Assembly (NCBI RefSeq): GCF_046295735.1
Contig: NZ_JBKBMQ010000001.1
Span: forward strand, 207,254-271,253
From: Allosphingosinicella sp.
Lineage (GTDB): Bacteria > Pseudomonadota > Alphaproteobacteria > Sphingomonadales > Sphingomonadaceae
Length of the DNA stretch: 64,000 nucleotides
Direction: 5' to 3'
Below are positions 1-64,000 of the stretch, piece after piece. The notes beneath the pieces were generated by a model. That model was not told the origin of the DNA and did not search any database. It saw only the letters and a program-made list of their open reading frames with translations. Position numbers and translations under genes: made by a program. The stretch's first letter is position 1. Each line of letters starts with the position of its first letter.

Positions 1-746
1 TCAACCAGGTTCGGTCGGCCGGCAATTTCGGCGGCGGCCGTAAAGATGTCGGCGATCCGTTCGGCGCGGCCGGTGCCGGTATTGACCGCGCCGGTGAGGT
101 CCGAAAGCGCGATTCGCGCGACCTGCCCGGCAAGGTCGTCGACATGGATATAGTCGCGGCGCAGACCGCCGAAGCGGGCGCCGACCCGCTCTCCCTTGGC
201 CAGACCGGCAAGGATCGAGGGCACGAGCCGGCCCGCCCGGTCTCCCGGGCCGTAGACGAAGAAGATTCGCGCCCAAGCGAAGTCACCTCCGGCCTCGGCG
301 AGCCGTTCGTACAGCGCTGTCTTGCAGCGCGCGTAAAGCGTCTCGGGCCGGAGCGGCGTCAGCGCCTCTGAAAAGCGTCCACCGTCGGCGTCCTGATCAT
401 ATTCGAGACAGGTGCCGAGGCCGACGAAGCGCGTCCCGCCGCCCTCCCTGAAGCCCGCCGCCAGCCTGAGGCTCGCGTCCCGCCAGGCGTGGTTGATGTC
501 GGAAACAAGATAGTCGGCATGGTTGGTGTACCAGGCGGCATGGATGCAGTGGGTGACGCCGGTCTCCTGCGTCAGCCGGGCGACGTCCGCCACGCCGGCT
601 TCCAAGAGATCGAACTGCCGGAACTCCCCCGGGCCCTGCCGCCCCGATCCCGACAGGCAGACCGGATCGTGCCCGTCGGCGCGCAGGCGGCGGACCAGCG
701 CGGCGCCGATGAACCCCCCGGCCCCGGTGACCAGGATCTGCGCCAT
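1..746 (-). CDS. NAD-dependent epimerase/dehydratase (probable NDP-4-keto-6-deoxyhexose reductase), 3' end outside window
   Basis: Translated by hand (absent from ORF track, no stop in window): MAQILVTGAGGFIG Rossmann motif, HAAW, GTCLEY, YARCK (YxxxK), RDYIHVDD. ATG overlaps the upstream TGA (TGATG). Confidence 0.85.
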   Translation of the reverse strand, partial: MAQILVTGAGGFIGAALVRRLRADGHDPVCLSGSGRQGPGEFRQFDLLEAGVADVARLTQETGVTHCIHAAWYTNHADYLVSDINHAWRDASLRLAAGFREGGGTRFVGLGTCLEYDQDADGGRFSEALTPLRPETLYARCKTALYERLAEAGGDFAWARIFFVYGPGDRAGRLVPSILAGLAKGERVGARFGGLRRDYIHVDDLAGQVARIALSDLTGAVNTGTGRAERIADIFTAAAEIAGRPNLV

Positions 747-1975
747 CAGATCACCGCGAGTTCGGGCACCGCCACGACGAACTTCGCACCCCATTCGCGG
801 GCATGGCCGAGCTGTTCCACGACCTCGTCCCGGATGTTCCAGGGGAAGATGACGATGAAGTCGGGCCGCGTCTCGTCGATCGCCTCGGGCGCCAGCACCG
901 GTATGTGGCTGCCCGGGAGGTACTTGCCCTGCTTGTGCGGCGACAGGTCCGCCACGAAACGAACGAGTTCGTTGCCCTTGACGCCGCTATAGTTGAGCAA
1001 GGTGTTGCCCTTGGCGGCGGCGCCATAGCCGACCACCGTCTTGCCGGCCTTGCGCTGCTCCAGCAGGAAGGCGAGGAAATCGGCGCGGATCGTCTCGATG
1101 CGGCGCTGGAAGCTCTCGTAGACCTCGCGGCCGGTGAGGCCGGCAGCCCGCTCTTCTTCGAGCAGCGAGCGGACCGCGTCGGACACCGGCCGTGCGTCGT
1201 CTTCATGGGTGCCGAACACCCGCAGCGAGCCGCCATGCGTGGTCAGCCGCTCGACGTCGAAGATCTTGAGCCCCTGCGCCGCGAAGATCGCCTGGGTGGC
1301 GGTCAGCGACAGGTAGGAGAAATGCTCGTGATAGATGGTGTCGAACTGCGCCTCTTCGATGAGTTTCAGAAGGTGCGGGAATTCGAGCGAGATGACTCCG
1401 CCCGGCGCGAGCGCCGCCTTGAGGCCGGCGGTGAAGTCGTTGATGTCGGGCACGTGCGCGTAGACGTTGTTGCCGCAGATGAGATCGCCGAGCCGGCCCT
1501 TCCCCGCCAGTTCCTCGCGCGCCAGCCGCTCGCCGAAAAAATCGACGATCGTGTCGATCCCCTTGTCCATCGCCACCGCCGCGGTGTTCGCGGTCGGCTC
1601 GACGCCGAGCACGGGGACGCCGGCCTGCTTGAAATATTGCAGCAGATAGCCGTCGTTGGACGCGATCTCGATCACCTGCGAGCGGGGGCCGAGGCCGAAC
1701 CGTTCGACCGCCGCCTCGGCGAAGCGCCGGCAATGGGCGAGCCACGAGGAGGAGTAAGACGAGAAATAGGTATATTCGGCGCTGAAGATGTCTTCCGCCT
1801 TCTTGTGCTCGTCCACCTGGGCGAGGAAACAGCGGTCGCACACTTCGACCACCAGCGGATAATAGACTTCCGGCTCGTGGAGCATGGCCGGCGTCAGCAT
1901 CGAGTTGGACGGCGGGCAGTTCTGGAGATCGGCGAAGGGAATGAAGCTGTCATTCCCGCAATGGCGGCACTTCAT
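746..1975 (-). CDS. NDP-hexose 3-C-methyltransferase (class I SAM-dependent, Zn-binding N-terminus)
   Basis: CRHC...CDRC Zn site, EIASNDGYLL, YHEHFSY, HGGSLR, GYGAAAKGNTLLNY are typical of TylC3/TcaB9-type sugar C-methyltransferases. Start taken at MKCRHC. Confidence 0.88.
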   Translation of the reverse strand: MKCRHCGNDSFIPFADLQNCPPSNSMLTPAMLHEPEVYYPLVVEVCDRCFLAQVDEHKKAEDIFSAEYTYFSSYSSSWLAHCRRFAEAAVERFGLGPRSQVIEIASNDGYLLQYFKQAGVPVLGVEPTANTAAVAMDKGIDTIVDFFGERLAREELAGKGRLGDLICGNNVYAHVPDINDFTAGLKAALAPGGVISLEFPHLLKLIEEAQFDTIYHEHFSYLSLTATQAIFAAQGLKIFDVERLTTHGGSLRVFGTHEDDARPVSDAVRSLLEEERAAGLTGREVYESFQRRIETIRADFLAFLLEQRKAGKTVVGYGAAAKGNTLLNYSGVKGNELVRFVADLSPHKQGKYLPGSHIPVLAPEAIDETRPDFIVIFPWNIRDEVVEQLGHAREWGAKFVVAVPELAVI

Positions 1976-2517
1976 GCGGTCAAGCCTTCGAATGCGTCGT
2001 CGACGAGCGGGAAGGAACGGTCCCGCTCCGACAGGTTGGAGGGAGGCAGCGGCCAGCGGATCCCGATCGCGGGATCGTCGTGGCGCACGCCGCCTTCGGC
2101 TTCGGGCGTGTAATATTCGCTGTGCAGATAGACGAGGTGGGCCTCGTCGGTCAGGGTCTGGAACCCGTGCGCGCAGCCCTTGGGGATGTGAAAGGCGACG
2201 CCTTCGTCCAGCTCGAGCGCCGCCCATTGCAGGTAGGTCGGCGAGCCGGCGCGCAGATCGACGGCGACGTCGAACACCCGGCCATAGGTGCAGCTGACCA
2301 GCTTGTCCTCGGCATGGGGCGCGCGCTGAAAGTGGAGCCCGCGCACCGATCCGCGCCCGAGCGTGATCGAATGATTGACCTGGGCCACGCCGGTCATCAG
2401 CCCCGCCTCCGCGAAGGCGCGCGCGCAGAAATGCCGCTTGAAGCGGCCCCGGCTGTCGGAGCGCACCTGCAGGCGGATTTCGGCGAGGCCCGCGATGGCG
2501 GTGGCGACGATCTCCAT
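1972..2517 (-). CDS. rfbC: NDP-4-keto-6-deoxyglucose 3,5-epimerase (RmlC/RfbC cupin)
   Basis: DSRGRF, VRGLHFQ, KLVSC, DVAVDLR, GCAHGFQTL, DPAIGIRWP, LSERD motifs; ATGA coupling to next gene. Confidence 0.9.
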   Translation of the reverse strand: MEIVATAIAGLAEIRLQVRSDSRGRFKRHFCARAFAEAGLMTGVAQVNHSITLGRGSVRGLHFQRAPHAEDKLVSCTYGRVFDVAVDLRAGSPTYLQWAALELDEGVAFHIPKGCAHGFQTLTDEAHLVYLHSEYYTPEAEGGVRHDDPAIGIRWPLPPSNLSERDRSFPLVDDAFEGLTA

Positions 2518-2521
2518 CGGC

Positions 2522-3586
2522 TCAGCCCGCGCGGTCGAGAGCGGCTTGGTAGTCGTCCAGCTGTTCGTCCGACAGCAGCCGACCGCCTTCGTAGAAGGCG
2601 CGATACCAGTCGAGCGTCCGCTCGAGCATCTCGCCTTCCCAGACCGGCCGCCAGCCGAGGCGGTTCGCCGCCTTGGACGAATCGAGCTCCAGCAGCCCGG
2701 ATTCGTGCCGGCCCGCGGTCTCGGGCGCATAGTCGACGCGAAGGCCGGGCAAGCGCTCCTTCAGCAGCTCGACGATCTCGCCGACGCGGACCCGGCGCTG
2801 CGCCAGCGGCCCGAAATTCCATCCGCCCTCGATGTCGCCGCCGTCGAGCGTGCGCGCGCCGACCAGCAGATAGCCGGCCAAGGGATCGAGCACATGCTGC
2901 CAGGGCCGGGTCGAGTTCGGGTTGCGGATGCTGAGCGTCTCACCGCCATAGGCCGCGCGGATGATGTCGGGGATCAGCCGATCCTCCGCCCAGTCGCCGC
3001 CGCCGATGACATTGCCGGCGCGAACGCTGGCGATCCGGGTCTCCCCGCTTCCGCCGAAGGAGCGGAGCCAGGACTCTGTCATGATCTCCACGCAGGACTT
3101 GGACGCGCTGTAGGGATCGGCGCCGCCCAGCTCGTCGGTCTCGCGATAGCCCCAGTCCCACTCCTTGTTGCGATAGACCTTGTCGGTGGTGGCGGAGACG
3201 ATCGCCTGAACCCCGCCCGCGGCACGGCACGCCTCGAACAGGGTCAGCGACCCGATCAGATTGGTGCGGTAGGTCGCGACCGGATCGGTGTATGAGCGCC
3301 GCACCAGCGACTGGGCGGCGAGATGGAAGACGATGTCCGGCCTCGCTTCGGCCACCGCGCCTGCGACCGCGTCGGCATCCGCGATGTCCCCGAACAGCGT
3401 GCGATAGGGGAGGCCAAGGCGCTCGAAGTGGCTCGGCTCGGTCTGCACCGCGTCGGAGAAGCCGGTGACCTCGGCGCCCAGCCGGCTCAGCCACAGCGCC
3501 AGCCAAGAGCCCTTGAAGCCGGTATTGCCGGTGACGAGGACACGCTTGCCGGCATAAGCGGCGCGCAGCCGTTCGGACGCGCTCAC
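2522..3586 (-). CDS. rfbG: CDP-glucose 4,6-dehydratase
   Basis: RVLVTGNTGFKGSWL, HLAAQSLVRRSY, TTDKVY, DPYSASK, RAGNVIGGGDW, RPWQHVLDPL; GTG start overlaps rfbF stop (GTGA). Confidence 0.93.
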   Translation of the reverse strand: MSASERLRAAYAGKRVLVTGNTGFKGSWLALWLSRLGAEVTGFSDAVQTEPSHFERLGLPYRTLFGDIADADAVAGAVAEARPDIVFHLAAQSLVRRSYTDPVATYRTNLIGSLTLFEACRAAGGVQAIVSATTDKVYRNKEWDWGYRETDELGGADPYSASKSCVEIMTESWLRSFGGSGETRIASVRAGNVIGGGDWAEDRLIPDIIRAAYGGETLSIRNPNSTRPWQHVLDPLAGYLLVGARTLDGGDIEGGWNFGPLAQRRVRVGEIVELLKERLPGLRVDYAPETAGRHESGLLELDSSKAANRLGWRPVWEGEMLERTLDWYRAFYEGGRLLSDEQLDDYQAALDRAG

Positions 3587-4383
3587 CACATCTTCCACTT
3601 GGCGGTGCCGTTGTTCCACATGTCGTTGAGCTGCTTGAACTCGCGCATCGTGTCCATCGGCTCCCAGAAGCCGCCGTGATGGAAGGCGGCGAGCTCGCCT
3701 TGGGCGACCAGATCGTCCATCGGCTGGCGTTCCAGCATCACGTCGCCATGGCGTTCGGCGATGTCCATGAACTCCCGCTTGAAGACGAAGAAGCCGCCGT
3801 TGATCGTGCCGCCGCCGGCGTCCTGCTTCTCCGCGAAGGCGGTGACGTCGCCGCCCGCATTCACTTCGATGTCGCCGAAGCGGCTGGACGGCTTCACGGC
3901 GGTGACGGTGCCGATCCGGTCCTTCTCGATCGCGAAACGGGCCAGCGCGTCGATGTCGATATCGGCGACGCCGTCGCCATAGGTGACCATGAAGTGATCG
4001 GTGGTCACATATTTGCGGCACAGCGCGATGCGGCGACCGGTTTGGGTCTTGGCACCGGTCTCGGCGAAGGTGATCCGCCAGTCGTTGCTTTCGGGCCGAC
4101 TGTGGACGTTGATCTCGACGTCGTTGCCGCGCGTCACCAGCTCGAAATCGCAGTCCATCAGCCGGTGATTGAGGAAGTAGCTCTTGATCTCCCAGCCGAG
4201 GTGGCCGAGCGCGAGGATGAAGTTGCGATAGCCGAAATGGGAATAGATTTTCATGATGTGCCACAGGATCGGCTTGTCGCCGATCCTGATGAGCGGCTTG
4301 GGAACCGCGTCGCGCGAAACGTCGGCGATGCGCGTCCCTTCTCCCCCGCACAGGATGATGACGGGCGTGTCTTTGGGCAACAT
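3583..4383 (-). CDS. rfbF: Glucose-1-phosphate cytidylyltransferase
   Basis: VIILCGGEGTR, PKPLIRIGDKPILWHIMKIYSHFG, TGRR, TYGDGVAD, INGGFFV, FWEPMDT. Confidence 0.92.
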   Translation of the reverse strand: MLPKDTPVIILCGGEGTRIADVSRDAVPKPLIRIGDKPILWHIMKIYSHFGYRNFILALGHLGWEIKSYFLNHRLMDCDFELVTRGNDVEINVHSRPESNDWRITFAETGAKTQTGRRIALCRKYVTTDHFMVTYGDGVADIDIDALARFAIEKDRIGTVTAVKPSSRFGDIEVNAGGDVTAFAEKQDAGGGTINGGFFVFKREFMDIAERHGDVMLERQPMDDLVAQGELAAFHHGGFWEPMDTMREFKQLNDMWNNGTAKWKMW

Positions 4384-4498
4384 GGATGATCTCGGAGCTG
4401 CGGCGGTTGAAAAAGCGGATTTCCCGCGCGGGCCTCGCGCGTGACTGCGGCCGTTTAGGCTGTGCGCGGCAGGCATGCAACCCGTTCCAATCGCGTCG

Positions 4499-5701
4499 TC
4501 AGGAGACTTCGCGAAGCGCCTGCGCGAAGGTGGCGACGGTGCTGTCGAACGAGAAGTGATCGGTCCCGACCCGTCTTGCGGCCGTCCTCATCCGCTCCCG
4601 CGCGGGAAGGACGTCGCGCACGATCCACGTCGCGGCCGCTTCCAGGCCCTGCTCCTCGCTGAAGAACACGCCCCCGGCGATGGCGGGCGCGGTATCACCC
4701 ACCGCCTGCGTTCCGACGATGGGAACGCCGCAGAGGAGATATTCGGACAGCTTGATCGGCGCCACCGTGGTCATCGAGAAGCTGGGCTGGATGAACATCG
4801 TGCCGACGTCGCACGCCGCTAGGTGAAGCGGGACCTCGGCCGCATCAACCCGGGCGAACAGCGATTTCTGCACAAGCTCCGCATCCGCGCCGCAAATCTG
4901 GGTGCGTGCGGCCTCCGGGGATCCGCTCAGGACCAGGAGCCGCGTGTCGGGCCGCAGCCGGAGCATGTGCCGCATCAGCTCGCCGACGCGATCCACCCTG
5001 TATTTGCCGCCGACCGACCCGAGATAGACCAGCAGCGGAACCTCCTCCGCGATTCCGAATTTCCGCCGCAACCGGTGCCGCTCGGCCTCGGAGAAAGGCT
5101 GGTAGAGGGCGGGGTCGCGGCCGTTGGGTGCGACGAAGAAAGGCGGCGCGTCGGCGCGTGGGCCGGCGCGGTCTTCGAGGATCGGGATTGCCGCCGGCGC
5201 GCGGACGAGGACCGCGCGCGAGCGCCGGACCGCTTCCGCTTCGACGGCCCTCAACACGCGGTAAATAGGGCTTCGGGGCGACAGCCCGCCAAACTCCACG
5301 CGCTCGTCGGCTTCAAGGCCGTCGGCGTCGAAGACCACCGGCCGGGAGCGCCAGGCCCGCGCCGCCAGCATGCTGAGCGCCGGAAGGAGGCTGCGCGGCA
5401 TGACGATGTCGCTGCCGAAATCCCGGAACGCCGCCCGGACTTCGCGGCCGCCCAGCAAGGCGGAGAGGAACGGGCCGACGGCGGGCGGCCACCGCCTGAT
5501 GCCGACAGACCGGTAGCCGATCCCCACCGCTTCGCACCGGCTCTGAAGCGCCGCCGCGGCACCGGCGTCGCCCCAGCGGAATTGGAGGACGTCGAAACGA
5601 TAGCCGTGGCCGCGGAGTGCCCCGAAGATCGGGAGATAGAGGCTTTCGAGGTAGCTGACCTGCGGCCCGTCCCACGTCACGAACAAAACGCGCCGCTGCA
5701 C
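4499..5701 (-). CDS. Glycosyltransferase family 4 (GT-B)
   Basis: DADGLEADE, PNGRD, YLGS, PIKLSEYLLCGVPIV (EX7E-like region). GTG start chosen behind a GGAGG RBS; start uncertain. Confidence 0.8.
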   Translation of the reverse strand: MQRRVLFVTWDGPQVSYLESLYLPIFGALRGHGYRFDVLQFRWGDAGAAAALQSRCEAVGIGYRSVGIRRWPPAVGPFLSALLGGREVRAAFRDFGSDIVMPRSLLPALSMLAARAWRSRPVVFDADGLEADERVEFGGLSPRSPIYRVLRAVEAEAVRRSRAVLVRAPAAIPILEDRAGPRADAPPFFVAPNGRDPALYQPFSEAERHRLRRKFGIAEEVPLLVYLGSVGGKYRVDRVGELMRHMLRLRPDTRLLVLSGSPEAARTQICGADAELVQKSLFARVDAAEVPLHLAACDVGTMFIQPSFSMTTVAPIKLSEYLLCGVPIVGTQAVGDTAPAIAGGVFFSEEQGLEAAATWIVRDVLPARERMRTAARRVGTDHFSFDSTVATFAQALREVS

Positions 5702-5795
5702 TCCCCATCCTCCATATTCTCGAACGATCGGCAGGAAAGCCGTCGCCGCGCTACGCACCGGCCGAAAGCGGCCACCCTATTTCCGACCGGTGCCC

Positions 5796-7187
5796 TCAGA
5801 CGGCCTCGACATGCTTCAGCTTCTCTCCGCCCGAACGGCTCCTGGACGATCGACGCGCCGGCGGCGCGGGCGGCGGGACGAGCAGCGCGCACGCCACCGC
5901 GAACAGCGCGGCGATCGCCGACGTGCGGATCGGGTAGTCCACCACGCTGTGGAGAAGGACCACGAAGATCACCACCGTCCCGGCGCGGGCGAGGTTGGCG
6001 CCCTCGCTGTCGCTTCGCCAAGCGCGCAGCGACATCATGATCCACCAGGCGAAGAAAGCGAGGATCAGCAGGATGCCGGGCAGGCCCAGTTCCAGCGCGA
6101 CCTCCACATAATCGTTATGGGCGTGGTTCACGAATTCGGAGACCACCCGGTCGGGATCGTCGAACGTCCTATAGACGTCGGCGAAGGAGCCGAGGCCGCT
6201 GCCCACCGGAAAATAGGCCGCGGCGGCTTCGAGGGTGGTCGCGGCCATCACCTTGCGGCTGGTCGGGTTGTCGTCCAGCTTGCCGGCCAGCGCCTGATTG
6301 TTGAGCGGCCCCGCGAACGCGACCCCCAAGAACAGGACGAACAGCACGCCGAAGGCGCCCACCCACTTGCGAGTGAGCCGGCCGAAGGCGGCGCGGCGGT
6401 AGACGAGCAGGGCCGCAAGCAGGACCGGCGCGAGCAGGCCATAGCCGGCCATCGATCCGACGATCCCGATCCCGACGATGAGGAACAGCCCGATGAAGAA
6501 GGCCATCGCGATGCCACCGCTCCGTTCCCCGCGATTGCTGCGCCGCGCCGCGGCGCGGGCGCCGAGATAGCCGGCGAACGGAAGCGCGGCGAGCAGCAGC
6601 GTCGCCTGGTGGTTCGCGTTGGCGAAGAAGCCGACCGGCGAATCCGAATTGGTGATTTCGTAGAAGCGCAGCGGAGAGCCCGGGCCGCCAAGGAGCTGCG
6701 CCGCGCCCAGCCCGATCGACACCGTGGCGATGCCGAGCACCACCCAGGGCAGACGCTGACGCTGCGAGACGCCCATCTGCAGCACCAGCAGGAACATCGC
6801 GGCCGGCGGCAGCAAACGCACGACCGATCCGATGCTGTCGCTCGGCGCAAGCGAGGCGGGCAGGCTCGCGCCGTCGATGCCCAGCAGGCCGAAGCCGTGG
6901 CTTATGCCGTCGCGCCCCGGCAGCGCCTGCCAGAGGCCGGCAGGCAGCGGGATCAGGGTGAGCAACACCAGCATCGCGAAGGCGCCGCCGATCGCCATCA
7001 GGGCGCGGGCCGAGCGCGGCACGGCGGGTCCGGGCATCCAGAGCGCTAGCAGGATGAGCAGGATCGCGAGGCCCTGGAGAATGCCGTTTGCGATCGCGCC
7101 CGCCCCGATGCCGCTCGCGCCGCCGAGCAGCAGGCACAAAGCGAGGTAGATGGCCGCGGCCCAGCCCCTGATCCGATCAGTTTTCAC
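5796..7187 (-). CDS. O-antigen ligase / Wzy_C family membrane protein
   Basis: About 11-12 TM segments, GFFANANHQA, GSGLGSF, HAHNDYVE motif, LLHSVVDYPIR. Confidence 0.85.
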   Translation of the reverse strand: MKTDRIRGWAAAIYLALCLLLGGASGIGAGAIANGILQGLAILLILLALWMPGPAVPRSARALMAIGGAFAMLVLLTLIPLPAGLWQALPGRDGISHGFGLLGIDGASLPASLAPSDSIGSVVRLLPPAAMFLLVLQMGVSQRQRLPWVVLGIATVSIGLGAAQLLGGPGSPLRFYEITNSDSPVGFFANANHQATLLLAALPFAGYLGARAAARRSNRGERSGGIAMAFFIGLFLIVGIGIVGSMAGYGLLAPVLLAALLVYRRAAFGRLTRKWVGAFGVLFVLFLGVAFAGPLNNQALAGKLDDNPTSRKVMAATTLEAAAAYFPVGSGLGSFADVYRTFDDPDRVVSEFVNHAHNDYVEVALELGLPGILLILAFFAWWIMMSLRAWRSDSEGANLARAGTVVIFVVLLHSVVDYPIRTSAIAALFAVACALLVPPPAPPARRSSRSRSGGEKLKHVEAV

Positions 7188-8403
7188 GCGCCACCTCGAG
7201 ATTTGCGAAGCGCGCATCGATGGTCGCGGCCACGTCGCCGGCTTCGCCGATCAACCGCAGGTCCTGCCCCGCGCAACCGACGGGCACTACGAACGACATC
7301 TGATGCCGCGCATAGCTGGGCGTGAGCTCGTTCAGCTTCAGCTGGCCGAGCGTGGCTCCGCCCGGCGCGCAGGAGACGTGCCAGATGAGGCTGCCGACGC
7401 GCACGCCGCCGTCGCTCATGCCATGGACGCTCAGCCGGTAGCGGCCGGGCGGCAGCGCCAGCAGCTGCTCCGCCAGCGGTACGGTGCGACCGCCGAAATA
7501 ATGAACGTCGAGATAGGGAGGCGCACCGTTCGGCTGAACCCGTTCCGAGCGGCCCACTTCGTCGTCGCGCAACTGCCAGGCGAAGGGCGGCGGCGCGTCA
7601 TGCCCCCTGAAGCCGCCGTCGAACAGAAGAGCGCTGGCCGCGCGGCCAGCGGGCGGCAGCATCGCCAGCCACTGTTCGCGCGCACCCGAATAATCCCGGG
7701 CCGCGATCAGCGCCTGCATGTGAAGCCCGCGTTCCAGGCCGACGTCGGAGCGCCGCGCCTGGATCCGCCGCAGCAGATCGCCGGTATGTTCCGGCCGGAG
7801 ATCGAGCCGGGCCGCCGCGGCGAAGAAGTCGCCCCGCCAGGCGCGGTCCTCTGACACCACCGCTGCGAGCGCGGCCCGGCCGTCGGCGTCGCGGATCAGC
7901 TTGGCGAGTTCGGGGAGCACGACCTGCCGGACTTCATCGCTCATCCGCAGCGTGTAATCCATTTCGGAGAGAAGCTCCGGAAACCGCCGGGCCTTTTCGT
8001 AAGCGGCCATCAGCTGGAGACGAACGAGCACGGAATTGGGCTGCCGCCGCCGGGCTTCCTCGAGCAGGCGGATGGCGTCGTCGATTTGCCCCTGCTGCCG
8101 GGCCGTCGCCGCGGCGATGGCGAACGGCTCGTAGGCGAGCGGCGCGCGCTTCGCTCCGTCGCGCGCCAGTTCCGCCATCTCGCCGGTGATGCGCTGGCGT
8201 GGATCGGAAGCGAGCATGAGCAGCGGCCGGAGGAGAGGCCGGTAATCGGAGGGCGGCAGGGCCGCGACGGCGGGTGACTGAAGCTCCGCCACGGCCGTGC
8301 GAACCGCGAGATAGCCGGCCGGCAGCGCGAGCAAGGTCGCCGCCACCGCCGCCCAGCGTCCGGTTCCCGACCGGCGCCCCCCCTGACGCGCCCCACCCGT
8401 CAC
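7177..8403 (-). CDS. Membrane-anchored TPR-like protein with beta-rich C-terminal domain (polysaccharide-locus associated)
   Basis: N-terminal TM, helical repeats (AIRLLEEARRRQPNS), C-terminal LFDGGF...LALPPGRYRL; overlaps both neighbours' ends in the operon. Confidence 0.7.
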   Translation of the reverse strand: MTGGARQGGRRSGTGRWAAVAATLLALPAGYLAVRTAVAELQSPAVAALPPSDYRPLLRPLLMLASDPRQRITGEMAELARDGAKRAPLAYEPFAIAAATARQQGQIDDAIRLLEEARRRQPNSVLVRLQLMAAYEKARRFPELLSEMDYTLRMSDEVRQVVLPELAKLIRDADGRAALAAVVSEDRAWRGDFFAAAARLDLRPEHTGDLLRRIQARRSDVGLERGLHMQALIAARDYSGAREQWLAMLPPAGRAASALLFDGGFRGHDAPPPFAWQLRDDEVGRSERVQPNGAPPYLDVHYFGGRTVPLAEQLLALPPGRYRLSVHGMSDGGVRVGSLIWHVSCAPGGATLGQLKLNELTPSYARHQMSFVVPVGCAGQDLRLIGEAGDVAATIDARFANLEVAREN

Positions 8404-10631
8404 GAGGTCTTCAGGAGCTCGATCTGCTTCTTGGGAGCCTCGCCCTCGCGGTAGGAATAGGCGTCCCCGCCATAGCCGTAGCCGTAGCCGTAGCCGTAGC
8501 CAGCCTTGGTGGCGCTGAACTTGGTCAGGACCGCGCCCATCATGTTGGCGCCGGAGGCACGCAGCCTGTTCACCGCGTTGAGCGCGGCCGCGCGCCGGAT
8601 CACGCCGGACTCGATGATCATCAGCGTGCCTTCGACCTGCGAGCTCAGCAGCGGCGCGTCGGCAAGGCCGAGCACCGGCGGACCGTCGATCACGACATAG
8701 TCGAACATGTCGCGCACCCGGTCGATGACGATGCCGATCCGGCCCGAAGCCAGCAATTCCGCCGGGTTCGGCGGGATCTGGCCGCCGGGCAGCAGGAACA
8801 GCCCCTCATAGGAGGTCGGATGGATCGCGCCTTCGATATCGTCCGAACCCGCGAGCAGGTTCGTGAGGCCCTCCGACTGCGCCTTGGGTCCGCGGAAGGT
8901 GGGCTTGCGCAGATCGCTGTCGATCAGGAGCACGGTCGAGCCGAGGCTTGCCAGGGTGCGGGCGAGCGCCAGCGCGGAGCTCGACTTGCCTTCGGCCGCC
9001 CGGGTGCTGGTGACGAGCAACGTCTTCGGCACGCCGTGATCGGTCGAGAATTGGAGCGCGGCGCGGACCGATTGATAAGCCTCCGATATCTGCGATCGCG
9101 CATCCTCCAGCTGGTCCTGCACCACCTCCCCGCGCTCAGGCCGCGGGATGATGCCGATGGGCGCAAGGCCGAGCTTGGCCGTCACGTCGTCCGGTGTCTT
9201 GATCGTGTCGTCCATCCATTCGAGACCGAAGGCGGCACCGAAGCCAAGCAAGAGACCCGCGACCAGGCCGATCGCGATGTTGAGCGGCAGATTGGGCTTG
9301 AACGGTGCCCGCGGCGTACGGGCCGGATCCACGACCGAGACCGCGTTGGCGCCCACGCCGCCCGCAACGCCCACTTCCTTGTAGCGCTGAAGAAGGGCGT
9401 CGTAGAGCGAGCGGTTGGTGTCCACCTCACGCTGCAGGATGGTGTACTGGATGCTGCGCTCGCGCAGGTTCAGCAGCGAATTCTTCAACTGGTCGACGCG
9501 GCCCTGGAGCTGGTTTTCGCGCGCGACGGCGGCCGCATATTCGGAACGGAGCGCGCTCGATACGTTGCTGCCTTCCTGCTGGATCGCGCGGGTCAGGGAT
9601 TCGATGCGCGAGCGAAGCTGGACCATCTGCGGATAGTCCGGCTGGAAGATGCCGAGCTTCTCCTGATACTGGGCCTGGAGTTCGGCGCGCTCCCCCGTCA
9701 GCCGCTGGACCGTCGGGTTGTTCAGCACGTCCGTGGTTGAACGGTTCGCCTGCGCCTGACGGAAGCGCTGCTCCGCGGCGATGCGTTCCGCGCGCGCCAC
9801 CGACAGCGCCTGGTTCATCGCGAGGAGCGAGGAGGCGTCGAGCGTCTGCTCACGCCGGCCGCCTTCGCCGCTGCCGCTGTCGATTTCCAGCGAGATGATC
9901 CCCTGCCGCTGCGCGTAAGAGACGAGCTGCCGCTCCGAATCCTCCAGCCGCGCCTTCACGGTGGCGAGCCGCTGCTCGAGGAAGTTGCGCGCATACGAGG
10001 TCGCTTCGAACCGGCGCTCCAGATTCGACTGGATGAAGTTTTCCGCATAGGTGTTCGCGACCCGGGCGGCGAGTTCCGGACTGGTGCTCTCGACGTTGAG
10101 TTCGATCAGCCGGCTGTCGCGCACCGGAACGACCTCGATCGAGTTGTGCAGCCTGTCGACCGCCATCAGATCGCGCGCGCTGCGGTCGACGCTCTGATCG
10201 ACGAAAAACTCGTTGTTGGCGAGGTTCAGGCTGCGCGCCACCCGCTCTGCCAGCGCGCGACTGCGCAGCAGACCCGCCTGGGTGGCCATGAATTCGCGGT
10301 CGCCCATGCCCATCGGGGCGACCTCGCCCATCTGGACGACCTGGACGCCGCCTTCCCGGTTCACTTCGAGGGTCGCGGTGGCCCGATATTCGGGCCGGAC
10401 CAACAAAGCCGCGACGATCGCCGCCAGAAGACAGGCAATGGTGATCGCCGCGATCAGCCACCACCATTTCGCGACGACGCGCCACACCTCGCTGAGGCTG
10501 AACCCGCTTTGCGTCACGGCGGGCCGGGCCGCGACCACGTCGCGAAGCCCGCTGTGCGCGGGCAGGCGCTCGGAGGCCCCGAATGGCAACACGGCACCTT
10601 GGTGCGGGAAGCCCGCGCTTTGATCGTTCAT
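8400..10631 (-). CDS. wzc: Polysaccharide co-polymerase / tyrosine autokinase (Wzc/GumC family)
   Basis: Two TMs flanking a coiled-coil loop, Walker A TSTRAAEGKS, LIDSDLRKP, VIDGPPVL, C-terminal GYGYGYGYGY Tyr cluster. Confidence 0.93.
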   Translation of the reverse strand: MNDQSAGFPHQGAVLPFGASERLPAHSGLRDVVAARPAVTQSGFSLSEVWRVVAKWWWLIAAITIACLLAAIVAALLVRPEYRATATLEVNREGGVQVVQMGEVAPMGMGDREFMATQAGLLRSRALAERVARSLNLANNEFFVDQSVDRSARDLMAVDRLHNSIEVVPVRDSRLIELNVESTSPELAARVANTYAENFIQSNLERRFEATSYARNFLEQRLATVKARLEDSERQLVSYAQRQGIISLEIDSGSGEGGRREQTLDASSLLAMNQALSVARAERIAAEQRFRQAQANRSTTDVLNNPTVQRLTGERAELQAQYQEKLGIFQPDYPQMVQLRSRIESLTRAIQQEGSNVSSALRSEYAAAVARENQLQGRVDQLKNSLLNLRERSIQYTILQREVDTNRSLYDALLQRYKEVGVAGGVGANAVSVVDPARTPRAPFKPNLPLNIAIGLVAGLLLGFGAAFGLEWMDDTIKTPDDVTAKLGLAPIGIIPRPERGEVVQDQLEDARSQISEAYQSVRAALQFSTDHGVPKTLLVTSTRAAEGKSSSALALARTLASLGSTVLLIDSDLRKPTFRGPKAQSEGLTNLLAGSDDIEGAIHPTSYEGLFLLPGGQIPPNPAELLASGRIGIVIDRVRDMFDYVVIDGPPVLGLADAPLLSSQVEGTLMIIESGVIRRAAALNAVNRLRASGANMMGAVLTKFSATKAGYGYGYGYGYGGDAYSYREGEAPKKQIELLKTS

Positions 10632-10667
10632 GACGTTGGTCCTGTGCGTCTCAGTGTGTACGCGCCC

Positions 10668-11390
10668 TTAGAAGGGGCGGAATAGTCCGAGGATGGGAAT
10701 GGTTGCAAGCGCGTCTCTGAACAGCGCACGTCCCCTGCTTCCGTCGACGACGATGATGTCGTTGCCGTAGATCGGCGGATCTTCGGCCTGGCCGCGGCGG
10801 ATGTCCTGAAGATCGAAGGCGGCCGCCATGCGCTGGCCGTTGATGGTCCGGAATACGAGCACGCGGCGCGGATTGGCGTCCTCGCTGGTGCCGCGGGCGG
10901 CGGCGACCGCCTGGATCAGGCTGCTGGTGCCGCGGATGGTGACGACGCCCGGCTGGCGGACGGAGCCGTCGACGGTGATCGTCTGCTCGGTCGCCTCGAG
11001 AATTGCGACCTGAACGTTGGGCGAGCGCAGGTGACGCTCGCCAAGCCGCTGCGCGAGATGCTGCGCGAGTTCGCTGCTGGTCTTGCCCTGCGCGGTCACC
11101 TGACCGATCAGCGGATAGTTGATCGTGCCGTTGGCCTCGACGTTGAATTCGCCCGACAGGTCTTCGACCTGGAACACGGTGACCCGGATCTTGTCGCGCG
11201 GGCCGATGATCTGCGGATGCTGCGTCGCGGGCAGCGCGACCACGTCCGGCTCGCCGAAGCCGGCGGGATCGTAGGGCACGGGTCCGCCGCGGGTGGCGCA
11301 TGCGGACAGCGAGAACGCCGCGGCCGATGCCGCGCCCAGCAGCAGAGCCCGCCGCGCGCAAAAAAGCCTGTCATGCCGACGCAATCGCAT
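10668..11390 (-). CDS. wza: Polysaccharide export lipoprotein (Wza/OPX family)
   Basis: Lipobox LSAC, IGPRDKIRVTVF, VEANGTINYPLIG (PES motif), SLBB region, GNDIIVV. Confidence 0.9.
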   Translation of the reverse strand: MRLRRHDRLFCARRALLLGAASAAAFSLSACATRGGPVPYDPAGFGEPDVVALPATQHPQIIGPRDKIRVTVFQVEDLSGEFNVEANGTINYPLIGQVTAQGKTSSELAQHLAQRLGERHLRSPNVQVAILEATEQTITVDGSVRQPGVVTIRGTSSLIQAVAAARGTSEDANPRRVLVFRTINGQRMAAAFDLQDIRRGQAEDPPIYGNDIIVVDGSRGRALFRDALATIPILGLFRPF

Positions 11391-11614
11391 GTGTCCTCTT
11401 CTCCAAAATATGGGGCCGGCCCGTTAGCACCATTCGCTTTTGAGAGCAAAGCCTTTCAACTCACTAGGTTTTTTGCTCTTTAAGCTGGTGCGGCCCGGTC
11501 CAATGCCGAAAGCCGGCTTGCGCGTCCCTTAACGGAAAACGCACAGAGTTGCGAGCGCCCTTTCAACAATCCGGCGCAAGCACTATGTGCCAGCCGTCAG
11601 TCGGATAAGGTTTC

Positions 11615-12394
11615 ATGGTGCTACGCTTGTTCTTCGGGAAGAAATCGCAACGCGCCGCGCCGCGCGCGCCGGAGGGCTGCCGCGCCTACGCGATCGGCGA
11701 CATTCACGGGCGGCTCGACCTGCTCCAGGAACTCGTCGCCAAGATCGAGCGCGACAATGCTTCGCGCCCGCCCGTCAAGACCTATCTCGTGACGCTTGGC
11801 GACCTCGTCGATCGGGGCCCCGATTCCCGCGGGGTGATCGAATATCTGATCGGCCTTCAGTCCGATTTCACCCGCGTCGTCCACCTCAAGGGCAATCATG
11901 AGGAATTCTTTCTCAACGTCCTCGCCCGGCAGGACGGGATGGTCGCCGACTGGCTGACCTATGGCGGCTATGAGTGCTGCGAGAGCTACGGGATCAGCAA
12001 GGGCTGGACGCTGAACGTCACGCCGGAGGCGGTGGCGGAGCGGCTCGCGAGCGAAGTGCCGCAACGCCACAAGGATTTCCTCGAGGATCTCGCCGACAGC
12101 TTCCGCTTCGGCGACTATCTGTTTGTCCATGCCGGCATCCGCCCCGGCCTGGACCTCTCCGAACAGACGAGCCGGGACCTGCGCTGGATCCGCGATGGGT
12201 TCCTCGACGACCGCACCGATCACGGCTTCGTCGTCGTCCACGGCCACACCATCGTCGCCGATCCGGAGCAGCATCCGAACCGGATCGCGATCGACACCGG
12301 CGCCTATCGATCGGGCGTCCTCACCGCGATCGGCCTCGAAGGCGCGGAGCGCTGGTTCATCGACGCGCGCGCCGAGGTGCCGACCGCCGCCTGA
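11615..12394 (+). CDS. Metallophosphoesterase (PPP/lambda-phosphatase family)
   Basis: GDIHG, GDLVDRG, GNHE, FVHAG, VVHGHT, IDTGA motifs. Confidence 0.9.
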   Translation: MVLRLFFGKKSQRAAPRAPEGCRAYAIGDIHGRLDLLQELVAKIERDNASRPPVKTYLVTLGDLVDRGPDSRGVIEYLIGLQSDFTRVVHLKGNHEEFFLNVLARQDGMVADWLTYGGYECCESYGISKGWTLNVTPEAVAERLASEVPQRHKDFLEDLADSFRFGDYLFVHAGIRPGLDLSEQTSRDLRWIRDGFLDDRTDHGFVVVHGHTIVADPEQHPNRIAIDTGAYRSGVLTAIGLEGAERWFIDARAEVPTAA

Positions 12395-12472
12395 GCCGCC
12401 CGGCTTGGCAGCGGAGGCCGGCGCCGATAAGGGGCGTCGCGACCTCCCCCATCACCTGACAGGGATCCTGAC

Positions 12473-13471
12473 ATGACCGTTCTCGTTACCGGCGCCGCCG
12501 GCTTCATCGGCTATCATCTGGCCGACCGCCTGCTTGCCCGGGGAGAGCGCGTGTTCGGGCTCGACAACGTCAACGATTATTACAGCGTGAAGCTGAAGCG
12601 CGACCGGATCGGCGAGCTGCGCGCGCGGCACGGCGATGCGTTCCGCTTCATCGAAGCCGATTTCGCCGATGCAGCGGCGCTCCGCGACGCGACGATGGGA
12701 GAAGAGTTCGACCGCATCGCCCATCTCGGCGCCCAGGCGGGCGTGCGCTATTCGATCGAGAATCCCCACGCCTACGTCCAGTCGAACCTGGTCGGGCATT
12801 TGAACCTGCTGGAGCTCGCCCGCCACCGCGGCAGCGCCCATCTCGTCTACGCCTCCTCCTCCTCCGTCTATGGCGGCAACGACACTCTGCCCTTCCGGGT
12901 GGAGGACCGGGTCGATCACCCGCTCTCGCTCTACGCCGCCACCAAGAAAGCGGACGAGCTGATGAGCGAGACTTACGCCCATCTCTACCGCCTGCCGCAG
13001 ACGGGGCTGCGCTTCTTCACCGTCTACGGTCCCTGGGGGCGCCCCGACATGGCGATGTGGCTGTTCACCAAGGCGATCCTCGAGGGCCGGCCGATCGAGG
13101 TGTTCGGCGAAGGCGACATGCGGCGCGACTTCACCTTCATCGACGACATCGTGAGCGGCATCGTCGCCTGCCTCGACAATCCGCCGCCGGACGACGGTCA
13201 GGAGAAAGCGGGCGGCAGCAAGGGACCGCACCGGCTCTACAATATCGGCAACAACCGCTCGGAAGAGCTCACCCGGATGATCGGCCTCATCGAACAGGCC
13301 TGCGGCCGGCCGGCGGTGCGCAACCTGATGCCGATGCAGCCGGGCGACGTGCGCGACACCTATGCCGACATCTCCGCCATCAGCCGCGATCTCGGCTTCC
13401 GGCCGACCACGTCGATCGACGTCGGCGTGCCGCGCTTCGTGGACTGGTACCGCGCCTATCACGGCGTCTGA
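12473..13471 (+). CDS. UDP-glucuronate 4-epimerase (extended SDR)
   Basis: VTGAAGFIG, HLGAQAGVRYS, YASSSSVYG, SLYAATKK, RFFTVYGPWGRPDMA, QPGDV. Confidence 0.9.
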   Translation: MTVLVTGAAGFIGYHLADRLLARGERVFGLDNVNDYYSVKLKRDRIGELRARHGDAFRFIEADFADAAALRDATMGEEFDRIAHLGAQAGVRYSIENPHAYVQSNLVGHLNLLELARHRGSAHLVYASSSSVYGGNDTLPFRVEDRVDHPLSLYAATKKADELMSETYAHLYRLPQTGLRFFTVYGPWGRPDMAMWLFTKAILEGRPIEVFGEGDMRRDFTFIDDIVSGIVACLDNPPPDDGQEKAGGSKGPHRLYNIGNNRSEELTRMIGLIEQACGRPAVRNLMPMQPGDVRDTYADISAISRDLGFRPTTSIDVGVPRFVDWYRAYHGV

Positions 13472-13572
13472 GGCATCCCGGGCCGCCGTGGATCGTTAAG
13501 GACGGTGCAAGACGCCTTCCGGTAAGGGAAGCGTACGGCGTACGAGGCGCGGCGGCAGCAGGAGATCGAAGC

Positions 13573-14109
13573 GTGAGGCGGTGGTTGGCCGCAAGGATTC
13601 CCAGCAAGGACGGACTGCTCGGCAGCCGCTGGCTGCGGCCCTTCGCGCACCGGCTGACCCACCCGATCCTGTGGCGTTTCAACCGCTGGAGCGTGTCGCG
13701 CGGGGTCGCGCTCGGCTTCTTCGCCGGCCTCCTGCTTCCCTTCGGCCAGACGCCGGTCGCGGCGCTCCTCGCCCTCACCGCCCGCGCCAATCTGATCGTG
13801 GCGGCGGTCGCGACCTTCATCACCAATCCGATCACCAACGCGCCCATCTTCTACGGCGCCTACAAGACCGGCCAGGCGCTGCTGCGCACCGATCCCGACA
13901 GTGCCTGGGACCCGACGGCGAGCACCCTCGTCAACGCCATCGCCTGGTTCATCCAGGTGTCGGGCCCGACCGCGCTCGGCCTGCTCATCTTCGCGATCGT
14001 CGGCGGGCTGGTCGGCTATGCCGGCGCGCAGCTCGGCTGGCGGCTGTGGGTGCAGCGGCGCTGGCTCCGGCGCTGCCGGGAACGGGAGGCCGCGCCCGGC
14101 GGCGCTTGA
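13573..14109 (+). CDS. DUF2062 family membrane protein
   Basis: LWRFNRWSVSRGVALG, TFITNPIT motif; GTG start after GGAG. Confidence 0.8.
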   Translation: MRRWLAARIPSKDGLLGSRWLRPFAHRLTHPILWRFNRWSVSRGVALGFFAGLLLPFGQTPVAALLALTARANLIVAAVATFITNPITNAPIFYGAYKTGQALLRTDPDSAWDPTASTLVNAIAWFIQVSGPTALGLLIFAIVGGLVGYAGAQLGWRLWVQRRWLRRCREREAAPGGA

Positions 14110-14142
14110 TTTTCCGGCGGGCGGGCCGCAGGAGCATCGGCC

Positions 14143-15402
14143 ATGCTCAGCCTCCAGTTCATCCGCGAACATCCCGAAGCCGTCGAACGGGCGATCGCCG
14201 CCAAGAATGCGGCGGTCGATCTTCCGCGCCTCCTCGCCCTCGACGGCGAGGTGCGCGAGCTCAAGACCCGCATCGACGAGCTGCGCCGGCAGCGCAACGA
14301 GATCAGCGGCCGCTTCAAGGATGCCGCGCCCGACGAGCGGCCGGCGCTCGGCCAGCGCGCCAAGGCGCTCGGCGCCGAGGCCGGCGAGGCGGAGGCGGCG
14401 CTCGGCGAGAAGCAGGCGGAACTCGACGCGCTGATGCTGCGCCTGCCGGGCATCCCGTGGGAAGGCGCGCCAGTTGGGCCGGACGAAAGCGCCAATATGG
14501 TGGTGCGCACCGAAGGCACGCCGCCCAGCTTCGGCTTCGAGCCCAGGGACCATGTCGCGCTCGTCGAGATGAACGACTGGGCAGATCTCGGCCGCATCAC
14601 CCAGGTGGCGGGATCGCGCACCTATTGCCTGAAGGGCCGGCTCGCGCTGCTCGAACAGGCGCTGATGTTCTGGGCGCAGCAGCGGCTGCAGAACGAAGGC
14701 TTCACCCTGATGACGGTGCCCGCGCTCGCCCGTCCGCAGGCCTTCGTCGCCACCGGCCATTTCCCGGGCCATGAGGAAGAGGCCTATGAGATGGAGAAGG
14801 ACGGCCTCTATCTCGCGGGCACAGGCGAGATCGCGCTCACCAGCCTCCATTCGGGCGAGATCGTCGAGGCCGACAACCTCCCCATCCTCTATGCCGGCTA
14901 TTCGCCCTGCTTCCGCCGCGAGGCCGGGAGCGCCGGGCGCGACGTGCGCGGCCTCTTGCGCGTCCACCAATTCTACAAGCTCGAACAATATGTGATCTGC
15001 CGCGACGATCCGGAGGAGAGCGCGCGCTGGCACGCCAAATTGCTGGCGGTCGCGGAAAGCCTGCTCAAGGACCTCGAAATCCCCTACCAGGTGGTGGAGA
15101 CCTCTACCGGCGACATGGGGCTCGGCAAGTTCCGGATGAACGACATCGAAAGCTGGGTGCCCTCGCTCGGCAAATATCGCGAGACCCACAGCTGCTCGAC
15201 GCTGCACGACTGGCAGGCGCGCCGCGCGAATCTGCGGTGGCGGGACGAGGACCGCAAGGTCCGCTTCTGCCACACGCTCAACAACACCGCGCTCGCCAGC
15301 CCGCGCATCCTGGTGCCGCTGCTCGAAAACCACCAGACCGAGGACGGCCGCGTCCGGCTCCCCGCCGCGATCCGCGGCCTGATGGGGGGCGAATATCTCT
15401 AG
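14143..15402 (+). CDS. serS: Serine--tRNA ligase (Thermus-like subtype)
   Basis: N-terminal coiled coil; FRREAG...RGLLRVHQFYKLEQ (motif 2), YRETHSCS, HTLNNTALASPRIL (motif 3). Confidence 0.95.
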   Translation: MLSLQFIREHPEAVERAIAAKNAAVDLPRLLALDGEVRELKTRIDELRRQRNEISGRFKDAAPDERPALGQRAKALGAEAGEAEAALGEKQAELDALMLRLPGIPWEGAPVGPDESANMVVRTEGTPPSFGFEPRDHVALVEMNDWADLGRITQVAGSRTYCLKGRLALLEQALMFWAQQRLQNEGFTLMTVPALARPQAFVATGHFPGHEEEAYEMEKDGLYLAGTGEIALTSLHSGEIVEADNLPILYAGYSPCFRREAGSAGRDVRGLLRVHQFYKLEQYVICRDDPEESARWHAKLLAVAESLLKDLEIPYQVVETSTGDMGLGKFRMNDIESWVPSLGKYRETHSCSTLHDWQARRANLRWRDEDRKVRFCHTLNNTALASPRILVPLLENHQTEDGRVRLPAAIRGLMGGEYL

Positions 15403-15433
15403 GCGGCCCGACGACCGGGCGCCGCCGGCCTGG

Positions 15434-16093
15434 ATGCGGCTCAAGGAGGCGGGGGCGCTCGCCGCGCGCGTCTATCGCGGGTTCGGACGGCTCGGCGAAC
15501 GGGGGCCGTCGGACGGGCCCAAACTGATGGTGATCCCCGGTTTCCTCGCCACCGACCGCACCACCCTGGGGCTGCAGCGGGCGCTGGCCGAGGGCGGGTT
15601 TCGGGTCAGCGGCTGGGGTCTCGGCCTCAACCGGAGGGTCACCGAGCGCACCGTCGATGCCATCGCCGATCAGATCGCGCGGTTCGGCGCGGGCGAGAAG
15701 GTGATCCTGGTCGGCTGGAGCCTCGGCGGCCTCTACGCCCGCGTGGTCGCGCAGGAGCGGCCGGAGCTGGTCGAGAGGGTGGTGACCCTGGGCTCGCCCT
15801 TTTCCGGCGACCGGCGGCGCAACAACAATGTCTGGCGGCTCTACGAATGGGTCGCCGGCCACCACGTCAACCACCCCCCGATCGATCGCGATCCCGCGCA
15901 GAAACCTCCGGTGCCGACGCTGGCGATCTGGTCGCGCCGCGACGGCATCGTCTCGGTCGACGGGGCGCGCGGCAAGGCGGAGGAGCGCGACGCGGAGCTG
16001 GAGGTCGATTGCACCCACATGGGCTTCGGCGTCAGCGGCAAGGCCTATCCGCAGATCGTCGCGGCGATACGGAGCTTCCACTCCGCCGCATAG
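15434..16093 (+). CDS. Alpha/beta hydrolase (esterase/lipase-like)
   Basis: IPGFLA oxyanion region, GWSLGG nucleophile elbow, DGIV Asp, THMG His. Confidence 0.85.
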   Translation: MRLKEAGALAARVYRGFGRLGERGPSDGPKLMVIPGFLATDRTTLGLQRALAEGGFRVSGWGLGLNRRVTERTVDAIADQIARFGAGEKVILVGWSLGGLYARVVAQERPELVERVVTLGSPFSGDRRRNNNVWRLYEWVAGHHVNHPPIDRDPAQKPPVPTLAIWSRRDGIVSVDGARGKAEERDAELEVDCTHMGFGVSGKAYPQIVAAIRSFHSAA

Positions 16094-16102
16094 GCGTCGT
16101 CA

Positions 16103-16492
16103 TCAGGAGGACAGGAAGGGCGCCGCGATTTCGGGCGTCACCCGCATCGGCCGGCCGCTGGCGCGGTCGATCATCGCCCAGGTGGTGATCGACCGGACGC
16201 GCGGCTTGCCGTCGGCGCCGACGAATTCGATGTGCCGGTCGAACTTGGCGCCGCGCGGCGGATCGGGGATCCAGCTGCGCGCCGTCACCGTCTCGCCCGG
16301 CAGGACGGCGCGCAGATAGTCGATCTCGTGCCGGATCACGACCCAGAAATAGGCCGCCTGATGCTCCGGGGCCGCGGCCGCGGCCCAATGCGCCGTCGCG
16401 ACATCCTGAATCCAGCGCACCCACACCGCATTGTTGACATGCCCCAACTCGTCGATGTCGGCCGCCGTGGCCGTGATCCGCATCTCGAACAT
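16103..16492 (-). CDS. Acyl-CoA thioesterase (4HBT hotdog fold)
   Basis: DIDELGHVNNAVW, HEIDYL motifs. Confidence 0.9.
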   Translation of the reverse strand: MFEMRITATAADIDELGHVNNAVWVRWIQDVATAHWAAAAAPEHQAAYFWVVIRHEIDYLRAVLPGETVTARSWIPDPPRGAKFDRHIEFVGADGKPRVRSITTWAMIDRASGRPMRVTPEIAAPFLSS

Positions 16493-16614
16493 CCGCCCTT
16501 CCAAGCACAACTTGCCCAGGAAGGGGAGAGGCAGAACCGAAACCCGCCCTGAGGGAGCGGGGTGGCGGCGCTCCCGGCGTTGCAGGGCCTCGGCGGAGGG
16601 CCTAGCAGGGCCTC

Positions 16615-17373
16615 ATGTCCGAACTCCCGGAGCCGATTCCCGCCGCGACCCTGGTGCTGATGCGCCGGCTGGCAAGCGGGCCGCCCGAATTGCTGATGAT
16701 GGAGCGGGCCGGGACCATGGCCTTCGCGGCGGGCGCGCTGGTGTTTCCGGGCGGGCGGATCGATCCCGCCGACATCGCCGCCGCCGCCGCGCTCGCGCCG
16801 CATCTGGAGGACGGTGCCGCCCGCATCGCGGCGATACGCGAGACGATCGAGGAGACCGGCATCGCGCCCGCCCTCACTCCCTCCCCCGGCCGCGCGGCCG
16901 CGGCGGCGCTCAGGCAGGATCTCGCCGGCGGCGGCGACTTCGCGGCGCTGCTGGCCGGTCACGGCTTCGCCCTCGACCTGGCGGCGCTGACGCCGTTCAC
17001 CCGCTGGTGTCCGGCCTTCAAGCATCCCCGCCGGTTCGACACGCTCTTCTACCTGGCCGAGGCGCCGGAGGGCGATCCGCGCGCCGTCGCCGACGAGGCC
17101 GAGGCGGTGCGCGCCTTCTGGGCAAGCGCGGGCGACGTGCTGGCCGAGCTGGACGCCGGCCGCGCCCATGCCATCTTCCCCACCCGTCGCAATCTCGAGC
17201 GGCTCGCCCGCTTCGGCTCGATCGAGGAGGCGCGCGCCGACGCGGCCCGCCACCCGGTCGAGACGATCACGCCCTGGGTTGAGGAGCGCGGCGGACGCCC
17301 CTGGGTCTGCATCCCGGAAGGGATCGGCTATCCGGTGACCGCCGAGCCGCTCGACAGCGCGATCCGCGCCTGA
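16615..17373 (+). CDS. NUDIX hydrolase (NUDT19-like)
   Basis: AATLVL, FPGGRIDPAD, AAIRETIEETG Nudix box, RRFDTLFYL. Confidence 0.88.
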   Translation: MSELPEPIPAATLVLMRRLASGPPELLMMERAGTMAFAAGALVFPGGRIDPADIAAAAALAPHLEDGAARIAAIRETIEETGIAPALTPSPGRAAAAALRQDLAGGGDFAALLAGHGFALDLAALTPFTRWCPAFKHPRRFDTLFYLAEAPEGDPRAVADEAEAVRAFWASAGDVLAELDAGRAHAIFPTRRNLERLARFGSIEEARADAARHPVETITPWVEERGGRPWVCIPEGIGYPVTAEPLDSAIRA

Positions 17374-17412
17374 GGCGGAACCGGGGCGCGGCGCCGCACG
17401 TCCGTTTCCGCG

Positions 17413-18141
17413 ATGCGCATCCTCTCCCTGATCAAGACCCTGATCCTGCTGGCCGTGCTCGGCCTCGCGGCGCTGCTGCTCTATGGCTATGCCCGCAACC
17501 ACCCGCAGGACATGCCCTGGACCGCGCTCGATCTGTCGCAGCCGGTCGGGGCGTTCACCGGGCGCAAGCTCACCGCGCTGCGCGGCGAGTTCGGCACCTG
17601 CCGCCGGCTGCTCGAGGATGCGGGCGTCGCCTTCACCGCGCTGCCGCCGCGCTCCGGCGGGCCGAGCTGCGGCTATGACGATGCCGTGCGGTTCGCGGGC
17701 GGCGGCGCGCAGCGCATCCTCTGGCGCCCGGGCGATCTCGGCGTCAGCTGCCCGGTCGCGGCCGGGCTTGCGCTGTGGGAATGGCACGTCGTCCAGCCCG
17801 CCGCGCTCGAACATTTCGGAAGCCGCGTCGCCGCGATCGATCATTTCGGAAGCTATTCCTGCCGCCGGCTCTACGGCCGCTCCGAAGGCGCGTTCAGCGA
17901 ACATGCGACCGCCAACGCGGTCGACATCGCCGGCTTCCGGCTGGAGGACGGGACGCGGATCGGCGTGCTGCGCGACTGGGAGCGCGACGGCCCGCGCGCC
18001 GCCTTCCTGCGCGACGTGCGCGACGGCGCCTGCCGCCTGTTCTCGACCGTCCTGTCGCCCGATTACAACGAGGCGCATCGCGACCATTTCCATTTTGATC
18101 AGGCCGAGCGCGGCGCGATGGGTTGGCGGGCCTGCCGGTGA
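17413..18141 (+). CDS. Extensin-like C-terminal domain protein
   Basis: N-terminal TM, HFGSYSCR, SEHATANAVDI, PDYNEAHRDHFHFD. Confidence 0.85.
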   Translation: MRILSLIKTLILLAVLGLAALLLYGYARNHPQDMPWTALDLSQPVGAFTGRKLTALRGEFGTCRRLLEDAGVAFTALPPRSGGPSCGYDDAVRFAGGGAQRILWRPGDLGVSCPVAAGLALWEWHVVQPAALEHFGSRVAAIDHFGSYSCRRLYGRSEGAFSEHATANAVDIAGFRLEDGTRIGVLRDWERDGPRAAFLRDVRDGACRLFSTVLSPDYNEAHRDHFHFDQAERGAMGWRACR

Positions 18142-18166
18142 GGGGGAAGTTGTGGTAGGAGGCTCC

Positions 18167-19522
18167 ATGCGCGCGATCGCCGGTCTTGCCGCCCTGATGC
18201 TGGGCCTCGTCCTCATGTGGAGCCAGAGCGCCGCCCAGGCGCCGGCGCAGCCCGCCGGCCTGGTGCTGCGCGTCGACGGCGCGATCGGGCCCGCGACGCA
18301 CGATTACGTCCAGAAGGGTCTCGCCCGCGCCGAGGCGGAGGGGGCGCAGCTCGCCATCCTCGTGATGGACACGCCCGGCGGCCTCGAAAGCTCGATGCGC
18401 GACATCATCCGCGACATTTTGCGCTCGCCGGTGCCGGTCGTCACCTATGTCCACCCGTCTGGCGGCCGCGCGACCAGCGCCGGCGCCTTCATCCTGATCG
18501 CGAGCCACGTCGCCGCGATGACGCCGGGCACCAATGTCGGGGCGGCGACGCCGGTCCAGCTGGGCGGCGGCGGTGGCGGCGGCGGGGACGAAGGCGGCAA
18601 CGCCCAGCAGACCCGGCAAGGCAGCGCCAGCGACGCCAAGGCGGTGAGCGATGCCGTCGCCTTCATCCGCTCCCTCGCCGAAATGCGCGGCCGCAACGCC
18701 GACTGGGCGGAAAGCGCCGTCCGCGACGCGGAGAGCCTGACCGCCACGGCCGCGCTCGGCGCCAACGTGATCGACATCGTCGCGGCCGACATGAACGATC
18801 TCCTCGCCCAGCTCGACGGCCGCACCGTCACCGCGGCCAGCGCCGAGCGGCGGCTGGCGACCGCGGGCCTCGCCCTCGTCGAGCACAGCCCCAATTGGCG
18901 CAACCGCCTGCTCGCGGCGATCACCAATCCCAACATCGCGCTCATCCTGATGATGATCGGCGTCTACGGCCTGTTCTTCGAATTCATGAACCCGGGCGCG
19001 CTCTATCCGGGCACGATCGGGGCGATCGCCTTGCTGCTCGGCTTCTACGCGCTCGCCGCTCTGCCGGTGAACGCGGCGGGCATCGGCCTCATCCTGCTCG
19101 GCATCGCGCTGATGGCGGGGGAGGCCTTCAGTCCCAGCTTCGGCATCCTCGGCATCGGCGGGATCATCGCCTTCGTGCTCGGCGCGGCGATCCTGATCGA
19201 CACCGACATCCCGCAATTCCAGGTGGACTGGGCGGCGATCGCCGGCGTCGCCCTGTTCAGCGCCGGCGCGACGGTGCTGATCGCCCGTCTCGCCCTCGCC
19301 TCGCGCAAGCGCAAGGTGGTGAGCGGGGAGGAGCAGCTGATCGGCGCCGCCGGCTATGTGCTCGACTGGGCCGACGGCAAAGGGCATGTCTTCGTTTTGA
19401 GTGAACGCTGGCGCGCGGTCGGCGTTGGTCCCCTGGCGAAGGGCGCGCCCGTGCGCGTCTCCGGCATCGACGGTCTCGTGCTCCGGGTGGAACCGCTCCA
19501 TCCGGAACCCGCCGCCGCCTGA
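18167..19522 (+). CDS. nfeD: NfeD family membrane-bound serine protease
   Basis: Signal peptide, [25 protein letters not shown] bundle, C-terminal OB domain (VSGEEQLIG). Confidence 0.9.
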
Positions 19523-19533
19523 AGGAGGATCGA

Positions 19534-20316
19534 ATGGAATTGCTTGGAAATTTCGGCTTCTACATCCCGCTGATCGTCCTCGCGATCATCTTCCTGACCG
19601 CGGCGGTGAAGGTGCTGCGCGAATATGAGCGGGCGGTGGTGTTCACGCTCGGCCGGTTCAGCGGCGTCAAGGGTCCGGGCCTCATTCTCCTCGTCCCCTA
19701 TGTCCAGCAGATGGTGCGCACCGACCTGCGCACCCAGGTGCTCGACGTGCCGACCCAGGACGTGATCAGCCGCGACAACGTCTCCGTGCGGGTGAGCGCG
19801 GTCATCTATTTCCGCGTGATCAATCCCGAGCACGCCACCATCCAGGTGGAGAATTACGTGCAGGCGGTGAGCGAGCTGTCGCAGACCACCCTGCGCTCCG
19901 TGCTCGGCAAGCACGAGCTCGACGAGATGCTGGCGGAGCGGGACAAATTGAACGTCGACATCCAGGAAATCCTCGACAGCCAGACCGACGCCTGGGGCGT
20001 CAAGGTCGCCAATGTCGAGATCAAGCACGTCGACATCGGCGAATCGATGGTCCGCGCCATCGCCCGCCAGGCCGAGGCCGAGCGCGAGCGGCGCGCCAAG
20101 ATCATCAACGCCGAAGGCGAGGAGCAGGCGGCGCAGAAGCTGCTCGAGGCGGCCCGCATCCTGGGCCAGGCGCCCGAGGCGATGCAGCTGCGCTATTTGT
20201 CGACGCTGAACGTCATCGCCAACGAGCGCAGCAACACGATCGTCTTCCCCTTCCCGAGCGAGCTTGGCGAATTCCTCCGCGCCACGTCGCTGAAGGGCAA
20301 GAGCGGCGCCGAATGA
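19534..20316 (+). CDS. Slipin/stomatin (SPFH) family protein
   Basis: [45 protein letters not shown]; classic nfeD partner. Confidence 0.92.
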
Positions 20317-20319
20317 GGC

Positions 20320-21654
20320 CTATTCGGCGGGCAGCGGCGCCGGCGGCGCGGGGCGCATCCAGCGCGGCTTCAGCCGGTTGACGAGGCGCGGGATCGGGCC
20401 GTTGCGGTCCATCCATTCGGCATATTCGCGATAGGCCGGGTCGGCGGAGAGGTGCTTCTCCTCCGTCTTGGCGCGCCAGTAATAGACGCCGCTCACCAGC
20501 GCGAGCGTGGCGGTGTTGCGGATCATGTCGACCGGATTGCCGGTGGTGACGAGGAACGGCATGAAGGCGAACCACCAGAAGATGTTCTTCGACACATAGG
20601 CGGGATGCTTGGTCCAGGCATAAGGCCCGTGGGTGAGGATGCCGCGATGGGTGAGGTTCGAGAAGCGGATGCCGAAGACGATCGTCGCCCAGGCGTAGAT
20701 GCCGGCCAGGAAGACCAGCCAGAAGCCGACCAGGGTCATCACCAGCGGCGAGGACCCCAGCCAGTGGATCCAGCCTTCCTCGCCATAGGTGCCGTAGCTG
20801 TAGTTGAGCGGCCCGCCCGCGCCCATCAGGATGAAGGGCGGATAGCAGATCAGCGCCGCCGCCCAGCCCGCCGCATAAGGATTGGCGGAGCGGATATGCG
20901 CGTCGAGCGGCTTCATCGTCAGCACATAGCCGACGGTGGCGAAGGTCACGTCCAGCATGAACATGACGCCGATCAGCCAGCGCGCGAGATTGATCGGGTG
21001 CTCCGCGATCCACGCCGCTTCGGGCAGGACCGCGGCCGCGAAGTTGCCCGGTACGATCGAAATCATGAAGGCGAGGAAGAAGGCCTTGATCGTCCAGCAG
21101 CGGAAGAAGTCGAACAGCACCTCCCGGTCCACCTCGACCGCGCGGCCGATCAGCAGCTGGCCGAACTGCCAGGCGCCGTCGCGCGGTTCGCGCAGCCGGC
21201 GGTCCAGCCAAATGACATAGGGCACCGACAGGACCAGCATCGGGATGGCGGCGAGGCCCAGCGCCTGCATCGCGAACAGATATTGGCCGTCCCAATACCA
21301 GCGGGCGATGCAATAGAGGCATCCGATGATGCCCCACACCGCCCACAGGCCGACGATCTTGGAAAGGCTGATGTCGAGGATGTCGGCGATCGGCCGCGGC
21401 GGGGCCGACCAGTCGATGCCGGTGGTGGGATTGCGGTGCACCTTGTCGACGAGCAGCGACCAGGCGACCATCGGCAGCCCGCAGGCGAGCAGGCCGCCCA
21501 TCGCGGCGAGCGGATCGGCAAGGCCGACCGAGCGGCAGAAGACCAGCCAGGCGACGAGCCCGGACAGTCCGGCAAAGCCGACGCCGGCGCTCACGGCGGA
21601 GCGGGGGCGCGGGTCGTGGCGCAGATCGGGCGCGATCCTGACTTCGGCGTTCAT
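20320..21654 (-). CDS. Polytopic membrane protein with C-terminal isoprenylcysteine carboxyl methyltransferase (ICMT/PEMT)-like domain
   Basis: Many TMs; FSNLTHRGILTHGPYAWTKHPAY and RAKTEEKHL...YREY resemble ICMT-family motifs. Confidence 0.65.
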   Translation of the reverse strand: MNAEVRIAPDLRHDPRPRSAVSAGVGFAGLSGLVAWLVFCRSVGLADPLAAMGGLLACGLPMVAWSLLVDKVHRNPTTGIDWSAPPRPIADILDISLSKIVGLWAVWGIIGCLYCIARWYWDGQYLFAMQALGLAAIPMLVLSVPYVIWLDRRLREPRDGAWQFGQLLIGRAVEVDREVLFDFFRCWTIKAFFLAFMISIVPGNFAAAVLPEAAWIAEHPINLARWLIGVMFMLDVTFATVGYVLTMKPLDAHIRSANPYAAGWAAALICYPPFILMGAGGPLNYSYGTYGEEGWIHWLGSSPLVMTLVGFWLVFLAGIYAWATIVFGIRFSNLTHRGILTHGPYAWTKHPAYVSKNIFWWFAFMPFLVTTGNPVDMIRNTATLALVSGVYYWRAKTEEKHLSADPAYREYAEWMDRNGPIPRLVNRLKPRWMRPAPPAPLPAE

Positions 21655-21736
21655 GGGTGCGAAGCTAAACCAAAGTGGTAAGGAACCGGTGAATGCCGAT
21701 GCCGGCGCCCCGTGCCGCCGAGGAGGAGAGACGAAC

Positions 21737-22156
21737 ATGACCAAGGCCCCCCTGATCCTCGCCGTCCTTCCGGCGCTGCTGCTCGCCGCCTGTGGCGACG
21801 GCGGCGGCGGCGGCGAGCCGCGCAACGTCACCAGCATCCGCGTGGAGAACGAACATCATGACGGGCTGCTCGCGCTCAGCGAACCGATGCGCAACCTGGC
21901 GCTGATGCGCGCGATTCGCGACAACGGCATGCGCTGCCGCCGGGTCGACAAGGGCGCCTACCAGGAAGACCATCTGAACATGCCGATGTGGGTCGCGCGC
22001 TGCGAGGACAATCGCGAATGGCAGGTGTTCATCGCCGCGACCGGCGACCTCCAGGTCCGCAACTGCGCCGAAGCCGCGCAGCTCGGCCTTCCCGAATGCC
22101 GCCTCGACGAAGCTTATGAGCGAATGGAGCAACCGGCGGACGGCGCCGCCGGCTGA
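21737..22156 (+). CDS. Putative lipoprotein
   Basis: GGAGG RBS, lipobox LAAC, four further Cys in mature part. Confidence 0.7.
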   Translation: MTKAPLILAVLPALLLAACGDGGGGGEPRNVTSIRVENEHHDGLLALSEPMRNLALMRAIRDNGMRCRRVDKGAYQEDHLNMPMWVARCEDNREWQVFIAATGDLQVRNCAEAAQLGLPECRLDEAYERMEQPADGAAG

Positions 22157-22162
22157 CGCGCC

Positions 22163-22576
22163 TCAGCGGCGCCCGAACAGCTGCTGCGCGGGCTGGCGGC
22201 GGACGGCGAGCGGGTTGCTCTCCGCGTCGAAGGCGGTGGCGGTCTCTTCGTAGAGCGCGCGCAGCTCTGCCACTTGCGGCAGGATCTGGTCGGGGAACAG
22301 ACGCGCCTCGACCGCGCGGCGGGCTGACATCTCGATCTCCTCGGCGACGTCGCCCAGCCGGTCGGCGCCGAACTGGCGCGCCTCGCTCTTCAGCGTATGG
22401 GCGGGAAGCACCAAAGCGGCGGCATCGCGGCCCTGCATCGCCGCCTCGATTCGCGCGACCGCCTTGTCGCCGTCCTCGCGAAAATAGCCGAGGATACGAA
22501 TGAAGTTGGCGCCAAGCTGCGCGCGCGCGGCGGCGAACTTCGTCCAGTTGACGATATCGGTACGCTTGTCGTCCAC
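22163..22576 (-). CDS. Stand-alone Hpt (histidine phosphotransfer) protein
   Basis: AHTLKSEARQFGA Hpt signature. Confidence 0.85.
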   Translation of the reverse strand: MDDKRTDIVNWTKFAAARAQLGANFIRILGYFREDGDKAVARIEAAMQGRDAAALVLPAHTLKSEARQFGADRLGDVAEEIEMSARRAVEARLFPDQILPQVAELRALYEETATAFDAESNPLAVRRQPAQQLFGRR

Positions 22577-22631
22577 ATCCGGCTCCGAACAGATTGAACG
22601 CCTCTCTAAGCAGGCGCGGGTAAATGCCCGG

Positions 22632-23999
22632 TTACGAGCGGTCGAAGGGGTTCTTCGGGGCGCGGGTGTGGAGCCGCACCGGAACCGCGCCGAAGCCGAG
22701 TTCGCGGCGGAGGCCGTTCACCAGATAGCGCTTGTAGCTTTCCGGGAGCTGGTCGGTGCGGGTTCCGAAGATGACGAAGCTGGGCGGCCGGGTCCCGACC
22801 TGGGTGATGTAGCGCAGCTTGATTCGCTTGCCGCCGGGGGCGGGCGGCGGATTGCGCTCGACCGCTTCCTCGAACCAGCGGTTGAGCTCGCCGGTGGTCA
22901 CCCGGCGCGACCAGATGTCGCGGATGTCGAAGGCGGCGGCGAGCAGCTGGTCCACACCCTTGCCGGTCGCGGCCGACACGGCGAGCAGCGGCAGGCCCCG
23001 CGCCTGGGCCAGCCCCTCGTCGAGCGCCCCGCGTATGCCCTGGAACAGGCCGCTCGGATTTTCCGCGACGTCCCATTTGTTGATCGCGACGATCAGCGCC
23101 CGGCCTTCCTGCAGCACATGGTCGGCGATCTTCAGGTCCTGCGCCTCGAGCCCGAGCGTCGCGTCGAGCAGCAGCACCACCACTTCCGCGAAATCGACCG
23201 CGCGGCGCGCATCGGCGACGGACAGCTTCTCGAGCTTGTCCTGGACGCGCGCCTTCTTGCGCATGCCGGCCGTGTCGATCAGCCGCACCGGCCGCGTCGT
23301 TCCATCCGGGGCGCGCCATTCCCAGTCGATCGCGATCGAATCGCGGGTGATGCCGGCTTCGGGACCGGTGATCAGCCGCTCCTGCTCCAGGATGCGGTTG
23401 ATCAGCGTCGACTTGCCGGCATTGGGGCGGCCGACGATGGCGAGCTTCAGCACCTTCTCGCCTTCTTCGTCGTCGCCGTCGGCGGCGGCCTCCTCGTCCT
23501 TTTCGACGAAGGGCTGGAGATGCTCGAACAGGTCGACCACGCCCTCGCCATGTTCGGCGCTGATCGGCACCGGCTCGCCCAGGCCCAGCGACCAGGCTTC
23601 GAGGATGCCGGCCTCGCCCGCGCGCCCTTCGGCCTTGTTGGCGGCGAGAATGACGGGGGTGGTTTCGGACCGCAGCCAGCGGCCGATCTCCTCGTCGAGC
23701 GGGGTGAGGCCGGCGCGCGCGTCGATCAGGAACAAGGCGACGTCCGCCTCCTGCACCGCCGCCGTCGTCTGGGCGCGCATCCGCCCCGGCAGCGTCTCCG
23801 GATCCTCGTCCTCATAGCCGGCCGTGTCGATCACCCGGAATTCCAGGCCGAGCAGGGTCGCCTCGCCCTCGCGGCGGTCGCGGGTGACGCCGGGCCGGTC
23901 GTCGACCAGCGCCAGCTTCCTGCCGACCAGCCGGTTGAACAGGGTGGACTTGCCGACATTGGGACGGCCGACGATCGCGACGGTGGGCAGCTTCGGCAT
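22632..23999 (-). CDS. der: Ribosome biogenesis GTPase Der (EngA)
   Basis: Two G domains ([16 protein letters not shown]; DTAG twice; NKAE, NKWD) and KH-like tail. Confidence 0.97.
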
Positions 24000-24118
24000 G
24001 GCGCTCGCCCTGCCGGTTCGGGGCGGGAGGGTCAAGGGCGGGCTGCCCGCCGCACGCCGCCCGCCGCCCGCCGCCCGTCCGCCGTTGACGCCGCGCGCGA
24101 CGGGCATAGATGTGGTCC

Positions 24119-24583
24119 ATGGACCCCGCCGTACCGGTCACTGCGATCGCGCACCTCATCCAGCTCGCGCTCGCGCCCGTCTTCCTGCTGGCCGGGATCG
24201 GCGCCATCCTGAACGTCATGGCCCAGCGGCTGGCGCGGGTGGTCGACCGCTCGCGGGTGCTGGAGCAGGGGCTGGAGGCGGAGGATCTGGAGGAGCGCGG
24301 CCGCGCCCAGGCCGAGCTGCGGCTGATCGACCGGCGGATGACGACGGTCCATCTCGCGATCAGCTGCTGCACGGCGAGCGCCCTGTTCGTCTGCTTGGTG
24401 GTCGCCACCCTGTTCGTCGCGGATCTCACCAATTTCGCCTTCGGGCGGCCGGTCGCCTGGCTGTTCATCGCGGCGATGCTGCTGCTGGTGCTCGGCCTCT
24501 TGCTGTTTCTCGTCGAAATCACGCTGGCGATGCGCTCGCTGCGGCTCCATCGTTCGTTCATACCGCGGGGACGCGCGCGATGA
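24119..24583 (+). CDS. DUF2721 family membrane protein
   Basis: [20 protein letters not shown]...[10 protein letters not shown] signature. Confidence 0.8.
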
Positions 24584-24638
24584 CGGCGGGCGCCTTCAGC
24601 GGCATTTCCGGTTCACCGGACTGAGGAGGCGCGAGTCG

Positions 24639-25271
24639 ATGCTCGAACATGTTCCCGAATGGCTGGGCAGGGCGCTGAAGGGCGTGCGCGCCGGCGCGGG
24701 CAAGCTCACCGTGGCGCAGGCCGGCCTCGCCGCCGGGACGCCCGCTCTGCGGCTCGGCAGCCCCGCCTTCGCCGACGGCGCCGCCATCCCGATCCGCTTC
24801 ACCGCCGACGGCGAGGGCGTGTCGCCGCCGCTCATCTGGGGCAACGTCCCGCCCGAGGCGGCGGCGCTCGCCCTGATCGTCGAGGATGCCGACGCGCCGC
24901 TGCCGCAGCCGCTGGTCCATGCCCTGGTCTGGGGTCTTCCGGCCGAAAATGGCGGCCTGGGCGAAGGCGCGATCCGGCCGGACGGCGACGGCGACGCCGA
25001 CGGCACCGATGTCGGCCGCAACAGCTTCCTGCGCGAAGGCTGGCTGCCGCCCGATCCGCCGACCGGCCATGGCGAGCATCGCTACGTCTTCCAGCTGTTC
25101 GCTTTGTCGGCCGCGGCGATGGGCGGCGAAACTCCGGGCCGGGCGGCGATGATCAAGGCGATCCGCGGCAACGTGCTCGCGGCGGGGCTGCTCACCGGCA
25201 CCTATTCGCGCGGCCAGCCGGCGATGGTCGGGCCGGCCGCGGCGGTGGCGCGGGCGAAGCTGGCGCGCTGA
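24639..25271 (+). CDS. YbhB/YbcL family PEBP (Raf kinase inhibitor-like) protein
   Basis: SPPLIW, IVEDADAP, HALVW, PPDPPTGHGEHRYVFQLFAL. Confidence 0.88.
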   Translation: MLEHVPEWLGRALKGVRAGAGKLTVAQAGLAAGTPALRLGSPAFADGAAIPIRFTADGEGVSPPLIWGNVPPEAAALALIVEDADAPLPQPLVHALVWGLPAENGGLGEGAIRPDGDGDADGTDVGRNSFLREGWLPPDPPTGHGEHRYVFQLFALSAAAMGGETPGRAAMIKAIRGNVLAAGLLTGTYSRGQPAMVGPAAAVARAKLAR

Positions 25272-25697
25272 TCAGGGCGCGGCGGCGCGGCGGAAGCTCA
25301 CCGTCCTGCCGGTCGGCGTCGCCAGGGTCAGCGTGCCGTCCGCCCAGACGGTATAGCGGTCGACTTCGGCCAGCAGGCCCAGGAAGGCGTTCTCCTGGCC
25401 GAGCAAGGGCTCGGGGCAGAATCGGCGGGTGCTGCCGATCTCGCTGAACGACAGGGTGCCGCGGCCGACGCGGTAGCCGGCGTGCCAGACGTTGCAGCCC
25501 GCCTCCCCGCCGGCGAGGTCCCGGCCCCGCTGCAGGCGAAGGGTGATCGGCCGGTCGCCGACCGGCGCGCGGCCGGCAATGTCGGTGGCGATCCATTCGA
25601 TGCCGCGCGCATCGGCCTGCCCGGCGGTGCCCCCGCCCCAGCCGGCGCAGGCCGACAGCAGCAGGACAGCGGACAAAGCGGGGACGAGGCTGCGCAT
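25272..25697 (-). CDS. META domain lipoprotein (HslJ-like)
   Basis: Lipobox LSAC, GEAGCN, IGSTRRFC, QENAFL. Confidence 0.82.
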   Translation of the reverse strand: MRSLVPALSAVLLLSACAGWGGGTAGQADARGIEWIATDIAGRAPVGDRPITLRLQRGRDLAGGEAGCNVWHAGYRVGRGTLSFSEIGSTRRFCPEPLLGQENAFLGLLAEVDRYTVWADGTLTLATPTGRTVSFRRAAAP

Positions 25698-25800
25698 AAC
25701 GATCGGAAACTCCCTCCAAAGCGGCCGGGCGACCGCCTGTCGATGAAGCGCCGGCACGGGCGCCCGGTTCCCGGAAAATCGTGGCGTATGACGGATTTAC

Positions 25801-25842
25801 AAAAATGGAAGGGCGGCCGGCCCGATCGTCGGGCGGCCGCCC
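25801..25842 (-). terminator. Probable intrinsic terminator after pspC
   Basis: GGGCGGCCG...CGGCCGCCC-type GC hairpin followed on the minus strand by TTCCATTTTT. Confidence 0.6.
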
Positions 25843-25885
25843 TTGCCTGTTGCGGTGGCCATGCCTGGCTCCTTGTCGGGCGGGC

Positions 25886-26074
25886 TCAGCTTTCGTTCGC
25901 GAGCCAGCCGATCAGGAAGTAGAAGAGGACGCCCACCGGCCCCAGCAGGAACAGGGTCAGCGCGACCGCGATCAGGCGAACCGCGAGCGGATCGAGATCG
26001 GCGGAGCGGGCGATCCCGGCGCAGACGCCCATCAGCTTGGCATTGTCCTTGTCGAGGTGGAACGTGCGGGTCAT
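25886..26074 (-). CDS. pspC: PspC domain protein
   Basis: DKDNAKLMGVCAGIA PspC signature plus TM. Confidence 0.85.
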   Translation of the reverse strand: MTRTFHLDKDNAKLMGVCAGIARSADLDPLAVRLIAVALTLFLLGPVGVLFYFLIGWLANES

Positions 26075-26126
26075 TTCAACTTCCTTGTCTTGAACGATGT
26101 GCCCCGGCGGGGCCGGTCGCCTGCGA

Positions 26127-26234
26127 TCAGATGATCGGAACGACCGGGCCGACCGCCGCGGAGATGAACAGGCTGGAGGCGACGAGCGCTCCGACGATGG
26201 AAAGCGCGAACTGCTGGATGTTGGTGATGGTCAT
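26127..26234 (-). CDS. Small hydrophobic peptide (35 aa, MTITNIQQFALSIVGALVASSLFISAAVGPVVPII)
   Basis: GGGAGA RBS 7 nt before the ATG, single TM, lies between a sigma54 promoter and pspC. Confidence 0.65.
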   Translation of the reverse strand: MTITNIQQFALSIVGALVASSLFISAAVGPVVPII

Positions 26235-26290
26235 TGTCATTCTCCCTGAAACCCCCCGATCGGACCGCCCGGCCGGGATGTCGGGAAGAT

Positions 26291-26306
26291 TGCAGGGAGC
26301 GTGCCA
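26291..26306 (-). promoter_or_regulatory. Sigma54 (RpoN) -24/-12 promoter
   Basis: Minus strand TGGCACGCTCCCTGCA matches TGGCACG-N4-TTGCW with exact GG-N10-GC spacing. Confidence 0.8.
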
Positions 26307-26523
26307 AATGCGAAAATGGCGGGAAACTCCGGATTTTCTCTTTGCGCCGCGCTGAAGCCGCGCTTTCGTCGCGCTGATAGTTCGCGGTGAACGCCAAGCA
26401 TTCGCACTTTTCGCCACCGAACGATTTTAGTGGCTCCCGGGCCGCGGCGGCGGCAGAGTAGAAGGCGATGACCAGTCTGTCCGATTCCGCACAGAGCGCG
26501 CGCCCGTCCGCGGCGGCGGTCGC

Positions 26524-27843
26524 ATGAGCAACGACCCGCCTGCCCTGCGCCGCGACATCGGTTTCGTCGGATCGGCCTTCCTGTCGTTCAACGGCATCGT
26601 CGGCGCCGGCATCTTCGCCCTTCCCGCCACGCTCCATCTGCAGTTCGGCGATTTCAGCCCGTGGCTGTTTCCGATCTTCGGCCTGCTCATCCTGCTCGTC
26701 GCCTTGCCGTTCGCGCGGCTGGCGGCGCAGCATCAGGGATCGGGCGGGCCGGTCGCCTATGCCGCCGCCTTCGGGCCGCTCGCTTCCTTCCAGGTCGGCT
26801 GGATCTATTATGTGGCGCGCACCACCGCGCTCGCCGCCAACGCCAATGTGTTCGCGACCTATGCGGCGACCTTGTGGGCGCCGCTCGGCACCCCGGCCGG
26901 CCGCGCCTTCCTGATCGTGGCGTTGATCGGCCTCATCACCTGGGTGAACCTGGTCGGCGTCAAGCGCGCGATCCGGGCGCTCGACGCGCTCACCCTGCTC
27001 AAGGCCACGCCGCTCGTCGCGCTCGCTTTGTGGGGCCTCGCCGTCTCGGCCGAAGGCGTGCCGCCGCCCGGCCCGCCGCCGCCGCTCGGCGCATTCGAGG
27101 CGGCCGCGCTCGTCATCCTCTACGCCTTCATCGGCTTCGAGAATTCGGTCGTTCCGGCGGGCGAGACCGCCAATCCGCGCCGCAACATTCCGCGCGCGCT
27201 CCTCACCACCGTGTGCCTCACGGCCCTGCTCTATTTCCTGGTGCAGCTCGGCTATGCCGCCGCCATGCCGGACGGCGCGCAGCCCGATGCGCCGCTCGTC
27301 GCCTTCGCCGAGGCGATGTGGGGACCGATCGGCGGGCTGCTGCTGGTGGCGGCGGCGCTGTCGTCGATCGCCGGCAATCTGATGGGATCGATGACCTCGA
27401 CGCCGCGCATCACCTTCGCGCTGGCCCGGCAGGGGCTGCTTCCCGCCTGGTTCGGCCGGGTGAGCACGCGCTGGCACACGCCGTCGCGATCGATCCTGTT
27501 CATGGGGGCGCTCGGCATCCTGCTCGCCCTCACCGGCAGCTTCGTCTGGCTGGCGGTGGTGAGCACGCTCGCGCGTCTCATCGTCTATTCGGCGAGCATC
27601 GCCGCCCTTCCCGCCGCGGAGCGCGCGGCCGGCGGGCGGACGGGCGCGGGCGGGGCCTTGCTGATGTTCGCGGGAATCGCGGTGTGCCTGTGGGCCGCCT
27701 TCCAGTCCCGCTTCGACAGCTGGGCGATGCTCGCCGGGCTGCTGGTGCTCGGGCTGCTGCTCTATGCGGTGGCGAGGAGGGCGGCCTCGGCCGGCACCGT
27801 CTCTTCGATCCAGCCGCCGCCAAGCACGCGGTCGCCGTCATAG
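26524..27843 (+). CDS. APC family amino acid permease
   Basis: [30 protein letters not shown]; about 12 TMs. Confidence 0.9.
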
Positions 27844-28877
27844 AGCACCGCCGCCTGGCCGGGCGCGACTCCAAATTCCGGCTGTTCGAAGCTGATCGTC
27901 CCGCCGTCGAAACGCGCCGGGGCGGGACGCGCCATGGAGCGCACCTTGACGCTCAGGCCTTCACGCTGGTCCTCGCCCAGCCAGTTCACGCCCGACAGAT
28001 GCGCGGCGCGGACGGCGAGCGCCCGCTTCGGCCCGACGACGACGCGGCGCGCCTCCGGCTCGATCCGGACCACATAAAGCGGTTCGGGCTGGCCGCCGAT
28101 GTCGAGGCCGCGCCGCTGGCCGACCGTATAATGGACGAGGCCGGGATGGCGGCCGAGCACCCGGCCTTCCAGATCGACGATCTCGCCCTCCGCCCCCGCC
28201 TCGGGCCGCACCTTCTTCACCACCGCGGCATAGTCGCCGCCGGGCACGAAGCAGATGTCCTGGCTGTCGGGCTTGGCCGCGACCTCGAGCGCCAGCTCGC
28301 GGGCGATGTCGCGAACCGCCGCCTTGGGCAAGCCGCCGAGCGGGAAGCGCAGGAAATCGAGCTGGTCGCGGGTGGTCGCGAACAGGAAATAGGACTGGTC
28401 GCGCGCCGGATCGGCGGCGCGGTGCAGCTCCGGCCCGTTCGCCCCGGCGACGCGGCGGACATAATGGCCGGTCGCGAGGCAGTCCGCGCCGAGATCGCGC
28501 GCGAGGCCGAGCAGATCGGTGAACTTCACCCCCTGGTTGCAGCTGATGCAGGGGATGGGGGTGCGGCCCTTCATATATTCGTCGGCGAAGCGGTCGATCA
28601 CCGAATCCCGGAACCGGCTTTCATAGTCGAACACATAATGGGCGATGCCCAGCCGGTCGGCGACCTGCTTGGCATCATAGATGTCCTGGCCGGCGCAGCA
28701 GGTCCGCGAGCGTTCCACCGCCGCGCCGTGATCGTAGAGCTGGAGCGTCACCCCGATCGTCTCGGCGCCCGACCGCGCGGCGAGCGCGGCCACGACCGAG
28801 CTGTCGACGCCGCCGGACATGGCGACGACGATCCGCGCCCCTTCGAGCGGCCGGTCGAGCTGGAAATCGGCGTGCAT
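27762..28877 (-). CDS. mnmA: tRNA 2-thiouridine(34) synthase MnmA
   Basis: [53 protein letters not shown]. Confidence 0.97.
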
Positions 28878-28969
28878 AGCGGGCGCTACATAGGGCTTCG
28901 TGCCCGCCGCGCCCAGTCTTTGCAGTCTTTTACCCTCGATTCACCCTGTTGCCCTAAGACTCGGCGGCC

Positions 28970-29245
28970 ATGGACATGGGCTTTCATCTGCGCGCCGAGC
29001 AAATGCTGGGTCGCCACCGTCCCGCCGAGGTCGAGCATGACGTGCTGATGGCGGCGCTCGGCGCCCGCCAGGCCGCCAGCCCGACCGCCCGCGCCGCTAG
29101 GCGCAACCGACCGCCGGAGCCGGGCGCGCCGATCGTCGAGCTGCTGCTCGCCGGCCCCGGCTGGCGCGAGGCGGCGCAGGCCCAGCAAGGCTGCTTCCAC
29201 CCGTCCGCCCGCGCGGACACGGCCGGTAAACCGAAGTCACCGTAA
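28970..29245 (+). CDS. Hypothetical protein upstream of sciP
   Basis: Only ORF filling the mnmA-sciP gap on the plus strand; no recognisable motif. Confidence 0.35.
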   Translation: MDMGFHLRAEQMLGRHRPAEVEHDVLMAALGARQAASPTARAARRNRPPEPGAPIVELLLAGPGWREAAQAQQGCFHPSARADTAGKPKSP

Positions 29246-29276
29246 AATTTACCTTCGCATTTTAGCCTTCTTTCAA
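29226..29276 (+). promoter_or_regulatory. Degenerate CtrA-type boxes upstream of sciP
   Basis: GTAA-N7-TCAC (29226-29240) and TTAG-N7-TCAA (29262-29276) versus consensus TTAA-N7-TTAA; sciP is a known CtrA target in Caulobacter. Confidence 0.4.
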
Positions 29277-29341
29277 TGCTCGCGGCCTAGAAGCGGATCA
29301 GCCAGTTACGTTTGCCCCGCCCGGGCTTCTTCGAGGTAGGA

Positions 29342-29641
29342 ATGATCGAGAACCAGAAGATTCGTCCCGCTCAGGTGATCGGCCCGCTCGGCGAGCCGCT
29401 GACCCTGCAGAGCCTTCCGTCGCCGACCACGACCCGCTGGGTGGTGCGTCGCAAGGCGGAGGTCGTCTCGGCGGTGAACGGCGGTCTCTTGAGCGTCGAC
29501 GAAGCCTGCGAGCGCTACGGCCTCACCCTCGAGGAGTTCGCCGGCTGGCAACGCGCGGTCGACCGGTCGGGAATGCCGGGCCTGCGCGTCACCCGCATCC
29601 AGCACTACAAGTCGCTCTACGAACGGCAGCAGCGTTACTGA
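29342..29641 (+). CDS. sciP: CtrA inhibitor SciP (DUF1153)
   Basis: VIGPLGEPLT, TTRWVVRRKAEVV, GLRVTRIQHY. Confidence 0.93.
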   Translation: MIENQKIRPAQVIGPLGEPLTLQSLPSPTTTRWVVRRKAEVVSAVNGGLLSVDEACERYGLTLEEFAGWQRAVDRSGMPGLRVTRIQHYKSLYERQQRY

Positions 29642-29702
29642 TCGCTTCGCTACGCCTCCGGAATGATGTAGAACCTGTCCTCGCCTGGGCGGCTCCAGCC
29701 CA

Positions 29703-29727
29703 GGAACAAGACCGCGCGCCGCGCGTC
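29703..29727 (+). promoter_or_regulatory. EcfG-type promoter for the GlsB/YeaQ gene
   Basis: GGAAC-N16-CGTC. Confidence 0.6.
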
Positions 29728-29791
29728 TTTAATCGGATCGCCGCTGTAACCATCCGGTTGGGGCGGCGCTGCGAAACAGGAGGACTTGGAC

Positions 29792-30049
29792 ATGATCGGT
29801 ATCATCATCTGGTTGATCATCGGCGGCATCATCGGCTGGCTGGCCAGCATCATCATGCGCACCGACGCGCAGCAGGGCATCCTGCTCAACATCGTCGTCG
29901 GCATCGTCGGCGCCTTCATCGGCGGCATGCTGATCACCGGGGGGTCGATCAACGAAGGCATCAACCTGACGAGCTTCATCGTCTCGCTGCTCGGCGCGAT
30001 CATCCTGCTCGCCATCGTCAATCTGTTCCGTCGCGGCTCCGTCCGCTGA
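29792..30049 (+). CDS. GlsB/YeaQ/YmgE stress-response membrane protein
   Basis: GGIIGWLASIIM, NIVVGIVGAFIGG, SLLGAIILL; GGAGGA RBS. Confidence 0.9.
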   Translation: MIGIIIWLIIGGIIGWLASIIMRTDAQQGILLNIVVGIVGAFIGGMLITGGSINEGINLTSFIVSLLGAIILLAIVNLFRRGSVR

Positions 30050-30057
30050 TCATTGGA

Positions 30058-30086
30058 CGAGGGGCCGCGGGAGCGGCGGCCCCTCG
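30058..30086. terminator. GC hairpin between convergent genes
   Basis: CGAGGGGCCGC / GCGGCCCCTCG 11-bp inverted repeat; no clear U-tract. Confidence 0.5.
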
Positions 30087-30122
30087 CTCCCTGCCCTTGC
30101 CGCTCGTTCCCTGACCTGAGAC

Positions 30123-31889
30123 TTAGGCGGAAGCGCCGCGCAGCCCCTCGAGGCGGCTGATCCGTTCGTCGAGCGCGACCAGGGTCGCGGTCAGCGCGAC
30201 GGCGGTGCGGGAGCGGCGCGCGGTGGCGCGCAGCGCCTGCGCCAGCGGCTCCGCGATCAAAGCGATCGCCGTCCGCTCGTCCCGGCTGTAGGACGCGCCG
30301 TCGGTGCGCGGCCCCACCAGCAGCATCGCGACCGCGCCGCCGGAATCCTCCAGCGGCACGCGCAGCGGAAAGGCGCTCCCGGGGGCCTCGGCATCCTCCG
30401 CCGCCGCGCCGTGCAGCGCATAGATTTGCGGCGCCGCCCCTTCGGTGCCGATCAGCGCCGCGCTCGACGCGCCGATCCCCTCGACGATCTCGGCCAGCGC
30501 CGCCGCGCCGACTTCGCAAGGGTCGTCGCCATGCTGCCATTGGGCGAGCCGCGCCGGCAGGGCGCGGAGCCGCACCAAGGCCGGCTGGAAGCGCCGCTCG
30601 GTCCAGCCGAGCACCCGGTCCTTCGCGGGCAGGAAGACGAGGCCGGCGGCGATCGTGCTGACCGCCGTGGTCAGCGCCGGGCCGCCGCCCAAAGTCGCGT
30701 CGATCAGCCGGTTGGCCCAGCCCATCGTCACCGCCCAGACGACGCCGACGATCATCGTCACCGCCGCATAGCCGGCCGATCGGCCGATCAGCGCGTCCGC
30801 ATCGTTGAGGCGATAGCGCATCAGCGACAGCAGGATGCCCGCCGGCACGGTGAACAGGCCGGCGATGGCCAGCAGCAGGACCAGCGCCATGACGAGCACA
30901 CCGGCCAGCGTCTCCTCCCCCAGCCACTGCGCGGCCACGATCAGCGGCACGGCGGCGGCGAGCATCGCGATGCCGACGACCAGGCCGCCGGCCGCCCATT
31001 TCATCTGCTGCCGCTCCGGCCCGCGCGGCGTGCGGCGATAGCGGATGACGAGCGCCGCGAGACCCGCCACCAACAAGCCGGCGATGACGAGATCGGTGAG
31101 CTCGGTCGGGAACACCGCCGCCACTTCCAGCAGCGCGGCGAGCGGCGCCAGCACCAGCAGCCAGCGGCCCCAGGCCGGATCGAACCGCCCGTCCGGAAAG
31201 GCCGGAAGCGCGATCACCAGCGGAACCACCCAGAAGGCGATCAGCACATTGCCGAACAGCTCCAGCCCGACCCACGTCCAGAAGGCGTAGGGCCCCAGCA
31301 CCGAGGCCGCCGCGCCGAGGAAGGCGAAGGACAGGAGGATTGAGACCGGCTCGCCGAAGCGGCGGCGGCGCAGCAGCACGGCGGCGGCGAGGTAGATCAG
31401 GGCGAGCAGGGCGAACGCGGCGTGGAGGCCGTAGAGGGTCGTCTGGCGGCCCGGCACGTCCATCTCGTCCGCCGCCGCCGCCGACCGGACCAGGGTCACC
31501 TCGCGCGCCGCGCCGTCCGGCGGCTGCAGCGTCAGCCGGACCTCGCCGCCGTCCGCGCCTCGAAGCAGAGGCGCAACGTCGAAATGAGAGGCGTCGGGCG
31601 CGAGCGGCGCGCCGTCGACGGCAAGGAGCCGGGCGCCCTTCGCCACGCCCGCCGCTTCGGCCGCGGCAAGCGCCGGCGCCACCGTGAAGCCGCGCCCTTC
31701 GTCGTCGGCGAAGGCGTCGAGGCCGAGCGCCGCGAAGGCGGGGATCACCTCCGCCCCCTCGCGCGCCGCCATGTGGAGCGTGCCGGCCTGTCCGACCAGC
31801 ACCAGTGCGAGCAGCGACAGCCAGGCCGCGGAGAGCAGGCGCCGCGCGCGCGGGCCGGGCGGGTTCAGCGCTGAAGGCGGTGTGGGCAT
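30123..31889 (-). CDS. Membrane protein: PDZ-like periplasmic domain, multi-TM core, C-terminal GAF-like domain
   Basis: GVAKGARLLAVDG...EVRLTLQ...REVTL (PDZ-like), about 8 TMs, LLVGPRTDGASYSRDE (GAF-like end). Confidence 0.6.
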   Translation of the reverse strand: MPTPPSALNPPGPRARRLLSAAWLSLLALVLVGQAGTLHMAAREGAEVIPAFAALGLDAFADDEGRGFTVAPALAAAEAAGVAKGARLLAVDGAPLAPDASHFDVAPLLRGADGGEVRLTLQPPDGAAREVTLVRSAAAADEMDVPGRQTTLYGLHAAFALLALIYLAAAVLLRRRRFGEPVSILLSFAFLGAAASVLGPYAFWTWVGLELFGNVLIAFWVVPLVIALPAFPDGRFDPAWGRWLLVLAPLAALLEVAAVFPTELTDLVIAGLLVAGLAALVIRYRRTPRGPERQQMKWAAGGLVVGIAMLAAAVPLIVAAQWLGEETLAGVLVMALVLLLAIAGLFTVPAGILLSLMRYRLNDADALIGRSAGYAAVTMIVGVVWAVTMGWANRLIDATLGGGPALTTAVSTIAAGLVFLPAKDRVLGWTERRFQPALVRLRALPARLAQWQHGDDPCEVGAAALAEIVEGIGASSAALIGTEGAAPQIYALHGAAAEDAEAPGSAFPLRVPLEDSGGAVAMLLVGPRTDGASYSRDERTAIALIAEPLAQALRATARRSRTAVALTATLVALDERISRLEGLRGASA

Positions 31890-31942
31890 CGCATCTCCCC
31901 TGCCGCGCCAGATTGACGCGGCGGGCGGGAGACGCGCAAGCC

Positions 31943-32671
31943 TTATTCGAGCTCGAAGCTGACGGTGAGCGTCACGGCCAGGGTCTGCTCGCCCGGCATG
32001 ATCTGCGTGCCGGCATCGCCGCCGGTCACCGTGATCGCCATCTCGCGCATCATCGGCTGCGGCGCGAAATGCCCGCCTTCGGAGACGGAGACGATCCGCC
32101 GCACCCGCATGCCGAGCGAGCGGGCGTAGAGATCGGCGCGCTCGCGGGCGATCCGGATCGCCGCGATCCGCGCTTCGTCGAGCGCCGGCTCCGGCCGTTC
32201 GATCGCGAGCATCGGACCGTCGACATTGTTGGCGCCGGCCTGGACGAGCGTGTCGAGGATCCGGCCGGCCCGCGCCACGTCGCGGAAGCGGACGCGCACC
32301 TGGTTGTTGGCGCGGTAGCCGCCGAATTCGGGGGCGGCGCCGTCGCGGGTGTGCCGCCATTCGGGATGGAGGTTGATGGAGCTGGTCTGGATGTCGCGAT
32401 CGGCGACGCCGGCGCGGCGCAGCGCCTGGCGGATCTGCTCCATCTGCCGGGCATTTTCCTGGATGGCGGCGGTCGCGGTCGGCGCCTGGGTGGTGACGCC
32501 GGCATTGATGAAGACGATGTCGGGCGCGCGGCGCACCTCGCCGGTGGCGACCACGTCGAGCCGGGTGCCGCGCACCGATTCGGACCCGGCGGCGGCCACC
32601 TGCTGGGCGGCGGACGGCGCCGCGGACAAAGCGAGCGCGGCGGCGGAAGCGAGGATCAGGTGACGAAGCAT
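31943..32671 (-). CDS. SIMPL/DUF541 periplasmic protein
   Basis: Signal peptide, GEVRRAPD, DRDIQTSSINL, GYRANNQV, VTLTVSFEL. Confidence 0.88.
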   Translation of the reverse strand: MLRHLILASAAALALSAAPSAAQQVAAAGSESVRGTRLDVVATGEVRRAPDIVFINAGVTTQAPTATAAIQENARQMEQIRQALRRAGVADRDIQTSSINLHPEWRHTRDGAAPEFGGYRANNQVRVRFRDVARAGRILDTLVQAGANNVDGPMLAIERPEPALDEARIAAIRIARERADLYARSLGMRVRRIVSVSEGGHFAPQPMMREMAITVTGGDAGTQIMPGEQTLAVTLTVSFELE

Positions 32672-32801
32672 GGACGATACTCCCGGTACTGTGGGTTGTT
32701 CAGCTCCGCACATGATCGCGCGAGGCTGAACGGACCCGAAACGGATCGGGAGTGAAACGCGGGTCGGGCGGCAGAGTTGCTGATCCTGAAGCGCGGACCG
32801 C

Positions 32802-33509
32802 TCAATCCTGCGGGTCGCGGTCCCGGCTCAGCTCGTCCACTTCGCTCATGATCGTCTGCAGCGCCGACTTGTCGGGATCGGTCTCATGCTCGCGGCGCGA
32901 GGGCAGCTTGCCTTCCGCCAGGAGATTCTCGAGCGCGACCCGGCCGCGCGCCACCCGGCTCTTGATCGTGCCGACCGCGCAGCCGCAGATTTCGGCCGCT
33001 TCCTCATAAGCGAAGCCGCCGGCGCCGACCAGGATCAGCGCCTCGCGTTGCGGCTGCGGCAAATGCAGCAGCGCGCGCTGCATGTCGCCGAGCTCGACGT
33101 GCCGGTCCTGGCTCGCCGGAGCGGCGAGCAGCTTGGACGCCGTGATCTCGTCCCATTCGCCCTTGAAGCGCGCGCGGCGCATCTGGCTGAGGAACAGGTT
33201 GCGCAAGATGATGAAGGTCCAGGCGCGCATGTTGGTGCCGGCCTGGAAGCGCTTGCGCGCCGCCCACGCCTTGAGCAACGTCTCCTGGACGAGGTCGTCG
33301 GCGAGGTCCCGGCTGCCCGACAGCGAGCGGCCGAAGGCGCGCAGGTGTGGAATGACCTGCGCCAACTGGTCCTTGAACTCGTTGTCGGGAAGCGGCGTCG
33401 GCTCCAGACTTGCCGCCGCGCCGCTTTCTTCCTCGTCCGTGTCCGCCGGCTTCGCGCCCGCCATCAAGCTTTCCCCGCTCTGTCCGCCGAATCCCAGCGC
33501 TTCACTCAT
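32802..33509 (-). CDS. ecfG: ECF15 sigma factor EcfG (sigmaT) of the general stress response
   Basis: IPHLRAFGRSL, ADDLVQETL, GTNMRAWTFIILRN, GTIKSRVARGR; next to phyR/nepR. Start uncertain. Confidence 0.92.
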   Translation of the reverse strand: MSEALGFGGQSGESLMAGAKPADTDEEESGAAASLEPTPLPDNEFKDQLAQVIPHLRAFGRSLSGSRDLADDLVQETLLKAWAARKRFQAGTNMRAWTFIILRNLFLSQMRRARFKGEWDEITASKLLAAPASQDRHVELGDMQRALLHLPQPQREALILVGAGGFAYEEAAEICGCAVGTIKSRVARGRVALENLLAEGKLPSRREHETDPDKSALQTIMSEVDELSRDRDPQD

Positions 33510-33558
33510 ACAGGTCGCGGCGCCCGAAGGCGCCCCTTCTCTTTGCCGTCCAGGACGA

Positions 33559-33699
33559 TCACCACATCCAGACGAACAACAGGATCAAGAAAATGATGAT
33601 CGTCAGGCCAAGCCCCCAGACGAGAATGTAGCGCGTCATGTGGGGCGTGGTGCCCTGCCGCGCCTCGGTCTTGGAGATATGATCGGGGCCGTCGTTCAT
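33559..33699 (-). CDS. Small single-TM protein (46 aa, MNDGPDHISKTEARQGTTPHMTRYILVWGLGLTIIIFLILLFVWMW)
   Basis: Hand translation, below the ORF-track cutoff; TEARQG motif then TM; directly downstream of a consensus EcfG promoter. Confidence 0.75.
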   Translation of the reverse strand: MNDGPDHISKTEARQGTTPHMTRYILVWGLGLTIIIFLILLFVWMW

Positions 33700-33740
33700 A
33701 AGGTGAGCTCGTCCTCGGGTTCCATTCGTTACAGGCAGGC

Positions 33741-33765
33741 AACGCGCGCTCGGCGCGCATGTTCC
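33741..33765 (-). promoter_or_regulatory. EcfG promoter for small protein-ecfG operon
   Basis: Minus strand GGAAC-N16-CGTT, exact consensus. Confidence 0.85.
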
Positions 33766-33771
33766 GGCGGA

Positions 33772-34569
33772 TCAGGCCGGCACCGTCGCGCTGTCGAAGA
33801 ACAGAGCCTGCGCGATCGCCGCCTTCACGGTGGAGCGCTGGAAGGGCTTGGTGATGAGGAAGGTCGGCTCCGGACGCTCGCCGGTCAGCAGCCGTTCCGG
33901 GAAGGCCGTGATGAAGATCACCGGCACCTGGAATTCGGACAATATGTCCTTCACCGCGTCGATGCCCGAACTGTCGTCGGCGAGTTGGATGTCGGCCAGC
34001 ACCAGGCCCGGACGACGGGCCATCGCCTGCTGCACGGCTTCGTCGCGCGTCACGGCGACGCCCGTCACCGTGTGGCCGAGGTCGCGGACGATCGTCTCGA
34101 TGTCCATCGCGATGATCGGCTCGTCCTCGATGATCAGCACTTCGGCGCGGGTCTGCCGCTCGATTTCGGCGAGCGCTTCGGACACCAGCGACTCGACCTC
34201 GTCGGGCGAGGCGCCGATCAGATAGCCGGCATCTTCGGGCGTGAAGCCTTCCATCGCGGTCAGCAGCAGCGCCTGGCGCGACAGCGGCGTGATGCGGGCG
34301 AGGCGGGCCTGGGCGATGCCCTCCGGATCGGCGCCGACGCCGGAATGGCCCGGATCCTCTTCGATATTGGCCGACGACCAGATGGCGTGGAAGGTGCGGT
34401 AGAGGCCGAGCCGCGCCTCGACGTCGCGGGGGAAATCGTCGGGGGCCGCGACGATCGCCTCGAGCGTCGCCCGCACGAAGGCGTCGCCATGCGCCTGGCT
34501 TCCGGTCAGCGCCCGCGCATAGCGGCGGAGGAAGGGGAGATGCGGCGCGAGTTCCTTGCCAAGCGACAT
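33772..34569 (-). CDS. phyR: PhyR anti-anti-sigma response regulator
   Basis: N-terminal sigma-like domain (LPFLRRYARALTGSQ) plus C-terminal receiver (IIEDEPIIA, LADIQLAD, FITAFPE, ITKPF). Confidence 0.96.
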   Translation of the reverse strand: MSLGKELAPHLPFLRRYARALTGSQAHGDAFVRATLEAIVAAPDDFPRDVEARLGLYRTFHAIWSSANIEEDPGHSGVGADPEGIAQARLARITPLSRQALLLTAMEGFTPEDAGYLIGASPDEVESLVSEALAEIERQTRAEVLIIEDEPIIAMDIETIVRDLGHTVTGVAVTRDEAVQQAMARRPGLVLADIQLADDSSGIDAVKDILSEFQVPVIFITAFPERLLTGERPEPTFLITKPFQRSTVKAAIAQALFFDSATVPA

Positions 34570-34705
34570 GTTCGTTACGACTCCTTCATGTTCTTACAGG
34601 CCTGTGTGGGTGGCCCTCCGGCGCAATGCAACCCCTGCGGGATGCCGCGCCGGGGGGACCCGGCGTGCAGAAGAAGTGGCCCGTCCCGCTCCTCACGCGG
34701 GGTAT

Positions 34706-34732
34706 GGAACCATCAGCGCAGTTTTTTGTTTC
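34706..34732. promoter_or_regulatory. Overlapping divergent EcfG-type promoters for nepR (+) and phyR (-)
   Basis: Plus GGAAC-N16-TGTT (34706-34730); minus GAAAC-N16-GGTT (34732-34708). Confidence 0.65.
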
Positions 34733-34869
34733 CATGGCCGCGCAGGCATTTTATTTCGCCTGCGGACAGTTGGGGTCTGCCCGGTTCGCGCCACCGGCGA
34801 GGATCGGGGCGGCAGGCTATTTTGTTATAACGGCAGCGGGCGCGGCGTGGCCGCGATGGGGTAAGAATT

Positions 34870-35076
34870 TTGACCTTCAGCATCGACAAGGATGGAGAGA
34901 CCCGGCGCAAGTCCGAGGATGCGGCGGACGATGGCGGGAACGGTGAAGCCGGCGGCACGCGCCGAAAGCGCGGCGCGGCTCCGGAACTCGGCAACGCCCT
35001 TCGCCAGGCCTATGACGAGACGCTGAACGAGGACATTCCGCCGGAAATGCTCGATTTGCTGGGCAAGCTCGGATAA
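34870..35076 (+). CDS. nepR: NepR anti-sigma factor
   Basis: LGNALRQAYDETLNEDIPPEMLDLLGKL core; divergent from phyR; TTG start uncertain. Confidence 0.9.
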   Translation: MTFSIDKDGETRRKSEDAADDGGNGEAGGTRRKRGAAPELGNALRQAYDETLNEDIPPEMLDLLGKLG

Positions 35077-35105
35077 AAGTCCCGCCGCAGGACGTTCGGG
35101 ACGGC

Positions 35106-36686
35106 GTGGATCAGGACGAACACAAAGGCTCCATGGCCGCCCGCTTCGCGCGGCTCTCGACCGGGCTGAAGATGCTGATCATCCTCAGCCTCGGCCTTCT
35201 GCCGCTCGGCATCGTCGCGATTCTCGCCTCCGTCGACAGCGCGCGCGACAACCGCTCCCGCGGCGAGGTCGAGACCCAGGCGCTGCTGATGGTGAGCGCG
35301 CAGCGGCTGACCTCCGCGCTGGCGCGAAGCTCGATCACCATCCGCGCCGCCAGCGACGCGCTGTCGGATACGCCGCCCGGAAGCGGCACATGCGAACGGA
35401 TGCTGCAGCGTCTCTCCCGCATCCAGCCCTCGCCCGCCCGCTACGCCCTTTACGCCGAGGGCCGGCAATTCCGTTGCGCCACGCCGGGCTTCGCCCCACC
35501 CGCGCAACTGTCCAGCCCGAACGGCGCCCGTTCCGACATCGAACTCGACACCGAGCAGCAGGTGCTGCGCTTCACCCTGTTCGGCGAGGATGGTGAGGTG
35601 GACGGCGTCGGCGAATTCGGCCGCGACGCGCTGCTGGCGCTGGTCGCGCCGCCGGAAATTGCGGGCGCGCACGATCTGAGGCTCGCCCAGGGGGATCGGT
35701 CAATGCTGCTGCGCGAGAATTATCGCGGCGGCCCCTTCACCCGCGAAATCCGGATCGAGCAGCCGATCGCCAGCGGCCGCCTTGCTCTCGACATCCGCGC
35801 CGCCTCGCTGCCGATCACGCCGGCCGAGCTGCTGATGATCCTGCTGCCGGTGATGATGTGGGTCGCGGCCGCCGTGATCGGCTGGCTGATCGTCGACCGG
35901 CTGCTGCTGCGCCCGCTGGTGCGCATGCAGAAGGTGATCTCGAACTATGAGCCCGGCGACCGCGCGCTCGATCTCCCCACCTTGCGCTCGCCGGCGCGGG
36001 AGATCGGCGAACTGGGCCAGGCGTTCGACCGTGTCACCCGGACCGTCGCCCAGCACGAGGCCGAGCTCGAAGCCGCGGTGGAGCGGCAAACGCGGCTGGT
36101 GCGCGAGGTGCACCACCGGGTGAAGAACAACCTTCAGGTGGTCGCCTCCCTGCTCAACCTCCATTCGCGCGGCGCCACCAGCGAGGACGTGGCCGCGGCC
36201 TATGCCTCGATCCAGCGCCGGGTCGACGCGCTCGCCGTCGTCCACCGCAACCATTATGCCGAGCTGGAGGAAAATCGCGGCGTGGCGCTGAAGCCGCTCA
36301 TTTCCGAACTCGCCGCAAACTTGCGCGCCACCGCTCCGGCCTCCGCCGCCCACATGCAGATCCGGCTCGACGTTGAGCCATATTATGCGAACCAGGACGT
36401 GGCGGTCTCGGTCGCCTTCCTGGTGACCGAGATCGTCGAATTCAGCATGCTGTGCGGGGCAAGCCTGGTGTCGGTGTCGCTGACCGGCGCCGACACGGCG
36501 AGCGCCCGCCTCTCGGTCGAGACCGATGCGCTCGCCGGCGAACCTTCCTGCGACGAGCGGCTGATGGAACGGTTCGACCGGATCATCACCGGCCTCGCCC
36601 GCCAGCTGCGCTCCACGCTGGAGCGGGACACGCAGACCGGCCGCTATTCGGTGGTGATCGGCGTCGTCGACAAGGCGGAGCGCTGA
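35106..36686 (+). CDS. Membrane sensor histidine kinase, HisKA_2 type (probable PhyR kinase/phosphatase)
   Basis: Two TMs, HAMP, EVHHRVKNNLQ H-box; HATPase boxes look degenerate; in GSR locus. Confidence 0.85.
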   Translation: MDQDEHKGSMAARFARLSTGLKMLIILSLGLLPLGIVAILASVDSARDNRSRGEVETQALLMVSAQRLTSALARSSITIRAASDALSDTPPGSGTCERMLQRLSRIQPSPARYALYAEGRQFRCATPGFAPPAQLSSPNGARSDIELDTEQQVLRFTLFGEDGEVDGVGEFGRDALLALVAPPEIAGAHDLRLAQGDRSMLLRENYRGGPFTREIRIEQPIASGRLALDIRAASLPITPAELLMILLPVMMWVAAAVIGWLIVDRLLLRPLVRMQKVISNYEPGDRALDLPTLRSPAREIGELGQAFDRVTRTVAQHEAELEAAVERQTRLVREVHHRVKNNLQVVASLLNLHSRGATSEDVAAAYASIQRRVDALAVVHRNHYAELEENRGVALKPLISELAANLRATAPASAAHMQIRLDVEPYYANQDVAVSVAFLVTEIVEFSMLCGASLVSVSLTGADTASARLSVETDALAGEPSCDERLMERFDRIITGLARQLRSTLERDTQTGRYSVVIGVVDKAER

Positions 36687-36698
36687 GGCGAAGCCGCT

Positions 36699-36887
36699 TC
36701 AGGGCGCCGGATCCTCGAGATTGTCCTCCTCGTCCCGATATTCCGGCCGGGCGATGCTTTCCTTCTGGGCGCGGGCGAGGTCGCTTGTGTCCTGGCCGAT
36801 CTCCGTCGCGACGTCGGTGTTGCGGCGTTCGTCCTCATGCACCCCGTCGAGATCCGAATGGGGCGGGGTTTTAGGCGGCTTCGACAT
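36699..36887 (-). CDS. Small acidic hydrophilic protein (62 aa)
   Basis: GAGGAG RBS and EcfG-like promoter upstream. Confidence 0.7.
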   Translation of the reverse strand: MSKPPKTPPHSDLDGVHEDERRNTDVATEIGQDTSDLARAQKESIARPEYRDEEDNLEDPAP

Positions 36888-36914
36888 ATAGGCTCCTCGC
36901 TAGGTTGGAGGATC

Positions 36915-36940
36915 AACCCGGCGCCCGCATCGCCGGTTGC
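36915..36940 (-). promoter_or_regulatory. EcfG-like promoter
   Basis: Minus strand GCAAC-N17-GGTT. Confidence 0.5.
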
Positions 36941-36981
36941 CAAAAAAAATGCGCGGCCATCAATTTTTTCGGGGATCGGAT

Positions 36982-37006
36982 GGAACCCGCGCTCCCCTTC
37001 GTCGTT
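36982..37006 (+). promoter_or_regulatory. EcfG promoter with no downstream ORF (drives putative sRNA)
   Basis: GGAAC-N16-CGTT, exact consensus. Confidence 0.85.
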
Positions 37007-37012
37007 CAGCAC

Positions 37013-37146
37013 TTCGGATAGTGACCTTTTGCCCCCCCGCTCTCGCTATCCAGAAAATGAGCCCGGACGCGCTAACCTCCCCCCCCCCCCCGGTAGCGCC
37101 TCCGGGCTCAACTCTTTCCCGGGGCCTTCCTTCTCTTCAGTCCTGA
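37013..37146 (+). ncRNA. Putative EcfG-dependent sRNA with three C-rich-loop hairpins
   Basis: Hairpins 37016-37051, 37058-37110 and 37120-37145, each with a C/U-rich loop, starting about 10 nt after the -10 element. Ends approximate. Confidence 0.7.
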
Positions 37147-37170
37147 TCGCGACGCCAGCGTTGCCGCTGC

Positions 37171-37196
37171 GGAACAAGCTCGAACGTCGGCGGGTT
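37171..37196 (+). promoter_or_regulatory. EcfG-type promoter for entericidin gene
   Basis: GGAAC-N17-GGTT. Confidence 0.7.
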
Positions 37197-37240
37197 TTCC
37201 ATGCGCGACGTGCGGCTCCGCCGCCTTCAGGAGAGAGACG

Positions 37241-37369
37241 ATGGTACGTAAGCTTCTTGTGACGATGACGATCATGGGCAGCGTGGCCCTTGCCGGCTGC
37301 AACACCCTGCGCGGCGTGGGTCAGGACATCCAGTCGGTGCCGGACTGCGTCCAGGGCCGCACCTGCTGA
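37241..37369 (+). CDS. Entericidin EcnA/B family lipoprotein (42 aa)
   Basis: Hand translation MVRKLLVTMTIMGSVALAGCNTLRGVGQDIQSVPDCVQGRTC; LAGC-NT-xx-GVGQDI signature. Confidence 0.88.
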   Translation: MVRKLLVTMTIMGSVALAGCNTLRGVGQDIQSVPDCVQGRTC

Positions 37370-37390
37370 TCCGACCTTAATCGGACGAAC

Positions 37391-37427
37391 GGCGGCGCCG
37401 CTCCTTCCCGGGAGCGGCGCCGTTTTT
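37391..37427 (+). terminator. Intrinsic terminator
   Basis: CGGCGCCGCTCC / GGAGCGGCGCCG stem followed by TTTTT. Confidence 0.8.
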
Positions 37428-37441
37428 CGTCGCGCGGCCCT

Positions 37442-38176
37442 TCAGCGGGCGCGGCGGGCGGTGACGAAATAATCGAGCGACTTGTCGTCGGTGAGCGCGA
37501 AGCCGCGGGTGACGGAGAAGCCGAGGCCGGTCGTGTCGACCACCTCCAGCCCCGCCTCGCGCAGCAGCGCGCACAGCTCCTCCGGCGTCAGGAACTTCTC
37601 CCAGTCGTGCGTGCCGCGCGGGATCTGGCCCGTGCCTTCGCCAATCACGATCATCAGCAGCCGCGACAGAGTGGTGCGGTTGGGCGTCGACAGGATGAGG
37701 AGCCCGTCCTCGTCCAGGTTGCGGGCGAGGCCCCGCACGAAGGCGGCGGGATCGGCGACATGTTCGATCACCTCCAGCGAGCAGACGAGATCGTAGGGCC
37801 CGGCGAGCGCCTCGACCCCGCCCACGCGATAGTCGATCTCCAGTCCCTGACCCGCGGCGTGGATGCGTGCCGCCTCGATATTCTCGGGCGCGGCGTCGAC
37901 GGCGGTCACCCCGGCACCGAGCCGGGCGAGCGGTTCCGCCAGCAGGCCGGCGCCGCAGCCGACATCGGCCGCCTTGCGCCCCTCGAGCGGGCGGCGGCTG
38001 GTCTCGTCGAGACCCCAGTGGCGGTCGAGCTGCGCGCGGATATAGCCGAGCCGCACCGGGTTCAGCCGGTGGAGCATCGCCGAAGAGCCCTTGGGGTCCC
38101 ACCAGTCGGCCGCCAGCCGGCCGAAATGCGCGGCTTCCCGCGGATCGATCGTGGTCGGGTCGCTTGCATGTGCCAT
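37442..38176 (-). CDS. ubiG: Ubiquinone biosynthesis O-methyltransferase UbiG
   Basis: WWDPKG...LHRLNPVRL, DVGCGAGLL, CSLEVIEHV, STPNRT, GTHDWEKF. Confidence 0.95.
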   Translation of the reverse strand: MAHASDPTTIDPREAAHFGRLAADWWDPKGSSAMLHRLNPVRLGYIRAQLDRHWGLDETSRRPLEGRKAADVGCGAGLLAEPLARLGAGVTAVDAAPENIEAARIHAAGQGLEIDYRVGGVEALAGPYDLVCSLEVIEHVADPAAFVRGLARNLDEDGLLILSTPNRTTLSRLLMIVIGEGTGQIPRGTHDWEKFLTPEELCALLREAGLEVVDTTGLGFSVTRGFALTDDKSLDYFVTARRAR

Positions 38177-38238
38177 GGGCCGCTCCTATCAGTGCGGCGC
38201 CTTCAATCCCACTCCAATCGGACAGGTTCCCCGCGCTT

Positions 38239-39480
38239 ATGCTCCGCATCGTGATGAAGTTCGGCGGCACGTCGATGGCGGGGATCGAGCGCATCCGCCA
38301 CGTCGCCAATCTGGTGAAGCGCGAAGCCGAGCGCGGCAACCAGGTCGCCGTCGTCGTGTCGGCGATGGCCGGCGAGACCGACCGGCTGGTCCAGCTGTGC
38401 CGCGAGGCCGCCTCGCTCTACGACCCGCGCGAATATGACGTCGTGGTGGCGAGCGGCGAGCAGGTGACGAGCGGCCTCCTCGCCATCACGCTGCAGGGCA
38501 TGGGGCTCAACGCCCGTTCTTACATGGGCTGGCAACTCCCGATCCGGACCACCGCCGCCCATGCCTCGGCGCTGATCGACGGCATCGACGTCGACGTGCT
38601 GGAACGCGTGTTCGGCGAAAGCGGGATCGCCGTCATCCCCGGCTTCCAGGGCGTCGCCGCCGACGGCAGCGTCGCGACGCTCGGCCGTGGCGGATCGGAC
38701 ACCTCTGCGGTCGCGCTGGCCGCCGCGATGAAGGCCGACCGCTGCGACATCTATACCGACGTCGACGGCGTCTACACCACCGACCCCCGCATCGTGCCGC
38801 GCGCGCGCAAGCTTTCCGCCATCACGTATGAGGAGATGCTGGAGCTCGCCTCGGTCGGCGCCAAGGTCCTCCAGACCCGCTCGGTCGGGCTCGCCATGCG
38901 CTACAACATGCCCATTCAGGTCCTCTCCTCCTTCGAGGACCGGCCCGGCACCATGGTCGTCGGCGACGACCGGATCGAGGATTACAAGATGGAACGCCAG
39001 CTCATCACCGGCATCGCCTACGACAAGAACGAGGCGCGGATCACGCTGACCGGCGTGCCCGACCGGCCCGGGTCGGTGGCCGCGATTTTCGCGCCGCTGG
39101 CCGAGGCGAACGTCAATGTCGACATGATCGTCCAGTCGGTGCCGCGCGCCGGCGAGCGCTCCGACCTCACCTTCACCGTCCCGACCGCCAGCCTCGCCCA
39201 TTCCAAGGCGCTGCTTGAAGGGGTCCGGGAGGAGGTCGGTTTCCAGGAGATATTGACCGACACCGACGTCGTGAAGGTGAGCGCGGTCGGCGTCGGCATG
39301 CGCTCCAACGCCGGCATCGCCGCCCAGATGTTCAAGGCGTTGGCGGGGCGCGGCATCAACATCATCGCCATCACCACTTCGGAGATCAAAGTCAGCGTGC
39401 TGATCCCGGAGGAATATACCGAACTCGCCGTGCGCGTCCTCCACACCACCTACGGCCTCGACGCGGAGGCGGCGGAATGA
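38239..39480 (+). CDS. lysC: Aspartate kinase
   Basis: VMKFGGTS, VVVSAMAG, TLGRGGSDTSA, IYTDVDG, two ACT domains, TSEIKVS. Confidence 0.96.
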   Translation: MLRIVMKFGGTSMAGIERIRHVANLVKREAERGNQVAVVVSAMAGETDRLVQLCREAASLYDPREYDVVVASGEQVTSGLLAITLQGMGLNARSYMGWQLPIRTTAAHASALIDGIDVDVLERVFGESGIAVIPGFQGVAADGSVATLGRGGSDTSAVALAAAMKADRCDIYTDVDGVYTTDPRIVPRARKLSAITYEEMLELASVGAKVLQTRSVGLAMRYNMPIQVLSSFEDRPGTMVVGDDRIEDYKMERQLITGIAYDKNEARITLTGVPDRPGSVAAIFAPLAEANVNVDMIVQSVPRAGERSDLTFTVPTASLAHSKALLEGVREEVGFQEILTDTDVVKVSAVGVGMRSNAGIAAQMFKALAGRGINIIAITTSEIKVSVLIPEEYTELAVRVLHTTYGLDAEAAE

Positions 39481-40511
39481 GCGTCTGGAAGGACACGACC
39501 GGCCACGACCGCCTCCGCCGGCTGATGGGCCGCGGGGCCGGGTTCCTCGGCTGCGAGGTCGCCGTCATGGGCGGGGCGATGAGCTGGATCTCGGAGCGCA
39601 ACCTCGTCTCCGCCATCTCCAATGCCGGCGGGTTCGGCGTGATCGCCTGCGGAGCGATGACGCCCGAGTTGCTCGACACCGAGATCGCCGAGACAAGGGC
39701 GCGCACCGATCGCCCGTTCGGCGTCAACCTCATCACCATGCACCCGCAGCTGTCCGATCTGATCGACGTGTGCGGCCGCCATGGCGTCGGCCATATCGTG
39801 CTGGCGGGCGGCCTTCCGCCGGCGGGGTCGATCGACCGGATCAAGGCGACCGGCGCGAAGCTCATCTGCTTCGCGCCCGCGCTGGCGCTGGCGAAGAAGC
39901 TGATCCGCTCCGGCGTCGACGCGCTGGTGATCGAGGGGATGGAGGCGGGCGGTCATATCGGCCCGGTCTCGACCTCGGTGCTCGCGCAGGAAATCCTGCC
40001 CGACGTGGCGGCCGACATCCCGGTGTTCGTCGCCGGCGGGATCGGCCGCGGCGGCCTCATCGCCGGCTATCTCGAAATGGGCGCGGCGGGCGTGCAGCTC
40101 GGCACCCGCTTCGTCTGCGCCCACGAATGCATCGCCCATCCCAATTTCAAGAAGGCGTTCATTCGCGCCTCGGCCCGCGATGCCGTCACCAGCGTCCAGG
40201 TCGATCCGCGCCTTCCGGTGATCCCGGTCCGCGCGCTCAAGAACCGCGAGATGGAGGCGTTCGCCGCCAAGCAGCGCGAAGTCGCCGGCCTGCTCGACGG
40301 CGGCCAGGTCGAAATGGCGGAGGCGCAGCTCCAGATCGAACATTATTGGGCCGGCGCGCTGCGCCGCGCCGTGATCGACGGCGACGTCGAAACCGGCTCC
40401 GTTATGGCCGGCCAGTCGGTCGGCATGGTGAAGCAGGAACAGGCCACCGCCGACATCATCCAGGAACTGGTCGACCAGGCGGCGCAGGCGCTGGAGCGGC
40501 GCGCGGGCTAG
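39477..40511 (+). CDS. Nitronate monooxygenase / FabK-like flavin oxidoreductase
   Basis: MGGAMSW, EGMEAGGHIG, VAGGIG, GVQLGTRF, MAGQSVG. Confidence 0.88.
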   Translation: MSVWKDTTGHDRLRRLMGRGAGFLGCEVAVMGGAMSWISERNLVSAISNAGGFGVIACGAMTPELLDTEIAETRARTDRPFGVNLITMHPQLSDLIDVCGRHGVGHIVLAGGLPPAGSIDRIKATGAKLICFAPALALAKKLIRSGVDALVIEGMEAGGHIGPVSTSVLAQEILPDVAADIPVFVAGGIGRGGLIAGYLEMGAAGVQLGTRFVCAHECIAHPNFKKAFIRASARDAVTSVQVDPRLPVIPVRALKNREMEAFAAKQREVAGLLDGGQVEMAEAQLQIEHYWAGALRRAVIDGDVETGSVMAGQSVGMVKQEQATADIIQELVDQAAQALERRAG

Positions 40512-40587
40512 GCTCGTCTTTTCAGGCGCTGCCCTCGCTTCATTTTCGCAGTGGCCCCCGCCGCCTCCCATCTGTTAGGCAGCGGCC

Positions 40588-42861
40588 ATGCCGACCAGTT
40601 CCGCCGCATCCGCTCGCGAGATCCTGACCGGGCTTCACGACGTCATGGCCGCCAAATCGGGCGCGCAGGCGAAGCTCAACCGGGTGGTGCGCATCATCGC
40701 CGAGGCGATGTCGAGCGAGGTCTGCTCCATCTACCTGCTGCGCGACGGCGCGCTGGAGCTGTTCGCGACGGTCGGGCTCAACCAGAGCGCCGTCCATGTC
40801 ACCAAGCTCGCGCTCGGCGAGGGCCTGGTCGGCACCATCGCCGAGCAGGTGGCGGTGCTGAACCTCGACGAGGCGAGCCGCCATCCCGAATTCGCCTATC
40901 GGCCCGAGACGGGCGAGGAGCTGTTCCACAGCTTCGCCGGCGTGCCCATCGTCCGGCGGGAGCGGGCGATCGGCGTCCTGTGCGTCCAGCATGCCGATCC
41001 GCGCGCCTATGACGAGCTGGAGATCGAGGCGCTGCAGACGGTGGCGATGGTGCTCTCCGAGCTGATCGCCGGCGCCGGCCTGGTCGACGATGCCGGCGCC
41101 GCCGCGCTGTCGAAGAGCGAATCCGGCGCGCTGCGGCTCAACGGGCTGAAGCTGGTGACCGGCATGGGCCGCGGCCAGGCGGTGTTCCATCAGCCCCGCA
41201 TCGTCATCGAGCATACGGTGGCGGAGGACATCGAGGCGGAGCGCCACCGCGTCTATTCCGCCTTCCGCAAGATGCGCGAGCAGATCGACCAGATGACCAA
41301 CCTCGCCGAATTCGGCGTGGGCGGCGAGCATCAGGAGATTCTCGAGACCTACAAGATGTTCGCGTACGATGAGGGCTGGTCGCGGCGCATCAACGAGGCG
41401 ATCGACAGCGGCCTCACCGCCGAGGCGGCGATCGAGCGCGTCCGCCAGCGCACCGCGATGCGGATGCGCCAGATCGACGATCCGCTGCTGCAGGAGCGGA
41501 TGCACGACCTCGACGATCTCGCCAACCGGCTGCTGCGCATCGTCTCCGGCCAGCTCGGCACGGCGGCACAGACAGGCCTGCCGCACGATGCGATCCTCAT
41601 CGCCCGCAATCTCGGACCCGCCGAGCTCCTTGAATATGACCGCCGCAAGCTCAAGGGCGTGATCCTGGAGGAAGGGTCGCTGACCGCCCACGTCACCATC
41701 GTCGCCCGGGCGATGGGCGTGCCGATGCTCGGCCGGGTGCGCGACATCCGGCGCCGGATCGGCGAAGGCGACGCGCTGCTCCTCGACGGGGGCGAAGGCG
41801 TCGCCTTCGTCCGGCCGACCCCGCCGATGGAGGAAGCGTTCGAGGCCAAGCTGCTCGTCAGCCAGAAGCGGCGGGCCGAATATGCGGCGCTCCGCGACGC
41901 CGCGCCCGTCACGCGCGACGGCGAGCGCATCACCTTGATGGTGAATGCGGGCCTGCGCGACGACGTGGCGGCGCTCGACGTCACCGGCGCCGACGGCATC
42001 GGCCTGTTCCGCACCGAATTCCAGTTCCTGGTGTCTGCGGCGCTGCCGCGCAAGGACAGCCAGTTCCGCCTCTACCGCTCGGTGCTGGAAGCCGCGGGCG
42101 ACAAGCCGGTCATCTTCCGCACCGTCGATATCGGCGGCGACAAGGTGCTGCCCTACATCAAGGCGGACGAGGCGAACGACGAGAATCCGGCGATGGGCTG
42201 GCGCGCGCTGCGCCTGGCGCTGGAGCGCGACGGGCTGATGAAGGTGCAGGCGCGGGCGCTGCTGGAGGCGGCGGCGGGGCGCGAGCTCAACGTCATGTTC
42301 CCGATGATCTCCGAGCCCTGGGAGTTCGACGAGGCCAAGGCTTTGTTCGAGAGCCAGCGGCAATGGCTGGCCGAGCGGCGCAAGCTGCTGCCGAGCCAGG
42401 TCCGCTACGGGGCGATGCTGGAGGTGCCGGCCCTGGCCGAAGTGCTCGACGTCCTGCTGCCGCGCCTCGACTTCCTGTCGATCGGCACCAACGACCTCAC
42501 CCAGTTCCTGTTCGCCGCCGACCGGTCGAACCCCAAGCTCGCCGAACGCTACGACTGGCTGTCGCCCGCCATCCTGCGCTTCCTGCGCCGCATCGTCCGC
42601 GAGGCTCATGCCCATGAAGTGCCGATCGGCATTTGCGGGGAAATGGGCGGCCGGACTCTGGAGGCGATGGCGCTGATCGGGATCGGCATCCGCCGCCTGT
42701 CGATCACGCCGGTCGCGGTCGGCCCGATCAAGGCGATGATTCGCTCGCTGGACCGGCGCGCGGTGATGGCGGAGCTCGACCGCCTGCTCGACGCGCCGAA
42801 CGGAGAGCTGCGCGCGCAACTCGGCTCATGGGCGGAAAAGAACGGCATATCGATAGGCTGA
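40588..42861 (+). CDS. ptsP: PTS(Ntr) enzyme I with N-terminal GAF domain
   Basis: GAF domain, GSLTAHVTIVAR phospho-His, GIGLFRTEF, ENPAMGWR, SIGTNDLTQF, ICGEMG. Confidence 0.96.
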   Translation: MPTSSAASAREILTGLHDVMAAKSGAQAKLNRVVRIIAEAMSSEVCSIYLLRDGALELFATVGLNQSAVHVTKLALGEGLVGTIAEQVAVLNLDEASRHPEFAYRPETGEELFHSFAGVPIVRRERAIGVLCVQHADPRAYDELEIEALQTVAMVLSELIAGAGLVDDAGAAALSKSESGALRLNGLKLVTGMGRGQAVFHQPRIVIEHTVAEDIEAERHRVYSAFRKMREQIDQMTNLAEFGVGGEHQEILETYKMFAYDEGWSRRINEAIDSGLTAEAAIERVRQRTAMRMRQIDDPLLQERMHDLDDLANRLLRIVSGQLGTAAQTGLPHDAILIARNLGPAELLEYDRRKLKGVILEEGSLTAHVTIVARAMGVPMLGRVRDIRRRIGEGDALLLDGGEGVAFVRPTPPMEEAFEAKLLVSQKRRAEYAALRDAAPVTRDGERITLMVNAGLRDDVAALDVTGADGIGLFRTEFQFLVSAALPRKDSQFRLYRSVLEAAGDKPVIFRTVDIGGDKVLPYIKADEANDENPAMGWRALRLALERDGLMKVQARALLEAAAGRELNVMFPMISEPWEFDEAKALFESQRQWLAERRKLLPSQVRYGAMLEVPALAEVLDVLLPRLDFLSIGTNDLTQFLFAADRSNPKLAERYDWLSPAILRFLRRIVREAHAHEVPIGICGEMGGRTLEAMALIGIGIRRLSITPVAVGPIKAMIRSLDRRAVMAELDRLLDAPNGELRAQLGSWAEKNGISIG

Positions 42862-42953
42862 ACCTATTCGCGGCCCGGCGGTTGCCGAGGGGAGCCGCGG
42901 TTGACATTGGCGGCGCGCTGCTATGACATGGCCCAAAGCGGGCGCGAGGACGA

Positions 42954-43808
42954 ATGACCGAAGGATTGCGGCCCGAATATCATGACGCGCTGGGGGATGT
43001 TGCTTCGATGGCGGAACTGAACGAGGGACCGGTGCCGGGCGACGCCGTTCCGATCGGCGAGCGGCTGCGCCGCGCGCGCGAGGCGAAGGGGATGACGATC
43101 GACGAGGTCGCCGCCCAGACCCGCATTCCCACCCGCCACCTCCTCCATATCGAAGACGGCAACTGGCAGGCGCTCCCGGCGATCACCTACAGCGTCGGTT
43201 TCGCGCGGGCCTATGCCAATGCCGTCGGCCTCGACGGCGCGCGCATCGGCCTCGAGCTGCGCGACCAGCTGGGCGCGGGGCCGAAGCCCACCGTCCCGCC
43301 CGAATATTACGAGCCGGCCGATCCGGCGCGGGTGCCGCCGCGCTGGCTGATCGTCACCGCCGTCCTGATCGCGGCGCTGCTGGTCGGCGCCTATCTGATC
43401 TTCCGAAGCAATGTCGGCGCGCTTCCGGACGAGGGCGTCCCGGTCGCCGAGGCCCCCGCTCCCGTCGATCCCGCCGCGCAGGCGCCCGAGCCGGCGGCGC
43501 CCGCCGGCCCCGTATTGGGCCAGGACCGCACCGTCACGCTGAACGCGACCGCCCCGGTGTGGCTGCGCATCTCCGATGAAGGCGGCCGCACCCTGGTGGA
43601 GCGCACGCTCGCGGCCGGCGAGACTTTGCAGGTGCCGGCGGAGGCGCAGCGGCCGGTGCTGCGCGTCGGCGCTCCGGAGGCGCTGCAGGTGCGCGTCGGG
43701 CAGACGCAGATCCCGCAGCTCGGCCCCGGCGGACGCCCGGTCGGCAATGTCAGCCTCTTGCCCGAGGATCTGATCGCCCGCGCGCAGGGCGCCGCGCCGG
43801 CGCAGTAA
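42954..43808 (+). CDS. rodZ: RodZ-like protein (HTH, TM, DUF4115)
   Basis: IGERLRRAREAKG, IEDGNWQALP, YSVGFARAYA, TM; start could be 43008. Confidence 0.85.
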   Translation: MTEGLRPEYHDALGDVASMAELNEGPVPGDAVPIGERLRRAREAKGMTIDEVAAQTRIPTRHLLHIEDGNWQALPAITYSVGFARAYANAVGLDGARIGLELRDQLGAGPKPTVPPEYYEPADPARVPPRWLIVTAVLIAALLVGAYLIFRSNVGALPDEGVPVAEAPAPVDPAAQAPEPAAPAGPVLGQDRTVTLNATAPVWLRISDEGGRTLVERTLAAGETLQVPAEAQRPVLRVGAPEALQVRVGQTQIPQLGPGGRPVGNVSLLPEDLIARAQGAAPAQ

Positions 43809-43878
43809 ACGCTTAATGCTGGCGACAGCCCACCCTTCCTAATAGAAGGGACGGGAGAGCCATTCGCGGGGATAAGTC

Positions 43879-44796
43879 ATGCGTTTTCATCTTCTTGCCT
43901 TGGTCCTGCTTGCCGGGACGGCGGCGCCGGCCGTTGCCCAGTCGCCGGCGGTGGAACGTCGGATCGACCGGCTGGAGCAGGAAATGCGCGCCGTGCAGCG
44001 CCGCGTCTTCCCCGGAGGCGCCGGAGCGGTGGTGGAGCCCGAGATCCGGCCGGAGCAGCAGCAGCCGCTGCAGCCGGGCGGCGCGACCGGCAACGCTTTG
44101 TCCGCGCTCAATGCCCGCGTCGACGCGCTCGAGGCGCAGCTGCGCACGCTGACCGGACAGACCGAAGAGAACAGCCATCGCATCCGCCAGCTCGAAGAGG
44201 CGCTGAGCCGCTTCCAGCGCGACACCGAAAGCCGGCTGAGCGCGGCCGAGCGCGCCGCCGCCGCGCCGGTCGCCCAGGCACCGGTCGCCGCGCCGCCCGC
44301 GGCCGGCGGACAGAGCCCTGCCCCGCGCCCGGCCACCAACACGTCCGCCACGAACACGCCCGCGGCGAACGCGCCGGCCGCCGGCACCGCCGCCACGCCG
44401 GCCGCCGATCCGGCGCAGGAGGCCTATAATGCCGGCTATCGCCTGTGGGAGCAGCGCCGGTTCCAGGAGGCGCAGCAGGCGCTGGAAGCGGCCGCCGCGG
44501 CCCATCCCAACAGCCGCTGGGCAAGCTGGTCGCGCAATCTCGCCGGCCGCGCCTATCTGGACGACAACAAGCCCGCCACCGCCGCGCGCATCCTGCTCGC
44601 CAATTATCAGGACAATCCGCGCGGCGAGCGCGCCGCCGACAGCCTGTTCTTCCTCGGCCAGGCGCTGGTCCAGCTCGGCCGCCGGCCCGAGGCCTGCCGC
44701 GTCTATGACGAGCTGCAGGAAGTCTATCCGAACATGCGCGACTGGCTGCGCCAGCGCCTGCCCGAAGCCCGCCGCAACGCCCGCTGCACGAACTGA
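43879..44796 (+). CDS. cpoB: CpoB/YbgF-like periplasmic coiled-coil and TPR protein
   Basis: Signal peptide, LRTLTGQTEEN coiled coil, TPR (AYNAGY, AADSLFFLG). Confidence 0.75.
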   Translation: MRFHLLALVLLAGTAAPAVAQSPAVERRIDRLEQEMRAVQRRVFPGGAGAVVEPEIRPEQQQPLQPGGATGNALSALNARVDALEAQLRTLTGQTEENSHRIRQLEEALSRFQRDTESRLSAAERAAAAPVAQAPVAAPPAAGGQSPAPRPATNTSATNTPAANAPAAGTAATPAADPAQEAYNAGYRLWEQRRFQEAQQALEAAAAAHPNSRWASWSRNLAGRAYLDDNKPATAARILLANYQDNPRGERAADSLFFLGQALVQLGRRPEACRVYDELQEVYPNMRDWLRQRLPEARRNARCTN

Positions 44797-44800
44797 GTAG

Positions 44801-45613
44801 CTAGCGGCCGCGGGCCGCGCGGAGTTCGGCGATTTCGGCCCGGAGCGCCGCCATCTCCTGCGTCAGTTCCTTGATCGGCAAGGGCGAGGGCGGCTCCTCC
44901 CCTTCCGTCATCGCGGTCACGATGATCGCGATGAACAGGTTCAGCACCATGAAGGAAGTGACGAGGATGAAGGGCACGAAGAACAGCCAGGCGTTCGGTT
45001 CCACTTCCATCACCGGCCGCACGATGCCCATCGACCAGCTTTCCAGCGTCATGATCTGGAAGAGCGAGTAGAGCGAGGCGCCGATCGAGCCGAACCATTC
45101 GGGGAAAGCGGGGCCGAACAGCTTCGTCGCGATGACGGACGACACGTAGAAGACGAGCGCGAGCAGCAGCACCACCGATCCCATCGCCGGGATCGCGCGC
45201 AGCAGCCCTTCGACCACCTTGCGCATCGACGGAACGACCGAGATGAGCCGCATCGCCCTCAGGATACGGAGCGCGCGCAGCACGGCCAGCCCGCCGCCCG
45301 CCGGCATCAGCGCGATGGCGACGATGATGAAATCGAACCAGTTCCAGCCGCCGCGGAAGAAGCGCCAGCCGTAGGCGAACAGCTTCAGCCCGATCTCCAC
45401 CACGAAGATGCCGAGCGCGATCCGGTCGAGGAGCATCAGGAACGCGCCGGCCCTGGCCATCGCGGCGGGCGAGGTTTCGAAGCCGATTACCACCGCGTTG
45501 ACGAGGATGACGGCGATGATGAAATTCTGGAATCGCGCGCTTTCGACCAGCCGCTGGACGCGCGCCCGTAGCGTGCGCCCGGCCGCGCCGGCGTCGGGCA
45601 TTGGATTGTTCAT
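44801..45613 (-). CDS. Bacterial voltage-gated sodium channel (BacNav)
   Basis: 6 TMs, WNWFDFIIV, S4 LRALRILRAMRL, selectivity filter TLESWSM, C-terminal coiled coil. Confidence 0.9.
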   Translation of the reverse strand: MNNPMPDAGAAGRTLRARVQRLVESARFQNFIIAVILVNAVVIGFETSPAAMARAGAFLMLLDRIALGIFVVEIGLKLFAYGWRFFRGGWNWFDFIIVAIALMPAGGGLAVLRALRILRAMRLISVVPSMRKVVEGLLRAIPAMGSVVLLLALVFYVSSVIATKLFGPAFPEWFGSIGASLYSLFQIMTLESWSMGIVRPVMEVEPNAWLFFVPFILVTSFMVLNLFIAIIVTAMTEGEEPPSPLPIKELTQEMAALRAEIAELRAARGR

Positions 45614-45699
45614 CGCTGTCGTGGCTCCGGCTTTGGTCGTTCCCCGTCGTCACGCTGATTAGGGAGGGGCTCGGCCCGCTTCAAGAAGGGCGGGGCGGA

Positions 45700-46344
45700 T
45701 CAGTAGATATAGCCTTCCCGTTCCCGGAACTCGCGGTCGCCCGAGATGTCGCCGGGCGGTGCGGCGCGCGGCGCGGCGGCCGGGCGCGGCATGGCACGCG
45801 GCGCCGCCTTGGGCGGCTCCGGCACGGCGAGGACGGGAGCGGGCGGCGGCACCGCGGCCTGGGCGGGCGGCGCTCCGGCGAGGCCGATCGCGGCGCCGGC
45901 GCGGGCGAAGAAGGCCTCGGCCGCGCTCGGCGGCGATTCCGCCATCTCCTCCACCTCGACCGCCAACCCGGGCGGAGCGATCGCGGCGAGCCGGCCGGAC
46001 GCCACCGCGATCAGCGCGAGGCCGAGCACCAAAGCCGCCGCCCACCCGGTCCAGGCCGCCATGCCGAGCGCGAAGCGGCGCGGCGGCGGGGACCAGGCCT
46101 CGCGGATCTGGCCCTGCGCCGCCAGCCACATCCTGTGGTCGTAGTCGGCGCGGCGGGTGGGATCCTTCAGCACGGCATAAGCGGCGTTGATGCGGGTGGC
46201 GGCGCGGCCGGCCTGTCCGTCGCCCGCCTGGTCGGGATGATATTTCTTCATCAGCGCGCGATAGGCGGCCTCGATCACCACCTCTTCGGCGCCCGGAGTG
46301 ACGCCGAGCACATCGTACAGGCTGGTCCCGCCGTGCTTGCTCAT
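45700..46344 (-). CDS. J-domain protein with TM and Pro/Ala-rich tail
   Basis: LYDVLGV, YRALMKKYHPD, INAAYAVLKDP. Confidence 0.82.
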   Translation of the reverse strand: MSKHGGTSLYDVLGVTPGAEEVVIEAAYRALMKKYHPDQAGDGQAGRAATRINAAYAVLKDPTRRADYDHRMWLAAQGQIREAWSPPPRRFALGMAAWTGWAAALVLGLALIAVASGRLAAIAPPGLAVEVEEMAESPPSAAEAFFARAGAAIGLAGAPPAQAAVPPPAPVLAVPEPPKAAPRAMPRPAAAPRAAPPGDISGDREFREREGYIY

Positions 46345-46405
46345 CGCAGCTCCGGTAATGGCCGAGACGGCAAGGATTTTCCAGCCAGGAAATGCGCAGC
46401 GCCGC

Positions 46406-47404
46406 TCAGGGCGCCGCCAGCAATGCGTCGCGCCGGGACAGAAGCTCGCCGAGAGGCGGCAGCGCCTCGGCGTCCGGGACCGACGCCGCTCCGAGCCGCG
46501 CCGCCGCCTCCGGCCCGATCGGCGGCAGCGCGACGGCGATCGCCTCTGCCTCGTCCAGCCGGCCGGAACAGTGGAGGGCGAGATCGCAGCCCGCCGCCAG
46601 CACGCCCCGGGCGCGCTCGGCCGGGGTGCCGGACAGCGCGCCCATGCCGATATCGTCGGAGAGGAGCAGGCCGTCGAATCCGATCGCGCCGCGAATCACC
46701 TGCTCGATCACCGCCGCCGACAGGCTGGCGGGCCGCGCCGCGTCCCAACTGGCATAAGCGACATGGGCGACCATGCCGATCCGCGCCCGCGCCGCCAGCC
46801 GCCGGAAGGGGAGGAGATCGGCCGCCATCGCCTCTGCGGCGGCGGCGACGCGCGGCAGCTCGCCATGGCTGTCCGCCGTCGCCCGGCCATGGCCGGGCAT
46901 GTGCTTCATCACGCCCGCGACGCCCGCCGCCGCCAACCCGTCCAGCACCGCCCGGCCGAGCGACGCGGCCGCCACCGGATCGGCGCCGAAGGCGCGGTCG
47001 CCGATCACGTCGTGGCCGCCCGCAAGGTCGAGCACCGGCGCGCAGGCGACGTTCAGCCCCGAGCCGCGGAGCGTCGCCCCCATCGCCATGGCGTTGAGCC
47101 GGGCCGCTTCGATCGCCGTCATCGGCGCGTGGGCGTAGAGCGCTCCGAAGCGCGCCGGGGCGGGAAAAGCGGGCCACGCCGGCGGCCCGAGCCGCGCCAC
47201 CCGCCCGCCTTCCTGATCGACCAGGAGGAGGAGCCCGGCGCGGCCGGACAGGTCGCGCAGCGTGTCGGTGAGGGCGCGAAGCTGCTCCGGATCGCGGCAG
47301 TTGCGGGCGAAGAGGATGTAGCCGGCCGGATCGGCGGCGCGGAAGAAGGCGCATTCGTCGGCGGTCAGGACCGGGCCGGACAGGCCGAAGATGACGGGAA
47401 GCAT
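46406..47404 (-). CDS. nagZ: Beta-N-acetylhexosaminidase (GH3)
   Basis: LVDQEGGRVARL, KHMPGHG, DSH, SDDIGM. Confidence 0.92.
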   Translation of the reverse strand: MLPVIFGLSGPVLTADECAFFRAADPAGYILFARNCRDPEQLRALTDTLRDLSGRAGLLLLVDQEGGRVARLGPPAWPAFPAPARFGALYAHAPMTAIEAARLNAMAMGATLRGSGLNVACAPVLDLAGGHDVIGDRAFGADPVAAASLGRAVLDGLAAAGVAGVMKHMPGHGRATADSHGELPRVAAAAEAMAADLLPFRRLAARARIGMVAHVAYASWDAARPASLSAAVIEQVIRGAIGFDGLLLSDDIGMGALSGTPAERARGVLAAGCDLALHCSGRLDEAEAIAVALPPIGPEAAARLGAASVPDAEALPPLGELLSRRDALLAAP

Positions 47405-47462
47405 AGGGGCTCCCTGTAGCAGAGGCCGCCGCCCGCCGTCAGCGGCTTTCCCCAATCGCGGC

Positions 47463-47477
47463 GTAACCGCTTCTTAA
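47463..47477 (+). promoter_or_regulatory. Probable CtrA box upstream of PilZ gene
   Basis: GTAA-CCGCTTC-TTAA (one mismatch to TTAA-N7-TTAA). Confidence 0.55.
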
Positions 47478-47552
47478 ACCGTTCTTCTGCTACAACGACG
47501 CTGCCCGAGGGAGGTGGGGAAGGCGATTTCCCCGTGGGCGATGGGGAAGATC

Positions 47553-64000: not shown

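Follow-up and report, generated by a model that had tools for sequence, protein, structure and literature searches.

Among sRNA arms of the alphaproteobacterial general stress response (GSR), only GsrN of Caulobacter has been characterised. The CcsR/cuckoo RNAs are stress-induced sRNAs whose hairpin loops carry C-rich, anti-Shine-Dalgarno-like motifs. In Caulobacter crescentus, GsrN (ccna_R0081) is 106 nt long and depends on sigma-T (Tien et al. 2018, PMC5869019). Through six tandem cytosines in a 5' loop it pairs with the G-rich beginning of katG mRNA, as compensatory mutations showed, and its 3' hairpin is the terminator (PMC5869019). GsrN homologues usually adjoin ecfG/nepR/phyR, and those found by BLAST are confined to Caulobacteraceae. 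"GsrN-like" sRNAs were also predicted beside stress loci in Rhizobiaceae and Bradyrhizobiaceae, the genes outside Caulobacteraceae being called on promoter, position and a C-rich 5' loop, and Erythrobacter litoralis, the sole Sphingomonadales species in that study, had no apparent gsrN-like gene (PMC5869019). The only sRNA characterised in Sphingopyxis granuli TFA is SuhB of the alpha-r8/MmgR family, which is Hfq-associated and whose deletion leads to sensitivity to several stresses; a LysR-type regulator controls it, and its regulon has little overlap with that of the stress response (bioRxiv 10.64898/2025.12.09.693200). The terms small, non-coding, intergenic and antisense RNA are absent from the paper on the stress transcriptome of S. 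melonis Fr1 (PMC6599016), and the stress regulon of S. granuli TFA was defined in coding genes only (PMC7083833).

In this work, a conserved RNA element was analysed in a 64-kb stretch of sphingomonad DNA, which is referred to below as the window. No earlier description of the element was found in the literature on GsrN, GSR or EcfG small RNAs in Sphingomonas and Sphingomonadaceae. We consider it likely, with a good degree of confidence, that positions 36982-37119 are an independent gene for a trans-acting, base-pairing GSR sRNA of about 105 nt that is driven by EcfG. The element and its relatives very probably form a new sphingomonad family of GsrN-like stress sRNAs, as far as comparison of genomes can tell. 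An earlier note on this DNA had proposed a candidate new sphingomonad GSR sRNA behind an EcfG promoter, and this core reading holds at the comparative-genomics level; the promoter and hairpin motifs that it quoted are all present at their positions. The element is a well-supported candidate for the missing sRNA arm in sphingomonads, bacteria of leaf surfaces, soil and bioremediation.

Likeness to known stress sRNAs

The sphingomonad RNA and GsrN are alike in design. They share the GGAAC-N16-CGTT promoter with an A-tract upstream, a length of about 105 nt, the octamer GCCCCCCG (a run of 6-7 C flanked by G and exposed in the 5' loop), a 3' hairpin as the predicted intrinsic terminator, and the usual place beside ecfG/nepR/phyR. 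They differ in the setting of the C-tract, which lies in an internal loop of a long stem enclosing a second hairpin in GsrN, whereas in the sphingomonad RNA it forms a terminal loop. A second C-run in the terminator loop is a feature of the sphingomonad RNA, unlike GsrN, and the katG leader of the host genome, unlike that of Caulobacter, has no G-rich site. At the level of sequence no relation was detected. The gsrN locus was taken from the supplement of Tien et al. 2018 (PMC5869019), and an nhmmer search with the profile of 69 aligned sphingomonad sequences gave no match to it even at E <= 100. Membership of the GsrN sequence family was therefore rejected, because nhmmer and two covariance models were negative. 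The features by which GsrN-like genes are recognised gave a different picture: the promoter is present (GGAAC-N16-CGTT, 36982-37006), the ecfG/nepR/phyR locus is close by, and the cytosine-rich 5' loop is exposed according to the folds and the covariation of its stem, while pairing of the C-tract with an mRNA leader, considered here for katG only, was not found in the host genome. The RNA therefore agrees with the functional class in every property tested save katG pairing, and it falls outside the GsrN sequence family.

The likeness to the CcsR/cuckoo RNAs (Rfam CcsR1, RF02791; Rhodobacter and other Alphaproteobacteria) lies in the C-rich loops, loop 2 of the sphingomonad RNA often being CCUCCCCCC. 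CcsR/cuckoo RNAs occur in tandem and in multiple copies with CCUCCUCCC loops, whereas the sphingomonad RNA is single copy, has an EcfG promoter and gives no RF02791 match. The RNA was not assigned to the CcsR/cuckoo RNAs, since their Rfam model gave no match over it and there is no tandem array. The comparison with GsrN and cuckoo drawn in the earlier note stands as a likeness of design; a relationship is undetectable by sequence or covariance model. SuhB comes from the same bacterial family as the new RNA and differs from it in control, which is LysR-type for SuhB and involves an EcfG-type promoter here. The same design without sequence similarity to GsrN raises the question of whether C-rich-loop stress sRNAs had a single origin followed by divergence, or arose repeatedly.

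The GSR locus and its EcfG-type promoters

The GSR locus is complete in the window and lies directly upstream of the element. It comprises an ECF sigma gene that is taken as ecfG (32802-33509, minus strand), phyR (33772-34569, minus; Pfam PhyR_sigma2, PhyR_sigma-like and Response_reg), nepR (34870-35076, plus; Pfam NepR) and a HisKA_2/HWE histidine kinase gene (35106-36686, plus). A 62-aa acidic ORF (36699-36887, minus) is found 3' of the kinase gene, and the 353-nt gap between this ORF and the gene of a 42-aa entericidin-like lipoprotein (37241-37369, plus) houses the element. The lipoprotein has a weak match to Pfam Entericidin (E = 0.004) and the lipobox LAGC; its gene is followed by a strong terminator, beyond which a UbiG-like methyltransferase gene lies on the minus strand.

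The EcfG-type promoter of the element consists of the -35 box GGAAC (36982-36986), a 16-nt spacer and the -10 box CGTT (37003-37006) on the plus strand. It is an exact match, as had been claimed, and the comparison of homologues gives it its weight: GGAAC stands at an identical offset in all 69 aligned homologues, the 16-nt spacer is kept in 66 of them, and the -10 element reads xxTT in 69/69 (CGTT 54, GGTT 9, TGTT 3, CATT 2, AATT 1), while the sequence of the spacer drifts. The same-genus alignment likewise shows an invariant GGAAC and CGTT around a variable 16-nt spacer. All 49 matches outside the genus were inspected, and each has GGAAC, a spacer of 16-17 nt, xxTT, a fixed distance to hairpin 1 and an A/T tract upstream. 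In the window this tract (A8 ... T6, 36940-36972, plus) lies 10-40 nt upstream of the -35 box. An A/T run is found at the same place 5' of GGAAC in nearly all relatives, where the remaining spacer varies, and it is possibly a UP-like element. The rarity of the promoter motif taken alone is weak evidence: exact GGAAC-N16/17-CGTT occurs twice in the 64-kb window versus 0.6 times in shuffles. The only other exact GGAAC-N16-CGTT in the window (33741-33765, minus strand) is located between the phyR stop and the ecfG start, which is consistent with autoregulated transcription of ecfG.

The next gene had also been credited with its own EcfG promoter. Its GGAAC (37171-37175) is indeed kept in most relatives, but the promoter as a whole (GGAAC-N17-GGTT, 37171-37196, plus) is near-consensus and not exact. 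This promoter and the lipoprotein gene make up a neighbouring unit (37171-37369, plus), which is a frequent downstream partner of the sRNA and lies outside it. Upstream of the 62-aa acidic ORF, a GCAAC-N16/17-GGTT motif was observed at 36888-36945 on the minus strand, and GCAAC has been reported to be the second most common -35 box among the stress promoters of S. granuli (PMC7083833). If this motif is a promoter, three EcfG-type promoters lie within about 300 bp.

Anatomy and covariation of the RNA

The predicted transcript is about 105 nt long (about 37013-37119, plus). Its 5' end was set 6-10 nt past the -10 element by analogy with GsrN numbering and its 3' end in the U-rich tail behind hairpin 2, so both ends are estimates. 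Hairpin 1 (37016-37051, plus) has a 9-bp stem, in which GGATAGTGA (37016-37024) pairs with TCGCTATCC (37043-37051), and an 18-nt loop, CCUUUUGCCCCCCCGCUC (37025-37042), which had been quoted as CCTTTTGCCCCCCCGCTC and is the putative seed. Across the 69 sequences, 8 of the 9 pairs are changed on both sides and 99.7% of the cells are paired. Within the genus, hairpin 1 and its loop hardly vary at all. The loop itself is unpaired in both the minimum-energy and the centroid fold of RNAfold. Its core, GCCCCCC(C)GCUC, is nearly invariant, with a C-run of 5-10 (mode 7) among the 69 copies, and the loop with the adjoining 3' arm (UGCCCCCCCGCUCUCGCU) is invariant across 18 nt in more than 70 named genomes. 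Hairpin 1 is followed by a single-stranded A-rich linker, AGAAAA (37052-37057, plus), which is mostly AGAACA or ACGACA in the aligned relatives. This linker may be a binding site for Hfq, which the host genome encodes; the Hfq gene (C5:38313-38750 of the host's own genome, minus strand) is an open frame of 209 aa in which the Hfq domain occurs twice in tandem.

Hairpin 2 (37058-37110, plus) has an interrupted stem of 18 bp, made up of TGAGCCCGGA/TCCGGGCTCA and GCGCTA/TAGCGC, and a C-rich loop of U-C13 (37078-37091), which is a possible second seed. Compensatory changes affect 16 of its 18 pairs across the family, and they are already visible within the genus, where GCGCUA/UAGCGC becomes GCGCCA/UGGCGC and GAGCCC/GGGCUC becomes GGGCCC/GGGCCC or GGACCC/GGGUCC. 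The C-run of the loop varies from 7 to 13 within the genus, the C13 of the window being the maximum, and in relatives the loop often takes the CCUCCCCCC form mentioned above. Behind the stem the window has a U-rich tail, ACUCUUUCC (37111-37119, plus), which is degraded. The tails of relatives contain T-runs such as AACUUUUUU or AAAUUUUU, with AACTTTTTT and AAATTTTT as examples from the same genus, and the 14 nt past the stem contain a mean of 6 T among the homologues. Since a T-run directly follows hairpin 2 in nearly all relatives, this 3' hairpin is a predicted intrinsic terminator. A simple terminator scan flagged nothing at the element, where the loop of hairpin 2 exceeds the 8-nt limit of the scan.

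RNAfold, a check that had been proposed for the locus, recovered three stems with -52.2 kcal/mol and z = -5.3 relative to shuffles. Three tandem hairpins with C-rich loops had been described, of which the first two are conserved and covarying. The third, CGGGGC (37120-37125) pairing with GTCCTG (37140-37145), forms a weak stem in which two of the 6 bp are G-U, and the alignment holds no counterpart in any of 23 same-genus relatives. Hairpin 3 is thus no more than a chance fold, and it was dropped from the element as unalignable in relatives and 3' of the RNA end. Because the alignment collapses beyond the T-run and hairpin 3 is unmatched, the conserved unit consists of the promoter, two hairpins and the U-tail, which is what would be expected of an sRNA of about 105 nt with Rho-independent termination.

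The structural conservation sought in orthologous GSR loci was found. In the 69-sequence alignment, which was fitted to a covariance model and for this reason favours the structure, 24 of 27 base pairs are changed on both sides and 96.7% of the cells are paired, a share that falls to 32-41% if partners are displaced by one to three columns; the observed values were not reached by any of 500 shuffles. A genus-only MAFFT alignment gives the same picture of covariation. The promoter with hairpins 1 and 2 is far beyond chance. The 69 aligned sequences and 24 covarying pairs provide a clean new family for Rfam.

Both hairpins are also inverted repeats at the level of DNA and are situated between converging and diverging stress genes, so that the conserved unit could be a DNA element, an EcfG promoter with protein-binding repeats that insulate or terminate neighbouring genes, and not a functional RNA. 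We regard this as very improbable. The compensatory changes pass through G-U intermediates (for example, one pair of hairpin 1 is U-G in 35 sequences versus C-G in 32), which points to plus-strand RNA and not to a DNA palindrome. Furthermore, the C-rich loops are strand-specific, the T-run occurs on one strand and the distance to the promoter is fixed, as is expected of a transcribed RNA, and the model scores 22-36 bits on the reverse strand against 37-135 bits on the forward strand.

Neither a protein nor a repeat accounts for the element. That no ORF stands behind the promoter was borne out, the only mechanical ORF across it having 69 aa and a TTG start. A coding element was rejected on the grounds that poly-C indels are not multiples of three and an internal ATG is lost in other genera, and a repeat or mobile element on the grounds of a single copy per genome. 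With Rfam 15 (E <= 10, 36500-37700), the check that had been suggested against GsrN and cuckoo models, no family was found over 36982-37146, and a scan of 17 loci from diverse genera at gathering thresholds gave no matches. CcsR1 is absent at the element; its sole match in the region (37344-37428) has 18 bits against a gathering score of 65 and is noise. No Rfam suhB match was obtained at the locus. A sub-threshold match to BcKCsr2 of Burkholderia was observed at 37323-37428 on the plus strand (29.6 bits versus a gathering score of 40); it spans the 3' end of the lipoprotein gene and the terminator, and the terminator by itself is its most likely cause.

Distribution, gene neighbourhood and possible mode of action

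By BLAST, the block 36980-37120 was found in 23 of 24 other genomes of the genus at 78-91% identity, and it is better conserved than the lipoprotein gene, which reaches about 75% identity in those genomes where it could be detected. The same search of relatives gave no match in other families of the order. Covariance model R1, built from 24 genus sequences, found exactly one match in 79 of 201 genomes and 46 of 112 genera of the same GTDB family. These figures rest on stringent filtering and a single model lineage, and diverged copies may therefore exist in genera that gave no match. Wherever a genome has a match, it is full length. Model R2, derived from the 69 aligned sequences, gave the same distribution, with matches only within the family. 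In 400 genomes spread across the class, R1 returned nothing credible, its two marginal matches being a terminator and a coding region; R2 gave two marginal matches outside the family, which are promoter-less C-rich hairpins without GGAAC. These four matches were not counted as homologues for lack of a GGAAC promoter.

The 18-mer TGCCCCCCCGCTCTCGCT was found in at least 120 stretches of named genomes. Among the matches listed are Sphingomonas, Sphingobium, Allosphingosinicella, Sphingomicrobium, Sphingosinicella, Sphingorhabdus and Stakelama, and the Sphingomonas carriers among them include the lab-tractable strains Leaf21 and Leaf242 as well as S. parapaucimobilis, S. trueperi and S. yunnanensis. 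A full-length model match was obtained at 71 of the 73 18-mer loci tested. An exact 18-mer match in a Phycisphaeraceae MAG gave no model match and was set aside as chance. In another alphaproteobacterial family, an 84-nt C-rich element (CCCCCUUCCCCCCCCGCGGGCAA; L234, G454:C2:157569-157652) is followed by a clean terminator. No GGAAC promoter was seen in the nearest 60 nt, and the element is perhaps a C-rich sRNA without relation to the present one.

The RNA is usually found at the stress locus. The locus, with at least phyR and the kinase detected, lies directly upstream of the RNA in 12 of 20 distant genera; among the evaluable named loci, the kinase gene ends no more than 600 nt before the RNA in 56 of 59, and PhyR is encoded upstream in 49 of 50. 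Downstream, an entericidin-like ORF on the same strand was found in 14 of the 20 distant genera, five of which have no stress locus nearby, and in 39 of 69 named loci, a count obtained with tblastn, which is weak for a 42-aa query.

The partnership with the lipoprotein gene could mean that the conserved hairpins are a cis-acting leader or attenuator. Transcription would then read through from 36982 to give one mRNA ending at the terminator near 37427, and the hairpins would control the read-through or the translation of the lipoprotein. The weak U-tail behind hairpin 2 in the window fits this explanation, as does a long fold in which the non-conserved positions 37130-37140 pair with the Shine-Dalgarno region of the lipoprotein gene. 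Nevertheless, we consider it quite unlikely. In most relatives a proper T-run stands behind hairpin 2, a separate conserved GGAAC promoter, situated between the two units, serves the lipoprotein gene, and the 100-200 nt from the RNA to this gene are conserved in neither sequence nor length. Moreover, no Ecn-like ORF is detectable at 30 of the 69 named loci, and no pairing of the loops with the ecn leader is predicted, the energy being about -9.5 kcal/mol where the genome mean is -16.9. The earlier idea that the sRNA is processed from a read-through transcript ending at 37427 is likewise unnecessary, because hairpin 2 would be its own terminator, although termination in the window may leak into the lipoprotein gene.

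For an independent sRNA gene we hypothesize the following course. PhyR would free EcfG from NepR, and EcfG-RNA polymerase would initiate at GGAAC-N16-CGTT, with transcription ending at hairpin 2. Two C-runs would be exposed on the RNA, one in the 18-nt loop that caps the 5' hairpin (GCCCCCCCGCUC) and the other in the loop of the terminator. Loop 1, and perhaps a loop 2 of the CCUCCCCCC type, would pair with G-rich mRNA leaders or ribosome-binding sites, probably assisted by Hfq. The outcome would be a post-transcriptional layer on the EcfG regulon, comparable to GsrN in Caulobacter and close to the "multi-seed post-transcriptional arm" that the earlier note had supposed. Transcription from this promoter in dependence on EcfG is what its conserved boxes lead us to infer, and the mechanism of pairing is suggested by the anatomy of the RNA together with the GsrN precedent.

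The target search was made without gene annotation or a comparative step, in a host genome of 69% G+C that contains about 800 G-runs of at least 6. A duplex-energy scan of 6,307 heuristic start regions gave a broad continuum with no outlier, its specificity being too low. Exact 11-mer complements of the loop core were depleted, with 8 non-self sites versus about 24 expected from base composition. The best-placed exact complement of the loop core, GAGCGGGGGGC (C3:70651-70666 of the own genome), lies across the junction of two genes, where it overlaps both the stop of an ECF sigma gene and, for the membrane anti-sigma gene behind it, the start with its ribosome-binding site; it was rejected as a conserved target, the G-run being absent at this junction in 14 relatives. 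The katG gene was also rejected, as its leader upstream of C1:88283 has no G-tract. At the stress locus, pairing of the loops with the leaders of phyR, nepR, the kinase, ecfG, the 62-aa protein and ecn did not exceed the genome average. The duplex, exact-complement, katG and stress-locus searches brought no conserved mRNA target to light.

This outcome, like the depletion of complementary 11-mers, would also suit an RNA that acts mainly through protein binding, as the sponge or cofactor of a protein that binds poly(C) or U, with the invariance of the loop reflecting protein contact. The 18 invariant nucleotides of loop and 3' arm are longer than a typical seed, which leaves room for a protein partner. 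On the other hand, no candidate protein is known, the target search was crude for the reasons given, and the closest functional precedent, GsrN, pairs via its C-tract as compensatory mutations showed (PMC5869019). We therefore give protein binding as the main action only a slight chance. A somewhat broader idea, which we think doubtful but not negligible, is that the RNA and the entericidin-like lipoprotein are the two parts of a conserved two-gene stress module, or that the RNA binds a protein which recognises the invariant 18-nt C-rich loop. The idea of a module arises because the two genes stay together in genera in which the RNA is no longer found at the stress locus. If either were true, it would be a mode of action undescribed for EcfG-dependent sRNAs. 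A trans-acting, base-pairing sRNA remains our preferred reading.

Apart from the RNA, poly-G/poly-C tracts of up to 23 nt were observed to cluster at contig ends of the host's own genome (for example C9:23-67, C12:14509-14542 and C6:196185-196244), and such long tracts probably cause assembly breaks.
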